Below are positions 1 to 44,707 of a DNA stretch of 44,707 nt, one piece after another; within the stretch, counting starts at the first letter, position 1; each line of letters begins with the position of its first letter. Source of the DNA: Candidatus Staskawiczbacteria bacterium (lineage in GTDB: Bacteria; Patescibacteriota; Minisyncoccia; Minisyncoccales; Staskawiczbacteraceae). The notes beneath the pieces were generated by a model, which saw nothing but the letters and a program-made list of their open reading frames with translations, had not been told where the DNA came from and ran no database searches. Both the position numbers and the translations under genes were made by a program. The stretch spans positions 1 through 44,707 of the forward strand of contig CAINWR010000037.1 in NCBI GenBank assembly GCA_903854535.1. Reading direction: 5' to 3'.

Positions 1-44
1 ATAATAAATTAATAAAAAATAAATATTCGTAAAGTAAAAATCTT

Positions 45-818
45 ATGAAAAATATATTTATTAAAATTATTGCAGGATTAGCGTATTTTGCTATGGTTTA
101 TGTAAATTATTTGGCTAATGCTCTGCCAATTAATAATAGGGGAACTGGCGCAATATCAGATGCTTATCCCAATCTTTTTGCTCCAGCTGGAGTAACATTT
201 TCAATTTGGGGTTTAATTTATTTAATGCTTTTGATGTTTGTAGTTTATCAATTCACAAAACTAGGCAAGCAAAAAGAAGAACTTTTAAGAAAAGTTAATA
301 TTTTTTTTATAGCCACCTCTCTTGCTAATATTTCTTGGATTTTTTCTTGGCATTATGATTTTATTTGGCTTTCAGTAATTATTATGACAGCTTTGCTTGT
401 GCTTTTAATTAAGATAATAGATACTTTGAACAAAGAACAATTAAGCTTGCAAGAAAAAATATTTATTCAAACTCCTTTTAGTATTTATTTTGGCTGGATT
501 ACAGTAGCATGTATTGCAAATATTACAGTATTTTTGGTGAGCCTTGGCTGGAATGGATTTGGAATTGCTGATTTTATTTGGACAAGTATTGTTTTACTTG
601 TAGGGGCAATAATTGGAATTTTACGAATCAAAAGAGATAAAAATATTGCCTATGGCTTAGTACTTATTTGGGCTTATTTGGGTATATTGCTTAAGCATTT
701 ATCTACAAATGGCTTTAATGCTCAATACCCAAGCATTATTATTACAGTAATTATTTGTCTGATATTCTTTATCTTTTTTACAGGAAAATTATTAAACTTA
801 TCTACTAAAAAAAGTTAG
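45..818 (+). CDS. polytopic membrane protein, TspO/MBR-related (tentative)
   Basis: 257-aa ORF with several hydrophobic helices. The N-terminal motif NALPINNRGTGAISDAYPNLFAPAGVTFSIWGLIY is recalled from proteins annotated as tryptophan-rich sensory protein. Family assignment is from memory only. Confidence 0.5.
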   Translation: MKNIFIKIIAGLAYFAMVYVNYLANALPINNRGTGAISDAYPNLFAPAGVTFSIWGLIYLMLLMFVVYQFTKLGKQKEELLRKVNIFFIATSLANISWIFSWHYDFIWLSVIIMTALLVLLIKIIDTLNKEQLSLQEKIFIQTPFSIYFGWITVACIANITVFLVSLGWNGFGIADFIWTSIVLLVGAIIGILRIKRDKNIAYGLVLIWAYLGILLKHLSTNGFNAQYPSIIITVIICLIFFIFFTGKLLNLSTKKS

Positions 819-896
819 TCCCGCCGAAGTCTTGGCGAAGGGAGATAAATTAAAGTAATATAATTAAATTTTTCCACAGTAGCTGGTAAAAATATT

Positions 897-2357
897 ATGA
901 ATAAAATATTAAAAATAGTTCTTATAGGTTTATCTGTTGTTATAATTATTGCAATAATAGTTTTTATTATTTTATATTTTAATCAAAAACTAATTGCTAA
1001 TTTTGGTTTTGGCAAGCAATCTATATTAGAATCTGCCAAAAAGACTTTAGAATCTAAGGAATCTTATCAAGCAAATCTTATTATAGAAAATGAAGTTAGA
1101 AAAATTGAAACATCTGTTTTGTCAGAAAAGGACAGCTCTATTTTTGTAAAACAGAAAATTAATACTATTTTACCAAGCACAATTATTAGTTCTACTGTTG
1201 AAGGATACAACAATTCCAGTCAAGAAATAATTTCTATAGATGGTGATGTTTATATTAAAGATAATTATGATGGAAGTTATTATGTGCCATTAAAGGACGG
1301 CTTAGAATACAATGCTATTAAAGTAATTTCTTATTTTACGCCATTAAATGTAATAAAATTATTTTCAGATTATAAAAATGTGAAAATATCTATAGAAGAA
1401 AAAGATAATAATGAATATTTTTTACTTAGTTTAGAAAATTTACCAGAAAATTTTTTAGAAAGTTTAGGTTTTATACCAGAAGCTTCAACAAAATTTAAAA
1501 TTCAAGCATTTTTAGATGTTAAAAATTATGAAGTTCTAGATTTTTCTATTGAATTATCAAATGTAAAAGAAATCAAAAAAGTATCTGGTTCTTTTACAAA
1601 TTATGATAACAATGAAAATACGCAAATTTCTAAACCTTTAAAATTAAGTGAATTTGGAAGTTATACTCAAAGAGAAAGTGTATATATTAGAACAGAAAAA
1701 AATGGTTTATATGATAATTTGTGGAATTTATGGGAGAAGAAATATTTTGGTTGTGACCATTGTGTAAATAAATATTGGGATGAAGATAATGATGGCTTTT
1801 TAAATTTTGAAGAGTTTATTTTTGCTTCAAATCCTTTAATGAAAGATTCTAACTTAAATAGTACAGATGATAAAAAAGAACTTATATTAAACAAAAAACA
1901 CCCTTTAACAGGATATAGTATTTTAGATGAATATATAAAATCAATAACATCTTTAAACTCTTTTATGAATTCTTCTATTGTGCCATTGAGCGGAAGTGAG
2001 CAAAAAATAAATGGAGTTTATGTAAGAGACGCACTTTTATTACGAGAAAAGAAAAGTTTTTATATTCCAGGTAATGCAAAGTATCTAAATTTTGAGTATA
2101 AAAAATATGGTAAAGATAACAATAATTATATGACTGTATTTATTGATAACAAGTTAATATATCTTAATGATTTTGCAGGTGATAAAAATAGCGATGGAGA
2201 TTTAATTTTGGCCCACATACCAATTTCTGAATTTTCTGGGAAAAGTAGCAATCTTATGATTATATTAAATTCCGTAGGTCAAGCAGGAGGTGGTTTTGAC
2301 TTAAATTTAGAAAGCGTAAAATTTGGTTATAGTGATTATGATTACGGAGGTTATTAA
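897..2357 (+). CDS. hypothetical N-terminally membrane-anchored (secreted/surface) protein
   Basis: 486-aa ORF with one N-terminal hydrophobic helix (IVLIGLSVVIIIAIIVFIILYF) followed by a hydrophilic body. No family recognised. Confidence 0.6.
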   Translation: MNKILKIVLIGLSVVIIIAIIVFIILYFNQKLIANFGFGKQSILESAKKTLESKESYQANLIIENEVRKIETSVLSEKDSSIFVKQKINTILPSTIISSTVEGYNNSSQEIISIDGDVYIKDNYDGSYYVPLKDGLEYNAIKVISYFTPLNVIKLFSDYKNVKISIEEKDNNEYFLLSLENLPENFLESLGFIPEASTKFKIQAFLDVKNYEVLDFSIELSNVKEIKKVSGSFTNYDNNENTQISKPLKLSEFGSYTQRESVYIRTEKNGLYDNLWNLWEKKYFGCDHCVNKYWDEDNDGFLNFEEFIFASNPLMKDSNLNSTDDKKELILNKKHPLTGYSILDEYIKSITSLNSFMNSSIVPLSGSEQKINGVYVRDALLLREKKSFYIPGNAKYLNFEYKKYGKDNNNYMTVFIDNKLIYLNDFAGDKNSDGDLILAHIPISEFSGKSSNLMIILNSVGQAGGGFDLNLESVKFGYSDYDYGGY

Positions 2358-2369
2358 TTGTAAAAATCT

Positions 2370-3941
2370 ATGAAAAAAATTTATTTAATAATTATTATAA
2401 TATTGTCATTAATTTTAATATTGATGGCAATTTATTATTTGTTATTTTTAACCCCCACTTTAAAGCAAGTAAATCAAATACCTGAATTAAAAGATCAAAA
2501 GCAGGAAGTACTGGTTCAAGCAGAAGAAAACTTTGCTAAAACAATAAAAATAGAAGAAGACAAATATGCTTTTTACTTATCTTTGGATAATTGCAAACAT
2601 TCTACTGTAGGTAATAGTGCATGTGAGCCAGTAAAGAACAAAATTAGCATAAGAGATTTAAAATCATCCCAGCTTATTCAGGAAATAAATTTGCAAGATA
2701 TTAATTCTGATTTTTATTCTTTTGAAAAATTTCCTAAATTAGTTTATGAAGATTTTAATCTTGATAATCAAAAAGATTTTGCAGTAATGTATAAATATGA
2801 TAGCAATAATTTAGCTTATTATGATGTTTATACTTTTGATGCGGGCTCTAATAAATTTAAAATAAACCAAGAGTTATCTAATATAATTTCTGGACATTTA
2901 AGTTTTTCTGTAACAAGCTTTGGCTCTTCGCGTATTTTTGTACCAAGTTTTAAAATAGATTATAAAGTTATAAAAACTTTTGATAAAAATGATTCAATAG
3001 ACATTGAAACAAGATATGATTTTTTCAATGGCCTGCCAAGAAAAATTTATCAAATAAAAATAGAAAGCCTACAAACATTTAAAAAAATAACAGAAGGAAC
3101 TTTACTTGCCAATACATGGTCAGAACAAACAATGGCCGAGCCAAAAGATGGCACTTCTCTTAAAGAAATTTATACAAATGTATTTTATAATTTTCAAACT
3201 TTGTTTCCTGATAGGACCTTTTATTTAGATGAGTACGATTACGCAGCCAATAGACAAAATCCAAAAAATCCAAAGCTAAAATCAATAGATGGAAAAGCTA
3301 CTATATATTTAGAAAATTATGGCAGTGATTTTCCTGATAGAGTTGTAGAGCAATTTGTGAAAGACAATCAAGATGTAATTGGCCCAGAAAATATAAGACA
3401 TAGTCAATATTCTTATGGCCATATATATAAAGTATCTTATGTAAACTCTTTTTTTTATCGCAATATATATTTTTTCCCAAATTTTGGTTTGGTTTTTGAT
3501 TACAAAGATGCTTCTTCCAAAGAATCTTACAAAGCAATAGAAGAGAGTATTGTTAAATATTCCAGTCCAATGAAAACTTTGCTTACAGCAAAAGAACCGG
3601 TAAAAGTTATTTTGCCAAAATTAGGAAGTGTTTTGAAAGTTGGAGGTCTTTACGACATAACATGGGAAGCTTCAAATACTTTAAGTTCTGCAACAGTTCA
3701 AATCAATCTTATTTTTAATCACAATTATAATGAAAATTCTGCTTATAGCCAAGAATCATGTATAATGGATTCTGCGCATTTTACAAAAAATACTGGGAAA
3801 TATTCATGGACAGTACCAAGTGAGTGTGAAGGAGTTAAGCTTGGGGGAGACAATGATTATAATATTCGTATATTTGTGGTAGATTGGTCTACTCAAAAAC
3901 CTTTTTCAAGTGATAGTGATAAGTTCTATATAACCCCATAA
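2370..3941 (+). CDS. hypothetical N-terminally membrane-anchored protein
   Basis: 523-aa ORF starting 13 nt after the previous stop. It has an N-terminal helix (IYLIIIIILSLILILMAIYYLLF). No family recognised. Confidence 0.6.
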   Translation: MKKIYLIIIIILSLILILMAIYYLLFLTPTLKQVNQIPELKDQKQEVLVQAEENFAKTIKIEEDKYAFYLSLDNCKHSTVGNSACEPVKNKISIRDLKSSQLIQEINLQDINSDFYSFEKFPKLVYEDFNLDNQKDFAVMYKYDSNNLAYYDVYTFDAGSNKFKINQELSNIISGHLSFSVTSFGSSRIFVPSFKIDYKVIKTFDKNDSIDIETRYDFFNGLPRKIYQIKIESLQTFKKITEGTLLANTWSEQTMAEPKDGTSLKEIYTNVFYNFQTLFPDRTFYLDEYDYAANRQNPKNPKLKSIDGKATIYLENYGSDFPDRVVEQFVKDNQDVIGPENIRHSQYSYGHIYKVSYVNSFFYRNIYFFPNFGLVFDYKDASSKESYKAIEESIVKYSSPMKTLLTAKEPVKVILPKLGSVLKVGGLYDITWEASNTLSSATVQINLIFNHNYNENSAYSQESCIMDSAHFTKNTGKYSWTVPSECEGVKLGGDNDYNIRIFVVDWSTQKPFSSDSDKFYITP

Positions 3942-3970
3942 TAGTGGTCTATTGTTTATAAAAAATCATC

Positions 3971-4006
3971 AGCTTAACGATAAACTTCGTTGAGCTATTT
4001 GTTTTA
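3971..4006 (+). terminator. intrinsic terminator after 2370..3941
   Basis: agcttaacga / tcgttgagct form a 10-bp stem (one G:U) with a 6-nt loop, followed by a T-rich tail. Confidence 0.55.
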
Positions 4007-4011
4007 CGCTT

Positions 4012-4040
4012 TTGACTTTATATTAAAAAAATTATATATT
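4012..4040 (+). promoter_or_regulatory. sigma70-like promoter of the candidate sRNA
   Basis: TTGACT at 4012-4017, a 17-nt spacer, then TATATT at 4035-4040. Confidence 0.4.
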
Positions 4041-4046
4041 TAAAAT

Positions 4047-4195
4047 AGCTTTTGGCACCGTCAATCGGCGGTGGTTCGTGCGAGTTTTTTTGGCAATTGC
4101 TCTTGAGCATAGCCATAAACTCGCGTCTTACGCGACCCTGTAACCATCAATCAAAGTCCAACGACCGAGATTTGATGCCCAGGGTCGTTTTTTTT
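4047..4195 (+). ncRNA. candidate ~150-nt structured RNA of unknown class
   Basis: G+C-rich non-coding stretch between a promoter-like site and a T8 run. Nested complementary segments: caccg/cggtg, gcgagttt/aaactcgc, cgcg/cgcg, and cgaccctg (4133-4140)/cagggtcg (4180-4187). The alternative pairing acgacc/ggtcgt could compete with the last stem. No SD or credible ORF. Confidence 0.35.
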
Positions 4196-4362
4196 GTATT
4201 TAAACATATTGAACTTACGCCCCAAAAGATACTTTTCTCGCCGACTCGCCTCGCTCTCGCCTCGTGACAAAGCTACGCTTCGCAGTCGAAGCGGGAGCTC
4301 ACAAGCAAAAGGGGATAAATTAAAGTAAATGTATAAAATATCAACATTTATTGTTTAATATA

Positions 4363-4390
4363 TTGACATACAAATTAAAAGGTATATAAT
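4363..4390 (+). promoter_or_regulatory. sigma70-like promoter, possibly giving a leaderless mRNA for 4397..5071
   Basis: TTGACA at 4363-4368, a 16-nt spacer, then TATAAT at 4385-4390. The ATG lies 7 nt after the -10 element. Confidence 0.5.
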
Positions 4391-4396
4391 TAATAT

Positions 4397-5071
4397 ATGA
4401 CTAATAATTACTACAAATTTATAAAGGAATTGAGAATAAAAAAAGGCTTATCGCAGGCTAATGTAGCCAAGGAATTGGGAATTTCTCGTTCTTCTTATAT
4501 TAGTATAGAACAGGGCAAGAAAGATATTACTTTGGGTGAGCTTGATAAATTATCTCTTGTTTTGGGGGTTTCATTTGAAGAATTGAAAAACCAAGAAATG
4601 CCAAATTATGCAAAGTATAAGCAAATGATTTTAGCTTTTTTGCGTAGTGGCGGAGTAATTCCTAAAACCAAACTTGCAAAACTTTTGTATTTTGCTGATT
4701 TCGGCTGGTTTTATTATAATTTAAAAAGTATGAGTGGTATGAAGTATCGCAAAATGCAGTATGGTCCTGTTTCAGATGTGTGCTTTAGTATTATTGACGA
4801 AATGTTTGAGAAAGGGGAAATTGACATTGACCAAACCAAAGACGGTGCAATGCTTATCTCGCAAACCCGAAGCGGAGCCATGATTCCTTTGTCAGAAATT
4901 AGCAAAAAAGAAGAAGAGCTTATAAAAAATATTGAGAAAAAGTGGAAAAATAAAAAAACTAATGAAATTGTAGATTTTACCCACAAGCAATTTCCATATT
5001 TGTACGCCAAGGAAAATGAAATTGTTTCTTATGGGCTTTTTACCCAAGAAGACCCAGATGAAATATATTAA
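4397..5071 (+). CDS. HTH (XRE-family) plus Panacea/SocA-like (DUF4065) domain antitoxin
   Basis: The N-terminus LRIKKGLSQANVAKELGISRSSYISIEQGKKDITLGEL is a typical XRE helix-turn-helix. The C-terminal part KLAKLLYFADFGWFYYNLKSMSGMKYRKMQYGPV matches the remembered Panacea/DUF4065 core. Confidence 0.7.
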   Translation: MTNNYYKFIKELRIKKGLSQANVAKELGISRSSYISIEQGKKDITLGELDKLSLVLGVSFEELKNQEMPNYAKYKQMILAFLRSGGVIPKTKLAKLLYFADFGWFYYNLKSMSGMKYRKMQYGPVSDVCFSIIDEMFEKGEIDIDQTKDGAMLISQTRSGAMIPLSEISKKEEELIKNIEKKWKNKKTNEIVDFTHKQFPYLYAKENEIVSYGLFTQEDPDEIY

Positions 5072-5453
5072 ATATCAAGTAATTTTTGAGCATTTTGTAG
5101 AAAGGCATTTCATAAAATTTTTTGCCAAAAAGTATAAAGGTGCTTGGGATTTTACTTATAGTCTTTTACGAGAGGAATTTGAACAAATAGATTTATTGTT
5201 CTTGAAAAGTATTGCCGAAGAAATTAATCATTGTAGAGATATTAAAATTTGTAAAACAGAATTTAAAATTGCAGGAACCAATCAGTCGCGCCATGGTTCG
5301 GGAAATCGTTGCATTGTAGCAGTTCATAAAGATACTTGCACTGTAAATGTGCTTTTAGTTTATCATAAAAATGATTTGGGAAATGGCAATGAAACTTCAA
5401 CATGGAAACAAATAATTAAAGACAATTATCCCGAATATTGCGAATTATTATAG
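5058..5453 (+). CDS. putative cognate toxin (family unassigned; RelE/ParE-like beta-strand pattern, tentative)
   Basis: The in-frame ATG at 5058 overlaps the antitoxin stop by 14 nt, a typical TA coupling. The ORF encodes 131 aa, and the C-terminal RCIVAVHKDTCTVNVLLVYHKND resembles the RelE-fold strand pattern. Confidence 0.45.
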   Translation: MKYIKYQVIFEHFVERHFIKFFAKKYKGAWDFTYSLLREEFEQIDLLFLKSIAEEINHCRDIKICKTEFKIAGTNQSRHGSGNRCIVAVHKDTCTVNVLLVYHKNDLGNGNETSTWKQIIKDNYPEYCELL

Positions 5454-5461
5454 AAAAAAAT

Positions 5462-5641
5462 ATGAAAAAAAATACTAAAAAAGAAATTTATTTTAGATGC
5501 ATTCATTGTAAGGACGAGATTTTTTGGAATACTCAAAAAAGAATGACATATTGTAAATGTGGCAAAATTGCGATAGATGGGTGCGAGGATTATGTTAGAA
5601 TTATTGGAGATGAAAAAGATTGCAAAGAAATCAAAAAATAA
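5462..5641 (+). CDS. small zinc-ribbon protein
   Basis: ATG at 5462 (the track's 5438 start is TTG). It has CxxC (CIHCKDE) and CxC (CKCG) pairs. Confidence 0.45.
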   Translation: MKKNTKKEIYFRCIHCKDEIFWNTQKRMTYCKCGKIAIDGCEDYVRIIGDEKDCKEIKK

Positions 5642-5693
5642 TTATTGAATTTGTCCCCTAAAGATTTAAATTTAGGTAATTAGTTAAAAAAAT

Positions 5694-6173
5694 ATGGAAA
5701 ATAATTTTGCATTTATTGACGGACAAAATTTAAACCTAGGCATAAAAAGTTTGGGGTGGAAATTAGACTACTCTCGTTTTAGAAAATATCTCTTAGAAAA
5801 ATATTCTATCACTACAGCATATTATTTTGTTGGTTATGTTGCTGGTAATCAGCCACTATATTCTGAATTGCAAAAAGCAGGTTATATTTTAGTTTTTAAG
5901 CCAACTATTCCTGATGGCGACGGAAATATAAAGGGCAATATTGATGCAGATTTAGTTTTGCAAGCAATGATTGATTTTCCAAATTATGATAAAGCAATTA
6001 TAGCAACTAGCGATGGTGATTTTTATTCGCTTGTAAAATATCTTTATAAAAACAAAAAGCTCTGTTTCGTGATGAGCCCTTATGTAAAAACTTGTTCTAG
6101 TTTACTAAAAATAGAAGCAAAAGAGAGAATAGTGTTTATGGATAATTTAAGAAATAAGCTTGAGTATAAATGA
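5694..6173 (+). CDS. NYN/LabA-like (PIN-related) domain protein, putative RNase
   Basis: FAFIDGQNLNLG ... GNIDADLVLQAM ... ATSDGDFYSLVKYL gives the NYN-domain acidic-residue pattern. Confidence 0.65.
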   Translation: MENNFAFIDGQNLNLGIKSLGWKLDYSRFRKYLLEKYSITTAYYFVGYVAGNQPLYSELQKAGYILVFKPTIPDGDGNIKGNIDADLVLQAMIDFPNYDKAIIATSDGDFYSLVKYLYKNKKLCFVMSPYVKTCSSLLKIEAKERIVFMDNLRNKLEYK

Positions 6174-6272
6174 AAAAGCACCGCCAGAGGACGAAACCTC
6201 AAGAAGTGCCTTTTCCTATGTATAATTAATCTTATCATAAATTGCCACTGTGTCAATAGCACGGTTTTTTGC

Positions 6273-6300
6273 TATTCGCTCACACAGGTGTGAGCGAATA
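6273..6300. repeat. perfect 13-bp inverted repeat with a 2-nt spacer
   Basis: tattcgctcacac ag gtgtgagcgaata. This could be an operator or a hairpin. It lies about 115 nt upstream of the 6415 promoter. Confidence 0.6.
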
Positions 6301-6357
6301 AGAATCAGGTTAACAAGCATTAACCTAACCAAAAGTCATTCTAACGTATGTTAACCT

Positions 6358-6384
6358 GTCTCGCCGATAGGCGGGGATAAACCG
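6358..6384 (+). repeat. solitary type I-E CRISPR-repeat-like unit (not an array)
   Basis: gtctcgcc gata ggcgggg ataaaccg is a stem-loop followed by ATAAACCG. The 14 nt GCGGGGATAAACCG equal the 3' part of the E. coli I-E repeat as I recall it. There is only one copy and no cas genes in the window. Confidence 0.3.
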
Positions 6385-6414
6385 TGATGAGCGGTTTTTG
6401 AGTGGGTAAAAGTA

Positions 6415-6442
6415 TTGACAATAATTTATAATATGGTATAAT
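6415..6442 (+). promoter_or_regulatory. strong sigma70-like promoter with extended -10
   Basis: TTGACA at 6415-6420, a 16-nt spacer, then TGgTATAAT with the -10 at 6437-6442. Confidence 0.55.
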
Positions 6443-6494
6443 TAATATATTATGACTTTCAGGTTTTTCTGCCACTTTTTTAAGGAGTACTACG

Positions 6495-6749
6495 ATGTAC
6501 GGAGATTTCCCTCCGGCCCAGAACTGTCGTGCGGAGCAAGTGTTGGTCGTTGAAGATGACGACCTCAATCCGCAGGATGTGATTGACGGCGCCTACGACG
6601 TGGGCGCGGTCACCTGTAATGGCGAGGACGAAGTGTTTTGGGTCGTTTTTGCTGAAGAGCCCAGACGTGTTTGGGACTTTACTGAACGGTCCCTTCGGCA
6701 CGAGATCCAAAAGAGGGCACGGGCTTCGGCCGGCGTTCCAAAGACCTAG
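6495..6749 (+). CDS. G+C-rich small protein, family shared with 18036..18284
   Basis: AAGGAG lies 7 nt upstream of the ATG. The 84-aa product aligns without gaps to the 82-aa product of 18036..18284 (VLVvEdDDL..VI..A...GAvT..G..EvFWvvF.eE). Confidence 0.65.
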   Translation: MYGDFPPAQNCRAEQVLVVEDDDLNPQDVIDGAYDVGAVTCNGEDEVFWVVFAEEPRRVWDFTERSLRHEIQKRARASAGVPKT

Positions 6750-6860
6750 TATCGAACAGAAGCCAACGAGTTGGGGTCAAAACCAAAATGGTCCCGTAGA
6801 GTTGCTATGAAAACAGCACTCCCGGCCAATAAAGGGCAACCTTGCAGCTTCGAGGCTCAG

Positions 6861-6906
6861 ACCTGTTGCGTCGACTGATGAATAGTCGGCGCAACAGGTT
6901 TTTTTA
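6861..6906 (+). terminator. strong intrinsic terminator
   Basis: acctgttgcgtcgac / gtcggcgcaacaggt form a 15-bp stem (one G:U) with a 9-nt loop, followed by a T7 run. Confidence 0.8.
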
Positions 6907-6963
6907 TTTACAAATTTTTGATATAATGAATTTGAAAATAGAAATTAATTGATATATAAAACT

Positions 6964-7332
6964 ATGACTAAAAAACAAATTATTTTAAATAATATTTTCT
7001 GGGGGTTTATTTTGTGGTTGTTTGGCTATATTTTGGGGATTGTGTTTTTTGCTTTTGTGCCAAAAGATCAGATTGGCTTTTATATTTTGCCTTTTGGAAC
7101 AGCTTTAACTTTGTGGGTGCTTTTGAAAAAGATCAAAAGAGAAGAGTTTTTATGCTATATCGGCGTGGGCATGTTTTGGACTTTGATCGCCGTTATTTTA
7201 GACTATCTTTTCATCGTCAAACTTTTCAAATCTGCCGATTATTACAAACCAGATGTCTATCTTTACTACGCTTTAACTTTTGTTTTGCCTATTTTAGTTG
7301 GATGGTATAAGTTTAAAGGCAAAAAAGTTTAA
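6964..7332 (+). CDS. small 4-TM membrane protein, paralog of 17130..17498
   Basis: ATG at 6964 (the track's 6949 start is TTG). It shares FWGFILWL...TLWVLLKKI.REE...LDY.F.VKLF...YY....YLYYA.TF.LPILVGWYK with 17130..17498. Confidence 0.75.
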   Translation: MTKKQIILNNIFWGFILWLFGYILGIVFFAFVPKDQIGFYILPFGTALTLWVLLKKIKREEFLCYIGVGMFWTLIAVILDYLFIVKLFKSADYYKPDVYLYYALTFVLPILVGWYKFKGKKV

Positions 7333-7388
7333 AGTTATTTGCTAATTTTTCAAATTCAATATGATAAAATTAGATAAGAAATAATTTT

Positions 7389-7841
7389 ATGAAAATTTTA
7401 ATTGTTTATTATTCAAGAAGTGGGCACTGCAGGAAAGTAGCAGAAGTTTTACATGAAAAACTTGGTTGCGATTTAGAGGAAATAAAAACTAAAAAAAATT
7501 ACCAAGGAGCTGTGGGTTGGATTTTGGCAGGTAAAGAGGGCAGTCAAAAAGTGTCTGCAGAAATTATGGCAACAGAAAAAAACCCAAAAGAATATGAAAT
7601 GGTTATTTTTGGTACACCTATTTGGGGGTGGAATATTTCAAGCCCCTTAAGATCTTATTTGGAGAAAAATAAAAATGAATTTAATAAAATTTCGGCTTTT
7701 TGCACAATGGGCGGGCAGTTTGGAAAATGTTTTGATGAGATTGAATTGATTTGCAAAAAAAATTTGGAAACAAAAGTGGCATTTACAGATAAAGAAATTG
7801 CCCAGGGTAAATTGGATGCACTTGATAATTTTTTAAAATAA
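7389..7841 (+). CDS. flavodoxin-like fold protein
   Basis: MKILIVYYSRSGHCRKVAE ... VIFGTPIWGWNIS gives the flavodoxin-family pattern. Confidence 0.55.
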   Translation: MKILIVYYSRSGHCRKVAEVLHEKLGCDLEEIKTKKNYQGAVGWILAGKEGSQKVSAEIMATEKNPKEYEMVIFGTPIWGWNISSPLRSYLEKNKNEFNKISAFCTMGGQFGKCFDEIELICKKNLETKVAFTDKEIAQGKLDALDNFLK

Positions 7842-7860
7842 AAATTAATTAAGAAAAAAT

Positions 7861-8031
7861 ATGGCAAAGATAAACGCTAAGTGGCATAAGGAAAACAAAA
7901 TGCCTAAAAATGCGACTGTTGAACAAAAGATTAAGTGGCACCAAGGACACAGCAAAAATTGTAGTTGTCGCGATTCAACAGCGCATTTAATAAAATTAAA
8001 AAAAATAATAAATAAAAAACAGTTATTCTAA
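7861..8031 (+). CDS. small conserved-looking basic protein (56 aa), absent from the ORF track
   Basis: ATG at 7861 and TAA at 8029-8031. Translation: MAKINAKWHKENKMPKNATVEQKIKWHQGHSKNCSCRDSTAHLIKLKKIINKKQLF. A bidirectional terminator follows. Confidence 0.4.
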   Translation: MAKINAKWHKENKMPKNATVEQKIKWHQGHSKNCSCRDSTAHLIKLKKIINKKQLF

Positions 8032-8052
8032 AAATAATTAGAATAGCAAAAT

Positions 8053-8082
8053 AAAAAAAATCACCTATTAGGTGATTTTTTT
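8053..8082. terminator. bidirectional terminator between convergent genes
   Basis: aaaaaaaatcacct att aggtgattttttt, a stem flanked by an A-run and a T-run. Confidence 0.7.
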
Positions 8083-8874
8083 GTAGAAAAGCGCAAGGCC
8101 AAAGAATAAGGCATTTATCAACACAATAGTAGCGCCAGTTGGCAGGTCAAGGAAAAAAGAAAAAGTAATTCCTAAAATTACAGAACAAAGGGAAACAAAG
8201 CCAGCAATAATCATTGATGTTTTAAATCCTTTGGCAATTTGCAAAGCTGTAACTGCAGGCAGTATAAGAAGCGCAGAAACAAGCATTATACCTACCATTT
8301 TAACAGAAAGTACAACAGTTACAGCTGTAAGCAAAGTTAAAAGTGTATTGATAAAATGAGTTTTTACTCCTGTTGTTTTAGCATATTCTTCATCAAAAGT
8401 TGCAGAAAATAAATCCCAATAAAAGAAATAAATAACTGCTAAAACTATAAAAGAAAGTATAATTGATAAAATAACTTCAGTAGTACTTATTGCTAATATA
8501 TTGCCAAAAAGGTAGCTGAAAAGATCAACATTAAATCCTTTTGATAAACTAGCTAAAATAACACCGCTAGCAATTCCAATGGCAGACACAATTCCAATGG
8601 CAGAATCACCATAGACTTTGGTTTTTTCGCTAATTTTAAGAATAAGTAAAGATGCAATCATTACTACAGGAACTGCAATATAATATGGATATGAGCCAAA
8701 AAATAAACCCAAAGCAATTGCTCCAAAACTTACATGCGAAAGTCCATCGCCAATTAATGACATTTTTCGCAAAACCAAAAATAAACCAAGAGCCGAGCAA
8801 ATAATTGCTACAAAAGATCCGGCAAAAAAAGCTTTTTGGATAAATGTATATTCAAGAAAAGTAATTATTTCCAT
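8068..8874 (-). CDS. znuB: metal (Zn/Mn) ABC transporter permease, ABC-3 family
   Basis: 268-aa polytopic protein with the LIGDGLSHVSFGAIALG motif typical of ZnuB/MntB-type permeases. It sits in an operon with an ATPase and a substrate-binding protein. Confidence 0.8.
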   Translation of the reverse strand: MEIITFLEYTFIQKAFFAGSFVAIICSALGLFLVLRKMSLIGDGLSHVSFGAIALGLFFGSYPYYIAVPVVMIASLLILKISEKTKVYGDSAIGIVSAIGIASGVILASLSKGFNVDLFSYLFGNILAISTTEVILSIILSFIVLAVIYFFYWDLFSATFDEEYAKTTGVKTHFINTLLTLLTAVTVVLSVKMVGIMLVSALLILPAVTALQIAKGFKTSMIIAGFVSLCSVILGITFSFFLDLPTGATIVLINALFFGLALFYKKIT

Positions 8875-8875
8875 A

Positions 8876-9628
8876 TTATTTATGTTGATGCCAAATTATA
8901 TGATGTTCGTTTTTTTCAAAGCATGAGTTAATATCACTATGAGGGCAAAAATCTGAGATTTTACCAAAAAACAACACTTTTCTATCAATATAAAGAAGTT
9001 TATTTGCATACTGACCAATATATCCTGTGTCATGAGTAATTAAAATAATTGTGGTTTTAAATTCTTGATTAAGTGTTTGTATTATTTTGAAAAAATCTTC
9101 TCTTGATGCAGGGTCAAGCGCAGTTGATGGTTCATCAAGAATTAATATTTCTGGGTTTGATGCTAAAGCCCGAGCTAAAAGCACTTTTTGTTGCTGGCCC
9201 CCGGAAAGCTCAGAAAACATTTTATTTTTTAATTCTAAAATTCCTAATTTACTTAGTGTTGTGTTAATTAATTTTTTATCTGTATGCGTGAAAAACTTAG
9301 GCATTGTTTTTTGTGATAAAAGCCCAAGTAAAACAATTTCCCCTACTGATACTGGAAAAAGCTGGTTTATGCTAGATTGTTTTTGTGGCAAATAGCCCAC
9401 TTTTTTAAAATAATCAGAATTTTTTTGTTTTTTACCAAAAAAATAAATTTCTCCAGAATATTCATTAATAAGTCCAAGAACTGTCTTTGCTAAAGTAGTT
9501 TTACCTCCTCCATTTGGTCCAGCAAGCCCTACAAAATCACCCCTTTCAATGGCAAAAGAAACGTTTTGTAACGCTTCTGTTTGCTCGTATTTTACATTAA
9601 GATTTTTTACCTCAAGGATTATATCCAT
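8876..9628 (-). CDS. znuC: metal ABC transporter ATP-binding protein
   Basis: Walker A GPNGGGKTT, signature LSGGQQQ, Walker B ILILDEP. Confidence 0.85.
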   Translation of the reverse strand: MDIILEVKNLNVKYEQTEALQNVSFAIERGDFVGLAGPNGGGKTTLAKTVLGLINEYSGEIYFFGKKQKNSDYFKKVGYLPQKQSSINQLFPVSVGEIVLLGLLSQKTMPKFFTHTDKKLINTTLSKLGILELKNKMFSELSGGQQQKVLLARALASNPEILILDEPSTALDPASREDFFKIIQTLNQEFKTTIILITHDTGYIGQYANKLLYIDRKVLFFGKISDFCPHSDINSCFEKNEHHIIWHQHK

Positions 9629-9631
9629 AAA

Positions 9632-10567
9632 TTATCTATTGCATTCAAGGCCTATTTTAAGATTATTTAAGTTTTCTTCCATAATTGAAAGAAAAGAAAC
9701 ATTATTATCAATATCTTCTTTAGTAACGTTGTGAGCTGCATTTAAAAGAAGCATTTTTGCATTTGTTTCATTAGCAAGCGTTTGAGCAATTTTTGGACTA
9801 GTTAATTCTTCGTAAAAAACATATTTGATGTTATTATCTTTTATTTGTTTGGTCAAATTAACTAAATCATTGGCGCTTGGTTCGGAATCTGGAGCAAGTC
9901 CTTGAGCAGCTAAATATTTTAAGTTGTATCTATTAGCTAAATATCCAAAAGCATAGTGTCCACCATAAACAATTTCTTTGCTTTGGCAATTTGTCAATCC
10001 AGATTTATATTGATCATCTAGCTGTGTTAATTTGTTTTTGAAATCATTGGCATTTTTCTTATAAAAATCTGCATTATCAGGATCTTTCTCTATTATAGCA
10101 TTTAATAAGTTATCAACCATAATTGTGTTGTTTGCAAAATCTAGCCAGATATGTGGATCAAGTCCATGAGCTTCGTCTGGCATGCCTTCTGTAAGTTTCA
10201 TTAGATTAATGCCTTTGCTGGTATCAACAAATCTAACATCTTTATTTGTTATTCCATTAATAATATCTTTTGCCCATGGTTCCATAAATTCTCCAGTGTA
10301 TACAAAAATATCTGACTCATTTATTTTAACAATATCACTTGGTTTTGGCTCGTATACATGTGCTTCAACTCCAGGTGGGAGCAAAAGAGAAACTTCTACT
10401 TTGTCTTGGCCTATAACTTTAGAAAAATCATATAATGGGAATAGTGTAGTGACTACAGAAATTTTTGAAGAGTCTGACTTTTGATTTTGTGTAATATTTA
10501 TTATGGCAAAAAGCACAAGGCCAATAATTATAATAACTCCAACAACAAACAATATTTTTTTATTCAT
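9632..10567 (-). CDS. znuA: metal ABC transporter substrate-binding protein (ZnuA/TroA family)
   Basis: The start is taken at MNKKILFVVG (10567), which avoids overlap with zur. It has a signal/anchor helix, the pattern VVTTLFPLYDF...GVEAHVYEP...DPHIWLD, and operon context. Confidence 0.8.
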   Translation of the reverse strand: MNKKILFVVGVIIIIGLVLFAIINITQNQKSDSSKISVVTTLFPLYDFSKVIGQDKVEVSLLLPPGVEAHVYEPKPSDIVKINESDIFVYTGEFMEPWAKDIINGITNKDVRFVDTSKGINLMKLTEGMPDEAHGLDPHIWLDFANNTIMVDNLLNAIIEKDPDNADFYKKNANDFKNKLTQLDDQYKSGLTNCQSKEIVYGGHYAFGYLANRYNLKYLAAQGLAPDSEPSANDLVNLTKQIKDNNIKYVFYEELTSPKIAQTLANETNAKMLLLNAAHNVTKEDIDNNVSFLSIMEENLNNLKIGLECNR

Positions 10568-10572
10568 ATTTT

Positions 10573-11004
10573 TTAAGCTTGGCATTTTTGGCCTGCCTGC
10601 CGACACGCATGGCAATAACCATAAAATTCAAGCGAGTGATTAATTATATTAAATTGATTTTGTTTGGCAATTTGTTTTTCTTGTTTCTTTAAATGATTTG
10701 CAATATTAACCTTAACAATTATATTGCATTTTAAACAAATTAAATGATGATGATGGTCTTTAGGTATTTCATAATAATCTTTACCTGAAATAATATTTTT
10801 TAAAATAATATGATTTTTTGTTAAAAATTGTAATTCTCTATATATTGTAGAGCGATTTGGGTTGATTTTTTGAGATTTTAGTTTTTTAATTAGTTCTTCT
10901 TTTGTAAGTAAACAACAGCTCTCTGATAGGGAGTTAATAATAGCTTTTCTTGTTTTAGTTAATCTTCTGCCTAATAATTGAATTGTTTTGTGAGTTGTAA
11001 TCAT
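10573..11004 (-). CDS. zur: Fur-family metalloregulator, probably Zur
   Basis: Winged-helix N-terminus, HHHHLICLKC and CHAC metal-binding motifs. It is the first gene of the zinc-uptake operon. Confidence 0.75.
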   Translation of the reverse strand: MITTHKTIQLLGRRLTKTRKAIINSLSESCCLLTKEELIKKLKSQKINPNRSTIYRELQFLTKNHIILKNIISGKDYYEIPKDHHHHLICLKCNIIVKVNIANHLKKQEKQIAKQNQFNIINHSLEFYGYCHACRQAGQKCQA

Positions 11005-11013
11005 ATTTACTAT

Positions 11014-11028
11014 TGCAACATTGTTGCA
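11014..11028. promoter_or_regulatory. 7-1-7 palindrome, candidate Zur/Fur box
   Basis: tgcaaca t tgttgca lies 10 nt upstream of the zur start codon. Confidence 0.5.
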
Positions 11029-11123
11029 TTAAATAAGTATATTATATTAATAATCTCAAGTCAAGTAGTTGAATAATTATTTAAAAAGATGTAAGTTTAA
11101 CTTAGTAATTAAAAATTAAATAT

Positions 11124-11516
11124 ATGTTTATAAAAAATTATATTATAGCTTTTGTGGTTTTCTTTGTAATTGACATGGTGTGGCTTGGCTTAGTGGCTAA
11201 AAATTTTTATGCAAAACAAATTGGTTTTTTGATGAAAACAGATATTAATTGGCTTTCTGCAATAATATTTTATCTTTTGTTTGTTGCAGGAATTGTATTT
11301 TTTGTTGTAAACCCTGCTATAGAAAAACAATCCTTGGTGTATGCATTATTAGCTGGAGCATTTTTTGGGCTTATAACTTACGCAACTTACGACTTAACAA
11401 ATTTAGCTACACTTAAAAATTGGCCGGTAATATTAACTGTGGTAGATTTACTTTGGGGAACATTTTTATCAGCTGTAGTATCTTCAATTACATATTTAAT
11501 TATTAAATTTATATGA
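11124..11516 (+). CDS. small membrane protein (DUF2177-like, tentative)
   Basis: 130 aa with 4 hydrophobic helices and the remembered motifs FVIDMVWLGLVAKNFY and YDLTNLATLKNWP. Confidence 0.5.
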   Translation: MFIKNYIIAFVVFFVIDMVWLGLVAKNFYAKQIGFLMKTDINWLSAIIFYLLFVAGIVFFVVNPAIEKQSLVYALLAGAFFGLITYATYDLTNLATLKNWPVILTVVDLLWGTFLSAVVSSITYLIIKFI

Positions 11517-12280
11517 TGTATTTTATTGTTTTAGGATTTGCTTTATTTGTGTATATGAGCTTTTGGTTTTTTGTTTCTTTAGTCCGCAAACGAAACGATG
11601 TAGTTGATATTGCTTGGGGCTTGGGGTTTATATTTTTATCTTGGGTTTCTTATTTTGCTTTTGGTAAAATGGGATTTTTGGCTACAGTCACAAATATACT
11701 TGTAACAATTTGGGGCTTTCGCTTGGCTTTGCATATTTATCAAAGAAACCTAGGCAAGCCAGAAGATTTTAGATATTTGGCTTGGAGAAAAGAATGGGGC
11801 AAATGGTTTTATATAAGATCATATTTTCAGGTATATATTTTACAAGGATTATTTTTATATTTAATTATTTTACCGGTTTTGGTTATTAATAATAATTATT
11901 CAAATACTATAAATATTTTAGGTATTTTGGGAATTGTAGTTTGGATTATAGGTTTTTATTTTGAAGCAGTTGGCGATTGGCAATTAGATAAGTTTATTAA
12001 AAACCCAGTAAATAAAGGTAAAATTATGAAGCAGGGTTTATGGAAATATACTAGACACCCTAATTATTTTGGTGAAGTTACTTTATGGTGGGGTATTTGG
12101 CTTTTAGCTTTAAGTTTGCCTTATGGGTTTTTTACAATTATAGGGCCTTTAACAATAACTTTTTTAATATTAAAAGTTTCGGGCATCCCAATGCTTGAGA
12201 AGAAAATGCAAGAAAATAAAGAATTTCAAGATTACGCAAAACGCACAAGCGTGTTCTTCCCATTACCTCCCCAAAAGTGA
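11513..12280 (+). CDS. DUF1295 / steroid 5-alpha-reductase-like membrane protein
   Basis: GLWKYTRHPNYFGEVTLWWGIWL is a hallmark of the family. It overlaps the upstream gene by 4 nt. Confidence 0.7.
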   Translation: MMYFIVLGFALFVYMSFWFFVSLVRKRNDVVDIAWGLGFIFLSWVSYFAFGKMGFLATVTNILVTIWGFRLALHIYQRNLGKPEDFRYLAWRKEWGKWFYIRSYFQVYILQGLFLYLIILPVLVINNNYSNTINILGILGIVVWIIGFYFEAVGDWQLDKFIKNPVNKGKIMKQGLWKYTRHPNYFGEVTLWWGIWLLALSLPYGFFTIIGPLTITFLILKVSGIPMLEKKMQENKEFQDYAKRTSVFFPLPPQK

Positions 12281-12360
12281 TTTTTTTGACATAAGGGAGT
12301 AAAAGTGGTAAGATGAATATATAAATTATTATTAATTACTGCTTAAATGCAGGTAAAAAT

Positions 12361-13116
12361 ATGGAAGGATTTATTACATTTTTAATTTTCGTAGTTGTTG
12401 CAATTATCGTGCCTTCAGTAAGGCAAATTAATCAATATGAAAAAGGAGTTAAATTTATGTTTGGGAAATACATTGGTATTATGGAGCCGGGCTGGAGAAT
12501 CGTGCTTCCTGTAATTCAATCTTATAAAAAAATTGATATGAGGGTAAAAGCAGTAGATGTGCCAAATCAAGAAGCAATTACCAAGGACAATATTTCTGTA
12601 GGAGTAAATGCAGTTATCTATTACAAAGTTTCTGATGCAGCTAAATCATTTTTAGAGGTAGAAGATTTTTATTATGCAATTTCTCAATTAGCTCAGACAA
12701 CCATGAGAAATGCTGTAGGGCAAGTTGATTTAGATGCTTTACTTAGTCAAAGAGATAAAGTTTCAGAAAGTATTAGACAGATTATAGATGAAGCTTCTGA
12801 TCCTTGGGGTATTAAAGTGCAGAATGTAGAACTTAAAGATATTGTTTTACCAGAAGAAATGAAGCGAGTAATTGGTAGGCAAGCAGAAGCAGAAAGAGAA
12901 AAAAGAGCTATGATTATCAAAGCAGAAGGAGAAGTTGTTTCTGCAAGTAATATGGCTAAAGCAGCTGAAATACTTTCTGGTGCACCAGGAGCTTTGCATT
13001 TAAGAACTTTGCAGTCAATTAATGACATAAGCTCAGATCAATCAAACACAATAGTATTTGCAGTACCTCTTGAAGCATTAAGAGCTCTTGAATCATTTAA
13101 TAAAAAATCTCAGTAA
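12361..13116 (+). CDS. SPFH/Band-7 (stomatin-like, slipin) protein
   Basis: N-terminal anchor, then QYEKGVKFMFGKY...ITKDNISVGVNAVIYYKV...AEAEREKRAMIIKAEGE. Confidence 0.85.
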   Translation: MEGFITFLIFVVVAIIVPSVRQINQYEKGVKFMFGKYIGIMEPGWRIVLPVIQSYKKIDMRVKAVDVPNQEAITKDNISVGVNAVIYYKVSDAAKSFLEVEDFYYAISQLAQTTMRNAVGQVDLDALLSQRDKVSESIRQIIDEASDPWGIKVQNVELKDIVLPEEMKRVIGRQAEAEREKRAMIIKAEGEVVSASNMAKAAEILSGAPGALHLRTLQSINDISSDQSNTIVFAVPLEALRALESFNKKSQ

Positions 13117-13135
13117 TAAAAAACGTATTTATATT

Positions 13136-13657
13136 ATGAACAAATTTTATTTAAGCATATCAATATTTTTAGTTTTAATCTTGGCTGTTTGGGCAGGTTC
13201 GTCTTTTTGGCAAGAAGGTTATTTATTTAATGACCAGGAAAATTTAAATGACAATAATAACAACGCAATAATTTCTACTGGTAAAATATTGAATCTTAGT
13301 AATCAAGATTTAAGCAAAATTCCAGAATATGTTTTTAGCGAAACTATTTTAGAAGAGCTTAATGTTTCAAACAATAATTTAACAGGAGCAATACAATCGC
13401 AAATTGGCCAATTAAAAAACCTTAAAGTTCTTAATGCTTCTAATAACAATATGACAGGCGTGCCAGCAGAAGTGGGTCAACTTTCAAAACTAGAAGTTTT
13501 GGATTTATCCAATAATCAGCTTACTGGTTTGCCAAATGAGCTTGGCAATCTTTCTAATTTAAAAATTTTAAATTTATCTGGGAATAATTATTCAGAACAA
13601 GATTTAAACAGTATTCGTAGTAAATTGCCAGCTAGTGTGAACATAATCACAAATTAA
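13136..13657 (+). CDS. leucine-rich-repeat protein with N-terminal anchor/signal
   Basis: ATG at 13136. It contains tandem LxxLxLxxNxLTG repeats (LEELNVSNNNLTG, LKVLNASNNNMTG, LEVLDLSNNQLTG, LKILNLSGNN). Confidence 0.8.
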   Translation: MNKFYLSISIFLVLILAVWAGSSFWQEGYLFNDQENLNDNNNNAIISTGKILNLSNQDLSKIPEYVFSETILEELNVSNNNLTGAIQSQIGQLKNLKVLNASNNNMTGVPAEVGQLSKLEVLDLSNNQLTGLPNELGNLSNLKILNLSGNNYSEQDLNSIRSKLPASVNIITN

Positions 13658-13670
13658 ACTATTTTATCGA

Positions 13671-13704
13671 AAATTATTACACGTGAAAGTGTAATAATTT
13701 TTTG
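13671..13704 (+). terminator. intrinsic terminator
   Basis: aaattattacac gtgaaa gtgtaataattt forms a 12-bp stem and is followed by Ts. Confidence 0.7.
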
Positions 13705-13759
13705 TTTGAATTTTATCTTTGATCTTGAATATGATGTTAAAAAGAGTAAAATTAAGTCA

Positions 13760-14785
13760 ATGGAAAATATAAGAGCAAGGGTAACCTCTGAACATAAAGG
13801 ATCTTATAAAGTCATAAATGAAAATGGCGAATTTTTGGCTAAAATAACTGGAAAGCAAATGTTTACTGCCAAAAGTAGAGAAGATTATCCAGCTGTAGGC
13901 GATTGGGTAATAATTGATGAATTGCCAGAAAATCAAGCAATAATAAAAAGTATTTTACCAAGACAAAGTATAATTAAAAGAAAATATGGTGATAAAAATA
14001 ATATTGGAGAAAAAAGTGATATTCAAGTTATAGCTGTAAATATTGATATTGCATTTATTGTACAATCACTCGGCAGAGATTATAATCTGAATAGATTTGA
14101 AAGGTATTTTGCTATACTTGGTAATTGTATAAAGCCAGTAATTATATTAAATAAAATTGATTTGATTACAAAGCAAGAGCTTGATGAAATTTTATCTCAA
14201 ATTAAAAATAGATTTTCTGATATTGATGTGATTTTAACTAGCACATTTGTAGATAACGGGTTGCTACAATTACAAAACTATTTACAATCTGGTAAAACCT
14301 ATTGCTTCTTAGGCTCATCTGGTGTAGGGAAATCTTCTATAATAAATAAATTACTTGGTAAAGATTTAATTAAAACAGATATAATTAGTTCATATTCAGA
14401 TAGAGGTAAACATATTACAACTACAAGACAAATGTATTTTTTACAAAATGGTGCGATTGTAATTGATAACCCAGGCATAAGAGAAGTTGGTTTGGCAAAT
14501 ACAGGTGAAGTTTTAGATAATTTATTTGATAAAATAAATGAATTATCTTTAAAATGTAAATTTAATGATTGCACTCATACTCAAGAAACTAGTTGCATGG
14601 TTTTGAAAGCAGTAAACGCAGGAGAAATTGATGGTAAGCAATATCAAAATTATTTAAATTTAAAAAAAGAATTTGATTTTTATCAAATGTCAGAAATTGA
14701 AAAAAGAGAAAAAGAAAGAGATTTCGGCAAATTTATCAAGAAAGCAAAAAAAGATTTAAAAAATTACCAACATAAAAATTATTAA
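13760..14785 (+). CDS. rsgA: ribosome small-subunit-dependent GTPase A
   Basis: ATG at 13760. It has the circularly permuted GTPase features NKIDL, GSSGVGKSSIINKL and the zinc finger CKFNDCTHTQETSC. Confidence 0.85.
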   Translation: MENIRARVTSEHKGSYKVINENGEFLAKITGKQMFTAKSREDYPAVGDWVIIDELPENQAIIKSILPRQSIIKRKYGDKNNIGEKSDIQVIAVNIDIAFIVQSLGRDYNLNRFERYFAILGNCIKPVIILNKIDLITKQELDEILSQIKNRFSDIDVILTSTFVDNGLLQLQNYLQSGKTYCFLGSSGVGKSSIINKLLGKDLIKTDIISSYSDRGKHITTTRQMYFLQNGAIVIDNPGIREVGLANTGEVLDNLFDKINELSLKCKFNDCTHTQETSCMVLKAVNAGEIDGKQYQNYLNLKKEFDFYQMSEIEKREKERDFGKFIKKAKKDLKNYQHKNY

Positions 14786-14808
14786 AAATATGTCAGAAGT
14801 TTATAAAA

Positions 14809-15315
14809 ATGCCTAAAAAAATTGTTATAGTAAATGATAAGATGCAAAAGAATTATAGCTATGAGCTACAAGAGCCTATGGGTAAGAATTTTGCAGAGGA
14901 TTTTACACCCGATATGACTCCCAAGCAGATGCTTAAAGCAGGGGTTTTTGGAGGAAAATATATGACAGATTGTAAAAAAGAATTTCCTAAAGATTGGTTT
15001 GTTAAAGCTAAGCTTAATTCTAAAAAACATGATGCTAGTTTAAATTGTTTTGGGGTAAATGCTAGTCAATCTTTAAGCGTGTGGCGTAAAAAAGGCTGGA
15101 TACATCCTGATGATCCTAGGGGTTGGTTTCAGTGGTATTGTAGATATTATATGGGGAGAAGGCATGAAGATGATCAAAGGCAAATAAAAAGATGGAAAGC
15201 TGTTGTAAGACATATTGCGCAAATAAAAAAGAATTGCTGTAAAAATTGTTTGAGTTGTAGGAAGCGTCAAAGACAAGCTGTGCTTCATTGGGCATATGAT
15301 AGTAGAAAATTTTAA
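14809..15315 (+). CDS. conserved hypothetical protein
   Basis: 168-aa ORF. The motif GWIHPDDPRGWFQWYCRYYMGRRHEDDQRQIKRW looks like a conserved family that I cannot name. Confidence 0.6.
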   Translation: MPKKIVIVNDKMQKNYSYELQEPMGKNFAEDFTPDMTPKQMLKAGVFGGKYMTDCKKEFPKDWFVKAKLNSKKHDASLNCFGVNASQSLSVWRKKGWIHPDDPRGWFQWYCRYYMGRRHEDDQRQIKRWKAVVRHIAQIKKNCCKNCLSCRKRQRQAVLHWAYDSRKF

Positions 15316-15393
15316 GAAAAATTATTTAGCTTATAAAGTAATTTTTTGCTATAATAAAAATATGTAAATTAATTATTATTAAGAAGTAAATAT

Positions 15394-15678
15394 ATGAAAG
15401 ACAAAAATACAAAATGTTGTGAGGGCAACTGCGATAGCGAAGCTTGTTGCGGTGATAATTGTAGTGAAAATTGTTGTAGTGAGCCTTGTTGTGGTCAAAA
15501 AAAGGTTTCTGGTTGTGGAGCTTGCGGTGGAGGGATTTATGGCTTGGCATTTGTGGGGGCTTTGGTTTATTATATACAGCACGCAGAAACTTTTTGGATG
15601 GGAGTTTTAGGATTTCTAAAAGCTCTTGTGTGGCCTGCGATATTAATTTATAAGATTTTGGAATTTTTAGGAAAATAA
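15394..15678 (+). CDS. cysteine-rich head plus 2-TM tail small membrane protein
   Basis: 14 Cys in the first 45 residues (CCEGNCDSEACCGDNCSENCCSEPCCG...CGACGG), followed by hydrophobic helices. Confidence 0.6.
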   Translation: MKDKNTKCCEGNCDSEACCGDNCSENCCSEPCCGQKKVSGCGACGGGIYGLAFVGALVYYIQHAETFWMGVLGFLKALVWPAILIYKILEFLGK

Positions 15679-15707
15679 AAATAAATTATTATGAATAATG
15701 TAAATAT

Positions 15708-17092
15708 ATGAATAAAATATTCTTAAGCCTCTTTTTTTTATTGTGTTTAGTTTTTGGTTTTTTGGTGTCTGGCTTTAGCTTAGCTTCTAGCGGGGGCGGA
15801 GAAGCAAGTCAAATTGCATCTGATATTATACCAGCATTATTTTGGATTGCAGTAGTTTTAATTGTAGCAAAAGTATCTGGTTTAATTGAAAAATTTGGCC
15901 AGCCATCTGTTTTGGGTGAATTAATAGTGGGAGTTGTTTTGGGAAATTTATATTTATTAGGATTTCATTTTTTTGAACCAATTAAAACAAATACATATTT
16001 TCCATTTTTAGCTGAGCTTGGGGTTGTAATACTTTTATTTCAGGTAGGTTTAGAATCAAATATTTCGCAAATGAAAAAAGTTGGAATTAGAGCTTTTTTA
16101 GTAGCTACTATTGGAGTTATTTGTCCTTTTATTTTGGGAACTTATATTGTTGGGCCTTGGATGTTACCAGGACTTACAGTAACGCCTATTTATTTTTAGG
16201 AGCTGCTTTAACTGCTACTTCTGTAGGAATTACAGCTAGAGTGTTTAAAGATTTAGGTAAATTACATACTAAAGAAGCTCAAATTGTGTTGGGAGCTGCT
16301 GTAATTGATGATGTAATGGGGCTTGTAATTTTGGCTGTGGTTTCAGCTATTGCTACTTTGGGAGCTGTGAGTTTTACTGGAGTTTCTTTAATAGTAATAA
16401 AAGCAGTTAGTTTTTTGGTAGGAGCTATAGTTCTAGGACAGATTTTTGCTCCATATTTAGGTAAATTATTTTCTAAAATTCATACGGGAATTGGTATGAA
16501 GTTTGCTTTAGCAATTTCTATTTGTTTTATAGTTTCATTTATTGCTGGTGAAATTGGTTTAGCTCCAATTGTAGGAGCTTTTGCAGCTGGACTTGTACTT
16601 GATTCAGTACATTTTAAATTCTTCAAGAAGCCAAAGATATCAGAAGAATTATTGGAATGTTCTAAAGATTTTTCTCATAAAGAAAAAGAAAAATTAGTTA
16701 AAATTGCAGAAAATCACTGCGAAAAACATATAGAAGATTTAATAGAACCTTTGGCGCATTTTTTTGTACCTATATTTTTTATAATTACTGGAATGAATGT
16801 AAAATTAGAAACTTTATTTGATTCTAAAATTTTATTAGTAGCACTTGCTATAACACTGGTAGCAGTTATTGGGAAATATGTTTCAGGATTTGTAGCTGGC
16901 AAGGTTAACAAGCAAATTGTGGGTTTTGGAATGGTGCCAAGGGGAGAAGTGGGATTAATTTTTGCTTCAATTGGAAGTAGTCTAGGGGTAATTACAAAAG
17001 AAGTTTTTTCTGTAATTGTTATTATGGTTATTTTAACTACATTAATAACTCCACCAATTTTAACTTATTTTTTAAAGAAAAATAAAGATTAA
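15708..17092 (+). pseudogene. cation:proton antiporter (CPA2, Kef/NapA-like) interrupted by a frameshift
   Basis: ORFs 15708..16199 and 16121..17092 together make one antiporter (...LAELGVVILLFQVGLE... then ...LGAALTATSVGITARVF...). The frame changes by -1 at the T5 run near 16190-16197. Confidence 0.75.
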
Positions 17093-17129
17093 AATATTCT
17101 TGTAAAAAATATTATTAATTAATAAACTT

Positions 17130-17498
17130 ATGACAAAAATACAAATTTTAAAAAATACTTTGTTCTGGGGATTTATATTGTGGTTGGTGGGTTGGGCTTT
17201 GGGAGTTGCTTTGTTTATGACAATGCCAGTTAATTTATTAGGATGGGTGATTACGCCAATCGGGATAATTATTACCCTTTGGGTTTTGCTTAAAAAAATT
17301 GAAAGAGAAGAGTTGATGTGCTTTTTTGGCGTAGGATTGATTTGGACAATTATGGCCGTGGTTTTGGATTACATTTTTAATGTAAAATTATTTAACATTG
17401 CAAACTACTACAAATTTGATATTTATCTATATTATGCTTTTACTTTTATACTTCCAATTCTAGTCGGCTGGTATAAAACCAAGGTAAAACAAAAATAA
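17130..17498 (+). CDS. small 4-TM membrane protein, paralog of 6964..7332
   Basis: High similarity along the full length to 6964..7332. Confidence 0.75.
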   Translation: MTKIQILKNTLFWGFILWLVGWALGVALFMTMPVNLLGWVITPIGIIITLWVLLKKIEREELMCFFGVGLIWTIMAVVLDYIFNVKLFNIANYYKFDIYLYYAFTFILPILVGWYKTKVKQK

Positions 17499-17668
17499 AT
17501 ATATGGTAGTAGATATTGAGCTTACTTTAAATAGATTTGGCTTTGGGAAAATCGCTGAAAATAAATTTCAACTGTTTTGTTTTAGATTCTCTAAATGGAA
17601 TATTGTGAATAAGCACTCAATTTCTTTTGAAATAAATTGGCGAGCAAAAGATAAATAAAAATATTATT

Positions 17669-17908
17669 ATGGACGGTGTAAATAGGATAAATATTAAAAT
17701 TGGAGCAGAGGTTGATATTGTGCTTAAAAAAGATCAGCCTACAGGAAAGTTAACACACGGAAAAGTTGGTAGGATTTTAACTGGCTCTCTGAATCATCAT
17801 AGGGGAATTAAAGTAATGCTTGAAGATGGGCAAGTTGGCAGAGTTCAAAAGATTTACCCTACATATGAAATAATTAATGGAGAAGAATGTATTGAAGGTT
17901 TAATATAA
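17669..17908 (+). CDS. YwbE-family small protein
   Basis: VDIVLKKDQPTGKLTHGKVGRILTGSLNHHRGIKVMLEDGQVGRVQKI matches the remembered YwbE pattern. Confidence 0.65.
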   Translation: MDGVNRINIKIGAEVDIVLKKDQPTGKLTHGKVGRILTGSLNHHRGIKVMLEDGQVGRVQKIYPTYEIINGEECIEGLI

Positions 17909-17936
17909 ATAACAAAACGTTTTGATTTGGAATAAT

Positions 17937-17962
17937 AACTGCACTTATGATGCAGTTTTTGT
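17937..17962 (+). terminator. intrinsic terminator
   Basis: aactgca cttatga tgcagtt followed by a T run. Confidence 0.6.
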
Positions 17963-17991
17963 TTGACAATATAGATAAAATATTTTATCAT
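17963..17991 (+). promoter_or_regulatory. sigma70-like promoter for 18036..18284
   Basis: TTGACA at 17963-17968, a 17-nt spacer, then TATCAT at 17986-17991. Confidence 0.5.
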
Positions 17992-18035
17992 ACAAAAGGG
18001 TTAAGTTTCATTTCTGCAAAAAAAATGGGGGCAAC

Positions 18036-18284
18036 ATGAGAGTTAGGATTTTAGACGATAATGGGATAAAGAGGCGCGTCCTTGTCCTTGCGGAAAGGGA
18101 CTTGGAACTTGAAAGAGTAATCAAGAAAGCTCGCCAAGCTGGAGCGATTACTTTGAGGGGTAGTAGGGAAATTTTTTGGATTGCTTTTAGCAAAGAGTCA
18201 AACTTTATTATTGATCTTGCTAGAAGTGAACTGAAAAGCCTTCTTTCTTCGCTTCGTGGTGCGAGGCGATTATTCGGAGAATAA
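18036..18284 (+). CDS. G+C-rich small protein, family shared with 6495..6749
   Basis: GGGGG lies 4 nt upstream of the ATG. The 82-aa product aligns without gaps with 6495..6749. Hairpins and a T7 run follow at 18290-18352. Confidence 0.6.
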   Translation: MRVRILDDNGIKRRVLVLAERDLELERVIKKARQAGAITLRGSREIFWIAFSKESNFIIDLARSELKSLLSSLRGARRLFGE

Positions 18285-18400
18285 AGAGTCGAGAACATGG
18301 ATGTTCTCAGGCGGATTGCGGGACCGTTTGGCACTTGTGTCGGCGGTTTTTTTCTTTTAATATTTTTGGTATAATAGAAATAAATATATTGAAATAAATT

Positions 18401-18589
18401 ATGACAGATTATAAAAAAGCAATTGAAATTTTATTTTCAATGCTGAAAAAATTTAAATTTACTAAACAAGAAAAAGATGCTATTATGACTGCAATTGGAA
18501 CGCTTGATTTTGGATCTTTGGCAAGAAGCAGGGCAACGAGAATAATTAAAAATAGACAAGACAAACGAAAAAGAGACTTAGAAATATAA
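18401..18589 (+). CDS. hypothetical small protein
   Basis: 62-aa ORF with host-like AT-rich composition. No family recognised. Confidence 0.4.
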   Translation: MTDYKKAIEILFSMLKKFKFTKQEKDAIMTAIGTLDFGSLARSRATRIIKNRQDKRKRDLEI

Positions 18590-18641
18590 ACGTAATATAT
18601 GTAGATTTAATAAAATTAAAAATAATTAAATATATCTAAAT

Positions 18642-18854
18642 ATGACAGGAGAAATAAAACATTTATATAGAAGTAGAAAAAATAGAATTTGGGCAGGAGT
18701 AATAGGTGGAGTTGGGGAATATTTTAATGTGGATCCATCATTATTGAGATTAATTTTTATTTTATTTTTATTTTTATCGGGATTTTTCCCCTTGTTCTTT
18801 GCCTATATTTTAGCTATGATTGTTATTCCAGAAGCTTTAAAAGAAATTAATTAA
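18642..18854 (+). CDS. PspC-domain membrane protein
   Basis: LYRSRKNRIWAGVIGGVGEYFNVDPSLLRLIFILF gives the PspC-domain pattern. Confidence 0.7.
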   Translation: MTGEIKHLYRSRKNRIWAGVIGGVGEYFNVDPSLLRLIFILFLFLSGFFPLFFAYILAMIVIPEALKEIN

Positions 18855-18862
18855 TTAAAATA

Positions 18863-19498
18863 ATGATGCAGGGAGATTTATTTGGAAAATCAAAACCAAA
18901 ACCAGTAGGTAACTTTCCCGGAACTTATTTGTTTTTTGATACAGAAACAACTGGCTTGCCTCGCAATTGGAATGCTCCAGTAACAGATTTGCAAAATTGG
19001 CCAAGATTAGTGCAATTGGCTTTTGTTTATTATAAAGATGGTTTTGAGATTGAAAGTAAGGATTATATTATAAAGCCTGAGGGTTTTGTAATACCAGATG
19101 ATACAGCAAAAGTTCATGGCATAAATACACAAATAGCAAATGAAAAAGGTGTGCCCTTGCAAATTGCTTTAAATGAATTTGCTAACTTGCTTGAAAAAAC
19201 AGATTTTGTTGTGGCTCATAATATGAGTTTTGATGAGAAAATTATGGGAGCTGAGTTTTTGCGTAAAAATATGATAAATTATTTGGATAAGAAGCAATTA
19301 ATTTGTACAAAAGAAATCTCTACTGATTTTTGCGCTATTCCAAGTAATAGTGGCTTTAAAGAATTTAAATGGCCAAAGCTTTCAGAGCTTCATGTAAAAT
19401 TATTTGGAGCTGATTTTACAAATTCTCATAATGCTTTTGGGGACGTAACAGCTACAGCTAAATGTTTTTGGGAAATGAAAAATAGAGGAATAATTTAA
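18863..19498 (+). CDS. DnaQ-like 3'-5' exonuclease
   Basis: Exo motifs FDTETTGL, VAHNMSFDEKIM and HNAFGDV. Confidence 0.75.
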   Translation: MMQGDLFGKSKPKPVGNFPGTYLFFDTETTGLPRNWNAPVTDLQNWPRLVQLAFVYYKDGFEIESKDYIIKPEGFVIPDDTAKVHGINTQIANEKGVPLQIALNEFANLLEKTDFVVAHNMSFDEKIMGAEFLRKNMINYLDKKQLICTKEISTDFCAIPSNSGFKEFKWPKLSELHVKLFGADFTNSHNAFGDVTATAKCFWEMKNRGII

Positions 19499-19617
19499 AT
19501 TGTAAAATTTATTCTAATTTTAAAGACTGCTTTTGGCAGTTTTTAGTTGTAGTTTATCCACTTGAAGTTGTGAAATATAGGGGGTATAATTATATAATTA
19601 ATTAAATTTTAAAACAG

Positions 19618-21957
19618 ATGGCTAAAAGAGATAAAGAAGAGAAAAAAATGCAAAAAAAGGTCAAAGATGATGGGAAACAAAAACCTGGGCTTTTGACAAA
19701 TCAAACCAAAAGGATAATTAAGGCTGTGTTGATGTTCTTAGCATCTTTGGTGATTGTGCTTAGTTTTTTTGATAAAGCAGGTAATGCTGGATCTATTTTT
19801 GTGAATATTTCCAAATTTCTAGTTGGTCAAGCAGCTTATTCTTTGCCGTTGTTTTTAATTTTGGGTGGATTGATTTTCTTAAAATCACGAAAAAAAGGCA
19901 GAAATTTAGCTATGTTTTTAGCTATTTTTATTTCTGTAGTTGGTATTGCTGGGCTTTTAAGCAATAATATAAAAGATTTTGTTGATATGGGTTGGGTTAC
20001 CAGATCTTTGCCAATTGAAAAAGGTGGGTGGTTGGGTTTCTTAATGGCTTGGGGTTTTGCTAAAACATTTGGTCCTTTAGTAGCTAATTTAACATTTGCA
20101 TCAGGACTTTTAATTGGCTTGTTTGTATTTTTACAATTTGTGTGGCAGGAGATTCCAAAAGAGAAATTAGAAGAAGAAAAGAAAGAAAAACAAAAAGAAA
20201 AATCAAAGTGGCCTTTAGTAGCTAATACTACGCTTTCTAAAGCAGAAGAAGAAGCTATTAAAACAAAACCTGCAGTAGTGGAAGAAAAGCCAGAGACTAA
20301 GCAATCTGCTGATGCAAAAATATCTTTGTTCTCAAGACAGAAAAAAGATGAAGAAGATGAGGAAAAAATTAAAGAGAAAAGAAATTTAGAACCAAAAGGA
20401 AATTATTCTCTACCTCCTTTGGATCTTCTTACTAAAAATGAATCTTCTCCAACTCCTGGGAATATCAAAGAAAACTCAATGATAATTAAAAAGACTTTTG
20501 AGAATTTTGGCATTCCTGTAGAAATGGCAGAAGTAAATGTGGGGCCTACTGTAACTCAATATGCTTTTAAACCAGCAGAAGGTGTAAAACTGTCTAAAAT
20601 TACTACTTTATCTAGTAATTTGGCTTTGGCTTTAGCAGCTCATCCAATTAGAATTGAAGCTCCAATTCCTGGTAAATCTTTAGTTGGTATTGAAGTGCCA
20701 AACAAGATAAGATCAATTGTTTCTTTGAGAAATTTAATTTCACAAAATGATTTTCAAAGCTCTGCTTCACATTTATTATTAGCTTTGGGTCGCGATGTTT
20801 CAGGCTCTCCAGTTTATACAGATGTTACAGAAATGCCTCATTTACTTGTGGCAGGAGCAACTGGAACTGGTAAAACAATTTTCTTAAATACCTTGATTTT
20901 AAGTTTGCTTTATAAAAGTACCCCTGAAAATTTGAGAATGATTATGGTAGATCCAAAGCGTGTAGAATTTCAAAATTATAATGATATTCCTCATTTATTG
21001 TGTCCTGTGATTTATGATGCTCAAAAAACAATGAATGCTTTGCAGTGGTTGACTCATGAAATGGAAAGAAGGTTTCAAGTATTTTCTGAAATTCCAACAA
21101 GAAATATTAAAACTTATAACCAAAATAAATCAGTAATTGCTTCTGGCATGCAACTTCCATATATTGTATTGGTAGTTGATGAATTAGCTGATCTTATGGC
21201 AGCAAAAGGCAAAGAACTTGAAGCTGGTATTGTAAGACTTGCTCAAATGGCAAGAGCTACTGGTATTCACTTAGTACTTGCAACACAAAGACCTTCTGTA
21301 GAAGTTATTACAGGTACAATTAAAGCTAATATTACTTCTCGTATTACATTCCAAGTAGCAAGTCAAGTTGACTCAAGAACAGTGCTTGATACTTCTGGAG
21401 CTGAGAAATTATTGGGAGCAGGAGATATGTTGTTTTTATCATCTAAATCGTCAAAACTAGGCAGAATACAAGGCCCATATATCTCTGAAAAAGAAGTTAA
21501 AAAAGTAGCTGATTGGGTAGCTGAGAATGGTAAAAATGTACAAGATCCTCAAACTGCTTTAGTAGATGCTCTTAAACAAAATCTTGAACACAACCCAGAT
21601 GCTGGCAAAGAAGGTGGAGGAGAAGTATTTTTTGGAGATAATGATCCTTTATTTGAAGATGTTAAAAAAATTGTTTTGGAAACTAAAAAAGCTTCAGCTT
21701 CATTTTTGCAAAGGCGCTTGAGAATTGGTTATTCTCGTGCTGCTCGCTTGATTGATATGCTTGAAGAGCAAGGTATTGTGGGGCCAGCAGACGGAGCTAA
21801 GCCTCGTGAAGTTTATGAAAATGCAGGTTCTATAAATTCAAGCTTGTCTAATAAATCTAACTCTCAAGAATCTGGTTTTGATGAATCAGAACAAACAGTC
21901 GAAGCTTCAGAAGATGCAGAAGAATCGGAAGAAGATAGCCAATGGAAAAAAGTTTAA
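19618..21957 (+). CDS. ftsK: DNA translocase FtsK/SpoIIIE
   Basis: N-terminal TM helices, a charged linker, Walker A GATGTGKT, VVDELADLM, a C-terminal gamma winged helix (SFLQRRLRIGYSRAARLIDMLE). Confidence 0.9.
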   Translation: MAKRDKEEKKMQKKVKDDGKQKPGLLTNQTKRIIKAVLMFLASLVIVLSFFDKAGNAGSIFVNISKFLVGQAAYSLPLFLILGGLIFLKSRKKGRNLAMFLAIFISVVGIAGLLSNNIKDFVDMGWVTRSLPIEKGGWLGFLMAWGFAKTFGPLVANLTFASGLLIGLFVFLQFVWQEIPKEKLEEEKKEKQKEKSKWPLVANTTLSKAEEEAIKTKPAVVEEKPETKQSADAKISLFSRQKKDEEDEEKIKEKRNLEPKGNYSLPPLDLLTKNESSPTPGNIKENSMIIKKTFENFGIPVEMAEVNVGPTVTQYAFKPAEGVKLSKITTLSSNLALALAAHPIRIEAPIPGKSLVGIEVPNKIRSIVSLRNLISQNDFQSSASHLLLALGRDVSGSPVYTDVTEMPHLLVAGATGTGKTIFLNTLILSLLYKSTPENLRMIMVDPKRVEFQNYNDIPHLLCPVIYDAQKTMNALQWLTHEMERRFQVFSEIPTRNIKTYNQNKSVIASGMQLPYIVLVVDELADLMAAKGKELEAGIVRLAQMARATGIHLVLATQRPSVEVITGTIKANITSRITFQVASQVDSRTVLDTSGAEKLLGAGDMLFLSSKSSKLGRIQGPYISEKEVKKVADWVAENGKNVQDPQTALVDALKQNLEHNPDAGKEGGGEVFFGDNDPLFEDVKKIVLETKKASASFLQRRLRIGYSRAARLIDMLEEQGIVGPADGAKPREVYENAGSINSSLSNKSNSQESGFDESEQTVEASEDAEESEEDSQWKKV

Positions 21958-22015
21958 TTAAAACTTGAGGTCACAATTTGTGACCTCAAGATAAATATTA
22001 TTAATTAGAAAAAAT

Positions 22016-23065
22016 ATGGTAAAAGAAAAAAAAGAAAAAAAAGAAGTTGAGACAAAACAATCAAAAGCTTTAACTCATGCTATTGATGAGATTAAAGAAA
22101 GGTTTGGGGAGGGAGCTATTATGACTATGCGTGAAGTGCAGGCTGTGAATGTAGATACAATTCCTACAGGGTCTATTGCAATGGATTTGGCTTTGGGAGT
22201 GGGTGGAATGCCAAGAGGTAGAATTATAGAAATTTATGGAGCAGAATCATCTGGCAAAACTACTTTATCTTTGCACGTGTTGGCAGAAGCTCAAAAGAAA
22301 GGTGGAGTATGTGCTTTTGTAGATGCAGAACATGCTATGGATCCAGATTATGCCCGCAGAATTGGAGTAAATGTGGATGATCTTTTAATATCTCAACCAG
22401 ATTCTGGAGAACAGGCTTTGCAAATTGTAGAGACTTTGGTAAAAACAGAAAATATTGATGTTATTGTAGTAGATTCTGTTGCAGCTTTGACTCCGCAAAG
22501 AGAAATAGAGGGTGAAATAGGGGATCAGCATATGGGTTTGCAAGCAAGATTAATGAGTCAAGCTTGTAGGAAACTTTCTGGGATTATGGCTAAAACCAAT
22601 ACAATGGTTATATTTTTGAATCAAACAAGAATGAAGGTTGGTATGGTTTTTGGAAATCCTGAAACTACTCCTGGAGGATTGGCGTTGAAATTTTATGCTT
22701 CAGTAAGAATAAATCTTACAAGAACAGCTCAGATTAAAAGTGGAGATGAAATAATAGGCAATAGAGTAAAGGCTAAAATAGTAAAAAACAAAGTAGCTGC
22801 ACCTTTCCGCACAGCAGAATTTGATATTTATTATAATGAAGGTATTTCAAAATCTGGAGATGCTTTAAGGGCTGGTCTTTTATCTGGTCTAATAAAACAA
22901 TCTGGAAGTTATTTTACTTTTGAAGGAGAAAAAATTGGTCAAGGTACAGAAGCTGTAAAAGCTTATTTAAGAGACCACAAAGATGTAATGGAGAAAATAA
23001 AAAAAGTAGCCTTGGAAGTTGCTAAAGCTCCAGCAGAAGCAAGTGATGCTGAAGAAAAAGAATAA
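22016..23065 (+). CDS. recA: recombinase RecA
   Basis: [25 protein letters not shown] and the L2 loop [20 protein letters not shown]. Confidence 0.95.
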
Positions 23066-23074
23066 ATGTTGTAG

Positions 23075-23104
23075 AAAAAAATCCCCCTCTCGGGGGATTT
23101 TTTA
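23075..23104. terminator. bidirectional terminator (recA / rpsR convergent)
   Basis: aaaaaaatccccc tctc gggggattttttt. Confidence 0.8.
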
Positions 23105-23296
23105 TTTAACTGTGTAGGGGAGCAGGCCCATTTGGCGGGCTCTTTTGATTGCAGTAGCTATTTTTTTCTGATGAGTCATACAAAGCCCAGTTTTCTTTCT
23201 TGGTTTAATTTTATAAAAACCAGAAATATATCCAAGTAATAATTCTGTATCTTTATAATCTATCGTATCTATATTTTTTTGACAAAAATAACACAT
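23102..23296 (-). CDS. rpsR: 30S ribosomal protein bS18
   Basis: CYFCQKNIDTIDYKD...ISGFYKIKPRKKTGLCMTHQKKIATAIKRARQMGLLPY. Confidence 0.9.
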   Translation of the reverse strand: MCYFCQKNIDTIDYKDTELLLGYISGFYKIKPRKKTGLCMTHQKKIATAIKRARQMGLLPYTVK

Positions 23297-23304
23297 AATA
23301 ATTT

Positions 23305-23370
23305 AGTTGAAAGTTTATAAAGTTGAAAGTTCGAAAGTTCGGACTTTATAACTTTACAACTTGATAACTT
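23305..23370. repeat. imperfect long hairpin built from AGTTGAA/AGTTTAT-type heptamer repeats
   Basis: agttgaaagtttataaagttgaaagttcgaaagttc ggac tttataactttacaacttgataact, in the ssb-rpsR intergenic region. Confidence 0.6.
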
Positions 23371-23377
23371 TTTACTT

Positions 23378-23905
23378 TTAGAATGGTATATCTTTAACAT
23401 CTATTTCATCAGAAGCTATATCTGATGCCATGTCAGAGCTAGATGGCATAGAATCTGCTGGTGGAGTATAGTTTTCTTCAATTATTGGAATTTCAGGTTC
23501 TTTGGCTGGTTGTTTTTCTGAGGACGATCCAAATGATTTTGGTGTATAATTATTGTTACCTGCTGTATTAGTTCCAGATCCTCTTGGCCCTAACTGCAAA
23601 ACCTCTGCAATTATTTCTGTTTTCCAGTGTTTTTGTCCTTGTTGATCTTGCCAGCTTCTTGTTTTGATTCTACCTTCCACAAAAGCTAAAGAGCCTTTTG
23701 TTAAGAATCTTGAAGCAACATCAGCTAATTTGCCAAAAGCTACAATATTGTGAAATTCAGCTTCTTCTTTTTTTTGACCTTGTGAATCAGTAAAATATCT
23801 ATTGGTAGCAATTGAGAAAGAAACAACAGGTTGACCTGATGGTAGAGATCTTACTTCTGGATCTCTTGTTAAATTACCTAAGACGAATGCTTTATTAAAA
23901 TTCAT
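23378..23905 (-). CDS. ssb: single-stranded DNA-binding protein
   Basis: OB-fold N-terminus (NKAFVLGNLTRDPEVRSLPSGQPVVSFSIATNR), a disordered linker and the acidic tail DIPF. Confidence 0.9.
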   Translation of the reverse strand: MNFNKAFVLGNLTRDPEVRSLPSGQPVVSFSIATNRYFTDSQGQKKEEAEFHNIVAFGKLADVASRFLTKGSLAFVEGRIKTRSWQDQQGQKHWKTEIIAEVLQLGPRGSGTNTAGNNNYTPKSFGSSSEKQPAKEPEIPIIEENYTPPADSMPSSSDMASDIASDEIDVKDIPF

Positions 23906-23907
23906 AT

Positions 23908-23975
23908 TAGTTTGTAGTTGGTAGTTTGTAGTTGGTAGAGATTAAAAAATCTACAAACTACTCACTATAAACTAC
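23908..23975. repeat. imperfect long hairpin built from GTAGTTT/GTAGTTG heptamer repeats
   Basis: tagtttgtagttggtagtttgtagttggtagag attaaaaaat ctacaaactactcactataaactac, in the rpsF-ssb intergenic region. Confidence 0.65.
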
Positions 23976-24494
23976 TTACTCGCTAAGTATTTCGTCTAAT
24001 TTTTTATCAAGATCTTCAATTTCAGCTTTTTCTTTATTTTTCTCTGATCGAACCTTTTTAACAGTTGCTTTTTTCTCCTCTTTTACAGTTGACGGAGTAG
24101 GTTTTTGTTCGGTTATCTCTTCTGTGTTTTTTTCAACAACTGCTTCTACTGCTAATTCTGTTGCTGGTATTGGTTTTATTCTCTGTCTTCTTTCTTTGAA
24201 TTTTCTTGCAGGATTTTTAACTAAAATCATATGTCTTAGTAAATCTTTGTTCTCTTTTAATTTAGATATTATTTCTTCGATTATTTCTGGTTCTGCTTGA
24301 AACTCTAATATTGAGATAAATCCTGACCCAGATTTTTTTATTTGATATGACAATGTTTTAGCTATAGGTTTTTCTGATTTTAAAATTACGCCTCCATTTT
24401 TTTGGATTTGTTCTTCTAATTCCTTTGCTTTTGTTTGAGCTTCTTCTAATGTAATATTAGGAGAAACAATATATGTTAGCTCGTATATCTTCAT
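23976..24494 (-). CDS. rpsF: 30S ribosomal protein bS6 with a charged C-terminal extension
   Basis: It begins MKIYELTYIVSP and sits in the conserved rpsF-ssb-rpsR gene order. Confidence 0.85.
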   Translation of the reverse strand: MKIYELTYIVSPNITLEEAQTKAKELEEQIQKNGGVILKSEKPIAKTLSYQIKKSGSGFISILEFQAEPEIIEEIISKLKENKDLLRHMILVKNPARKFKERRQRIKPIPATELAVEAVVEKNTEEITEQKPTPSTVKEEKKATVKKVRSEKNKEKAEIEDLDKKLDEILSE

Positions 24495-24667
24495 TATTTT
24501 TTAAGTAAAATCTGGCAAAATCTTTAACAAATGTTGAAGATTTTAGCTCTGGATATGCAAAAATTGCATAGATTGTACTTTATTAATTGACTTTACTATA
24601 CCAAATGATTGCTAAAAAATCAAGGTTTTGTTATAATTATTTATAAAATTAATTAATTATTTAAGCT

Positions 24668-26002
24668 ATGAATACATCAATTTTTAAATCTTATGATATA
24701 AGGGGTATTTATCCCGAAGAATTAAATGCAGAATCTGCTTTTAAGGTGGGACAGGTTTTTGTAAGTCTCACAAAAGCTAAAAAAATAATTGTAGGCCGAG
24801 ATATGAGACTTTCTTCGCCAGAGCTCTTAGACGGCTTAATAAAGGGTATAACAAGCCTTGGTGCGGATGTTGTAGATATTAGGCAAGTAATGTCTGAAGT
24901 GGTTTATTTTGCTGTAGGGTCATCAAATTGCGATGCTGGAATTATGATTACAGCTAGTCATAATCCAAAAGAATACAATGGTTTTAAGATGCTTGAGAAA
25001 AAAGATAATTTAATTTCTATAATTCGTGGAAAAGATATGCAAGAAATTGCAATGTCAGAAATAAAACCCGTAGAAAAATCCGGGCAAGTTACGCAAAAAG
25101 ATTTTTGGCCAGATTATATAAAGCATTGTTTAAATATTGTTGATTTAAGTAAAATAAAGAAATTTAAAATAGTAGTAGATTCTGGCAACGGAATGTCTGG
25201 GAAATTATTTGAGCAAGTAAAAAACCAATTACCTGTAGAAATAATAAATATAAACTCAGAGCTCGATGGTAATTTCCCAGCTCATCCATCTAATTTTTTA
25301 GAGTTAGGTGCTACAAATCAAGTTGCAGAAGAAATAAAAAAACAAAATGCTGATTTTGGGTTTGTTTTTGATGGTGATGCTGACAGAGTACGTTTGTTAG
25401 ATGAAAATGGTCAATTGATAGATGGAGATATTTCCTTGATTTTTATGGCTAAATATTTTTTACAAAAAAATCCGGGTACAACAATAGCTTATACTGCCAC
25501 TTGTTCTAAGGCAGTTAAAGAATGGGTAGAAAAATGGGGTGGAAAAGTTGCTAAAACTCCAGTTGGGTTTGTAAATGTAAGAGATGCTATGATTAAAAAT
25601 AATGGATTGTTTTCTGGTGAGCATCCTTCTTCTCATTATTCGTTTAAAGATAATTTTTATTGCGATTCTGGGTTCTTGGCATTTTTATATTTGTTGATAA
25701 TTATTTCTGACTCTGGAAAAAAAGTTTCTGAATTAGTAAAAGAAATTTACCATTATCATAGAATCTCAGAGACCAATTTCAAGGTAGTTGATAAGCAAAT
25801 AATTTTAGATAAAATAAAACAAAAATATTCAGATGGCCAACAAGATTTTTTAGATGGTATTTCTGTTTATTATCAAGATTGGTGGTTTAATGTAAGAGCT
25901 TCCAATACAGAACCTTTGTTGCGTTTAAATATTGAAGCTAATACTTCAGAAATTTTAGAATCTAAAAAAGAAGATTTGACAAAACTTATTAGAGAGAGTT
26001 AG
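24668..26002 (+). CDS. phosphomannomutase/phosphoglucomutase
   Basis: Active-site loop TASHNPKEYNGFK, metal loop FDGDADR and C-terminal RASNTEPLLRL. Confidence 0.85.
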   Translation: MNTSIFKSYDIRGIYPEELNAESAFKVGQVFVSLTKAKKIIVGRDMRLSSPELLDGLIKGITSLGADVVDIRQVMSEVVYFAVGSSNCDAGIMITASHNPKEYNGFKMLEKKDNLISIIRGKDMQEIAMSEIKPVEKSGQVTQKDFWPDYIKHCLNIVDLSKIKKFKIVVDSGNGMSGKLFEQVKNQLPVEIININSELDGNFPAHPSNFLELGATNQVAEEIKKQNADFGFVFDGDADRVRLLDENGQLIDGDISLIFMAKYFLQKNPGTTIAYTATCSKAVKEWVEKWGGKVAKTPVGFVNVRDAMIKNNGLFSGEHPSSHYSFKDNFYCDSGFLAFLYLLIIISDSGKKVSELVKEIYHYHRISETNFKVVDKQIILDKIKQKYSDGQQDFLDGISVYYQDWWFNVRASNTEPLLRLNIEANTSEILESKKEDLTKLIRES

Positions 26003-26049
26003 TATAAATTTGGTTCTTTTTTTTGTCCAACAATTTTACGAGGTGCAAA

Positions 26050-26517
26050 ATGAGCATGTGTATTGATAAGTGTGGCAAAGATGCTGGTCAGGTGGGTTAT
26101 TTCTCTTTTGAATATGTGGGTTTAACATTTAAGGTATTCAAGTCTGGCTTGGTGTGTTCTGATTGCAAAAAGAAACGTATTTTGCGTCACTTTGAGGCAA
26201 TAAATAATTTTCTGATTCATGTAGAACACAGTCGAGCCAGAATAAATTGGGAAATTTATCATCATATTGATTCTGGCGAATACGGCATGAGTTATGATAT
26301 AGATTCGATCAAGAATTGTCTGATGGCGATTGGAGTTTTTTCATTTTCCATGGAAGGGAATTGGGAAATTTTTTCTGAAACAATTAGCCTTAATCCGCGC
26401 ACAAATGCAGGTGTTCTGTATTTCACGCGTCATGAAGACGCTCAGAAATACGCCAATTTTTATTTCATTGGTGCGAGGTTTAATTGGGCCATTAGGCAAA
26501 TCGCAGGGCAGTCGTAA
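26050..26517 (+). CDS. G+C-enriched hypothetical protein with an N-terminal Cys cluster
   Basis: GAGGTG lies 5 nt upstream of the ATG at 26050 (the track's 26023 start is TTG). It has CIDKC...CSDC. No family recognised. Confidence 0.55.
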   Translation: MSMCIDKCGKDAGQVGYFSFEYVGLTFKVFKSGLVCSDCKKKRILRHFEAINNFLIHVEHSRARINWEIYHHIDSGEYGMSYDIDSIKNCLMAIGVFSFSMEGNWEIFSETISLNPRTNAGVLYFTRHEDAQKYANFYFIGARFNWAIRQIAGQS

Positions 26518-26537
26518 AGAGTGTGGGGTGCAATAAA

Positions 26538-26571
26538 ACAGTCCTGTTATTTTTCAGGACTGTTCTTTTTT
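26538..26571. terminator. bidirectional terminator (26050..26517 / trpS convergent)
   Basis: acagtcctg ttattttt caggactgt followed by tctttttt. Confidence 0.75.
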
Positions 26572-27556
26572 ATATAAGTCCCATTTTTTCGCGAACTTCC
26601 TTCATTGTGGCCTCAGCTATCACGCGAGCACGTGCTTGGCCTTTTTCTAAAATTTCTTTTACATAAGAATCTTTTGTCTCAAACTCCTTTTTCTTTCTGC
26701 GAAATGGCTCTAAATAATTTATTACAACTTGAGCTAGAGATTTTTTAAATTCTCCATAACCCTTGCCCCTGAATTCTGTTTCTATATCTTTGATTGATTT
26801 TTCAGTTAGTAAACTATAAATTACCAGCAAATTAGAAATGCCTGGTTTTTTTGTTACGTTGTAAATTACATCTTTACCAGAATCAGTTTCTGCTGACATT
26901 ATTTTTTTGGTTATAGATTCTGGGGCATCAAAAAGTGAAATATAACTTTTTGGGTCATCTGACTTAGACATTTTTTTCTTAGGATCTGTAAGACTCATAA
27001 TTTTGGCTCCATATTCTGGCATTATGGAATCTGGTTCTGGGAAAAACTCTTCTTTATTTGAAAACTTTTGATTAAATTTTCTTGCCAAAGTGCGGGTGAG
27101 TTCTACGTGCTGTTCTTGGTCTTTACCCGTTGGTACTGCTTGAGTTTTGTAAAGTAAAATGTCAGCTGCCATTAAAACAGGATAGTTTAAAAGCCCTGCA
27201 TTAATGTTGTCTTTGTATTTTTTAGATTTGTCTTTGTATTGAGTCATTCTTTCAAGTTCACCAATTGGACAAATTGTATTGAGTAGCCAAGCAAGTTCTG
27301 CATGTTCTTTGACTTGAGATTGTACAAAAATAATAGATTTGTTTGGATCTATGCCAGCAGCTAAGTAAGCAATTAATTTTTCAGAAATAGATTTTTGTAA
27401 TTCTTGTGGGTTATAGGGGACTGTGAGAGCATGCCAATCTACAATACAAAAAATGCACTCATTTTTCTCTTGAAGATTTACCCATTGTTTTAAAGCTCCT
27501 AAATAATTTCCCAAATGTATGGCGCCAGATGGCTGTATGCCAGAAAATATTCTCAT
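26570..27556 (-). CDS. trpS: tryptophan--tRNA ligase
   Basis: HIGH-type motif GAIHLGNYLGA and KMSKS. Confidence 0.9.
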   Translation of the reverse strand: MRIFSGIQPSGAIHLGNYLGALKQWVNLQEKNECIFCIVDWHALTVPYNPQELQKSISEKLIAYLAAGIDPNKSIIFVQSQVKEHAELAWLLNTICPIGELERMTQYKDKSKKYKDNINAGLLNYPVLMAADILLYKTQAVPTGKDQEQHVELTRTLARKFNQKFSNKEEFFPEPDSIMPEYGAKIMSLTDPKKKMSKSDDPKSYISLFDAPESITKKIMSAETDSGKDVIYNVTKKPGISNLLVIYSLLTEKSIKDIETEFRGKGYGEFKKSLAQVVINYLEPFRRKKKEFETKDSYVKEILEKGQARARVIAEATMKEVREKMGLI

Positions 27557-27618
27557 AAGTTTGTTTGTTATTTATTTTTATTCTTAATCTTACCACTAAG
27601 CTAAAGTAGGGTAAACTC

Positions 27619-27646
27619 TTGACATTATATTACTATATGATATAAT
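27619..27646 (+). promoter_or_regulatory. sigma70-like promoter of DGR-1 target gene
   Basis: TTGACA at 27619-27624, a 16-nt spacer, then TATAAT at 27641-27646. Confidence 0.55.
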
Positions 27647-27675
27647 TAATAAATACACTCAGATGTTCTGTTTGT

Positions 27676-27710
27676 ATCCATTTGTGAGTAGCAAATGGAA
27701 GAATGTTTTT
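27676..27710 (+). promoter_or_regulatory. leader hairpin plus T-run (terminator-like) in the 5' UTR of DGR-1 target
   Basis: tccatttg tgagtag caaatgga forms an 8-bp stem followed by agaatgtttttt. It ends about 5 nt before the SD (GGGGA). Confidence 0.45.
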
Positions 27711-27725
27711 TGAAAGGGGAAAGCC

Positions 27726-28406
27726 ATGAGTAATGGCGATGCGGTGCTGGCTCGTCTGTTCAAACTTTGGGCGATGGTTTGCAAGCTTATCATGGATGGT
27801 AAGCGGAGCGCAGAACAAGTTTGCGAAGTTCTGCAGGTCATTGTCGATGAGCGACAAGTCAAGACCAAAGTTGAGGAGTGGTTTGTTTTTTACAAGGAGG
27901 TTTTTGGTCTTGTGCTCGATTTTTCGGAATTGAAAATTCCCGAGCGTCGACCCGGCTTTGATCGTCTGATTGTTGTGGCCCAAGGAATGACGCCACAGCG
28001 ATTGTTTGAGAAATGCCAAGAATTATTTTCGTCATGGAAGTGGACGGAAAAAAACCTTGATGAGATCATTGCGTCTGCACGAACTGCACAAAACGGTGCT
28101 TATGCCGTTTGGGTTCGTGATCGTGTGGAAGCAGATGAAGAAAACAAAAATCTGTCTGCCGACGATCTTTCTGTTAAAGGCGAGGCCGAAGAAACCCTTG
28201 AAGAACGGATACTTCATGAGTTGAAATATTTCCGAGAAACCGGAAAGCACTTGGATGTCCAAAATTGGACACTGTGCTCCGGCTCGCTCTATTCTGGTGG
28301 CCTTGTTCCGTGTACTAACTGGAGCAGTGACTGGTTCAAGGTCGTTTGGTTTCACCCCGATTTCTGCAATGGCGACTTGCGCGCCCGCTCCGCAGTTCCC
28401 CAGTAG
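27726..28406 (+). CDS. DGR-1 variable (target) protein, G+C-rich, no signal peptide
   Basis: 226-aa ORF with SD GGGGA. The last 40 codons are the VR. C-terminal scaffold: GxVPCTNWxSDxFKVxWxHPDxxNxxLRARS. Confidence 0.85.
   Translation: MSNGDAVLARLFKLWAMVCKLIMDGKRSAEQVCEVLQVIVDERQVKTKVEEWFVFYKEVFGLVLDFSELKIPERRPGFDRLIVVAQGMTPQRLFEKCQELFSSWKWTEKNLDEIIASARTAQNGAYAVWVRDRVEADEENKNLSADDLSVKGEAEETLEERILHELKYFRETGKHLDVQNWTLCSGSLYSGGLVPCTNWSSDWFKVVWFHPDFCNGDLRARSAVPQ
28281..28400 (+). repeat. DGR-1 variable region (VR)
   Basis: 120 nt, 103/120 identical to the TR. 16 differences fall at TR adenines and 1 non-A difference at 28398. Confidence 0.9.
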
Positions 28407-28426
28407 TCGTTCGCTTTTTCCCTCGT

Positions 28427-28465
28427 GTCGCTTTTGGTAATGGATTTACCGAAAGCGACTTTTTT
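28427..28465 (+). terminator. intrinsic terminator / post-VR hairpin
   Basis: gtcgcttttggtaa tggat ttaccgaaagcgac forms a 14-bp stem (one G:U) with a 5-nt loop and a T6 run. It starts 21 nt after the target stop codon. Confidence 0.8.
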
Positions 28466-28473
28466 GTTATAAT
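28465..28473 (+). promoter_or_regulatory. candidate extended -10 promoter for the TR-containing RNA
   Basis: TGtTATAAT lies immediately after the terminator T-run. The -35 is weak (ttaccg). Confidence 0.3.
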
Positions 28474-28656
28474 AAATTTGGCTAATACAGCCGGCCCGCC
28501 TTAGGCGAGGTGTCGGTTTGCCAAGAAAATGGGGAACTGCTTGCCTGATTTTAACGAGTTCTGACTCGGAATAACACTCCACAAGGATGGAGCGTAAACA
28601 CAGAAAATTTTGAAAAAGATTTTCGGTGAAACAGAAGAAATTTAGGCAAAATAATG

Positions 28657-28776
28657 GGCTCGCACTATTCTGGTGGCAATGTTCCGTGTACTAACTGGAA
28701 CAGTGACAAGTTCAAGGTCAATTGGAATCACCCCGATAACTACAATAGCAACTTGCGCGCCCGCTCCGAAGTTGCC
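28657..28776 (+). repeat. DGR-1 template repeat (TR)
   Basis: Non-coding copy of the VR. In the VR frame it would encode GSHYSGGNVPCTNWNSDKFKVNWNHPDNYNSNLRARSEVA, rich in AAY codons. The invariant GC block ACTTGCGCGCCCGCTCCG lies near the 3' end. Confidence 0.9.
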
Positions 28777-28783
28777 TAAAAAT

Positions 28784-28810
28784 CAAAAGGAGTTTTTAAA
28801 ACTCCTTTTG
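28784..28810. terminator. 12-bp hairpin 7 nt after TR-1; the 3-nt loop is the avd stop codon
   Basis: caaaaggagttt tta aaactccttttg. The loop at 28796-28798 is the complement of the avd-1 TAA. Confidence 0.6.
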
Positions 28811-29179
28811 TGTTAAAGAATTTATCCAATTATTTATATCTTTGGATATTTCTACTAAATAATTTTCTAGTTCAATATATTTTTTATCTTTAATAATTTG
28901 TAATTCCCAAGAAGTTCTTATCAGTAATTTTAAAGTTTCAACTTTTATATGAGCTGATTTTAAAGGTTTTAGTTTATAGCTTTTATTTTCAAAACGAACT
29001 TCGGTTAATATTTCAATAATGTCTAAACAAGTATTTTCAATTTTCATAAAAATACCAAATCTATCTTTCTTTAAAATTTTAAACGAAATAAAGTAAATCT
29101 TTTTGTAAAAATCACAAAATTTATGCAAAACAGGAATATTAAAATTTCCAAATGTCTGGGGGGGGGTATTATTTGCCAT
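28796..29179 (-). CDS. avd: Avd-like four-helix-bundle protein (DGR accessory variability determinant family)
   Basis: 127 aa, helical, paralog of 39385..39777. The shared pattern ...K.ETLK..L...WE...I.DKKYI.L...L.EI.K.....W fits four-helix-bundle (23S rRNA IVS-like) proteins. It is antisense to TR and RT. Confidence 0.7.
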   Translation of the reverse strand: MANNTPPQTFGNFNIPVLHKFCDFYKKIYFISFKILKKDRFGIFMKIENTCLDIIEILTEVRFENKSYKLKPLKSAHIKVETLKLLIRTSWELQIIKDKKYIELENYLVEISKDINNWINSLTQKEF

Positions 29180-30160
29180 AATATTTTTGAAAAAATTATT
29201 TCTCTTGAAAATTTATTCTCTGCATGGCGAGAGTTTAAAAAAGGAAGAACTAAGAAGAAAGATGTTTTGCAGTTTGAATTAAATTTAGAAGATAATATTT
29301 TTTCGCTTTATAATGAATTAAAAAATAAAATCTATTGTCATTTAAATTATACATCATTTTGTATAAAAGACCCAAAATTAAGAAAAATTCATAAAGCAAT
29401 AGTAAAAGACAGAGTTTTGCATCATGCTATTTTTAGAATTTTATACCCAATTTTTGATAGGTATTTTGTTTTTGATTCTTATTCATGTAGAAATGGCAAG
29501 GGAACATATGAGGCGATAACCCAATTAAATAAATTTACAAAAAAAGTTAGTAAAAATAATATAAGAAATTGTTATGTTTTAAAATGTGATATTAAAAAGT
29601 ATTTCGATTCAATAGATCAAGAAATTTTGCTAAATTTAATAAGAATAAAGATAAAAGATGAAAGTGCAATTTGGCTTGTTGAAAGGGTTATAAAAAGTTT
29701 TCCAGCAGGTTTGCCATTGGGAAATATAACTAGTCAACTTTTTGCAAATATTTACTTAAACGAGTTAGATCAATTTATAAAACATGCATTAAAACAAAGA
29801 TATTATATTCGCTATTGTGATGATTTTGTTGTTTTATCCGAAAATAAGGACTTTTTAGAGAATTTAGTTTTTAAAATTGATAATTTTTTGGAAAATAATT
29901 TGAAATTATCTTTACATAAAGGTAAAATAATAATAGAAAAATATAGGCAAGGAGTTGATTTTTTAGGATATAAAAGTTTTCCGAATTATAGAATTTTGCG
30001 AACCAAAACTAAGAAGAGGATTTTAGATAAGGCAAAAGAAAAGCTTGGAATAGAATCGTTAATTTCTTATTTGGGAATATTAAAGCATTGTAAATCAAGA
30101 AAAATTAAGATGAAATTACTTAAAAGTTATTTTTCTATTGATAAAATATACAAAATTTGA
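29123..30160 (+). CDS. DGR reverse transcriptase 1
   Basis: DGR signature LPLGNITSQLFANIYL ([LIV]GxxxSQ) and catalytic RYCDDFVV (YxDD). Clear paralog of 39757..40728. The first 57 nt overlap the avd-1 5' end on the opposite strand. Confidence 0.9.
   Translation: MQNRNIKISKCLGGGIICHNIFEKIISLENLFSAWREFKKGRTKKKDVLQFELNLEDNIFSLYNELKNKIYCHLNYTSFCIKDPKLRKIHKAIVKDRVLHHAIFRILYPIFDRYFVFDSYSCRNGKGTYEAITQLNKFTKKVSKNNIRNCYVLKCDIKKYFDSIDQEILLNLIRIKIKDESAIWLVERVIKSFPAGLPLGNITSQLFANIYLNELDQFIKHALKQRYYIRYCDDFVVLSENKDFLENLVFKIDNFLENNLKLSLHKGKIIIEKYRQGVDFLGYKSFPNYRILRTKTKKRILDKAKEKLGIESLISYLGILKHCKSRKIKMKLLKSYFSIDKIYKI
29158..29166. repeat. G9/C9 homopolymer inside the avd-1/RT-1 overlap
   Basis: ctgggggggggta encodes GGG in RT-1 and TPP (ACC CCC CCC) in avd-1. 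Confidence 0.9.
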
Positions 30161-30228
30161 CAGGGGGTTTGGGTGGAGTATAATAGAAATATGGAATGCA
30201 AAGATAAAAATTTAAGATAAAAAATAAT

Positions 30229-30498
30229 ATGGTAATAAAAAAATCAAAAGGGAATAAGATAACAATCGATAAGCTTGCACAAATTATTAATGATGGTTTT
30301 AATGGGCAAATGAAATATATGGATGAAAAGTTTGAGAAAATGGGAAAAGATATGGGAGAGATGAAAAGTGATGTTTCGGCTCTGAAGAAAGATGTTAGAG
30401 ATATAAAAAATAATTTGCAGGAAAATGCTAAAACTATAAATAAGCTCGAAATGCGAGTTGATTATGTGGAAAATGTTCTAGCTGTTAAAAAAGATTAG
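30229..30498 (+). CDS. hypothetical coiled-coil protein
   Basis: 89-aa ORF with a heptad-like charged sequence (MGEMKSDVSALKKDVRDIKNNLQENAKTINKLEMRVDYVENV). Confidence 0.5.
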   Translation: MVIKKSKGNKITIDKLAQIINDGFNGQMKYMDEKFEKMGKDMGEMKSDVSALKKDVRDIKNNLQENAKTINKLEMRVDYVENVLAVKKD

Positions 30499-30521
30499 TT
30501 TGTAAAATTATCTAGACTTAC

Positions 30522-30550
30522 AAAAAAATAGACATCCTGTCTATTTTTTT
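30522..30550. terminator. bidirectional terminator
   Basis: aaaaaaatagaca tcc tgtctattttttt. Confidence 0.75.
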
Positions 30551-30561
30551 ATATAATTTTT

Positions 30562-32427
30562 TTAGACTTCGATAACTACGGGTAAGATCATTGGTCTTCT
30601 TTCAGTTTTAGCAAACAAGAAATCGCCAATTTTGTTGCGGATTTCATCTTTGATATAGGTGGCATTTATAGGTTCTGAAACAAATTTTTGGCTATTTATG
30701 CTACTCATTTTATTTATATCTCCATTAATTGGACGAAAACCATCATTATTATTGTTATTGCCATTTCCCTGAGCTCTCATGCTAGATTTTTCTATAATTT
30801 CAATTACTTTTTTGCGAGTTTGGCTTAGTAATTCTTTGTTTTCTCTTAAATAAACAAAACCGCGAGAAATAATATCTGGAGAACCTTTTACTTTTCCTGT
30901 AGCGGTGTCAACTGCAGCTACTATAACAAACATGCCGTCTTCTGCAAGCATTTGGCGGTCTCGCAAAACAACTTCACCAACATCTCCCACACCAAGGCCA
31001 TCCACAAAAACATAATTTACAGGGACTTTATCTTTTAAAATCTCAGCTTTTTCACTGCTAAATTTTATAACAGAACCATTATCTGGCACAAAAACTTTAT
31101 CTTTTCTAAATCCTAAATTATAAGCAATTTTAGCAGCTTCTTTTAAGAAAAAGTGATTTCCATAAACAGGAATAAAATAATCTGGCTTAATTTCTCTGAG
31201 CATATATTTTATGCCTTCAATATTGCTGTGTCCTGAAATATGAACATCAATAATATCAGAATGGTAAACATTATCTGATAATCTATAAAGATTATCTTTC
31301 ACTCTTTGAACAGTTCTTTCGTTGCCAGGAATAACAGAAGAGGAGAATATAACAGTATCTTCTTTTTTGATTTTAACAAATTTGTGATTTCCAGCAACGA
31401 TTCTAGAAAGCGCTGCTTTTTCTTCACCTTGAGCACCTGTGCAGATGATAATTAATTTATTATCAGTACAAGTATGAGCTTTATCTATTGGAATAATTAC
31501 TCCTTTGGGAATTTTTACATATCCTAATTTTTGAGCAAGTTCTATATTTAATTTCATTGAAAATCCATCTAAAGCAACTTTTCTATTTGTTTTATAAGCA
31601 AATTCTATGATTTGTTTTATTCTTTCAATTTGAGAGGAAAAAGTAGCAACAATTGTTCTTCCCGGAGCATTTGATATTAACATATAAAGATTAGCGAGCA
31701 TTTCTTCTTCTGTGACAGATTCTTTTGATACTAATGCACCCAAAGATTCAAGCATCAATATTGTAGGTCTTTTTAGTTTTGATAGGTGAGAGTAATCTAT
31801 AAATTTTTTACTATCTGTACTTTTTTCAACTGTCCAATCTCCAGGATGAAGTATTGTGCCTACCGGAGTTTCAAGTATTACTCCTACTGCGTCCATAACC
31901 GAGTGATCAATTTGGAAAAAAGAAAGATTAAAAGCTCCAAGATTTATTTTTTGTTTTAAATCTTGTATGTATAAAGTTTTCAGCTTCTTTGAAGAATTTT
32001 TATCAAAATCTTCAACCCTGTGTTTTACCATTTCAAGAGTTAAGGGGCGACCAATAATTTGAGGGTTATTTAATTTTTTAAGTAATATTGGAGCTGCCCC
32101 AATATGATCTAAATGTCCATGTGAAAATATTACTCCTCTGATATTTTTTTCTTTGCCTTTTAAATATTCTGTATTTGGAATTACAAAATCTACTCCAGGC
32201 ATGTCTTCTTCTGGAAATTGTAAACCCATATCAAGTATAACAATATCTTGTCCGTATTCAAAAATAGTCATATTTCTGCCTACTTCTTCACATCCACCCA
32301 AAGGGATAATTTTAAGTGAATTATCTCCTTTGTAATTGTTTTGATTAGGTTTTGTAATGATTTGTTGTTTTTTGCTCATTCCGTATTGAGTGTTATTTAA
32401 TTTTACGGGATTTATTTTTTGTTCCAT
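30562..32427 (-). CDS. rnj: ribonuclease J
   Basis: Metallo-beta-lactamase motif FSHGHLDHIGA and the beta-CASP/RNase J architecture (IIPLGGCEEVGRNMTIFEY...). Confidence 0.85.
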   Translation of the reverse strand: MEQKINPVKLNNTQYGMSKKQQIITKPNQNNYKGDNSLKIIPLGGCEEVGRNMTIFEYGQDIVILDMGLQFPEEDMPGVDFVIPNTEYLKGKEKNIRGVIFSHGHLDHIGAAPILLKKLNNPQIIGRPLTLEMVKHRVEDFDKNSSKKLKTLYIQDLKQKINLGAFNLSFFQIDHSVMDAVGVILETPVGTILHPGDWTVEKSTDSKKFIDYSHLSKLKRPTILMLESLGALVSKESVTEEEMLANLYMLISNAPGRTIVATFSSQIERIKQIIEFAYKTNRKVALDGFSMKLNIELAQKLGYVKIPKGVIIPIDKAHTCTDNKLIIICTGAQGEEKAALSRIVAGNHKFVKIKKEDTVIFSSSVIPGNERTVQRVKDNLYRLSDNVYHSDIIDVHISGHSNIEGIKYMLREIKPDYFIPVYGNHFFLKEAAKIAYNLGFRKDKVFVPDNGSVIKFSSEKAEILKDKVPVNYVFVDGLGVGDVGEVVLRDRQMLAEDGMFVIVAAVDTATGKVKGSPDIISRGFVYLRENKELLSQTRKKVIEIIEKSSMRAQGNGNNNNNDGFRPINGDINKMSSINSQKFVSEPINATYIKDEIRNKIGDFLFAKTERRPMILPVVIEV

Positions 32428-32512
32428 AATTTTTTATTTTTAATTTGACTTTTTTTATTTAATTTGTTAATTTTATTTTAGTGTTCTTTCTTTTACAAAC
32501 AAGAGGTGGTTT

Positions 32513-32761
32513 ATGAGTGATTACACTGTTCAAGGAAAAGGCAAAAGAGTTATGATCCAATTGCCAGGACATACTCATTCGATGCATTATGAAGTAGCGG
32601 CTTCAATGCTTAGCGTGAATATAGGTCGTCCTGTATTTGGCACTGAACAAGGCATGAGTTTTGATTGGTCGTATGTTGACGATAACAATGTCAACGCTCA
32701 ACTAAATCGCATAATGGAGGTTCGGCCTGATGCGATTATAACTTTTGCTGAACCGAGGTAA
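32513..32761 (+). CDS. G+C-enriched hypothetical small protein
   Basis: GAGGTGG lies 4 nt upstream of the ATG. The ORF encodes 82 aa, is followed by a terminator, and matches no family I recognise. Confidence 0.5.
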   Translation: MSDYTVQGKGKRVMIQLPGHTHSMHYEVAASMLSVNIGRPVFGTEQGMSFDWSYVDDNNVNAQLNRIMEVRPDAIITFAEPR

Positions 32762-32784
32762 TTTTTTTATGCCATCGTGGCAGT

Positions 32785-32810
32785 AGCCCGAAATTCCAAC
32801 GGGCTTTTTT
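32785..32810 (+). terminator. intrinsic terminator
   Basis: agcccg aaattccaa cgggct followed by T6. Confidence 0.65.
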
Positions 32811-32840
32811 GTTACCCAATATTTTATAGAATTTATTTCG

Positions 32841-32925
32841 TGGTGCCGCGGGAGGGAATCGAACCCTCAACCCTTTCGGGATGCGCTTCTGAGACGCACG
32901 CGTATTCCAGTTCCGCCACCGCGAC
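32841..32925 (-). tRNA. tRNA-Leu(CAG), class II with long variable arm, CCA encoded
   Basis: Reverse complement: GTCGCGG TG GCGG..CGC G TGCGT CTCAGAA GCGCA TCCCGAAAGGGTTG AGGGT TCGATTC CCTCC CGCGGC A CCA. It has a 7-bp acceptor stem (one G:U), anticodon loop CT-CAG-AA and a TTCGATT T-loop. Confidence 0.85.
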
Positions 32926-32954
32926 GTTTGTGTTAGATTTATCTTATCACAGAA

Positions 32955-33953
32955 TTATTTAGACATTTGCTTTTTGAAAGATTCGACCATATCTACTGGA
33001 GTAGGATCTATTTTTTGGTTCAAAGCTGTATAGTAAGAAACCCAATCACCTAAAAGTAAAGTTGAAAATATTTTAAACATCATAGAGCCATTTTTAATTT
33101 CTACAAATTCTGTAGTCTTGACTCCATATTTTTTAATCAAATTAGCTGTTAGCTTCATTCTTTTCTGAGTCCTTTCATGATCAGCTTGATCTTTTAAAAT
33201 AATTATAGCAAAATTTTTAGCCCCCAATTTTTTAATACCAGTGAATCCCACCATTTCATTGTGATTTAATTCTGGAAAAACATTGTAAAAGGCAGGAATT
33301 TTGGAGTTCTCATTAAATTTTATTTTCCAAATTCTAGCTACTGATTTAAAATTATTTGAAGCATAAATAATTGGTATTTTTTTATCAATTTTTTTAGCTA
33401 ATTTTTTACCTTCTTTTTCAAGCTCTAAATTTATATCTTTTAGATCTTCTGCTAAATCCATTATTTCAAAGGATATATCTTTTATTAATCCGCAATTAAT
33501 TAAGATTCTAATAAGTGATGAAAATAAATATCCTGTAGCTGATCTTGGCTGTATGCCTGAAGGGATTTTTGCAAAAGGGATATTATTTTGTTTTGATAAT
33601 TCTTCAAATTTACCACCTGAAGCAATAGCTATTACTTTCAAATTTTTATTTATAGCTGTTTGCAGAGATGATAAACCCTCTTCTGTGTTGCCAGAGTATG
33701 AGATGCATATTATTAAACTTAAACTATCTGCGAACTCAGGGAGGTTGTAGTCTCTGTGAATGTAAACGGGAATAGTTGTTGTAATTACTGAGGTGAGAAT
33801 ATTATAAGGTAGAGCAGAACCCCCAATACCACATATAATAATATTTTTGAAATCACCAGAAACTTTAATTTCATTTGCTAGATCTAGGCCAGCTTTTAAT
33901 TGATTTGGAGAATCAATTATTACTTTATGCATGTTTTGTTTATCTGTTGTCAT
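32955..33953 (-). CDS. bifunctional phosphoglucose/phosphomannose isomerase (SIS domain)
   Basis: IICGIGGSALP and ISYSGNTEE SIS motifs, with the remembered C-terminal PGI/PMI domain pattern. Confidence 0.7.
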   Translation of the reverse strand: MTTDKQNMHKVIIDSPNQLKAGLDLANEIKVSGDFKNIIICGIGGSALPYNILTSVITTTIPVYIHRDYNLPEFADSLSLIICISYSGNTEEGLSSLQTAINKNLKVIAIASGGKFEELSKQNNIPFAKIPSGIQPRSATGYLFSSLIRILINCGLIKDISFEIMDLAEDLKDINLELEKEGKKLAKKIDKKIPIIYASNNFKSVARIWKIKFNENSKIPAFYNVFPELNHNEMVGFTGIKKLGAKNFAIIILKDQADHERTQKRMKLTANLIKKYGVKTTEFVEIKNGSMMFKIFSTLLLGDWVSYYTALNQKIDPTPVDMVESFKKQMSK

Positions 33954-33981
33954 ATTTTTGAAAAATTAAAATTATAAAAAT

Positions 33982-35973
33982 TTATTTAAAAACTCTTTTT
34001 GTTTTAATATACCAATTAGAAATATCCGCAAACCTTTTTGCAGGATCTATTATTTTATCAGCTTCTATTCCTTTAACATTGTCCATTGCCCAATAAATAT
34101 AATTTCTACTATATAGAAATAATGCCGGTAAATCAATAATTATTTTTTCTTGTAATTTTTCTAAAGTTTTTTGTTTTTTATCATTGTCTAGGCTTTCTCT
34201 AGAGTCTTTTATAAGCACATCTACGTCTTTATTTTGGTATTCAGACAAGTTTAATCCAGGATCATATATTTGAGATGAATGCCAGAAAGGATATAAGTCT
34301 ATTTGAGAGCTAAGTGCTTGGCCATATAAAAGGGCATCATAATTTCTCTCTTTTATAATCATTTTTATATCTGGAACTTCATATATATTTATATCTACGA
34401 TAAACCCAATTTTTTGCCATTGGTCTTTCAATAAATTAGCAGTTTGAATCAATTGTTGTTGGTTTACTGTAGCTAATATAATTTTTAATGGTAAAGATGT
34501 GTCGGGATTTGAAACGCAAAGTTCATTTAGCTTAGTTCTTGTAGCTTTGCCAACTTCTCCAGTTGATTTTTCAGAAGGCAAGTATTTAATTTGGAAATTT
34601 GTAACAGCATTTTCTGTTGGTACGCCATAAGCCCCATTAACTTCATCTTTTAAGTCTTCTGTAAAGCCAAGTTTTGCTAAGCATTTTTGCAGTTCTGTGA
34701 CTTCAGTGCCTTTTGATTTTGAAGATAAATAACTTTTAAATTGAAATGCAGGTGTTTTTTTGATTTGTTTTGCTCTTTGACCGGAATCTAATTTAGTGAA
34801 ACCAGATTTATCTAATAATTTCTCAGCTTCCTGTAGGTTTAGCGAATATTTTGTTTGTGGATTATTAAAATTAAAGAAACTAGATAAAATAGGGGAATCT
34901 ACTTCTGTTACTTTATTTTTTGTTGATTCTGTAATTGAATTAATAATTGATTGTTTGTCTGTAGATAAAGCTAAAGCTTTTCTTAAATTATCATCTGCAA
35001 GAATTTTTTGTTTCTGCATATTAAAGAATACTGCAAAATATCTTGGTAATTCAAATGAATAATAATTATATTTTTCTGATTTTAACCAATTTTGAGAAAT
35101 CTCTTTCTCAGCTTCAATTTGATTATTATCTAAAAAGGATAAAGAAAAACCAGTAGTTAATCTTTGGTTTGCTGATTTTATTAAATCTTCTTTACTTTCA
35201 AAAAATTGAAAAGCAAATTCAGATATGTAAGGCGCTTGATTGTGGTATTTATGATTCGATAAGAGATTAATTTTTTTTATTATACCATCATCAGATTGTT
35301 CTGTGTTCTTAAGCTTAAATGGTCCAGATCCAATAGGTTTTAAATTATATGCAGATAAAGTAAAATTTTCTGGTGCAATTTCTTGCCAGATATGTTGAGG
35401 GATTATTTTTACTGTGCAATTTTCTAAAAAGGAATTATATGGATTATTTAGTTTAAAGGTTATGGATCTTTCTGAGTTTTTCTGCACAATTACATCTATC
35501 CAGTTTGCTCTAAGTGGGCTTTTATAGTCTGAATTTTGGATTGTTTTGATTGTAAAAATAATGTCATCTGCAGTTAAATTTTGGCCATCATGCCAGAATA
35601 TATTATCTTTTAAGATAAAGTCATAAGTTTTACCATCTTCAGAAATTTGATAACTTTCAGCTAAATCATTTACAATTTGGCCATTTTTATTATAATTCAC
35701 AAGTCCAGAGAATATTAAGCTATTGATTGTGCGATCTATATCATTTACTTCGCCGTAAATCGGGTTTAAAAATCTTGGCTGGCCAATTACTCCTTCTACA
35801 AAACTTCCTCCATTAGCTGGAATTATTTTAGTGTTATTATAATAAAAATTAGTTATTAGGAATAATCCAGATATTAATGTTGTTAAAACAAAAATTAAAA
35901 GAGTTATTTTCTCCTTTTTTCTAAGAATTTTTCCTATTTGTTTCCACTGAGAAAATTTTGGAAATTTTATCAT
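33982..35973 (-). CDS. ABC transporter substrate-binding protein (family 5, OppA-like) with an inserted peptidoglycan-binding-like module
   Basis: N-terminal anchor and family-5 pattern (GGSFVEGVIGQPRFLNPIY...LAESYQISEDGKTYDFILKDNIFWHDG). The internal LQKCLAKLGFTEDLKDEVNGAYGVPTENAVTNFQIKY resembles PG_binding_1. Confidence 0.75.
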   Translation of the reverse strand: MIKFPKFSQWKQIGKILRKKEKITLLIFVLTTLISGLFLITNFYYNNTKIIPANGGSFVEGVIGQPRFLNPIYGEVNDIDRTINSLIFSGLVNYNKNGQIVNDLAESYQISEDGKTYDFILKDNIFWHDGQNLTADDIIFTIKTIQNSDYKSPLRANWIDVIVQKNSERSITFKLNNPYNSFLENCTVKIIPQHIWQEIAPENFTLSAYNLKPIGSGPFKLKNTEQSDDGIIKKINLLSNHKYHNQAPYISEFAFQFFESKEDLIKSANQRLTTGFSLSFLDNNQIEAEKEISQNWLKSEKYNYYSFELPRYFAVFFNMQKQKILADDNLRKALALSTDKQSIINSITESTKNKVTEVDSPILSSFFNFNNPQTKYSLNLQEAEKLLDKSGFTKLDSGQRAKQIKKTPAFQFKSYLSSKSKGTEVTELQKCLAKLGFTEDLKDEVNGAYGVPTENAVTNFQIKYLPSEKSTGEVGKATRTKLNELCVSNPDTSLPLKIILATVNQQQLIQTANLLKDQWQKIGFIVDINIYEVPDIKMIIKERNYDALLYGQALSSQIDLYPFWHSSQIYDPGLNLSEYQNKDVDVLIKDSRESLDNDKKQKTLEKLQEKIIIDLPALFLYSRNYIYWAMDNVKGIEADKIIDPAKRFADISNWYIKTKRVFK

Positions 35974-36188
35974 TATAGGGCAATATTGACAGCTCCCAAT
36001 AATAAAAAGATAGTAGCTGTAATAATTGTTGCGTAATAGAGCTTTTTCTCAATGCCTCTTTTTGAGGAATAAAATTCTCCACCTCCACCAAAGGCAGATC
36101 CTAAAGCTGCGCCCCTTTGCTGAATTGCTATTAATATTATTAATATTATAGACACTATTATTTGCGCATAGAAAAGTATTTGATTCAT
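35973..36188 (-). CDS. secG: preprotein translocase subunit SecG
   Basis: 71 aa with two TM helices and a Gly-rich loop (QQRGAALGSAFGGGGEFYSSKRG). Confidence 0.7.
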   Translation of the reverse strand: MNQILFYAQIIVSIILIILIAIQQRGAALGSAFGGGGEFYSSKRGIEKKLYYATIITATIFLLLGAVNIAL

Positions 36189-36192
36189 ATTT

Positions 36193-36582
36193 TTATTCTT
36201 CGCTTTTAATTATTTTATATATTAAAAAATTTATTCCCCACACAATTAAACTTGTTTCTAATAATGGCAACCATAAAGGAATTGTAATTTCTTTGAACAT
36301 AATATCTAAAAACCAAACAATTACCATATTAATTACTACGCCAAATACTCCTAATGTTATTATTCGCAGTGGCAGAGCCAAACCATTTAAAATTGGTTTT
36401 ACAAAATAGTTAAGCAATCCTAATATAATTCCCAAAATTAAATATAATTGCAAATAAGTTGTTATTTGAAAACCGAAAAAAACAGAATCTGCAAATAATT
36501 TTGCTTGAACTCCTGGAATAAATAAAACAGATAGCCATAAGCCCCCAAAACCAGCTATTATGTTTGATAAGAGTTTCTTCAT
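36193..36582 (-). CDS. DUF360 / phage-holin-IV-like 4-TM membrane protein
   Basis: 129 aa. The motif PLRIITLGVFGVVINMVIVWFLD is recalled from the DUF360 family. Confidence 0.55.
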   Translation of the reverse strand: MKKLLSNIIAGFGGLWLSVLFIPGVQAKLFADSVFFGFQITTYLQLYLILGIILGLLNYFVKPILNGLALPLRIITLGVFGVVINMVIVWFLDIMFKEITIPLWLPLLETSLIVWGINFLIYKIIKSEE

Positions 36583-36627
36583 TAGATTTAATTATATTAG
36601 CAGATTTTTATAAAAATTACCAGCTTT

Positions 36628-37980
36628 TTATTGATTAACTCTATTTTCTAGATTTTTCAAAAGATTTTGCTTTCTTAATTTTTTGTGATAAGTAATTGCA
36701 AATCTGTGGGCTTCATTATCAAGATTTTTAATTAAATTATAAATTTCTTGAGGCAGATTCTTCAAAGGAATAGGATTTTTTTGTCCCTCTATAAATAATT
36801 GTTGTTTGCCTTTGGCAATAGAAATAATCTTAATAGTTTGTAGTTTGTAGTTGGTAGTGAGTAGTTTATTTTTTATGTTGATTGCGACATTGATTTGACC
36901 TTTCCCCCCATCAACTAAAATTATTTCTGGATATGGCCAATCTTTGTGACTAAATCTTCTTTGCAGAACTTCAGAAAGCATTGCAATATCATTGGGCTCG
37001 TTTTTCATTTTTATGCGGAATTTTTTGTATTCAGCTTTGTTAGGTTTTCCATTTGTAAAAACAACCATAGAACCCACGGCAAATTTACCTTGAATATTTG
37101 AAATATCATAACACTCTATTCGGCCTGTAAATTGTAAAATTGGTGAGCTGTCCGACCGCTCGCCGACTTTGCTGTGGTTTATTACTCTTTCTAAAGCAAA
37201 AATTTGGTCGCGAATTTTACTCGCTCTTTCGAAATCTTGGTTTTTTGAGGCTAATTGCATTTCTTTTTTGAGCGATCTTAAAACTATAGAAGATTTTCCT
37301 TCTAAAACTAAAATAAGTTTCTTGATATTTGTTTTATATTCCCGAAGGTCCTCCGAAGCTTTAGGCGAAGGCGGATTTTCAAATAATTTAGGTCCAGGAC
37401 ATAGATCTAAATGGCACCACTGGCATTTTAGTTTTGAGTGTTTATTTGTTGTATAGTAAGGAAATACTTTTCTTAAAAATCTTATAGTTTTTTTTAGAGC
37501 GTTACCATCTACAAAAGGACCGATGTGTTTAGGTTGTAGTTTGTAGGAAGTAGCTTGTAGATTTTGATTTGGTTGATGGGTGATAAAAACATAAGGAATT
37601 TTAAGTTTACCCTGAGCGTAGCGAAGGGCGACATAAAAATAGTTTTTATCATCACGCCAAACTTGATTAAATTTGGGTTGATATTTCTTAATTAAATTAG
37701 CTTCTAAAATTAAAGCTTGTATTTCACTACCAGTTTCAATAAATCCAATTTTTTCAATTTGCTTTATATAAACATTATCTTTGTAGGTGGGGGATGAGAA
37801 ATGATTTTTAACTCTACTATTGATATTTATAGCTTTGCCAATATAGATAGGTTGTAGGTTGTAGCTAGTGGGTTGTAGGTTTTTGATGACTTGCGATTTT
37901 TTAGCATAAAACGCATAAACACCTGCTGTTGTTGGCAGGTTGTTTATATTTTTTACGCTTATAATCTTAAATTTATCCAT
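36628..37980 (-). CDS. uvrC: excinuclease ABC subunit C, short form without an obvious C-terminal (HhH)2
   Basis: GIY-YIG (GVYAFY...IYIGKAININSRVKNHF), UVR motif (FERASKIRDQIFALERV) and endonuclease domain (IECYDISNIQGKFAVGSMVVF...VDGGKGQINVA). Only 450 aa. Confidence 0.8.
   Translation of the reverse strand: MDKFKIISVKNINNLPTTAGVYAFYAKKSQVIKNLQPTSYNLQPIYIGKAININSRVKNHFSSPTYKDNVYIKQIEKIGFIETGSEIQALILEANLIKKYQPKFNQVWRDDKNYFYVALRYAQGKLKIPYVFITHQPNQNLQATSYKLQPKHIGPFVDGNALKKTIRFLRKVFPYYTTNKHSKLKCQWCHLDLCPGPKLFENPPSPKASEDLREYKTNIKKLILVLEGKSSIVLRSLKKEMQLASKNQDFERASKIRDQIFALERVINHSKVGERSDSSPILQFTGRIECYDISNIQGKFAVGSMVVFTNGKPNKAEYKKFRIKMKNEPNDIAMLSEVLQRRFSHKDWPYPEIILVDGGKGQINVAINIKNKLLTTNYKLQTIKIISIAKGKQQLFIEGQKNPIPLKNLPQEIYNLIKNLDNEAHRFAITYHKKLRKQNLLKNLENRVNQ
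36833..36870. repeat. in-frame CTACAAA-type heptamer repeat inside uvrC (encodes NKLLTTNYKLQTI)
   Basis: The + strand reads atagtttgtagtttgtagttggtagtgagtagtttatt. Its reverse complement shares aaactactcacta with the 23951-23975 hairpin arm. Confidence 0.6.
37532..37566. repeat. in-frame heptamer repeat inside uvrC (encodes QNLQATSYKLQP)
   Basis: The + strand reads ggttgtagtttgtaggaagtagcttgtagattttg. Confidence 0.6.
37850..37885. repeat. in-frame heptamer repeat inside uvrC GIY-YIG domain (encodes KNLQPTSYNLQP)
   Basis: The + strand reads ggttgtaggttgtagctagtgggttgtaggttttt. Confidence 0.6.
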
Positions 37981-38022
37981 AACTTAATTTAACACAAAAT
38001 TTTTATATTTTCAAGCTTTAAG

Positions 38023-38052
38023 CTTGACAATATATAATAAAATATGCTAAGA
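38023..38052 (+). promoter_or_regulatory. sigma70-like promoter of DGR-2 target gene
   Basis: TTGACA at 38023-38028, an 18-nt spacer, then TGcTAAGAT with the -10 at 38047-38052. The inverted repeat caagct tta agcttg (38011-38025) overlaps the -35. Confidence 0.45.
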
Positions 38053-38113
38053 TATGTTTATAAATTTTATTGTTCTTTTAATTCGGCGGTCGTAGCCAAA
38101 AGTTTTGAAAATC

Positions 38114-38139
38114 AGATAGACATCGGGTGTCTATCTTTT
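38114..38139 (+). promoter_or_regulatory. leader hairpin plus short T-run in the 5' UTR of DGR-2 target
   Basis: agatagaca tcggg tgtctatct forms a 9-bp stem followed by ttt, directly before the SD GAGGA. Confidence 0.45.
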
Positions 38140-38153
38140 GAGGATTTTTGGCT

Positions 38154-38882
38154 ATGACTGCTATTGGGGTGGTCAAGTTCCTGCTTCGGAATAGAGGTTA
38201 CTTCAAAGCGGGCAAATTAGCCCAAGGAGTGTGTGGGATGAGGAATGATTTTGCAATCGCCGGGATTGAGGTTGGTCAGTTGAATGCTCTTGTCAAGAAC
38301 CTCAAAGCTCAAATGAGTATTGAGGATTCAGTGGAAGCGGTTCGGCGCGTCAACTCGGGCGAGTGGATTGTTTCCGAACGAGTTCGTCGATGGTACGAGA
38401 AAGATGGCGTGATTCGGTTCGAAGTCACTGCCAATGGTTGGAGTGGTCAGCATTGGGTTGACTACTTCAAGGCCAATGGAGTGGATGTAGGGCAATACGC
38501 CAATTCGATTTTGTTGTCACCTGACTTCAAAATCACTCCGGGCGGAACCGTGGTCAAGGCCACTGTCTTTAAAGGAGAGATATTTTCGGACAGCGATCGA
38601 ATCACGGGAAAGATTCGTGCTTTCGTAGCCCGGTGCCAGCTGAAGCTATTAACGCCCAATACGGATTTGGCGTGTTTGATTCGAAAAGATCTCACGAACA
38701 AGGAAGTCCGCGATATGGGTTTGCGATGGATCATCGGGATGTCGGAGACTGTGAAGGATTCCGATGGCGGTCCGAGCTTGCTTTGCTCGCGCTGTGATGG
38801 TTCGGGTCCGTGGCTCACTGCGCGCTATGGCTTTCCCGAGTGCAGGTGGCTTCGCGGCATTGGGTTTGCCTTCGTCGAGTAA
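38154..38882 (+). CDS. DGR-2 variable (target) protein, G+C-rich, no signal peptide
   Basis: ATG at 38154, 9 nt after GAGGA (the track's 38148 start is TTG). The last 40 codons are the VR. The C-terminal scaffold ...SPWLxAxYxxPExRWxRxxGFAFVE fits a C-type-lectin-fold style ending. Confidence 0.85.
   Translation: MTAIGVVKFLLRNRGYFKAGKLAQGVCGMRNDFAIAGIEVGQLNALVKNLKAQMSIEDSVEAVRRVNSGEWIVSERVRRWYEKDGVIRFEVTANGWSGQHWVDYFKANGVDVGQYANSILLSPDFKITPGGTVVKATVFKGEIFSDSDRITGKIRAFVARCQLKLLTPNTDLACLIRKDLTNKEVRDMGLRWIIGMSETVKDSDGGPSLLCSRCDGSGPWLTARYGFPECRWLRGIGFAFVE
38759..38879 (+). repeat. DGR-2 variable region (VR)
   Basis: 121 nt, 100/121 identical to TR-2. All 21 differences are at TR adenines. Confidence 0.9.
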
Positions 38883-38944
38883 GTATCTTCGGGAAATTAG
38901 TTCTCGGCGCTTTGAATTTTTGTCCTTGTGCTTGGAACCTTTTA

Positions 38945-38984
38945 CCCTTTGCGTTTCTTCGGAATCGCAAAGGGCTTTTATTTT
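38945..38984 (+). terminator. intrinsic terminator after DGR-2 target
   Basis: ccctttgcg tttcttcggaat cgcaaaggg forms a 9-bp stem followed by cttttatttt. Confidence 0.75.
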
Positions 38985-39039
38985 CCATAAAACTTTGATA
39001 AACTAAAAATGGTAATAGGCGAATCTTGCTTGAGTTTAC

Positions 39040-39066
39040 GGATTCAGGCGGCCGAATCCAGTTTTT
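39040..39066 (+). terminator. second terminator-like hairpin in the VR-TR spacer
   Basis: ggattc aggcggcc gaatcc followed by agttttt. Confidence 0.45.
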
Positions 39067-39240
39067 GTGTGTTGAGAGCGTTTGCGATTATGGTTTCAAA
39101 CGGAGGATGCACAAAATACTAAAAAACCGAAGATACTTGGTGCGAAGAATTAAGGTATTTTAGATACCGAATAAGATTCAACTCTAAGATCGTTTCATAT
39201 AAAATTCAAAGGGTGGTGGTATAGATGATTTTTCGCAATT

Positions 39241-39361
39241 TTCCGATGGCAATCCGAACTTGCTTTACTCGAACTGTGATGATTCGAGTCCGTGGCTCAA
39301 TGCGAACTATGACAATCCCGAGAACAGGTGGAATCGCGACAATGGATTTGCCTTCGTCGAG
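39241..39361 (+). repeat. DGR-2 template repeat (TR)
   Basis: Non-coding copy of VR-2. In the VR frame it would encode SDGNPNLLYSNCDDSSPWLNANYDNPENRWNRDNGFAFVE, which has 9 Asn AAY codons. Confidence 0.9.
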
Positions 39362-39378
39362 CTACTCTCTTCATTTTT

Positions 39379-39400
39379 CTCTCCTTATTTTCTAGGAGAG
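39379..39400. terminator. 7-bp hairpin 17 nt after TR-2, straddling the avd-2 stop codon
   Basis: ctctcct tattttct aggagag. The avd-2 stop complement lies at 39385-39387. Confidence 0.5.
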
Positions 39401-39777
39401 TTTTGTTTTAAATTTTGTATTTGATTGTGCCAACCACCCAACATTTTACCAATTTCATTTAACTTTTCAGAAAGCAAAATATATTTTTTATCATCAATTG
39501 ATTTTGTTTCCCAAAGAATCATTAGAAATATTTTAAGTGTGTCAGTTTTTCTAATTGCTAATCTTATCCAAGGCAATTTCTCTTGTGGTTGCAAAAATCC
39601 AGCTGTAGTTGTAGTTTCTATTGCTTTAACAAAAAGATTATCTATTTTTTGTCCAAGCGAATATTTGTGTGTTTTTGGAATTTTATTTGAAAATTCATAC
39701 CAAACAAGATAGGTTTCTTTTAGTTTTTGCGAAATAGGTAATAATGAAACATTGTTATGAAAACTATTTTGCATCAT
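39385..39777 (-). CDS. avd: Avd-like four-helix-bundle protein
   Basis: 130 aa. KIPKTHKYSLGQKIDNLFVKAIE...LAIRKTDTLKIFLMILWETKSIDDKKYILLSEKLNEIGKMLGGW matches the remembered four-helix-bundle (TIGR02436-like) pattern. It is antisense to TR and RT. Confidence 0.75.
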   Translation of the reverse strand: MMQNSFHNNVSLLPISQKLKETYLVWYEFSNKIPKTHKYSLGQKIDNLFVKAIETTTTAGFLQPQEKLPWIRLAIRKTDTLKIFLMILWETKSIDDKKYILLSEKLNEIGKMLGGWHNQIQNLKQNSPRK

Positions 39778-40728
39778 AAATTTGAAGAAATAATTAATAT
39801 TGAAAATTTACTTTTAGCCTACAAGGAATTTGCTAAGGGAAAGAAAAACAGAATGGATGTTTTGGAATTTTCATTTATGCTAATGGATAATTTAATAGAG
39901 CTTCGAGACGACCTTGCCAATCATACTTACAAGCATCAAGATTATCAAGAATTTAAAATAAATGATCCAAAACCAAGAACAATCCACAAAGCAACAGTTA
40001 GAGACAGAATTTTGCACAGAGCAGTCTATAGGATTTTATATCCATTTTTTGATAAAAAGTTTATTGTAGATTCATATTCTTGTAGAAATAAAAAAGGAAC
40101 TCACAAAGCCATAAACAAATTTTCAGAATTTACCAACAAAGTTTCAAAGAACAACACTAAACAATGCTGGATTTTGAAATGTGATATTAAAAAGTTTTTT
40201 GCTAGTATAGACCAAAATATATTGCTGGAAATTTTAGAAAAATATATTGACGATAAAGATACAATAAACCTGCTCAAAGAAACAGTTTATAGTTTTAAAC
40301 TAGGCGGTTTGCCACTTGGAAATTTAACTTCACAACTTTTTAGTAATATTTATTTAAACGAATTTGATCAATTTATAAAGCATAAATTAAAAGCTAAATA
40401 TTATGTTCGCTATTGTGATGATTTTGTAATATTTTCACAAGATAAAAATTATTTAAAAAGTTTAATTCCAATAATTATTAATTATTTGCAAAATGTGTTA
40501 GGTCTCACCTTACACAAAGATAAAGTTTTTATCAAAACAATTTATTCTGGCGTAGACTATTTGGGCTGGGTAAATTTTAAAGATCATAGAATTTTACGAA
40601 GCAAAACAAAAACTAGAATGTTAAAACGAATAAAAGAAAACCCAAAATTAGAAACAATAAATTCTTATTTGGGATTATTAAATCATGGAAATGCATACAA
40701 AATTAGTTTATTATTAAACTATGATTAG
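39757..40728 (+). CDS. DGR reverse transcriptase 2
   Basis: LPLGNLTSQLFSNIYL and RYCDDFVIF. The first 21 nt overlap the avd-2 start on the opposite strand. Confidence 0.9.
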   Translation: MKTILHHKFEEIINIENLLLAYKEFAKGKKNRMDVLEFSFMLMDNLIELRDDLANHTYKHQDYQEFKINDPKPRTIHKATVRDRILHRAVYRILYPFFDKKFIVDSYSCRNKKGTHKAINKFSEFTNKVSKNNTKQCWILKCDIKKFFASIDQNILLEILEKYIDDKDTINLLKETVYSFKLGGLPLGNLTSQLFSNIYLNEFDQFIKHKLKAKYYVRYCDDFVIFSQDKNYLKSLIPIIINYLQNVLGLTLHKDKVFIKTIYSGVDYLGWVNFKDHRILRSKTKTRMLKRIKENPKLETINSYLGLLNHGNAYKISLLLNYD

Positions 40729-42529
40729 TTTATTTTTTGGGATAATTTTGTTGGCTTTGCCGTTTTTGGCTGTAATCTTATTTAAAGACAAGAATCTGCC
40801 TGCCGGTAGGCACGGAATTGGATTTGTTTTTGTTTTATTTTTTAGTATTTTGTTTCATGTAGTCTTGGCCTTGGTAACCCAAATGTTGGGTATTTTTTAT
40901 TATGGCGTAGTTTTGGGTGCTGTAATATTAGCAGATTTAATTTTATTATTTTTTATTTTTAAAAAAATAAAAGCTTCAGGTTTCATGTTTTATGTTTCAT
41001 GCTTCAAGAAGCTTGATTGGGCATTAGTATTTGTGATTATAGTTGGGTTTTTAACTTTATATCAAGTTCATTATAATTACACAGGCAAAATAAATATTGC
41101 TACAGATAGACAAGTTACTTACCATGAAGTCGAAAATATGCAATATGTTTATCCATATTTTTCAGATGAATGGTACTCTGTTGCATTGATTGAAAACTCA
41201 ATTAATAATCATTCTCTGCTCATAACCAATCCATTTGATAATAGTTTTTTCTTAAATTTAGAATTATTTTTTCATTCATTTTTAGCAGAAATTATCTTAA
41301 TTTTAAATTTAAACCCATTAACGCAATATACACTTTTATCAATATTTTTTAATTTATTAATATTAGTTTTAGTTTATTTGTTATTAAGAATAAGTAATTT
41401 ATCTAAAAGTGTTTGTGCGATTTCTGCTTTGTCTTTGCTTTATATTACTTGTGGCGCCAATATGCCTGGAATGTGGAATCTTATTCCTTTTAATATGGGA
41501 ATAATAATGGTTTTGATAATGTTTATTTTTATATCTTTGGGTAATTTTAAAATGGTTTTTGCTTCTAGTATTTTGGGATCTTTGTTTTATCCGCCATTAT
41601 TTATTTTTTATTTATTAGGATTTACACATTCTTTTTTAAATATGTATAAATTGCCTATTCAAAAAATACTAAAATTTTCTGGGTACTTGATAATATCAAT
41701 AATTTTAAGTGTAATTATTTATTTACTGCTTTTAAATTATGCGCCCATTAAACTATTAGATTATATAATTTCAAGGATATTTTTTGTTTCATATTTTGCA
41801 CCATTTTCCCCAGGATTTGCAATTTACAATGTAATATTGTGGCCATTAATTCTATTTGCAATATTGGGAATTTATTTTGTTTTTAAAAATAAGAAATGGT
41901 TATTTTATCAAGCTGTGTTGGGAGTTGTATTTTGGATTATATATCTTTTTACAAATTATAGATTTATGATAGAATTTGAAAGGATAGTAGTGATTACATC
42001 AATAATTATTACTATTATTGCAGGATTTGGAATACAAAGCTTTAAGAGATATATTGTAAATATAAAATATTTTTACTTATTTGAAATTATTATTTTGTTT
42101 TTATTTGCTTTTTATATTCCATCTTATACTGCAAGAGATGCTTGGACTAGTCTTAGCTTAGTGGAACCAAAAAGTAAATTAAAAATATTTCCTAAAGCTC
42201 CAGCAAATAATTATTTAACAAATGAAGATTTAAGGATATTTAAAAATATAAAAAATGCAAAATTCTTAAGCACTCCTTGGAAGGGCACTGTAATCGGCAC
42301 TGCTACTAATAATTATCCAGTTGTTATAAAAGAGGGAACAATCTCTATGGGCAAAGAAAATATAATTAATGATTTTGTAAATGCTGACTGTATTGGTAAA
42401 ATAAATATTGCTGAAAATTTAAAAATAGATTATGTTTATTTATATGATTTTAATTGTCCTGAATTTAAGGAAGTTGATAAAAGCAAAGAAGGGTTTTATT
42501 TATATAAGTTTAATTTAGATGAGAAATAA
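40721..42529 (+). CDS. large polytopic membrane protein (possibly an envelope glycan-related transferase/polymerase; family not recognised)
   Basis: 602 aa with more than 10 hydrophobic helices and a soluble C-terminal domain. The ATG overlaps the RT-2 stop (ATGATTAG). Confidence 0.7.
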   Translation: MISLFFGIILLALPFLAVILFKDKNLPAGRHGIGFVFVLFFSILFHVVLALVTQMLGIFYYGVVLGAVILADLILLFFIFKKIKASGFMFYVSCFKKLDWALVFVIIVGFLTLYQVHYNYTGKINIATDRQVTYHEVENMQYVYPYFSDEWYSVALIENSINNHSLLITNPFDNSFFLNLELFFHSFLAEIILILNLNPLTQYTLLSIFFNLLILVLVYLLLRISNLSKSVCAISALSLLYITCGANMPGMWNLIPFNMGIIMVLIMFIFISLGNFKMVFASSILGSLFYPPLFIFYLLGFTHSFLNMYKLPIQKILKFSGYLIISIILSVIIYLLLLNYAPIKLLDYIISRIFFVSYFAPFSPGFAIYNVILWPLILFAILGIYFVFKNKKWLFYQAVLGVVFWIIYLFTNYRFMIEFERIVVITSIIITIIAGFGIQSFKRYIVNIKYFYLFEIIILFLFAFYIPSYTARDAWTSLSLVEPKSKLKIFPKAPANNYLTNEDLRIFKNIKNAKFLSTPWKGTVIGTATNNYPVVIKEGTISMGKENIINDFVNADCIGKINIAENLKIDYVYLYDFNCPEFKEVDKSKEGFYLYKFNLDEK

Positions 42530-43292
42530 ATTTTTAGATAATATAAAAAATATTCTACAACTTAGTTATTCTCTATCGAAAACAAATTTTAAGCTTAGAA
42601 ATGAAAAGAGCTATTTGGGTATATTTTGGTATCTTTTAGAACCATTAAGTTTTTTTATTACTTTGTATGCATTAGGAAGTTTTTTGGGTGGGGATAATAT
42701 AGAAAAGTTTCCACTTTACTTATTCCTTGGCATTATTATGTTTAATTTTTTCTCATCTTGCACTATGGCTTCTTGTAATATTATTGAAGCTAATGCTGGA
42801 TTTATAAAATCCTTAAACATTTCAAAAACGCCATTTGTTTTTTCTGTTTTATTTCAATATTCATTTTCTCATTTCTTTGAAATATTTATATTCTGTATAT
42901 TTATGTTTTTGCTTGGATCTAATCCTTTGCTAATTTTATTATATGTACCAATTTTTTTAGTTTACTTTTTTATGGTAGCTGGTATTTGTTTTGTATTATC
43001 TGCGGTGGGGGTTTTTGTTTCTGATATATCAAATGTTTGGAATATTTTTAGTAGGATATTATGGTTTTTAACCCCAATTTTTTATTTTGCACCAAAAGAT
43101 AGCTTTGTGGGTATGATTAATCCAATTAACCCAGTTTATTATTTTATATACATTGCTCGAGAAATATGTATTTACGGAAGGATTCCAAGCTTGATGTATG
43201 TAATAGTCGGGCTATTTTCAGCTTTGATATCTTTTTCTTTTGGGTTAATATTATTTAATATATTTAAATTTAAGTTCGCAGAAAAGCTATGA
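42519..43292 (+). CDS. ABC-2 type exporter permease (Wzm/TagG-like)
   Basis: YLGIFWYLLEPL start motif, 6 TM helices, and overlaps with both neighbouring genes. Confidence 0.75.
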   Translation: MRNKFLDNIKNILQLSYSLSKTNFKLRNEKSYLGIFWYLLEPLSFFITLYALGSFLGGDNIEKFPLYLFLGIIMFNFFSSCTMASCNIIEANAGFIKSLNISKTPFVFSVLFQYSFSHFFEIFIFCIFMFLLGSNPLLILLYVPIFLVYFFMVAGICFVLSAVGVFVSDISNVWNIFSRILWFLTPIFYFAPKDSFVGMINPINPVYYFIYIAREICIYGRIPSLMYVIVGLFSALISFSFGLILFNIFKFKFAEKL

Positions 43293-44053
43293 AAAATAAT
43301 ATCATTATTAGAGTATCTAATGTGTCAAAGAAATTTACAGTTGATTGCAAGGAAAGTAAGAGTATTTTGCATAATATTATATATTTCCTTAAGAAAAAAT
43401 CTAATAAAGAAATTATAGCTTTAAGCGATATTAATTTTAAAGTTTTTAATGGAGATACCTTAGCTATTTTGGGTGATAATGGCTCTGGTAAAAGTACTTT
43501 GCTAAAAATTATCTCAAAAATATATTATCCTGATTCTGGTTATGTAAAATTGAGTGGTGATTGTATATATCTAAATGGTTTTGGGCACGGAATGAATCCA
43601 AGGCTAACAATGAAGGAAAATATTTTTCTTATGGGTTCTTTAATGGGTATAGATAGTAGAAATGTAAGATTGCTTATAGGTGATATTGTTAAATTTTCTG
43701 GATTGCAAGAATTTATGGATGTAAAAGTTTATCAGTTTTCTTCTGGGATGATAATAAGATTGCTATTCTCCTCAACTATAACTTTTGTAGAATTTAAGAA
43801 ACCAAAAATTATAATATTAGATGAAGTATTTAATGCTGGCGGTGATTTAGATTTTCAAAAGAAAGCAATAGAAAAAATGAATCAATTAATAAAAAATAAT
43901 ATATGTGTTATTATCGCTAGTCACGATCTTTCTTTGATTAGAAATTATGCAAATAAAGTAATTTGGCTAAAAGGAGGGAAGATTTTTAAAATTGGTGATC
44001 CAGATAAAATTACAAAAGAATATGAAAACAGCAATCATTTCATATATAGATGA
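43289..44053 (+). CDS. ABC exporter ATP-binding protein (Wzt/TagH-like)
   Basis: Walker A GDNGSGKST, signature FSSGM, Walker B IIILDE. Confidence 0.85.
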   Translation: MKNNIIIRVSNVSKKFTVDCKESKSILHNIIYFLKKKSNKEIIALSDINFKVFNGDTLAILGDNGSGKSTLLKIISKIYYPDSGYVKLSGDCIYLNGFGHGMNPRLTMKENIFLMGSLMGIDSRNVRLLIGDIVKFSGLQEFMDVKVYQFSSGMIIRLLFSSTITFVEFKKPKIIILDEVFNAGGDLDFQKKAIEKMNQLIKNNICVIIASHDLSLIRNYANKVIWLKGGKIFKIGDPDKITKEYENSNHFIYR

Positions 44054-44707
44054 TAATGTAAAAGAGAATTTTAAAGATGATTTTTTAACTACATTAAGAA
44101 ATAATGCCAATTATAAAGGGGAGGTTTTTTTAATATATTACGGTAGAGATAAAGAGTTTGTAAAAGAAATAGAACAAAAGTTTAAAGTAAAAACTATTTT
44201 TGCAGTTAAAAAATATATAGCTTCTAATCAAAGGAATATTGATTTATATAAATTGATAACCTCTTTACCAAAAGAAATAACAAATATAATGTGTGTTGAC
44301 GGGGGAGATGTATGGTTTCAAGATAGTATAGATGATATATTTGACGCCACAAAAGATACTTATGGGTTTGTGGAAGAAGATAATATGGCAGACCAAGGTT
44401 TTAATTTATATTGTTTAAATCAAATTAAAAATGATAAAATAAAGGATTTATTTTTAAAAAAATTTTCTAATAAAAGATTAATAAATAGTGGGATGATATG
44501 TGGCAATAGATATAAAGTATTAAAAATTTTAAAAGAAGTTGCAGAGATAACAAATAAGATAGATCAAGATTTCTTTGCATTAGATCAAGTGATTTTTAAT
44601 TACGTTATTAGAAAAAACAATAGAGGTGTAAGTTTAGATGTTACAGTAAATGAACCTTTGTCCAGGTATAGCAAATTATGGAAACTTCACAATTTAGTTA
44701 TCACTCC
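44022..44707 (+). CDS. putative glycosyltransferase (GT8-like), 3'-truncated by the window end; absent from the ORF track
   Basis: Open frame from ATG 44022 to the window end (MKTAIISYIDDNVKENF...CVDGGDVWFQDSIDDIF...NSGMICGN). A DxD-like motif and NSG motif resemble GT8. Confidence 0.5.
   Translation, partial: MKTAIISYIDDNVKENFKDDFLTTLRNNANYKGEVFLIYYGRDKEFVKEIEQKFKVKTIFAVKKYIASNQRNIDLYKLITSLPKEITNIMCVDGGDVWFQDSIDDIFDATKDTYGFVEEDNMADQGFNLYCLNQIKNDKIKDLFLKKFSNKRLINSGMICGNRYKVLKILKEVAEITNKIDQDFFALDQVIFNYVIRKNNRGVSLDVTVNEPLSRYSKLWKLHNLVIT

What the first reader, a model, noticed from the sequence alone, without database searches (positions are those of the whole stretch)
27619..30160. Complete DGR 1: TR/VR pair differs almost only at template adenines
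I aligned VR (28281-28400, the last 40 codons of CDS 27726..28406) with TR (28657-28776) by hand and found 103/120 identities. Sixteen of the 17 differences fall on TR adenines (16 of the 31 adenines in TR). Most are at codon positions 1-2 of AAY codons. TR reads GSHYSGGNVPCTNWNSDKFKVNWNHPDNYNSNLRARSEVA and VR reads GSLYSGGLVPCTNWSSDWFKVVWFHPDFCNGDLRARSAVPQ. The single non-adenine mismatch (VR C at 28398, TR G at 28774) lies at the extreme 3' end, after the invariant GC block ACTTGCGCGCCCGCTCCG. That is where IMH and IMH* are expected to differ. The nearby RT carries the DGR-specific LGNITSQ motif and YCDD, and an Avd-like gene is present. Together these match the established signature of mutagenic retrohoming.
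Basis: partly seen in the sequence, partly recalled or inferred. Interest (0 to 1): 0.8.

Follow-up and report, generated by a model that had tools for sequence, protein, structure and literature searches.

The report
Patescibacterial DGR with poly-G switch
This is a genuine diversity-generating retroelement of the type already catalogued in ultra-small (CPR) bacteria; the element itself is ordinary, but its template RNA has a conserved folded 5' domain and its two enzyme genes share a slippery run of G's, and I found neither feature described in the papers I could search.

Summary
VR 28281-28400 and TR 28657-28776 share 103/120 bases. Sixteen of the 17 differences sit on TR adenines (P=1.4e-10), all at codon positions 1-2.

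The RT (29123-30160) matches the Bordetella DGR RT best (E 1e-42). An Avd gene lies on the opposite strand (28796-29179). So this is a complete DGR.

Its layout, target(+)-TR(+)-avd(-)-RT(+), is published architecture "B3", which accounts for 90% of CPR DGRs. The 226-aa target has no known domain, no obvious signal peptide and 538 homologues, as reported for CPR DGR targets. A second, paralogous DGR lies at 38148-40728.

In a sibling species, 10 of the 14 base substitutions between two samples over 6.7 kb are in the VR, all 10 at TR adenines. That shows this DGR type is active.

Three further features emerged:
- TR appears to sit in its own ~340-nt RNA, inferred from a promoter-like site and a terminator-like hairpin. 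This RNA has a covarying multi-helix 5' domain that is not in Rfam.
- A 9-G tract (29158-29166) lies in the 57-nt overlap of the avd and RT starts. Tracts of 6-14 G occur in 62 of 90 related loci, and two near-clonal contigs differ by 9 vs 10 G. One slip frameshifts both genes.
- The target and TR are about 48-51% GC, in a 31% GC window.

The C-type lectin fold was not confirmed.

The parts
27619..27646 (+). Promoter-like site upstream of the target gene (TTGACA-16-TATAAT, TG-extended)
   Evidence: 12/12 consensus match. This is a consensus match only; function is inferred.
27726..28406 (+). DGR target gene (226 aa). It has a predicted N-terminal helical hairpin, a conserved alpha/beta core and a C-terminal VR. 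There is no Pfam/NCBIfam domain and no obvious signal peptide.
   Evidence: ORF. No family hit. 538 homologues; all those that carry a source name are Patescibacteria hypothetical proteins. The core is conserved and the last ~40 residues vary. AF2 model pLDDT 88.7. GC 48%, GC3 0.49, against about 0.17-0.25 in housekeeping neighbours.
28281..28400 (+). Variable region (VR), the last 40 codons of the target
   Evidence: 103/120 identical to TR; 16/17 mismatches at TR adenines.
28375..28392 (+). GC-rich invariant block at the 3' end of the VR (IMH-like); the identical copy in TR is at 28751-28768
   Evidence: Identical in VR and TR. Its role as the 3' boundary of information transfer is inferred from the Bordetella DGR.
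28427..28459 (+). 14-bp hairpin plus T-run, 20 nt after the target stop codon. It is terminator-like and is also a candidate for the structure that marks the VR as recipient.
   Evidence: Terminator scan. A hairpin of different sequence sits at the same place in most relatives (alignment). The role in target recognition is inferred by analogy with Guo et al. 2011 (PMC3240598), known to me from its title and abstract and from my own knowledge; I did not read the paper.
28445..28473 (+). Promoter-like site for the TR RNA (TTTACC-17-TATAAT with TG)
   Evidence: The -10 TATAAT-like box is largely conserved across the 15 aligned loci.
28478..28648 (+). Conserved structured RNA domain immediately 5' of TR. 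Helices: P1 28489-28498/28507-28518; P2 28543-28552/28637-28646, which closes a multi-helix junction; P4 28603-28611/28616-28624. Conserved single-stranded motifs: GAAACUGCUUG (GGAACUGCUUG in this window), AACNCAGA, CGGUGA.
   Evidence: RNAalifold: 30 pairs, 22 compensatory. 94.3% of cells paired, 0/500 shuffles reach the observed value, slid controls 35-56%. Covariance model R1 finds one hit in the window, at 28474-28666. An independent set of 27 loci gives 95.7% paired and 27/29 pairs compensatory. No Rfam family matches.
28657..28776 (+). Template repeat (TR), 31 adenines
28770..28778 (+). 3' end of TR, AGUUGCCU. Candidate long-range partner of the 5'-domain motif GGGGAACU (28530-28538). 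It contains the private substitution G28774.
   Evidence: Constrained MFE fold pairs the two segments. Across 21 loci, 81% of cells are paired and 4 pairs show compensatory change (e.g. L009 GACACU/AGUGUC, L053 GGAACU/AGUUCC), but 5 loci including this window have one mismatch. Support is only suggestive.
28784..28810 (.). 12-bp hairpin directly 3' of TR. It has a U-rich tail on the + strand and scores as terminator-like on the - strand (the avd stop codon is at 28796-28798).
   Evidence: The terminator scan calls it on the - strand only. A strong hairpin at the same place in all relatives.
28796..29179 (-). avd accessory gene (127 aa), transcribed divergently from RT
   Evidence: Pfam bAvd PF22296, E 5.5e-10, residues 19-121. 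NCBIfam NF033474 DGR Avd, E 3.4e-14, below cut-off. 34% identical to avd2.
29158..29166 (.). Poly-G tract (9 G) inside the 57-nt overlap of the RT start (ATG 29123) and the avd start (ATG 29179). It encodes GGG in RT and PP in Avd.
   Evidence: It is the only G/C run of 7 or more in the window. The same tract (7-12 G) occurs in 13 of 16 related genome loci, and a tract of 6-14 G in 49 of 74 metagenome loci. In all 12 tract-bearing genome loci that have avd, one length class (mod 3) puts RT and Avd in frame together; L018 has no avd and is in frame for RT. L053 (9 G) and L054 (10 G) differ otherwise by 2 SNPs in 6.7 kb.
29123..30160 (+). DGR reverse transcriptase (345 aa)
   Evidence: Pfam RVT_1, E 8.7e-21. 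Best PDB match is the Bordetella DGR RT 8ub7, E 9.8e-43. PLGNITSQLFAN aligns with bRT IGSLTSQLFAN; YCDD is present. No group II, retron or DRT model in NCBIfam reaches its cut-off.

Best explanation
Window 27619-30160 holds a complete chromosomal diversity-generating retroelement of the Patescibacteria (CPR) type, with layout target(+)-TR(+)-avd(-)-RT(+).

Shown:
- TR and VR differ almost only at TR adenines.
- The RT is DGR-type.
- An Avd gene is present.
- The same cassette in a sibling species differs between samples only at A-templated VR positions.

Inferred mechanism:
1. A roughly 340-nt non-coding RNA is transcribed from its own extended -10 promoter (about 28445-28473) and ends at the hairpin 28784-28810.
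2. This RNA consists of a conserved multi-helix 5' domain (28478-28648), then TR, then the 3' hairpin. The 5' domain probably binds the RT-Avd complex. It may also pair through GGAACU with the 3' end of TR (AGUUxCC), which would place the start site of reverse transcription in the complex.
3. RT-Avd copies TR into cDNA and misincorporates opposite adenines.
4. The cDNA replaces VR 28281-28400. The GC block 28375-28392 and the downstream hairpin 28427-28459 mark the recipient.
5. This rewrites 11 codons (six of them AAY) in the last 40 residues of an apparently cytoplasmic 226-aa protein of unknown function.

Expression of RT and Avd is gated together by a poly-G tract (29158-29166) in their overlapping 5' coding ends. 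With 9 G, as here, both are in frame. A gain or loss of one G frameshifts both. I read this as a slipped-strand on/off switch for the mutagenic machinery.
For: TR/VR statistics.

RT class: bRT E 9.8e-43 against group II about 1e-18; no other RT family reaches its cut-off. Avd.

The same architecture with mismatches overwhelmingly at TR adenines (only at adenines in 6 loci) occurs in 14 relatives from genome contigs. Published B3 architecture: TR-(avd)-RT makes up 90% of the CPR set (PMC5758913). CPR DGR clade 2 targets lack TM or known domains (PMC8144416).

Activity in a sibling species: L053 against L052 has 10 VR differences, all at TR A, with TR identical and only 4 substitutions elsewhere in 6.7 kb.

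RNA domain. It matches at E <= 0.01 in about 55 loci (46 of them near full-length and strong), always on the + strand 5' of TR. On an independent set, 27/29 pairs are compensatory. Promoter and terminators.

Poly-G tract.
Against: - No transcript, cDNA or read-level data exist for this organism. All contigs that carry this exact target protein have, by definition, the same VR, so current activity here is not shown.
- The ends of the RNA are inferred from consensus promoter and terminator patterns only.
- The 5'-domain/TR-3' pairing has a mismatch in this very window and in 4 other loci.
- In Bordetella the RNA part needed for priming lies 3' of TR, not 5'. The role I assign to the 5' domain is therefore by analogy, not homology.
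- Among loci where a frame could be assigned, the tract is most often one G too long (26 loci at +1, 13 in frame, 9 at -1 or +2). This could point to programmed frameshifting or transcriptional slippage rather than heritable switching.
- The target fold is not recognisably C-type lectin.
Confidence: 0.9

Rival explanations
1. The cassette is a real DGR but is currently silent or a relic in this genome. The VR/TR differences would then record past retrohoming only.
For: The exact target protein, and so the same VR, is found on all 10 contigs retrieved by the exact-sequence look-up, which by construction can only find this VR. L001 is 100% identical to the window over 5 kb. TR carries a private substitution (G28774) that has not been copied to the VR and that weakens the predicted 5'-domain/TR pairing.
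Against: RT and Avd are full-length and in frame (9 G). Promoter-like sites, the RNA domain (158 bits against R1) and the hairpins are intact. The sibling species shows recent A-restricted VR turnover. The look-up was by exact protein sequence, so variants with a different VR could not have been found.
Confidence: 0.25
2. The poly-G tract is not a heritable on/off switch. Instead it would be a site of programmed +1 ribosomal frameshifting or transcriptional slippage that keeps RT and Avd at low constitutive levels, whatever the DNA tract length.
For: Out-of-frame tracts are mostly one G longer than the in-frame length: 7 of 9 in genome loci and 19 of 26 in metagenome loci. That bias is not expected from unbiased switching. 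From general knowledge, CCC-C and GGG-G runs are shift-prone.
Against: In-frame alleles exist in 13 loci, including this window. Tract length differs (9 vs 10 G) between near-clonal contigs. One assembly breaks in an N-gap exactly at the tract. From general knowledge, expansion-biased slippage around 9-10 G is known from Campylobacter poly-G loci. The two mechanisms are not exclusive.
Confidence: 0.25
3. The poly-G tract is an assembly or sequencing artefact, or a neutral consequence of encoding Gly-Gly-Gly and Pro-Pro.
For: Homopolymers are error-prone in short-read data. All sequences used here are metagenome assemblies.
Against: The tract sits at the same site in 62 of 90 loci from many projects and sequencing batches. 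It is the only G/C run of 7 or more in a 31% GC, 44.7-kb window. By my own estimate from the window's composition, only about 0.005 nine-G runs are expected by chance. An AT-rich genome would not normally use GGG three times in a row for glycine. The tract also occurs in loci that have no avd (L018, L060, L062, L064, L075, L085).
Confidence: 0.05
4. The repeat pair is an ordinary duplication diverging by chance, and the RT belongs to a group II intron, retron or defence RT unrelated to it.
For: NCBIfam's best-scoring model for the RT is group II intron RT/maturase (143 bits).
Against: That score is far below the model's cut-off of 300, and NCBIfam returned no DGR-RT model among its hits. bRT is the best PDB hit by 24 orders of magnitude. 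The A-bias has P=1.4e-10. The protein is 345 aa, which I judge too short to hold a group II maturase/endonuclease extension, and Pfam finds only RVT_1. Avd is adjacent. The same pattern recurs in 14 relatives.
Confidence: 0.01

Closest known systems
CPR/Patescibacteria DGRs: architecture B3 'TR-(avd)-RT' (Wu et al. 2018, PMC5758913) and DGR clade 2 (Roux et al. 2021, PMC8144416)
   Same: Layout with avd on the reverse strand between TR and RT. Patescibacterial host. Small target with no TM segment or known domain. A C-terminal VR that falls in no named VR class. Several paralogous target genes in some related genomes. The closest relative (L002, Staskawiczbacteria RIFOXYD1_FULL_32_13) comes from the groundwater data set those surveys used.
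   Different: Nothing in the element's overall kind differs. Three features were absent from the papers I could search or read: the covarying 5' RNA domain, the apparent separate transcription unit for TR, and the poly-G tract in the avd/RT overlap. Paul et al. 2017 was not available to me.
Bordetella phage BPP-1 DGR (mtd-avd-TR-brt)
   Same: Adenine-specific TR-to-VR transfer. RT homologous to bRT (E 9.8e-43) with the same motif-4 signature. Avd four-helix-bundle accessory protein. GC-rich block at the 3' end of the VR followed by a hairpin.
   Different: In BPP-1 all genes are on one strand, and the RNA element needed for priming (Sp) lies 3' of TR and runs into brt. Here avd is inverted, TR is followed at once by a terminator hairpin, and the conserved structured RNA lies 5' of TR. 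The BPP-1 target is a phage tail-fibre C-type lectin protein; here it is a chromosomal protein with no obvious signal peptide and an unrecognised fold. BPP-1 has no poly-G tract that I know of (own knowledge).
Poly-G/C contingency loci of Campylobacter, Neisseria and Haemophilus (slipped-strand phase variation)
   Same: A homopolymeric G tract of 6-14 nt near the 5' end of a coding region. Length differs between near-clonal populations. A change of one base toggles the reading frame.
   Different: The classical loci switch surface or restriction-modification genes. Here one tract sits in two overlapping, divergently read ORFs and would switch a mutagenic retroelement's two enzymes together. 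Reversible switching has not been measured.
DGR2 in the same window (38148-40728)
   Same: Same B3 layout. 21 A-site TR/VR mismatches. GC-rich target and TR. RT 53% and Avd 34% identical to those of DGR1.
   Different: Unrelated target sequence. No match to the 5' RNA model R1. No poly-G tract.

Membership tests
Diversity-generating retroelement (DGR) | Two near-identical repeats (TR and VR) whose differences fall almost only on adenines of one copy | tested here: met
   103/120 identical; 16/17 mismatches at TR A; P=1.4e-10.
Diversity-generating retroelement (DGR) | VR lies inside a protein-coding gene, usually at its 3' end, with changes at codon positions 1-2 (AAY codons) | tested here: met
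   VR is the last 40 codons of CDS 27726-28406. All 16 changes are at codon positions 1 or 2, and 10 of them are in AAY codons.
Diversity-generating retroelement (DGR) | Adjacent RT of the DGR clade (motif 4 (I/L)GxxxSQ; closest to bRT; no maturase/endonuclease domains) | tested here: met
   Best PDB hit is 8ub7 bRT, E 9.8e-43, against group II at about 1e-18. PLGNITSQ and YCDD are present. The protein is 345 aa with RVT_1 only. No full RT phylogeny was built.
Diversity-generating retroelement (DGR) | Accessory gene avd (or another known accessory gene) | tested here: met
   Pfam bAvd, E 5.5e-10, just at its gathering score (40.1 against 40). NCBIfam DGR Avd, E 3.4e-14, below cut-off (53 against 80). 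The gene is on the minus strand.
Diversity-generating retroelement (DGR) | IMH-like GC-rich element at the 3' end of the VR, a non-identical IMH* in TR, and a downstream inverted repeat | tested here: inconclusive
   The GC block 28375-28392 is identical in VR and TR, and a hairpin lies at 28427-28459. The only non-A difference 3' of the block (C28398/G28774) is private to this genome and absent in relatives. No conserved IMH/IMH* distinction can therefore be defined. The flanks diverge completely after 28400/28776.
Diversity-generating retroelement (DGR) | Ongoing A-restricted VR variation in populations | tested here: met
   Met for a sibling species: L052 against L053 shows 10/10 VR differences at TR A. 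It could not be tested for the window's own organism because no reads were available. The look-up by exact protein can only return the same VR.
Diversity-generating retroelement (DGR) | VR displayed on a C-type lectin (or Ig-like) fold | tested here: inconclusive
   AF2 model pLDDT 88.7, pTM 0.80. Foldseek finds nothing with E < 0.4 in PDB or BFVD. The only C-type lectin matches are 35-37 columns long with E > 3. A profile search of PDB sequences is negative. No Pfam hit.
CPR DGR, architecture B3 / DGR clade 2 | Order TR-(avd)-RT with avd on the reverse strand; Patescibacterial host | tested here: met
   Coordinates. Among homologues and related loci that carry a taxon name, most are labelled Patescibacteria/Parcubacteria (a few MAG records carry other labels). 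Definition taken from PMC5758913. Clade 2 membership by RT tree was not tested.
Slipped-strand (homopolymer) phase-variable locus | Homopolymeric tract of about 7 nt or more within or just upstream of the coding region, whose length sets the reading frame | tested here: met
   9 G at 29158-29166 lies inside both ORFs. Changing the tract length in silico by one G frameshifts both RT and Avd.
Slipped-strand (homopolymer) phase-variable locus | Tract length polymorphic within a strain or population, with reversible switching | tested here: inconclusive
   L053 (9 G) against L054 (10 G) have otherwise 2 SNPs in 6.7 kb. The gene calls change from 345/127 aa to 298/83 aa. There is an N-gap at the tract in L056. 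No read-level data exist, no rate was measured, and nothing is available for the window's own population.
Rfam RNA families | Match to any curated covariance model in 28380-29200 | tested here: not met
   Nothing reaches gathering score in the window except a tRNA. With the permissive search, the only matches have E >= 2.9.

The most novel reading that the evidence does not exclude
CPR DGRs of this subclade would be stochastically gated hypermutators. A hypermutable poly-G tract sits in the overlapping 5' coding ends of the divergent avd and RT genes, so a single-base slip turns the whole mutagenic machinery on or off. The template would be an autonomous ~340-nt RNA. Its conserved multi-helix 5' domain, rather than a 3' spacer as in Bordetella, would recruit RT-Avd and clamp the 3' end of TR. 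I found neither feature in the searchable literature or in Rfam.
Probability: 0.35. Interest if true: 0.7.

Novelty: new member of a known kind. Interest (0 to 1): 0.45.

Why it matters
As a DGR, this adds one more member to a well-catalogued class and would not surprise a specialist. Its value lies in what the locus and its roughly 130 relatives show about how CPR DGRs are built and controlled.

1. There is a strongly covarying RNA domain 5' of TR, with about 55 model matches (46 strong, near full-length), no Rfam family and a usable covariance model. It gives a concrete handle on how an RT-Avd complex recognises its template when avd is inverted and there is no 3' spacer.
2. The poly-G tract shared by the RT and Avd start regions suggests that targeted hypermutation is itself switched on and off by a second, simpler hypermutable device. 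That would help explain why some assemblies of one population have intact RT/Avd and others truncated ones. It also makes the regulation of DGR activity in uncultivated bacteria testable from read data alone.
3. The target family (538 homologues, no known domain, no obvious signal peptide, confident model with no significant structural neighbour) is a defined candidate for the open question of whether CPR DGR targets are truly non-membrane proteins on a new scaffold.

Tried and rejected
- Rfam, at gathering score and with the permissive search: no family for the TR-flanking RNA.
- Pfam, NCBIfam and PADLOC on the target: no hit. Pfam on target2: no hit.
- Foldseek of the full target model against PDB and BFVD: no significant match, so the C-type lectin idea could be neither confirmed nor excluded.
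- Profile search of PDB sequences with the family alignment: nothing.
- Alignment of the DGR1 and DGR2 spacers, and a search of the window with model R1: DGR2 has no related 5' domain.
- A local GGCU...AGCC hairpin at 28481-28493 was considered. I rejected it in favour of P1 because only P1 covaries.
- Horizontal transfer of the whole cassette as the cause of the GC-rich island was rejected. avd and RT in the same cassette are AT-rich like the host, and target, Avd and RT identities fall together across relatives. The cause remains unexplained.
- Paul et al. 2017 (PMC5436926) could not be read. Claims that the RNA domain and the poly-G tract are unreported therefore rest only on the searchable library.
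- Looking for further contigs of the window's own organism with other VRs or tract lengths gave only identical copies.

Full report
**1. The observation**

I re-aligned the two stretches without gaps. VR 28281-28400 and TR 28657-28776 lie 376 nt apart and share 103 of 120 bases. Sixteen of the 17 mismatches are at TR adenines, and TR has 31 A.

All 16 A-site changes fall on codon position 1 or 2 of CDS 27726-28406. Ten of them are in AAY codons. The single non-A mismatch is VR C28398 against TR G28774. The block ACTTGCGCGCCCGCTCCG is identical in both copies.

The repeat finder reports the same pair independently (D3). The hypergeometric probability of such a concentration on adenines is 1.4e-10. 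Similarity stops abruptly at 28281/28657 and at about 28400/28776.

**2. The genes**

- The RT ORF 29123-30160 (345 aa) hits Pfam RVT_1.
- Its best solved relative is the Bordetella phage DGR RT (8ub7, E 9.8e-43). The next hits are group II intron RTs at about 1e-18.
- In that alignment PLGNITSQLFAN lines up with bRT IGSLTSQLFAN. YCDD is present.
- No group II, retron or DRT model in NCBIfam reaches its cut-off.
- ORF 28796-29179 on the minus strand is an Avd: Pfam bAvd E 5.5e-10 and NCBIfam DGR Avd E 3.4e-14, the latter below cut-off.
- The target (226 aa) has no Pfam, NCBIfam or PADLOC hit.

The interpretation "complete DGR" is therefore supported.

**3. Which kind of DGR**

The window is 30.7% GC and carries typical Patescibacteria genes: rpsF, phosphoglucomutase, trpS and RNase J.

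The target has 538 homologues. All those that carry a source name are hypothetical proteins of Parcubacteria/Patescibacteria, about 230 aa long. They share a strongly conserved core and a C-terminal 40 residues that vary at the A-templated positions.

A scan of one genome per species returned 50 loci. Sixteen of them carry an RT next to the target. Fourteen of those have a clear TR/VR pair whose mismatches fall overwhelmingly on TR adenines (only on adenines in six), and 12 show the full order target(+)-TR(+)-avd(-)-RT(+).

This is the published architecture B3, "TR-(avd)-RT". [quoted passage not shown] 2018, PMC5758913). Roux et al. [quoted passage not shown] The element is thus a typical member of a known, catalogued class.

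A second cassette of the same layout lies 10 kb away:
- target2 38148-38882, VR2 38759-38879, TR2 39241-39361;
- avd2 39385-39777 (minus strand), RT2 39757-40728;
- 21 A-site mismatches;
- RT 53% and Avd 34% identical to DGR1, targets unrelated in sequence.

**4. Is this type active?**

The exact target protein occurs on about 10 contigs. Because the look-up is by identity, it can only return the same VR. L001 is identical to the window.

Three JGI samples hold a sibling species: L052, L053 and L054. It has about 80% nt identity to the window and the same gene order.

L053 and L052 differ at 14 bases in 6.7 kb, plus the one-base G-tract indel described in section 6. Ten of the substitutions are in the VR. 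All ten lie at positions where TR has A, and TR itself is identical in the three contigs. It could not be run on the window's own organism.

**5. The template RNA**

The 250 nt between the target stop and TR are not a featureless spacer. Aligning 15 loci shows three elements:
- a hairpin with a T-run after the target (28427-28459 here);
- a largely conserved extended -10 box (TGTTATAAT, 28465-28473);
- a conserved domain of about 170 nt that ends 8-12 nt before TR.

RNAalifold predicts 30 pairs, 22 of them with compensatory changes. For three helices, 94.3% of cells pair. None of 500 shuffles reaches any of the five measures, and sliding the partners drops pairing to 35-56%.

A covariance model built from this alignment (R1) gave these results:
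- It hits the window once, at 28474-28666, and not at DGR2.
- It finds the domain in 10 further genome loci and in 30 of 80 metagenome RT loci.
- Every one of these hits is on the + strand, 5' of TR.

On 27 loci that were not used to build the model, 95.7% of cells pair and 27 of 29 pairs show compensatory change. That alignment is fitted to the model, so it leans towards the structure.

In the window the helices are:
- P1 28489-28498 / 28507-28518;
- P2 28543-28552 / 28637-28646, which closes a junction that also holds two variable hairpins;
- P4 28603-28611 / 28616-28624.

Rfam has no matching family.

Directly 3' of TR, every locus has a strong hairpin followed by U's (28784-28810 here). 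On the minus strand the same hairpin scores as terminator-like, and the avd stop codon lies within it.

I infer a separate non-coding RNA of about 340 nt: 5' domain, TR, then terminator. This differs from Bordetella, where the structured part needed for priming lies 3' of TR. That comparison rests on Handa et al. 2018 (PMC6182149), which I saw by title and abstract only, and on my own knowledge.

A candidate long-range helix joins the conserved motif GGAAACU of the 5' domain to AGUUUCC at the very 3' end of TR.
- It appears spontaneously in the constrained fold of the window (28530-28538 with 28770-28778).
- It shows compensatory changes in L009, L053, L017, L015 and L025.
- Five loci, including the window, have one mismatch. 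Overall 81% of cells pair.

I rate this helix as suggestive only. Relatives have C there in both TR and VR. It is therefore a private TR substitution, not an IMH/IMH* rule.

**6. The poly-G tract**

The RT start (ATG 29123, + strand) and the avd start (ATG 29179, minus strand) overlap by 57 nt. A run of nine G's (29158-29166) lies in that overlap. It is the only G/C run of 7 or more in the whole window. It encodes GGG in RT and PP in Avd.

The same tract, 7-12 G long, sits at the same place in 13 of 16 RT-bearing genome loci. A tract of 6-14 G occurs in 49 of 74 metagenome loci with enough upstream sequence, including loci without avd.

I changed the tract length in silico. In each of the 12 tract-bearing genome loci that have avd, exactly one length class (mod 3) restores two things at once:
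- an RT with a conserved N-terminal peptide (M-x-Q/N-R-x-I-K...GGG);
- an Avd with its own conserved N-terminus (M..FNTPP).

L018 has no avd and is in frame for RT.

The observed states are as follows.

| Set | In frame | Out of frame | Of these, one G too long | No frame assigned |
|---|---|---|---|---|
| Genome loci (13 with tract) | 4 (window, L017, L030, L018) | 9 | 7 | 0 |
| Metagenome loci (49 with tract) | 9 | 26 | 19 | 14 (no ATG within 60 nt) |

Most tellingly, L053 and L054 differ over 6.7 kb by two SNPs and by 9 against 10 G. The gene caller accordingly gives RT/Avd of 345/127 aa in one and 298/83 aa in the other. One assembly of the L002 organism breaks in an N-gap exactly at the tract.

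I read this as a slipped-strand switch that gates both enzymes together. The excess of "+1" alleles leaves room for programmed frameshifting or transcriptional slippage as a rival or an added mechanism.

None of the papers in the searchable library links DGRs with a homopolymer tract or with phase variation of the RT. Paul et al. 2017 was not available.

**7. The target protein**

AF2 with the family alignment gives a confident model (pLDDT 88.7, pTM 0.80). It has an N-terminal helical hairpin, an alpha/beta core, and beta strands formed by the VR.

Foldseek finds no match with E < 0.4 in PDB or BFVD. C-type lectins appear only as fragments of 35-37 residues with E > 3. A family profile finds no solved relative. 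The C-type lectin fold is therefore unconfirmed, and the function remains unknown.

Some relatives carry several paralogues without an adjacent RT: STA_35 has four and bin-329 at least six.

**8. Composition**

| Segment | GC |
|---|---|
| Target | 48% (GC3 0.49) |
| Spacer | 41% |
| TR | 51% |
| avd | 22% (GC3 0.16) |
| RT | 24% (GC3 0.17) |
| Whole window | 31% |

DGR2 shows the same split, as do all 14 relatives with a clear TR/VR pair.

Target, Avd and RT identities fall together across relatives. Separate horizontal origin of the target is therefore unlikely. I have no tested explanation.

**9. Verdict**

The finding is real and correctly interpreted. As a DGR it is a new member of a known kind and would not surprise a specialist.

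Three things raise its interest above routine. Neither of the first two appears in the literature I could search.
- The conserved 5' RNA domain, which is well supported.
- The shared poly-G tract. It is well supported as a conserved, length-variable feature; its function as a switch is inferred.
- The unexplained GC split.

Noticed in passing
window 38148-40728: A second complete DGR with the same layout: target2 38148-38882, VR2 38759-38879, TR2 39241-39361, avd2 39385-39777 (-), RT2 39757-40728. It has 21 A-site mismatches. RT is 53% and Avd 34% identical to DGR1, and the target is unrelated. It has no poly-G tract and no match to RNA model R1, so it presumably uses a different TR-flanking RNA.
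   Followed up: partly
window 27700-28800 and 38100-39400: Both target genes, their spacers and their TRs form GC-rich islands (41-51% GC in DGR1 and 37-51% in DGR2, with both spacers at the low end; GC3 0.49-0.57) in a 31% GC window. The avd and RT genes of the same cassettes are 22-27% GC (GC3 about 0.17). The same split is seen in all 14 related cassettes with a clear TR/VR pair. The cause is unknown.
   Followed up: partly
window 29123-29179: The RT and avd ORFs overlap head-to-head by 57 nt. Their mRNAs would therefore be complementary at the 5' ends, and each promoter must lie inside the other gene. This allows antisense or transcriptional interference in addition to the poly-G effect.
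   Followed up: no
L007, L008, L011, L048 (one MAG, STA_35); L019, L026, L028, L035 (bin-329; three tandem copies in L019): Some Patescibacteria genomes carry four to six paralogues of the target family with no RT within 5 kb. They may be remote targets served in trans or non-diversified copies. I did not check whether their 3' ends match a TR elsewhere in the genome.
   Followed up: no
window 28407-28426 and alignment: Between the target stop codon and the downstream hairpin, relatives share a pyrimidine-rich motif, often a repeated CTTGTACCCTT. In the window it reads TTTTTCCCTCGTG. It occurs after VR but not after TR, so it is a candidate for the element that marks the VR as recipient.
   Followed up: no
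window 26023-26517: A 164-aa ORF with no Pfam hit and raised GC3 (0.39) lies between the phosphoglucomutase and trpS genes. It is absent from the syntenic sibling loci L052-L054, so it is probably a recent insertion.
   Followed up: partly
window 30229-30498: An 89-aa coiled-coil ORF lies directly after the RT. An ORF of 96 aa sits in the same position in the sibling species (L052-L054) but not in L055. It shows only weak coiled-coil Pfam matches. Whether it belongs to the DGR is unknown.
   Followed up: no
window 23897-23955, 36823-36874, 37530-37570, 37848-37888: There are repeated copies of a TAGTTTGTAGTTGGTAG-like motif. Three lie inside the 450-aa ORF 36628-37980 (minus strand), where they encode repeated '..SYKLQP..' peptides. 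One lies next to rpsF. They look like a short dispersed or intragenic repeat.
   Followed up: no
window 27677-27699: A 9-bp hairpin (TCCATTTGTGAGTAGCAAATGGA) lies between the consensus promoter and the start codon of the target gene. It may be a 5'-UTR regulatory structure. The region is read through as coding in the longer gene calls of relatives (P0004).
   Followed up: no
window 32513-32962: An 82-aa ORF with raised GC (42-45%) lies next to a tRNA gene (32844-32925, minus strand, the only Rfam hit in the window). The ORF has no family match.
   Followed up: no

What the first reader, a model, noticed from the sequence alone, without database searches (positions are those of the whole stretch)
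28657..29200. Apparently non-canonical DGR layout: avd antisense between TR and RT, with head-to-head overlapping start codons
Both cassettes have the order target/VR(+), terminator, spacer, TR(+), hairpin, avd(-), RT(+). The avd start codon lies inside the RT 5' coding region: 29123-29179 (57 nt) in DGR 1 and 39757-39777 (21 nt) in DGR 2. There is therefore no intergenic space for divergent promoters. The adenine pattern shows that the TR RNA must be plus-sense. Any TR-to-RT co-transcript would thus be fully antisense to avd mRNA. The spacer segment downstream of TR, which in the Bordetella phage DGR supplies the priming site, would have to be encoded by the reverse complement of the avd coding sequence or by the small hairpin. 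The arrangement is conserved in two diverged copies, which argues that it is functional rather than a rearrangement. I cannot tell from memory whether this architecture has been formally described.
Basis: inference. Interest (0 to 1): 0.7.

Follow-up and report, generated by a model that had tools for sequence, protein, structure and literature searches.

The report
Poly-G switch inside a known DGR layout
The antisense-avd layout is the standard, already catalogued form of the protein-diversifying retroelement in ultra-small (CPR) bacteria, but the overlapping avd and reverse-transcriptase starts hold a conserved, length-unstable run of Gs that could switch both genes on or off together.

Summary
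Both cassettes read target/VR(+), terminator, spacer, TR(+), hairpin, avd(-), RT(+). The longest avd and RT ORFs overlap head-to-head by 57 nt (DGR1) and 21 nt (DGR2).

The layout is not new. It is "Architecture B3, TR-(avd)-RT" of Wu et al. 2018, found in 90% of their CPR DGRs. I found it in 75 of 80 related species-level loci.

The co-transcript and antisense-spacer idea is not supported:
- A conserved -10 box lies about 170-285 nt upstream of TR.
- A leader RNA between that box and TR has strong covariation.
- A terminator-like hairpin follows TR.
- The antisense-avd stretch has no conserved structure.

The overlap holds something apparently undescribed. In DGR1 it is centred on a G9 tract (29158-29166).
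- A G7-G13 tract sits at this junction in 58 of 77 junctions and almost nowhere else; in five others a (GA)n or (CT)n repeat takes its place.
- Contigs with identical flanks carry G9, G10, G11 or G12.
- Only some lengths keep RT and Avd in frame.

I infer a slipped-strand ON/OFF switch for the whole mutagenesis machinery. This is untested experimentally.

The parts
27726..28406 (+). DGR1 target gene (longest ORF, 226 aa; no Pfam hit). The variable region lies at its 3' end.
28281..28400 (+). VR1, the variable repeat
   Evidence: 120-nt repeat with TR1; all 16 differences lie at TR adenines
28427..28459 (+). Terminator-like hairpin plus T-run that ends the target gene
28445..28473 (+). Promoter-like site for the TR RNA: TTTACC, 17 nt, TG-n-TATAAT. 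The -10 box is at 28468-28473.
   Evidence: the -10 box aligns as TAnnnT in 58/58 related spacers
28480..28656 (+). Structured leader of the TR RNA: 5' hairpin domain 28480-28522, hairpin 28603-28624, and a long-range helix 28541-28552 / 28637-28648 that ends next to TR
   Evidence: 36 consensus pairs, 23 with compensatory changes in 13 relatives
28657..28776 (+). TR1, the template repeat (plus-sense)
28784..28810 (.). 12-bp hairpin right after TR1 that overlaps the avd1 stop codon. It scores as a terminator for avd; on the plus strand the T-tail is weaker.
   Evidence: a hairpin at this position is present in almost all relatives, with different stem sequences
28796..29179 (-). avd1 (127 aa, bAvd family). 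The conserved domain starts near residue 15-19; residues 1-14 form an extension that reads through the C tract.
29123..29179 (.). 57-nt head-to-head overlap in codon register (19 codons of each gene). RT Met1 is the complement of Avd His19, and Avd Met1 is the complement of RT His19.
29158..29166 (.). G9 tract (C9 on the avd strand), the only G/C run of 7 or more in the 44.7-kb window. This is the proposed slipped-strand switch.
29123..30160 (+). RT1 (345 aa), a CPR-clade DGR reverse transcriptase
38148..38882 (+). DGR2 target gene (start uncertain), with VR2 at 38759-38880
38999..39240 (+). DGR2 -10 box (TAAACT, 38999-39004) and structured leader. Helices: P1 39031-37/39040-46; P2 39079-88/39093-102; P3 39140-51/39227-38; P4 39155-58/39164-67; P5 39181-88/39207-14.
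39241..39361 (+). TR2
   Evidence: all 21 mismatches lie at TR adenines
39379..39400 (+). Terminator-like hairpin plus TTTTGTTTT on the TR strand, overlapping the avd2 stop
39385..39777 (-). avd2 (130 aa, bAvd)
39757..40728 (+). RT2 (323 aa). It overlaps avd2 by 21 nt (39757-39777). This junction has no repeat tract.

Best explanation
The region is the core of a CPR-type DGR of the catalogued architecture B3.

Shown by sequence and comparison:
1. TR is flanked by its own conserved -10 box, a covarying structured leader of about 180-260 nt on its 5' side, and a hairpin on its 3' side that abuts or overlaps the avd stop.
2. avd and RT diverge from a junction with no intergenic DNA.
3. In DGR1 and most relatives that junction holds a G7-G13 tract on the RT strand, or a (GA)n/(CT)n repeat in its place. 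The tract is nearly confined to this position.
4. The tract differs in length between contigs that are otherwise identical.

Inferred:
(a) The template RNA is a separate small transcript (promoter, leader, TR, hairpin). It is not a TR-to-RT read-through. The RT-Avd recognition elements lie mainly in the 5' leader and the 3' hairpin.
(b) avd and RT are transcribed from promoters embedded in each other's 5' coding sequence.
(c) In the DGR1 type both ORFs must read through the tract, and they are in codon register. One slipped-strand gain or loss of a G therefore frameshifts RT and Avd together. G9 and G12 are ON; G10 and G11 are OFF. This gives heritable, reversible phase variation of targeted hypermutation.

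DGR2 lacks the tract and would be constitutively in frame.
For: Architecture:
- avd(-) lies directly upstream of RT(+) in 75/80 loci.
- A TR with adenine-specific mismatches lies next to the avd 3' end, with VR 400-500 nt upstream on the same strand.
- Wu et al. call this B3.

Separate TR RNA:
- The -10 box aligns in 58/58 spacers.
- Leader alignment of 39 sequences: 37 pairs, 32 with compensatory changes; 95.9% of cells paired against 66.6% in shuffles and about 45% with slid partners; covariation 0.89 against 0.29.
- The DGR1-type leader gives 36 pairs, 23 compensatory.
- A hairpin follows TR in almost all loci, with stems that differ in sequence. Most have a TTTTGTTTT tail.
- There is no consensus structure over avd on either strand.

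Tract:
- 58 of 64 G/C runs of 7 or more in 541 kb fall in the 1.3% of sequence that is junction, and all 58 are G on the RT strand.
- Five loci have (GA)n or (CT)n at that position instead.
- GGG is only 12% of Gly codons and CCC 9% of Pro codons in the window, so a need for Gly or Pro does not explain a perfect homopolymer.

Length polymorphism:
- Staskawiczbacteria lineage: G9, G11 and G12 with 0 mismatches in 2 kb of flank.
- Wildermuthbacteria lineage, with avd and the same junction type as the window: G9, G10, G11 and G12 among 13 contigs, with 0-1 mismatch in 1.6 kb.
- 5 of 13 groups of near-identical JGI junctions differ in tract length.
- Protein clusters at 90% identity differ only at GGG/GGGG or in where the N-terminus was called.

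Reading through the tract:
- DGR1-type RTs have no canonical start between the tract and the conserved N-terminal motif.
- An ATG upstream that is open to the tract is present in 23/24 such loci, against about 9/33 loci where the RT ATG lies downstream of the tract.
- In 70/70 JGI junctions exactly one or two of the states -1/0/+1 put both RT and Avd in frame.
- Gene callers call avd in three of four G9 contigs and in the intact G12 contig, and in none of the six G10/G11 contigs.
- avd-less derivatives keep the tract in the RT 5' coding sequence.

Activity: in the Wildermuthbacteria lineage VR differs between contigs at TR-adenine positions while TR stays identical.
Against: - There are no transcript or protein data. 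Promoter, terminator and start-codon assignments are sequence inference only.
- As assembled, the in-frame state is not enriched: 18/58 for Avd and 7/24 for RT among species representatives, and 18/70 in JGI junctions, with a possible excess of "one G too many". That fits a contingency locus, but it fits a tract under no frame constraint equally well.
- The rule that both genes are ON at the same tract length follows automatically from the two conserved ATG/CAT complementarities. Those are inherited within one clade, so they are not independent events.
- About a third of DGR1-type loci, including the window (TTG at 29128), have an internal TTG or GTG. It could give a tract-independent shorter Avd.
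- In the larger junction class the RT ATG lies downstream of the tract. There the tract can affect RT only through transcription.
- Homopolymer lengths in short-read assemblies can be wrong, and read-level heterogeneity was not examined.
- For the window's own lineage no alleles could be compared.
- On the plus strand the DGR1 hairpin has a weak T-tail and did not pass the terminator scan.
Confidence: 0.6

Rival explanations
1. The tract works mainly on RNA synthesis rather than as a DNA-level frame switch. Either it sets the spacing of an embedded promoter and so grades expression, or it makes RNA polymerase slip so that a fraction of transcripts is in frame whatever the DNA length.
For: - A -10-like TAnnnT hexamer directly abuts the tract in 16/58 loci, against a background of 1.8% per position.
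- In 7 of the 12 such loci where RT starts downstream of the tract, the RT start codon lies exactly 7 nt after the hexamer. That is the geometry of a leaderless mRNA.
- In the window a promoter-like TTTCCA-16-TATTAT uses the G9 as its spacer.
- Frame states as assembled are near-uniform, with a possible excess of n+1. That would be tolerable if slippage restores the frame.
Against: - In the DGR1 type the promoter-like site lies downstream of the RT ATG. It would give an mRNA with no start codon.
- DGR1-type RTs have no start downstream of the tract, yet 23/24 have an ATG upstream that is open to it.
- (GA)n replacements change the spacing by 2 nt per step and also shift the frame.

The two mechanisms do not exclude each other.
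Confidence: 0.2
2. TR is transcribed together with RT through the avd region. The RNA segment that serves as the Bordetella-type spacer and priming site is the reverse complement of avd. TR-RT transcription and avd transcription therefore oppose each other.
For: - TR and RT are on the same strand, with only avd between them.
- The DGR1 hairpin has a weak plus-strand T-tail.
- In avd-less relatives the hairpin is followed within 8-26 nt by the RT ATG, so read-through would give a TR-RT transcript.
Against: - A conserved hairpin follows TR, and in DGR2 and most relatives it has a plus-strand TTTTGTTTT tail.
- RNAalifold finds zero consensus pairs over 342 codon-aligned avd columns on either strand. 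The leader, at similar divergence, gives -40 kcal/mol.
- The conserved structured RNA and its promoter lie 5' of TR.
- Lineages that have lost avd altogether keep TR, hairpin and RT, so the antisense-avd sequence is dispensable.
Confidence: 0.1
3. The tract has no regulatory role. It is a mutational hot spot or an assembly-error hot spot, kept only because it encodes a flexible Gly/Pro linker or lies in dispensable sequence.
For: - The in-frame state is not enriched in assemblies.
- Scaffold gaps abut the tract in L080 and L095.
- The N-terminal extensions lie outside the conserved Avd and RT domains.
Against: - A perfect homopolymer is kept across RTs that are only about 50-60% identical, although GGG and CCC are rare codons here.
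- It is confined almost entirely to this junction.
- It is replaced by other simple repeats rather than by mixed Gly or Pro codons.
- Alleles differ by up to 3 nt, and independent assemblies repeatedly give the same length, such as G12.
- Its position relative to the RT start differs between junction classes, so it is not a fixed protein motif.
Confidence: 0.1

Closest known systems
Architecture B3 DGRs of the candidate phyla radiation (Wu et al. 2018, NAR, PMC5758913; Paul et al. 2017, Nat Microbiol, not readable here)
   Same: - The order is TR, then avd on the reverse strand, then RT, with a single upstream target gene carrying a 3' VR.
- The hosts are Patescibacteria.
- The RT clade corresponds to "DGR clade 2", which Roux et al. 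2021 describe as restricted to Patescibacteria.
   Different: Nothing in the layout differs. The following are not mentioned in any paper I could search or read:
- the overlapping or abutting start codons;
- the hypervariable G tract;
- the structured leader 5' of TR;
- the hairpin between TR and avd.
Bordetella phage BPP-1 DGR (mtd-avd-TR-Sp-brt)
   Same: - An RT plus Avd pair.
- Adenine-specific TR-to-VR transfer.
- VR at the 3' end of the target gene.
- The template needs flanking RNA segments.
   Different: - avd is upstream of TR and on the same strand.
- A spacer of about 140 nt between TR and brt supplies the priming adenosine (established knowledge; Handa et al. 2018, listed).
- In the window only a hairpin of about 30-45 nt separates TR from the avd stop, and the structured domain is 5' of TR.
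- No repeat tract is known in the avd or brt starts.
Simple-sequence-repeat contingency loci: Campylobacter jejuni poly-G G8-G13 tracts, Neisseria poly-G/C tracts, and the Haemophilus influenzae hifA/hifB divergent promoter with TA repeats
   Same: - A homopolymeric G/C tract of 7-13 in a low-GC genome, placed in a 5' coding region or promoter.
- Length alleles among otherwise identical sequences.
- Frame-dependent ON and OFF states.
- As in hifA/hifB, one repeat serves two divergent genes. (The families are from my own knowledge and from abstracts listed.)
   Different: - The switched genes are not surface antigens. They are the two enzymes of a targeted mutagenesis machine.
- The tract lies inside a codon-register antisense overlap, so one tract frameshifts two proteins.
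- Switching rate and phenotype are unknown.

Membership tests
Diversity-generating retroelement | TR/VR repeat pair whose differences fall at template adenines | tested here: met
   16/16 mismatches (DGR1) and 21/21 (DGR2) lie at TR adenines.
Diversity-generating retroelement | A reverse transcriptase of the DGR clade next to TR | tested here: met
   Pfam RVT_1. More than 6000 homologs, and the named ones are from Patescibacteria. The conserved motifs LPLGNxTSQ and YxRYCDDF are visible in alignment A1. No formal RT phylogeny was built.
Diversity-generating retroelement | VR at the 3' end of a target ORF, with a conserved GC-rich 3' boundary and a downstream hairpin | tested here: met
   VR1 ends 6 nt before the stop at 28406. 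The last 14 nt, GCGCGCCCGCTCCG, are identical in TR and VR. The hairpin lies at 28427-28459.
Diversity-generating retroelement | Accessory variability determinant (Avd) | tested here: met
   Pfam bAvd PF22296, E 5.5e-10 and 1.3e-13.
Diversity-generating retroelement | Ongoing VR diversification in the population | tested here: inconclusive
   Shown for a related lineage: at least five VR alleles with an identical TR. No second copy of the window's own lineage was available as DNA.
DGR cassette Architecture B3 (Wu et al. 2018) | Core order TR, avd on the reverse strand, RT, with no other accessory gene | tested here: met
   for both cassettes. The definition is quoted.
Bordetella-type DGR RNA (avd 3' end, TR, Sp) | A non-coding spacer of about 140 nt between TR and RT that carries the priming site | tested here: not met
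   About 19 nt separate the end of TR1 from the avd1 stop (28776 to 28796). Only a hairpin lies there. No conserved structure lies over avd.
SSR contingency (phase-variable) locus | A repeat tract of mutable length inside a 5' coding region or promoter, conserved in position | tested here: met
   G9 at 29158-29166 lies inside both ORFs. Tracts of G7-G13 occur at the same junction in 58 of 77 junctions, and 58 of 64 such runs are junctional.
SSR contingency (phase-variable) locus | Tract-length alleles among otherwise identical sequences | tested here: met
   in related lineages. This was not testable for the window's own lineage.
SSR contingency (phase-variable) locus | Length changes toggle the reading frame of the gene | tested here: met
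   In silico only. Gene callers do not call avd in any G10 or G11 contig.
SSR contingency (phase-variable) locus | High-frequency reversible switching with a phenotypic consequence | not testable with these tools
   This needs read-level, culture or reconstitution data.
Any Rfam RNA family, for the TR leader | A match at the family's gathering score | tested here: not met
   only a tRNA matched in the window.

The most novel reading that the evidence does not exclude
CPR bacteria gate their DGRs with a second-order contingency switch. A conserved hypermutable poly-G tract, or a GA repeat, sits in the codon-register head-to-head overlap of avd and RT. It turns the whole targeted-hypermutation machine on and off heritably and reversibly. 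Separately, the template RNA of these elements is an independent small RNA whose protein-recognition domain is a previously undescribed structured leader 5' of TR, instead of the 3' spacer of the Bordetella paradigm.
Probability: 0.45. Interest if true: 0.8.

Novelty: new variant of a known kind. Interest (0 to 1): 0.62.

Why it matters
How DGR mutagenesis is regulated is largely unknown. An always-on mutator of a surface or ligand-binding protein is costly. A slipped-strand switch that silences RT and Avd together would give each population a small mutating subpopulation and a stable majority. It would also explain why some DGRs look inactive in population surveys.

The hypothesis can be tested with existing metagenome reads, by comparing tract length with VR turnover, and by reconstitution in E. 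coli.

The separate promoter-leader-TR-hairpin unit with strong covariation gives a concrete RNA to test for RT-Avd binding and priming in the most DGR-rich branch of bacteria. It also warns against carrying over the Bordetella spacer model.

In practice, annotation pipelines truncate or drop avd and RT at this junction. DGR catalogues may therefore miscount intact elements.

Tried and rejected
- Window-specific scan of JGI metagenomes with the tract flanks and a variable gap gave 0 hits. Tract alleles of the window's own lineage could not be compared.
- Exact-protein look-up of the neighbouring 89-aa gene found 10 contigs. Only one place was shown and it had no DNA.
- Paul et al. 2017, the primary CPR DGR paper, is not held. 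Prior mention of the tract there cannot be excluded.
- Rfam at gathering threshold matched only a tRNA.
- I expected in-frame tract lengths to be enriched in assemblies. They are not, so this supporting argument was dropped.
- I considered the tract as a Shine-Dalgarno element for RT. This was rejected because the distance to the RT ATG varies from about 13 to more than 25 nt, and in the DGR1 type the ATG lies upstream of the tract.
- I considered a protein-level Gly3/Pro3 motif. This was rejected on codon usage, on the (GA)n replacements and on the tract's shifting position relative to the RT start.
- The first alignment of DGR1-type leaders mixed three leader types and was uninformative. A 13-sequence subset was used instead.
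- Tract polymorphism in the junction class where RT starts downstream of the tract was not examined.
- No covariance model was built.
Full report
**1. Observation**

The window is about 30% GC and holds two DGR cassettes.

DGR1:
- The target ORF is 27726-28406 (+).
- VR1 (28281-28400) and TR1 (28657-28776) are a 120-nt repeat. All 16 differences lie at TR adenines.
- avd1 is 28796-29179 on the minus strand (127 aa, Pfam bAvd, E 5.5e-10).
- RT1 is 29123-30160 on the plus strand (RVT_1).

DGR2 has the same order: VR2 38759-38880, TR2 39241-39361 (21/21 mismatches at adenines), avd2 39385-39777 (-), RT2 39757-40728 (+).

The longest ORFs overlap head-to-head by 57 nt and 21 nt, exactly as reported. 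In DGR1 the overlap is in codon register. The RT ATG is the complement of the Avd His19 codon, and the Avd ATG is the complement of the RT His19 codon.

Neither RT has another canonical start upstream of its conserved N-terminal motif. avd1 has an internal TTG (29128) that cannot be excluded as a start.

**2. The layout is known**

Wu et al. 2018 (PMC5758913) classify DGR cassettes and define "B3: TR-(avd)-RT", where parentheses mean the reverse strand. [quoted passage not shown] They also note that components on different strands need separate transcription units.

RT1 has more than 6000 homologs at E below 1e-10, and the named ones are Patescibacteria. The closest named homolog (84% identity) is from Candidatus Staskawiczbacteria.

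I fetched 80 loci from different species-level genomes, with RTs 49-62% identical. An iterative profile search found avd on the opposite strand directly upstream of RT in 75 of them. Three of the other five are cut off by a contig end. Two (L006, L022) have lost avd.

Of the 77 junctions, 65 gave a repeat pair next to the avd 3' end, nearly all with mismatches almost only at the adenines of the avd-proximal copy. The partner copy (VR) usually lies 400-500 nt upstream on the same strand.

**3. The template RNA looks like its own transcription unit**

Promoter. The 250-390 nt between VR and TR align across 58 loci. A TAnnnT box aligns in all 58, at 170-285 nt before TR. In the window the box is TATAAT at 28468-28473. 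It has a TG extension and a -35-like TTTACC, and it sits just after the target gene's terminator.

Leader structure.
- In 39 sequences including DGR2, RNAalifold predicts 37 pairs in five helices, and 32 of the pairs have compensatory changes.
- In the independent count, 95.9% of cells are paired. Shuffles give 66.6% and slid partners about 45%. The covariation score is 0.89 against 0.29, and 0 of 500 shuffles reach the observed value.
- A long-range helix closes two hairpins, and its 3' strand ends next to TR.
- The DGR1-type leader (13 sequences) has the same design: 36 pairs, 23 of them compensatory.
- Window coordinates of the helices are in the parts list.
- Nothing in Rfam matches.

Hairpin after TR. 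Almost every locus has a 6-15 bp hairpin downstream of TR, and the stem sequence differs between loci. In DGR2 and most relatives a TTTTGTTTT tail follows on the TR strand. The avd stop codon lies within or just beyond the hairpin, so it resembles a bidirectional terminator. The DGR1 hairpin (28784-28810) passes the terminator scan only for the avd strand.

Antisense avd. I aligned 76 avd genes by codon and folded 40 of them (342 columns, 46% identity). This gave zero consensus pairs on either strand. The leader, at similar divergence, gives -40 kcal/mol.

Lineages that have lost avd keep TR, hairpin and RT.

I therefore think the functional RNA is promoter-leader-TR-hairpin, with its recognition domain 5' of TR. 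A review describes a conserved structured trailing RNA for the prototype; here the structured part leads. The transcript ends are inferred, not shown.

**4. What the overlap contains**

An alignment of RT homologs showed an invariant-looking "GGG" in an otherwise variable N-terminal extension. At the DNA level this is a homopolymer.

Conservation and specificity.
- The avd-RT junction carries G7-G13 on the RT strand in 58 of 77 junctions.
- Five others carry (GA)n or (CT)n there.
- 58 of the 64 G/C runs of 7 or more in 541 kb lie in the junctions, which make up 1.3% of the sequence. Three of the six exceptions also lie next to an RT start.
- The window has one such run, G9 at 29158-29166.
- GGG is 12% of Gly codons and CCC 9% of Pro codons in the window, so protein need does not explain a perfect run.

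Two junction classes.
- DGR1 type: RT has no start downstream of the tract. An ATG lies 27-37 nt upstream of it. Both ORFs cross the tract.
- Larger class: the RT ATG lies 13-25 nt downstream of the tract. The tract lies 8-15 nt from the Avd domain, on the path from an ATG that is the complement of the RT His codon.

DGR2 and about 13 relatives have no tract. Their starts overlap or abut.

**5. The tract is hypervariable**

- Protein clusters at 90% identity differ only by GGG against GGGG, by the upstream frame, or by 5'-truncated gene calls.
- Six Staskawiczbacteria contigs from different samples carry G9, G11 or G12. They have no mismatch in 1000 nt on either side.
- Thirteen Wildermuthbacteria contigs have avd and a junction like the window's. 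They carry G9 (4 contigs), G10 (4, plus one C-to-G variant), G11 (2) and G12 (2), with 0-1 mismatch in 1.6 kb.
- Gene callers call avd in three of the four G9 contigs and in the intact G12 contig. They call it in none of the six G10 or G11 contigs.
- An independent JGI scan gave 73 junctions. Five of 13 groups with near-identical flanks differ in tract length.
- In the Wildermuthbacteria lineage TR is identical in all contigs, while VR shows at least five alleles that differ at TR-adenine positions. One VR allele occurs with G9, G10 and G11. The DGR is therefore active in that population, and the tract changes at least as fast as VR.

**6. Mechanism and its weak points**

The simplest reading is a slipped-strand contingency switch. 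In the DGR1 type a change of one G frameshifts RT and Avd together, because the two leaders are in codon register.

Support for translation through the tract:
- An upstream ATG that is open to the tract occurs in 23/24 DGR1-type loci, against about 9/33 loci of the other class.
- All 70 usable JGI junctions have a -1, 0 or +1 state in which both ORFs are open.

Weak points:
- The in-frame state is not enriched in assemblies (18/58, 7/24 and 18/70), and there may be an excess of "one G too many".
- Some loci, including the window, have an internal TTG or GTG for Avd.
- In the larger class RT can be affected only through transcription.
- Homopolymer lengths in assemblies can be wrong. Scaffold gaps abut the tract in L080 and L095.
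- A -10-like TAnnnT abuts the tract in 16/58 loci, and in seven of them the RT start follows 7 nt later. A promoter-spacing effect, or RNA-polymerase slippage, is therefore a serious rival or an additional mechanism.

My estimates:

| Claim | Probability |
|---|---|
| B3 DGR | about 0.97 |
| Tract is truly hypervariable | about 0.9 |
| TR RNA is a separate unit | about 0.7 |
| ON/OFF switch of RT and Avd | about 0.6 |

**7. Novelty**

The layout is already known.

I found no paper linking DGR RT or avd to homopolymers, simple repeats, frameshifts or phase variation, and none describing a leader 5' of TR. The key CPR paper (Paul et al. 2017) could not be read.

I rate the whole as a new variant of known kinds: a known DGR architecture combined with a known kind of switch, in a combination and geometry that appears undescribed.

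Noticed in passing
L081-L086 (about 1337-1540), L006 (about 2790-3010), L022, and the L100 group: Some lineages have lost avd entirely, or keep only a 3' remnant of about 60 nt (L022). In them TR and its hairpin are followed within 8-26 nt by the RT ATG. The G tract is retained in the RT 5' coding sequence in L006 and L081-L086. L006 has G10, which is out of frame; G9 would be in frame.
   Followed up: partly
window 27726-28780 and 38148-39370, against 28796-30160 and 39385-40728: Target gene, leader and TR are 40-46% GC. avd and RT are 23-26% GC, and the window averages about 30%. This is a sharp compositional split inside each cassette.
   Followed up: no
window 29145-29172: A promoter-like TTTCCA-16-TATTAT uses the G9 tract as its spacer. 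It lies downstream of the RT1 ATG, so its product would lack a start codon. A TAnnnT hexamer directly abuts the tract in 16/58 related loci.
   Followed up: partly
L019, L036, L050, L070, L079 (avd-RT junctions): (CT)n or (GA)n dinucleotide repeats of about 10-17 units occupy the position of the G tract.
   Followed up: partly
L080 (near 2990) and L095 (near 876-897): Runs of N (scaffold gaps) directly abut the G tract. Assemblers appear to break there.
   Followed up: no
the window locus as annotated elsewhere; L087-L093: Public gene calls truncate avd (83 aa in place of 127) or RT (311 aa in place of 356) to avoid the overlap. They omit avd in the G10 and G11 alleles. Automated DGR catalogues may therefore misjudge completeness.
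   Followed up: partly
window 36834-37888 (inside minus-strand ORF 36628-37980): Three diverged copies of a 41-nt unit built from TAGTTTGTAG-like decamers (family D5). They suggest a repetitive protein segment of unknown meaning.
   Followed up: no
JGI class II junctions L099-L171: As assembled, 38 of 70 junctions are one G longer than the in-frame length, 18 are in frame and 15 are one G short. After dereplication the excess of n+1 is not significant.
   Followed up: partly

Follow-up and report, generated by a model that had tools for sequence, protein, structure and literature searches.

Organization of the DGR cassette

Positions 38023 to 40728 of the window (the whole stretch of DNA that was analyzed, 44,707 nt in length and with a GC content of ~27%) harbor a target gene with a variable repeat (VR) inside its coding sequence, a non-coding template repeat (TR) adjoining the accessory and reverse transcriptase (RT) genes, an avd gene on the opposite strand (avd-2) and the RT gene (RT-2), in this order (Table 1). 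The region is a DGR, as confirmed by the TR/VR statistics and by the homology of Avd and RT. An earlier, sequence-only reading had described it as a complete cassette with its own TR/VR, separate from another one in the same window (DGR 1), and this was borne out by the TR/VR pair, Avd and RT. The same reading held RT-2 and avd-2 to be paralogues of the DGR 1 genes, in agreement with the identities obtained here (53% for RT-2/RT-1 and 34% for avd-2/avd-1). The avd-2 product was recognized by Pfam bAvd (1.3e-13) and by PHROG "Avd protein of DGR" (3e-18), and it matched NCBIfam DivGenRetAVD with 1.1e-17 and 64.3 bits, under the family cutoff of 80. The two genes are divergent and their 5' ends overlap by 21 nt, which corrects the previous description.

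The layout target-VR, TR, reversed avd, RT is the catalogued CPR "TR-(avd)-RT" (B3) architecture, which was defined in CPR/DPANN DGRs by Wu et al. 2018 (PMC5758913); in Roux et al. 2021 (PMC8144416) these DGRs correspond to clade 2. The avd stop codon is found 23 nt from TR, and identical order and spacing occurred in 42 of 80 related loci, where mismatches were nearly confined to TR adenines. Besides gene order and orientation, the cassette shares with CPR B3 DGRs the occurrence of several DGRs per genome, a small target with a C-terminal VR and no recognizable domain, transmembrane (TM) helix or, as far as hydropathy shows, signal peptide, and possibly the host group (judged from relatives). 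The B3 type had been overlooked in the earlier reading. CPR/DPANN DGRs were reportedly first surveyed by Paul et al. in 2017, and the abundance of such DGRs in ultra-small (CPR/Patescibacteria) bacteria had been established before. The cassette itself departs in no respect from known CPR B3 DGRs; the less ordinary part is the folded RNA leader described below.

The target family comprises 289 loci in GTDB representative genomes and is restricted almost entirely to Patescibacteria. Among the titles of the 80 listed loci of these 289 relatives, most were Patescibacteria-group names, many were labelled Gammaproteobacteria or bacterium, and one was Pacearchaeota. The closest RT relatives came from 0.1-0.2 um groundwater fractions. 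Positions 38023-40728 are a real, complete DGR, and we consider it probable that this is a chromosomal element of the CPR/Patescibacteria class working by the leader-primed RNA mechanism proposed below.

Table 1. Coordinates of the genes, repeats and predicted RNA elements of the cassette.
Feature	Position	Strand	Remarks
Promoter-like site of target gene	38024-38053	+	TTGACA, 18-nt spacer, TAAGAT, TG before the -10; consensus match only
Structured 5' UTR of target mRNA	38086-38229	+	Long hairpin 38086-38161, two short hairpins, SD AAGGAG 38224-38229
Target gene	38238-38882	+	214 aa from ATG 38238; ORF open from 38148
VR	38759-38879	+	Last 40 codons of target; 121-nt ungapped match to TR
VR 3' flank (IMH-like)	38880-38892	+	38881-38892 reverse-complementary to leader 39127-39138 without mismatch
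Terminator-like hairpin and T-run of target gene	38945-38984	+	Read from sequence
Putative weak extended -10-like site for leader-TR RNA	38996-39004	+	TGATAAACT
Structured RNA leader	39014-39240	+	Directly 5' of TR
Leader helix P1	about 39018-39053	+	Two nested stems
Leader helix P2	39064-39115	+	
Proposed primer strand	39121-39139	+	AAAAAACCGAAGAUACUUG; immediately 5' of P3
Leader helix P3	39140-39151 paired with 39227-39238	+	12 bp, 10 with compensatory changes
Leader helix P4	39154-39168	+	
Leader helix P5	39182-39213	+	
TR	39241-39361	+	Between the 3' strand of P3 and the putative primer-binding flank
TR 3' flank (IMH*-like)	39362-39378	+	8/11 positions complementary to the primer strand; C39362 opposite G39139
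Hairpin and U-run	39379-39409	+	7 bp, then UUUUGUUUU; directly after TR; lies opposite the final avd codons
avd-2	39385-39777	-	130 aa; convergent on TR
RT-2 (DGR reverse transcriptase)	39757-40728	+	323 aa; RVT_1 7.5e-24

The target gene and its product

The most likely start of the target gene is the ATG at 38238, in correction of the earlier reading, since the homologues cover only the part of the ORF from this position and an AAGGAG lies upstream of it, at 38224. We retrieved 81 homologous clusters covering the residues from this start, all without a Pfam domain. A TTGACA...TATAAT pair is kept at the place equivalent to the promoter-like site in 76 related loci. The RNAalifold prediction for the 5' UTR contained 29 pairs, of which 20 had compensatory changes (33 loci); its long hairpin was also recovered as an inverted repeat in a scan of the window, and the whole element was also found upstream of orphan target copies. 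The 5' UTR had no Rfam match and, like the leader upstream of TR, goes unmentioned in the accessible CPR DGR literature. A hairpin and T-run equivalent to those that follow the target gene are kept in the family consensus; this hairpin was missing from the terminator scan list because its loop is 12 nt long.

The profile searches that had been suggested as a check gave no Pfam match to the target (FGE-sulfatase and DUF1566 included) and no NCBIfam or PHROG match, and a PDB profile search retrieved no solved DGR variable protein (Mtd, TvpA, AvpA type). The AF2 model of the target had a pLDDT of 90.5, and its best Foldseek matches in PDB and BFVD were C-type lectin domains, at non-significant values (E 0.08-1, probability <= 0.13); when the C-terminal half was modeled alone the result was poor (pLDDT 62). 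The target resembles the C-type lectin fold proteins Mtd, TvpA and AvpA in its C-terminal VR of ~40 residues, in the variable positions at AAY-type codons and in the beta-alpha-alpha-beta4 order of the C-terminal half of the AF2 model, and differs from them in having neither a significant structural match nor a sequence match to solved structures.

We agree with the previous claim that the target has no TM helix, the maximum 19-residue Kyte-Doolittle mean being 0.85, even from the longest upstream start. On this hydropathy, a non-membrane target is a reasonable reading. The idea is not new, CPR clade-2 targets being typically devoid of TM or other recognizable domains (Roux et al. 2021, PMC8144416). 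The two target proteins had been called unrelated, and no BLASTP similarity was found between those of DGR 1 and DGR 2.

The TR/VR pair

TR and VR are identical at 100 of 121 positions, without gaps, and each of the 21 mismatches is at one of the 30 TR adenines, just as first reported (P = 8.4e-17, hypergeometric). From TR to VR, the changes were A>G (12), A>T (5) and A>C (4). The TR adenines are distributed as 11/18/1 over codon positions 1/2/3, with nine AAY codons and no codon able to mutate to a stop. The translations of both repeats quoted in that reading proved correct, as did the end of the homology at 38879, just before the TAA stop (38880-38882), with 7 of the next 12 nt matching.

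The TRs of DGR 1 and DGR 2 are unrelated in sequence comparison, again as claimed. A search for cross-reactivity, which had been proposed as well, revealed no further VR for either TR within the 44.7-kb window, where the next best site agreed at 39 of 91 non-A positions. In a relative, one TR serves three VRs.

A structured RNA leader upstream of TR

The 360 nt between VR and TR, overlooked in the sequence-only reading, are no plain spacer: they hold the target terminator, a promoter-like site and a structured leader of ~225 nt. Applied to the family alignment, RNAalifold predicted 71 pairs in the leader, 49 of them with compensatory changes. The pairs were formed in 94.4% of the cells vs 38-53% in slid controls, with none of 500 shuffles reaching the observed value, and 379 compensatory cells were counted vs 52-83 in the slid controls. 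Covariation thus lends strong support to the predicted leader. The fold of the single sequence is unexceptional (z = -1.27).

A covariance model of the leader scored 176 bits at the window locus and detected the element in all 43 related cassette loci, as well as in 37 of 54 metagenomic RT loci, mostly beside unrelated targets and at the distance that was expected. The leader was also detected, more weakly, upstream of the TR of DGR 1 (28.6 bits, E 1e-5). We have found no description of it in Rfam or in the accessible DGR literature. The -10-like site preceding the leader aligns with a TATAAT box that the family has kept ~10 nt before the leader; in the window itself this promoter call is weak.

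A candidate primer strand and the flanks of the repeats

The leader segment immediately 5' of P3 has complementarity to both repeat flanks. The flanks diverge right after the TR/VR homology, and the segment is perfectly complementary to that of VR and mismatched to that of TR. The predicted duplex with the VR flank has an energy of -19.9 kcal/mol (z = -5.7 vs shuffles), and its perfect run of 12 nt, which the inverted-repeat scan of the window also recovered, was matched in length by none of 300 shuffles. Pairing of the putative primer segment with the TR 3' boundary and flank reached 77.7% vs 30-49% in slid controls. In about 32 of 39 loci, pairing is better with the VR flank than with that of TR. 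Own-locus pairing was stronger than cross-locus pairing in every one of 2000 permutations, for TR and VR flanks alike, a comparison uncorrected for relatedness.

Perfect runs of 10-13 nt with the VR flank were present in the window, in DGR 1 and in four further loci (L152, L146, L137 and L042), and compensatory changes or an insertion are seen in some of these runs. In the majority of main-family loci, the uninterrupted match to the VR flank covers only 5-6 nt. The ACUUGG of the putative primer strand is invariant in 40 loci; its helix shows few compensatory changes and two conserved mismatches, and in one subfamily of six loci the pairing is in a shifted register. The RNA segment matching the VR flank is not the same in DGR 1 and DGR 2. 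A primer role of 39121-39139 is suggested by analogy with BPP-1 Sp47-56.

No GC-rich inverted repeat was found directly downstream of the IMH, the nearest hairpin (38945-38974) being 63 nt away and followed by a T-run. Such a repeat occurs in only 34% of DGRs and is not family-defining.

Is the cassette active?

An intact-looking, silent or decaying DGR, with the 21 differences as a record of past homing, would account for the identical VR on all 10-12 public contigs carrying the target protein, for a Logan assembly identical over 6.6 kb and for the single-membered 90% cluster of the target, which holds no VR variant. The target also lacks the C-terminal tail of its relatives, with TAA where these have CAA. 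The look-ups, however, were by exact sequence and return identical proteins only, and the contigs may share one site. Decay is also at odds with the intact state of all ORFs, with the lack of any non-adenine TR/VR difference in 121 nt, with the score of the leader against the family model and with a VR flank that has kept its perfect complementarity to the primer strand over 12 nt. Moreover, a sister element in the family is represented by five natural proteins with an identical scaffold that differ only in VR, and it clearly diversifies. We therefore regard a silent cassette as unlikely.

Comparison with BPP-1 and retrons and a proposed mechanism

The Bordetella phage BPP-1 DGR (mtd-avd-TR-Sp-brt) resembles the cassette in its RT (31% identity), the presence of Avd and the adenine-specific mismatches. 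In both, an RNA primer strand (putative in the cassette) is imperfectly complementary to the TR 3' end (IMH*) and better to the VR 3' end (IMH); in BPP-1, the pairing energy of Sp41-60 is -21.2 kcal/mol for IMH and -12.5 kcal/mol for IMH*, a relation already stated by Naorem et al. (PMC5703328). Both also share a duplex involving the segment just upstream of TR and a stem-loop directly after TR. Unlike BPP-1, the cassette is chromosomal and not phage-borne, its target is not a tail fibre, its avd runs on the opposite strand, towards TR, and no GC-rich hairpin directly follows VR, the nearest one, 63 nt away, being terminator-like. Neither the cassette nor its family has a BPP-1-type structured Sp between TR and RT. 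The candidate primer strand, the adjoining strand that pairs with the segment just upstream of TR, and another three to four helices are found instead 5' of TR, which points to a circular permutation of the BPP-1 layout.

The hairpin directly after TR (39379-39400) covaries in 40 loci and the U-run that follows it is almost invariant. The element looks like a terminator and/or the counterpart of an Avd-binding stem-loop. Beyond it, no conserved structure was detected 3' of TR (alifold -3 kcal/mol). On this reading, the parts of the BPP-1 RNA (primer strand, stop duplex and stem-loop after TR) would all be present, circularly permuted.

In retron msr-msd RNA the template is preceded by the priming nucleotide, the 3' end folds back beside this nucleotide (a1/a2 duplex) and the structured part recognized by the RT is 5' of the template. 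This topology matches that proposed for the cassette RNA. The leader differs from retrons in having no sequence or Rfam similarity to them. Retrons yield a multicopy msDNA that serves in defence, rather than a cDNA by which a gene segment is replaced, and they have neither Avd nor adenine mutagenesis.

On balance, we lean towards the view that CPR B3 DGRs may use a circularly permuted, retron-like RNA, with the primer strand, the P3 stop duplex and probably the RT-binding helices in the leader 5' of TR, the stem-loop alone 3' of it, and the VR 3' flank recognized by pairing with the primer strand. A discrete RNA of ~400 nt, consisting of leader, TR and hairpin, would be transcribed from its own promoter and bound by RT-Avd. 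The leader segment 39121-39139 (...GAAGAUACUUG), just 5' of P3, would fold onto the sequence just 3' of TR and prime cDNA synthesis, in which G39361 would be templated first; both the priming nucleotide itself and the use of its 2'-OH or 3'-OH are proposed by pure analogy. Synthesis would cross TR, misreading adenines, and would stop at P3, which abuts the TR 5' end. P3 is proposed as the stop duplex because the TR/VR homology starts 0-3 nt past it (15 related loci, compared by hand), as with the "cPRT Stop" duplex of BPP-1. The primer-cDNA hybrid would then anneal at VR via the VR 3' flank (38881-38892). A perfect match of the primer strand to the VR flank and a mismatched one to the TR flank would confer directionality and keep the cassette separate from DGR 1; recognition of the VR 3' flank by primer-strand pairing would therefore address the co-resident DGR 1 and DGR 2 each to its own target. 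If true, the primer would be located upstream of the template, as in retron msr-msd RNA.

Alternatively, the RNA could be of the conventional Bordetella-like kind, with a functional spacer downstream of TR (hairpin and antisense avd) and the leader serving as a regulatory or stabilizing 5' UTR of the TR transcript. Stem-loops immediately past TR were predicted by Handa et al., who described CPR DGRs with Avd-binding stem-loops at this place and with upstream-downstream duplexes and who, taking the 40 nt before and the 100 nt after TR, reported BPP-1-like elements in CPR DGRs. This last result implies a downstream spacer and counts against the permuted RNA, and the covarying hairpin directly after TR is equally in keeping with such a spacer. 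Against it, the plus strand shows no conserved structure past the hairpin, the nearly unchanging U-run comes right after it, and the avd stop codon falls 6-50 nt past TR in related loci. In addition, the segment just upstream of TR pairs with a leader strand (P3) and not with downstream sequence, and the sole segment with BPP-1-like primer properties sits in the leader. A downstream spacer is thus, in our opinion, quite improbable.

RT-2 and the case against an unrelated retroelement

An ordinary duplication or chance repeat beside an unrelated retroelement (retron, group II intron fragment or defence RT) is effectively refuted, with a probability that we take as negligible: the best NCBIfam matches of RT-2 are indeed group II intron, Drt and retron models, but all are far under their cutoffs, and this reading is opposed by the adenine-only mismatches, by Avd, by the alignment of RT-2 with BPP-1 bRT (over 283 aa, E 3e-49) and by the same arrangement with adenine-specific mismatches in >40 relatives. 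Pfam and NCBIfam contain no curated DGR-RT model. The PHROG reverse transcriptase profile matched RT-2 at 3.7e-101, and RT-2 and bRT have the GxPxGxLTSQLFxNxY block in common.

DGR 2 carries an adenine-specific repeat pair

The VR and TR of DGR 2 shared 100/121 identities, exactly as the sequence-only reading had described, and their 21 mismatches all fell on TR adenines (A>G 12, A>T 5, A>C 4; 30 adenines in TR). The probability that 21 random mismatches would all fall on these 30 positions is 8.4e-17. The TR adenines were distributed over codon positions 1/2/3 as 11/18/1, and TR had nine AAY codons and no codon that adenine mutation could turn into a stop, a layout that is the usual DGR template design. 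The homology ended at 38879, directly before the TAA stop codon, and the following 12 nt matched at 7/12 positions, which bore out both the abrupt end of the homology and the partial similarity beyond it.

Features of the DGR 2 cassette (38023-40728)
Feature	Position	Strand	Details
Structured 5' UTR of target gene	38086-38229		Conserved, ~150 nt; 21-bp hairpin and two short hairpins, the last abutting the SD
VR	38759-38879	+	Ungapped alignment with TR, offset 482 nt
Terminator-like hairpin plus T-run	38945-38984		First element of VR-TR interval
TATAAT box	38996-39004		Second element of VR-TR interval; weak in the window (TGATAAACT)
Leader	39014-39240		Third element of VR-TR interval; about 225 nt, reaching TR; conserved across 40 loci
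Helix P1	about 39018-39053		Leader
Helix P2	39064-39115		Leader
Primer-like strand	39121-39139		Directly 5' of P3; consensus AAAUGAAGAUACUUGG; ACUUGG invariant in 40 loci
Helix P3	39140-39151 paired with 39227-39238		Leader
Helix P4	39154-39168		Leader
Helix P5	39182-39213		Leader
TR	39241-39361	+	Ungapped alignment with VR, offset 482 nt
Hairpin directly past TR	39379-39400		Followed by almost invariant UUUUGUUUU; overlaps last avd codons on the other strand
avd-2	39385-39777	-	Pfam bAvd 1.3e-13; NCBIfam DivGenRetAVD 1.1e-17 (under cutoff); PHROG "Avd protein of DGR" 3e-18
RT-2	39757-40728	+	RVT_1 match; 31% identity to Bordetella phage bRT, E 3e-49

RT-2 and bRT have the LTSQLF block in common. 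The identities of RT-2 to RT-1 (53%) and of avd-2 to avd-1 (34%) supported their description as paralogs of the genes of DGR 1, the other cassette, and sequence comparison agreed that target 1 and target 2 are unrelated, as are TR1 and TR2. With its own TR/VR pair, Avd and RT, DGR 2 had been correctly called complete.

The avd and RT genes point away from each other in both cassettes, with 5' coding ends that share 21 nt (39757-39777) and 57 nt (29123-29179), so that each promoter would sit within the other gene. Public gene calls place the RT-2 start further downstream; the longer N-terminus is conserved among RT-1, RT-2 and bRT. The block formed by target gene, leader and TR had a GC content of 45-54% in both DGRs (27600-28800 and 38100-39400), against ~27% for the genome and 26-27% for the adjoining avd and RT genes. 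For 42 related cassettes (among loci L004-L083), the mean GC3 was 0.63 in targets vs 0.37-0.38 in avd/RT, with a flank GC of 0.41. Eight copies of a short repeat of the GGTTGTAGNTNGTNG type were counted vs 0.06 expected (36836-36857, 37532-37546, 37850-37885 and 23910-23938); three clusters fall in the uvrC ORF on the minus strand and specify repeated ...LQ(P/A)TSY(K/N)LQP... peptides, and one is intergenic.

DGR 2 belongs to a known class of CPR elements

The target 2 family comprised about 80 protein clusters, all lacking Pfam domains, and 289 loci in species-representative genomes, 80 of which were listed and fetched. The group names in the record titles of these 80 were mostly of the Patescibacteria group (Falkowbacteria, Uhrbacteria, Saccharibacteria, Paceibacterota); many records were labelled Gammaproteobacteria or plain bacterium, and one Pacearchaeota. 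The same layout was found in 42/80 loci: the target, about 360 nt, a same-strand TR of about 128 nt, a reversed avd with its stop codon 6-50 nt past TR, and the RT. TR/VR mismatches in these 42 loci were almost only at adenines. This layout is "architecture B3, TR-(avd)-RT", to which 90% of the CPR DGRs surveyed by Wu et al. (PMC5758913) belonged, and Roux et al. (PMC8144416) assign such elements to a Patescibacteria-restricted clade whose targets are typically devoid of TM or other recognisable domains. Thus, DGR 2 is an ordinary representative of the known, well-populated CPR-type B3 class, and by itself is one further instance of an element already known to abound in CPR bacteria.

Five natural proteins of the family (P0003-P0007) had an identical scaffold and differed only at VR positions, which argues that at least one sister element diversifies in nature; their variable positions correspond to adenine codons of the window TR. 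For the DGR 2 target itself, only identical copies were retrieved. About 35/80 family loci held orphan targets.

A conserved structured RNA leads into TR

The VR-TR interval was conserved in length and sequence across 40 loci. RNAalifold predicted 71 pairs in the leader, the structured RNA directly 5' of TR, of which 49 had compensatory changes. Leader cells were paired in 94.4% of cases vs 38-53% when the partners were slid by 1-3 columns, doubly changed cells numbered 379 vs 52-83 in the slid controls, and 0/500 shuffles equalled the observed pairing values.

We have built a covariance model (R1) from 30 leaders, which scored 176 bits on the DGR 2 leader and matched 43/43 cassette-bearing loci. 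Among 80 metagenomic loci fetched by RT profile, R1 matched 37 of the 54 with enough upstream sequence, always 500-780 nt upstream of the RT start. Most of the R1-positive metagenomic loci carried targets unrelated to target 1 or 2. Hence, the leader belongs to the RT/avd/TR module of the clade rather than to one target family. Rfam returned nothing credible at E <= 1 over 38880-39420, and at gathering thresholds it returned tRNA-Leu only.

Weak R1 matches (34-48 bits) were also observed in L008 (4757-4922), L036 (4776-4944), L053 (3711-3904) and L072 (1384-1520), shortly past orphan targets without a nearby TR, avd or RT. They may be remnants of decayed cassettes.

Downstream of TR, the only conserved structure was the hairpin with its UUUUGUUUU sequence. 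A structured spacer in the antisense avd was considered and rejected, as no consensus structure was found in the remainder of that gene. For CPR DGRs, Handa et al. assume elements downstream of TR. The BPP-1 (Bordetella phage) DGR requires a 140-nt downstream spacer region, Sp (preprint 10.1101/2023.10.23.563531); in view of the missing consensus structure past the hairpin, the CPR cassette differs in having no counterpart of this Sp.

A primer-like strand in the leader complements the TR and VR flanks

The primer-like strand complements the last three TR bases and the TR 3' flank at 13/15 consensus positions, with two conserved mismatches. Its pairing with the TR end reached 77.7% vs 30-49% in slid controls, and the covariation was modest. 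A helix of 9 bp alone (AAAUGAAGA:UCUUCAUUU) was discarded, being broken in six loci; the extension to 15 positions covers these six exceptions.

The fit of the strand to the VR 3' flank exceeded that to the TR flank in about 32/39 loci. In the window, leader 39127-39138 is a perfect 12-mer complement of 38881-38892 (-19.9 kcal/mol, z = -5.7). Such a long complementarity is not a general rule, since most loci have 5-6 nt and shuffles often equal this; the general feature is a short core, ACUUG:CAAGU, with locus-specific extensions. At metagenomic loci with other targets, the match to the VR flank tracked lineage-specific changes: L146 combines ACCUG with CAGGU (11-nt match), L152 has an inserted base and a 13-nt match, L113, L158 and L159 combine GCUAC with GUAGC, and L134 combines AAGAAUCG with CGATTCTT. 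Own-locus pairing exceeded cross-locus pairing in 2000/2000 permutations for both VR and TR flanks, the permutations ignoring relatedness.

A proposed permuted, BPP-1-like organisation of the RNA

The primer strand of BPP-1 is part of Sp, where A56 primes and TR G117 is the first templated base; Sp59-70 pairs with a segment just upstream of TR ("cPRT Stop"), and Avd is bound by a stem-loop directly past TR (preprint 10.1101/2023.10.23.563531). According to Naorem et al. (PMC5703328), pairing of the RNA primer is more extensive with IMH, the VR 3' flank motif, than with its TR counterpart IMH*, and they proposed that this difference sets directionality. We computed -21.2 kcal/mol for Sp41-60 with the VR IMH vs -12.5 kcal/mol with the TR IMH*. 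The CPR leader is similar on two counts: its segment also pairs better with the VR flank than with the TR flank, and the primer-like strand runs straight into the 5' strand of P3, the partner of the segment upstream of TR (P3 3').

A hand comparison of 15 related loci placed the start of TR/VR homology 0-3 nt past P3. At the other end, G39139 lies opposite C39362 in the window. By analogy with BPP-1, templating would begin with G39361, the base at which the TR/VR homology ends, and this would explain why the homology reaches only as far as the stop codon. The proposed order of the CPR RNA would be P1, P2, primer, P3(5'), P4, P5, P3(3'), TR, primer-binding flank and hairpin. It corresponds to the BPP-1 order opened at the junction of the post-TR stem-loop and the primer strand, the old 3' end being linked to the 5' end. 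The retron msr-msd RNA has the topology proposed here for the CPR DGR RNA. We therefore infer that the organisation of the latter is permuted and retron-like.

We have found no published description of the conserved leader RNA or of the apparent permuted organisation, and these constitute the added value over the cassette. For the B3 class they define an RNA with limits (about 39005-39410) in which the helices are named and candidates can be put forward for the priming nucleotide and for the sequence that recognises the target. To our knowledge, no CPR-type B3 DGR has been reconstituted, and the hosts are not culturable; with a defined RNA, how the most numerous clade of cellular DGRs works becomes directly testable in vitro. 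The leader RNA model would explain how avd can be antisense against TR and where the TR/VR homology begins and ends, and it would connect DGR and retron RNA topologies. R1 also offers a means to locate TRs in fragmentary metagenomes, and through them the targets of DGRs.

The two cassettes are separately specified

The DGR 1 leader was located at 28476-28653, directly upstream of TR1, and was very different from that of DGR 2 (28.6 bits with R1, E 1e-5, vs 176 bits). Its segment 28529-28540, equivalent in position to the primer-like strand, complements the VR1 end (28392-28402) perfectly as an 11-mer. In light of this match, the terminal TR1/VR1 "A>C" may be an IMH*/IMH difference instead of mutagenesis.

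Each primer-like strand matched its own VR flank only. There were no cross-matches between TR1 and VR2 or between TR2 and VR1, in agreement with the claim that the cassettes are separately specified, and a search of the window for additional remote VRs of TR1 or TR2 gave none. If target choice depends on primer:VR-flank pairing, DGR 1 and DGR 2 would be insulated from each other.

Remote targets may exist elsewhere in the genome. On the contig LCGL01000001.1 (Candidatus Falkowbacteria GW2011_GWF2_43_32; L011, L036, L045), one TR matches three VRs at 95/96, 93/96 and 85/96 non-adenine positions. Of these VRs, two belong to orphan paralogues of the target at distances of about 15 and 55 kb.

Target 2 and its upstream region

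The open reading frame of target 2 reaches back to 38148. Homologues align only from ATG 38238 onwards, a start codon with AAGGAG ahead of it at 38224, so that target 2 is most likely 214 aa long. The maximum 19-residue hydropathy was 0.85 even from the longest alternative start, which upheld the claim that the target has no TM helix. A non-membrane target is a reasonable reading, but one previously published for CPR DGR targets.

Searches of Pfam, NCBIfam, PHROGs and PDB profiles identified no domain or relative of target 2; a weak, repeat-like PDB profile match of residues 34-75 to a phage Ig-like protein was regarded as non-specific. In the confident AF2 model (pLDDT 90.5), a helical/beta N-terminal part precedes a C-terminal part that has the order beta-alpha-alpha-beta4 and bears VR; the C-terminal half modelled alone gave a pLDDT of 62. 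C-type lectin (CLec) domains headed the Foldseek matches of the model in PDB and BFVD, none of them significant (E >= 0.08). A CLec-like fold is accordingly a plausible, model-based proposal.

Residues 1-~40 of target 2 (FAIAxxxxGQLNALVKNLMxQ...DPxEAVRRVNSGEW) recur as the N-terminal module of otherwise unrelated small proteins (P0075-P0081; 60-73% identity over about 20% of the query). At the C-terminus, target 2 ends ...GFAFVE-TAA (38880-38882), and its relatives have CAA followed by a tail (QVSxx...). The stop codon appears to stem from a CAA>TAA change within the motif that pairs with the leader ACUUG.

The conserved 5' UTR of the target gene had no Rfam match (38086-38229). RNAalifold on 33 loci gave 29 pairs, 20 with compensatory changes, and we regard this UTR as a candidate cis-regulatory RNA. 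It also precedes orphan target copies.
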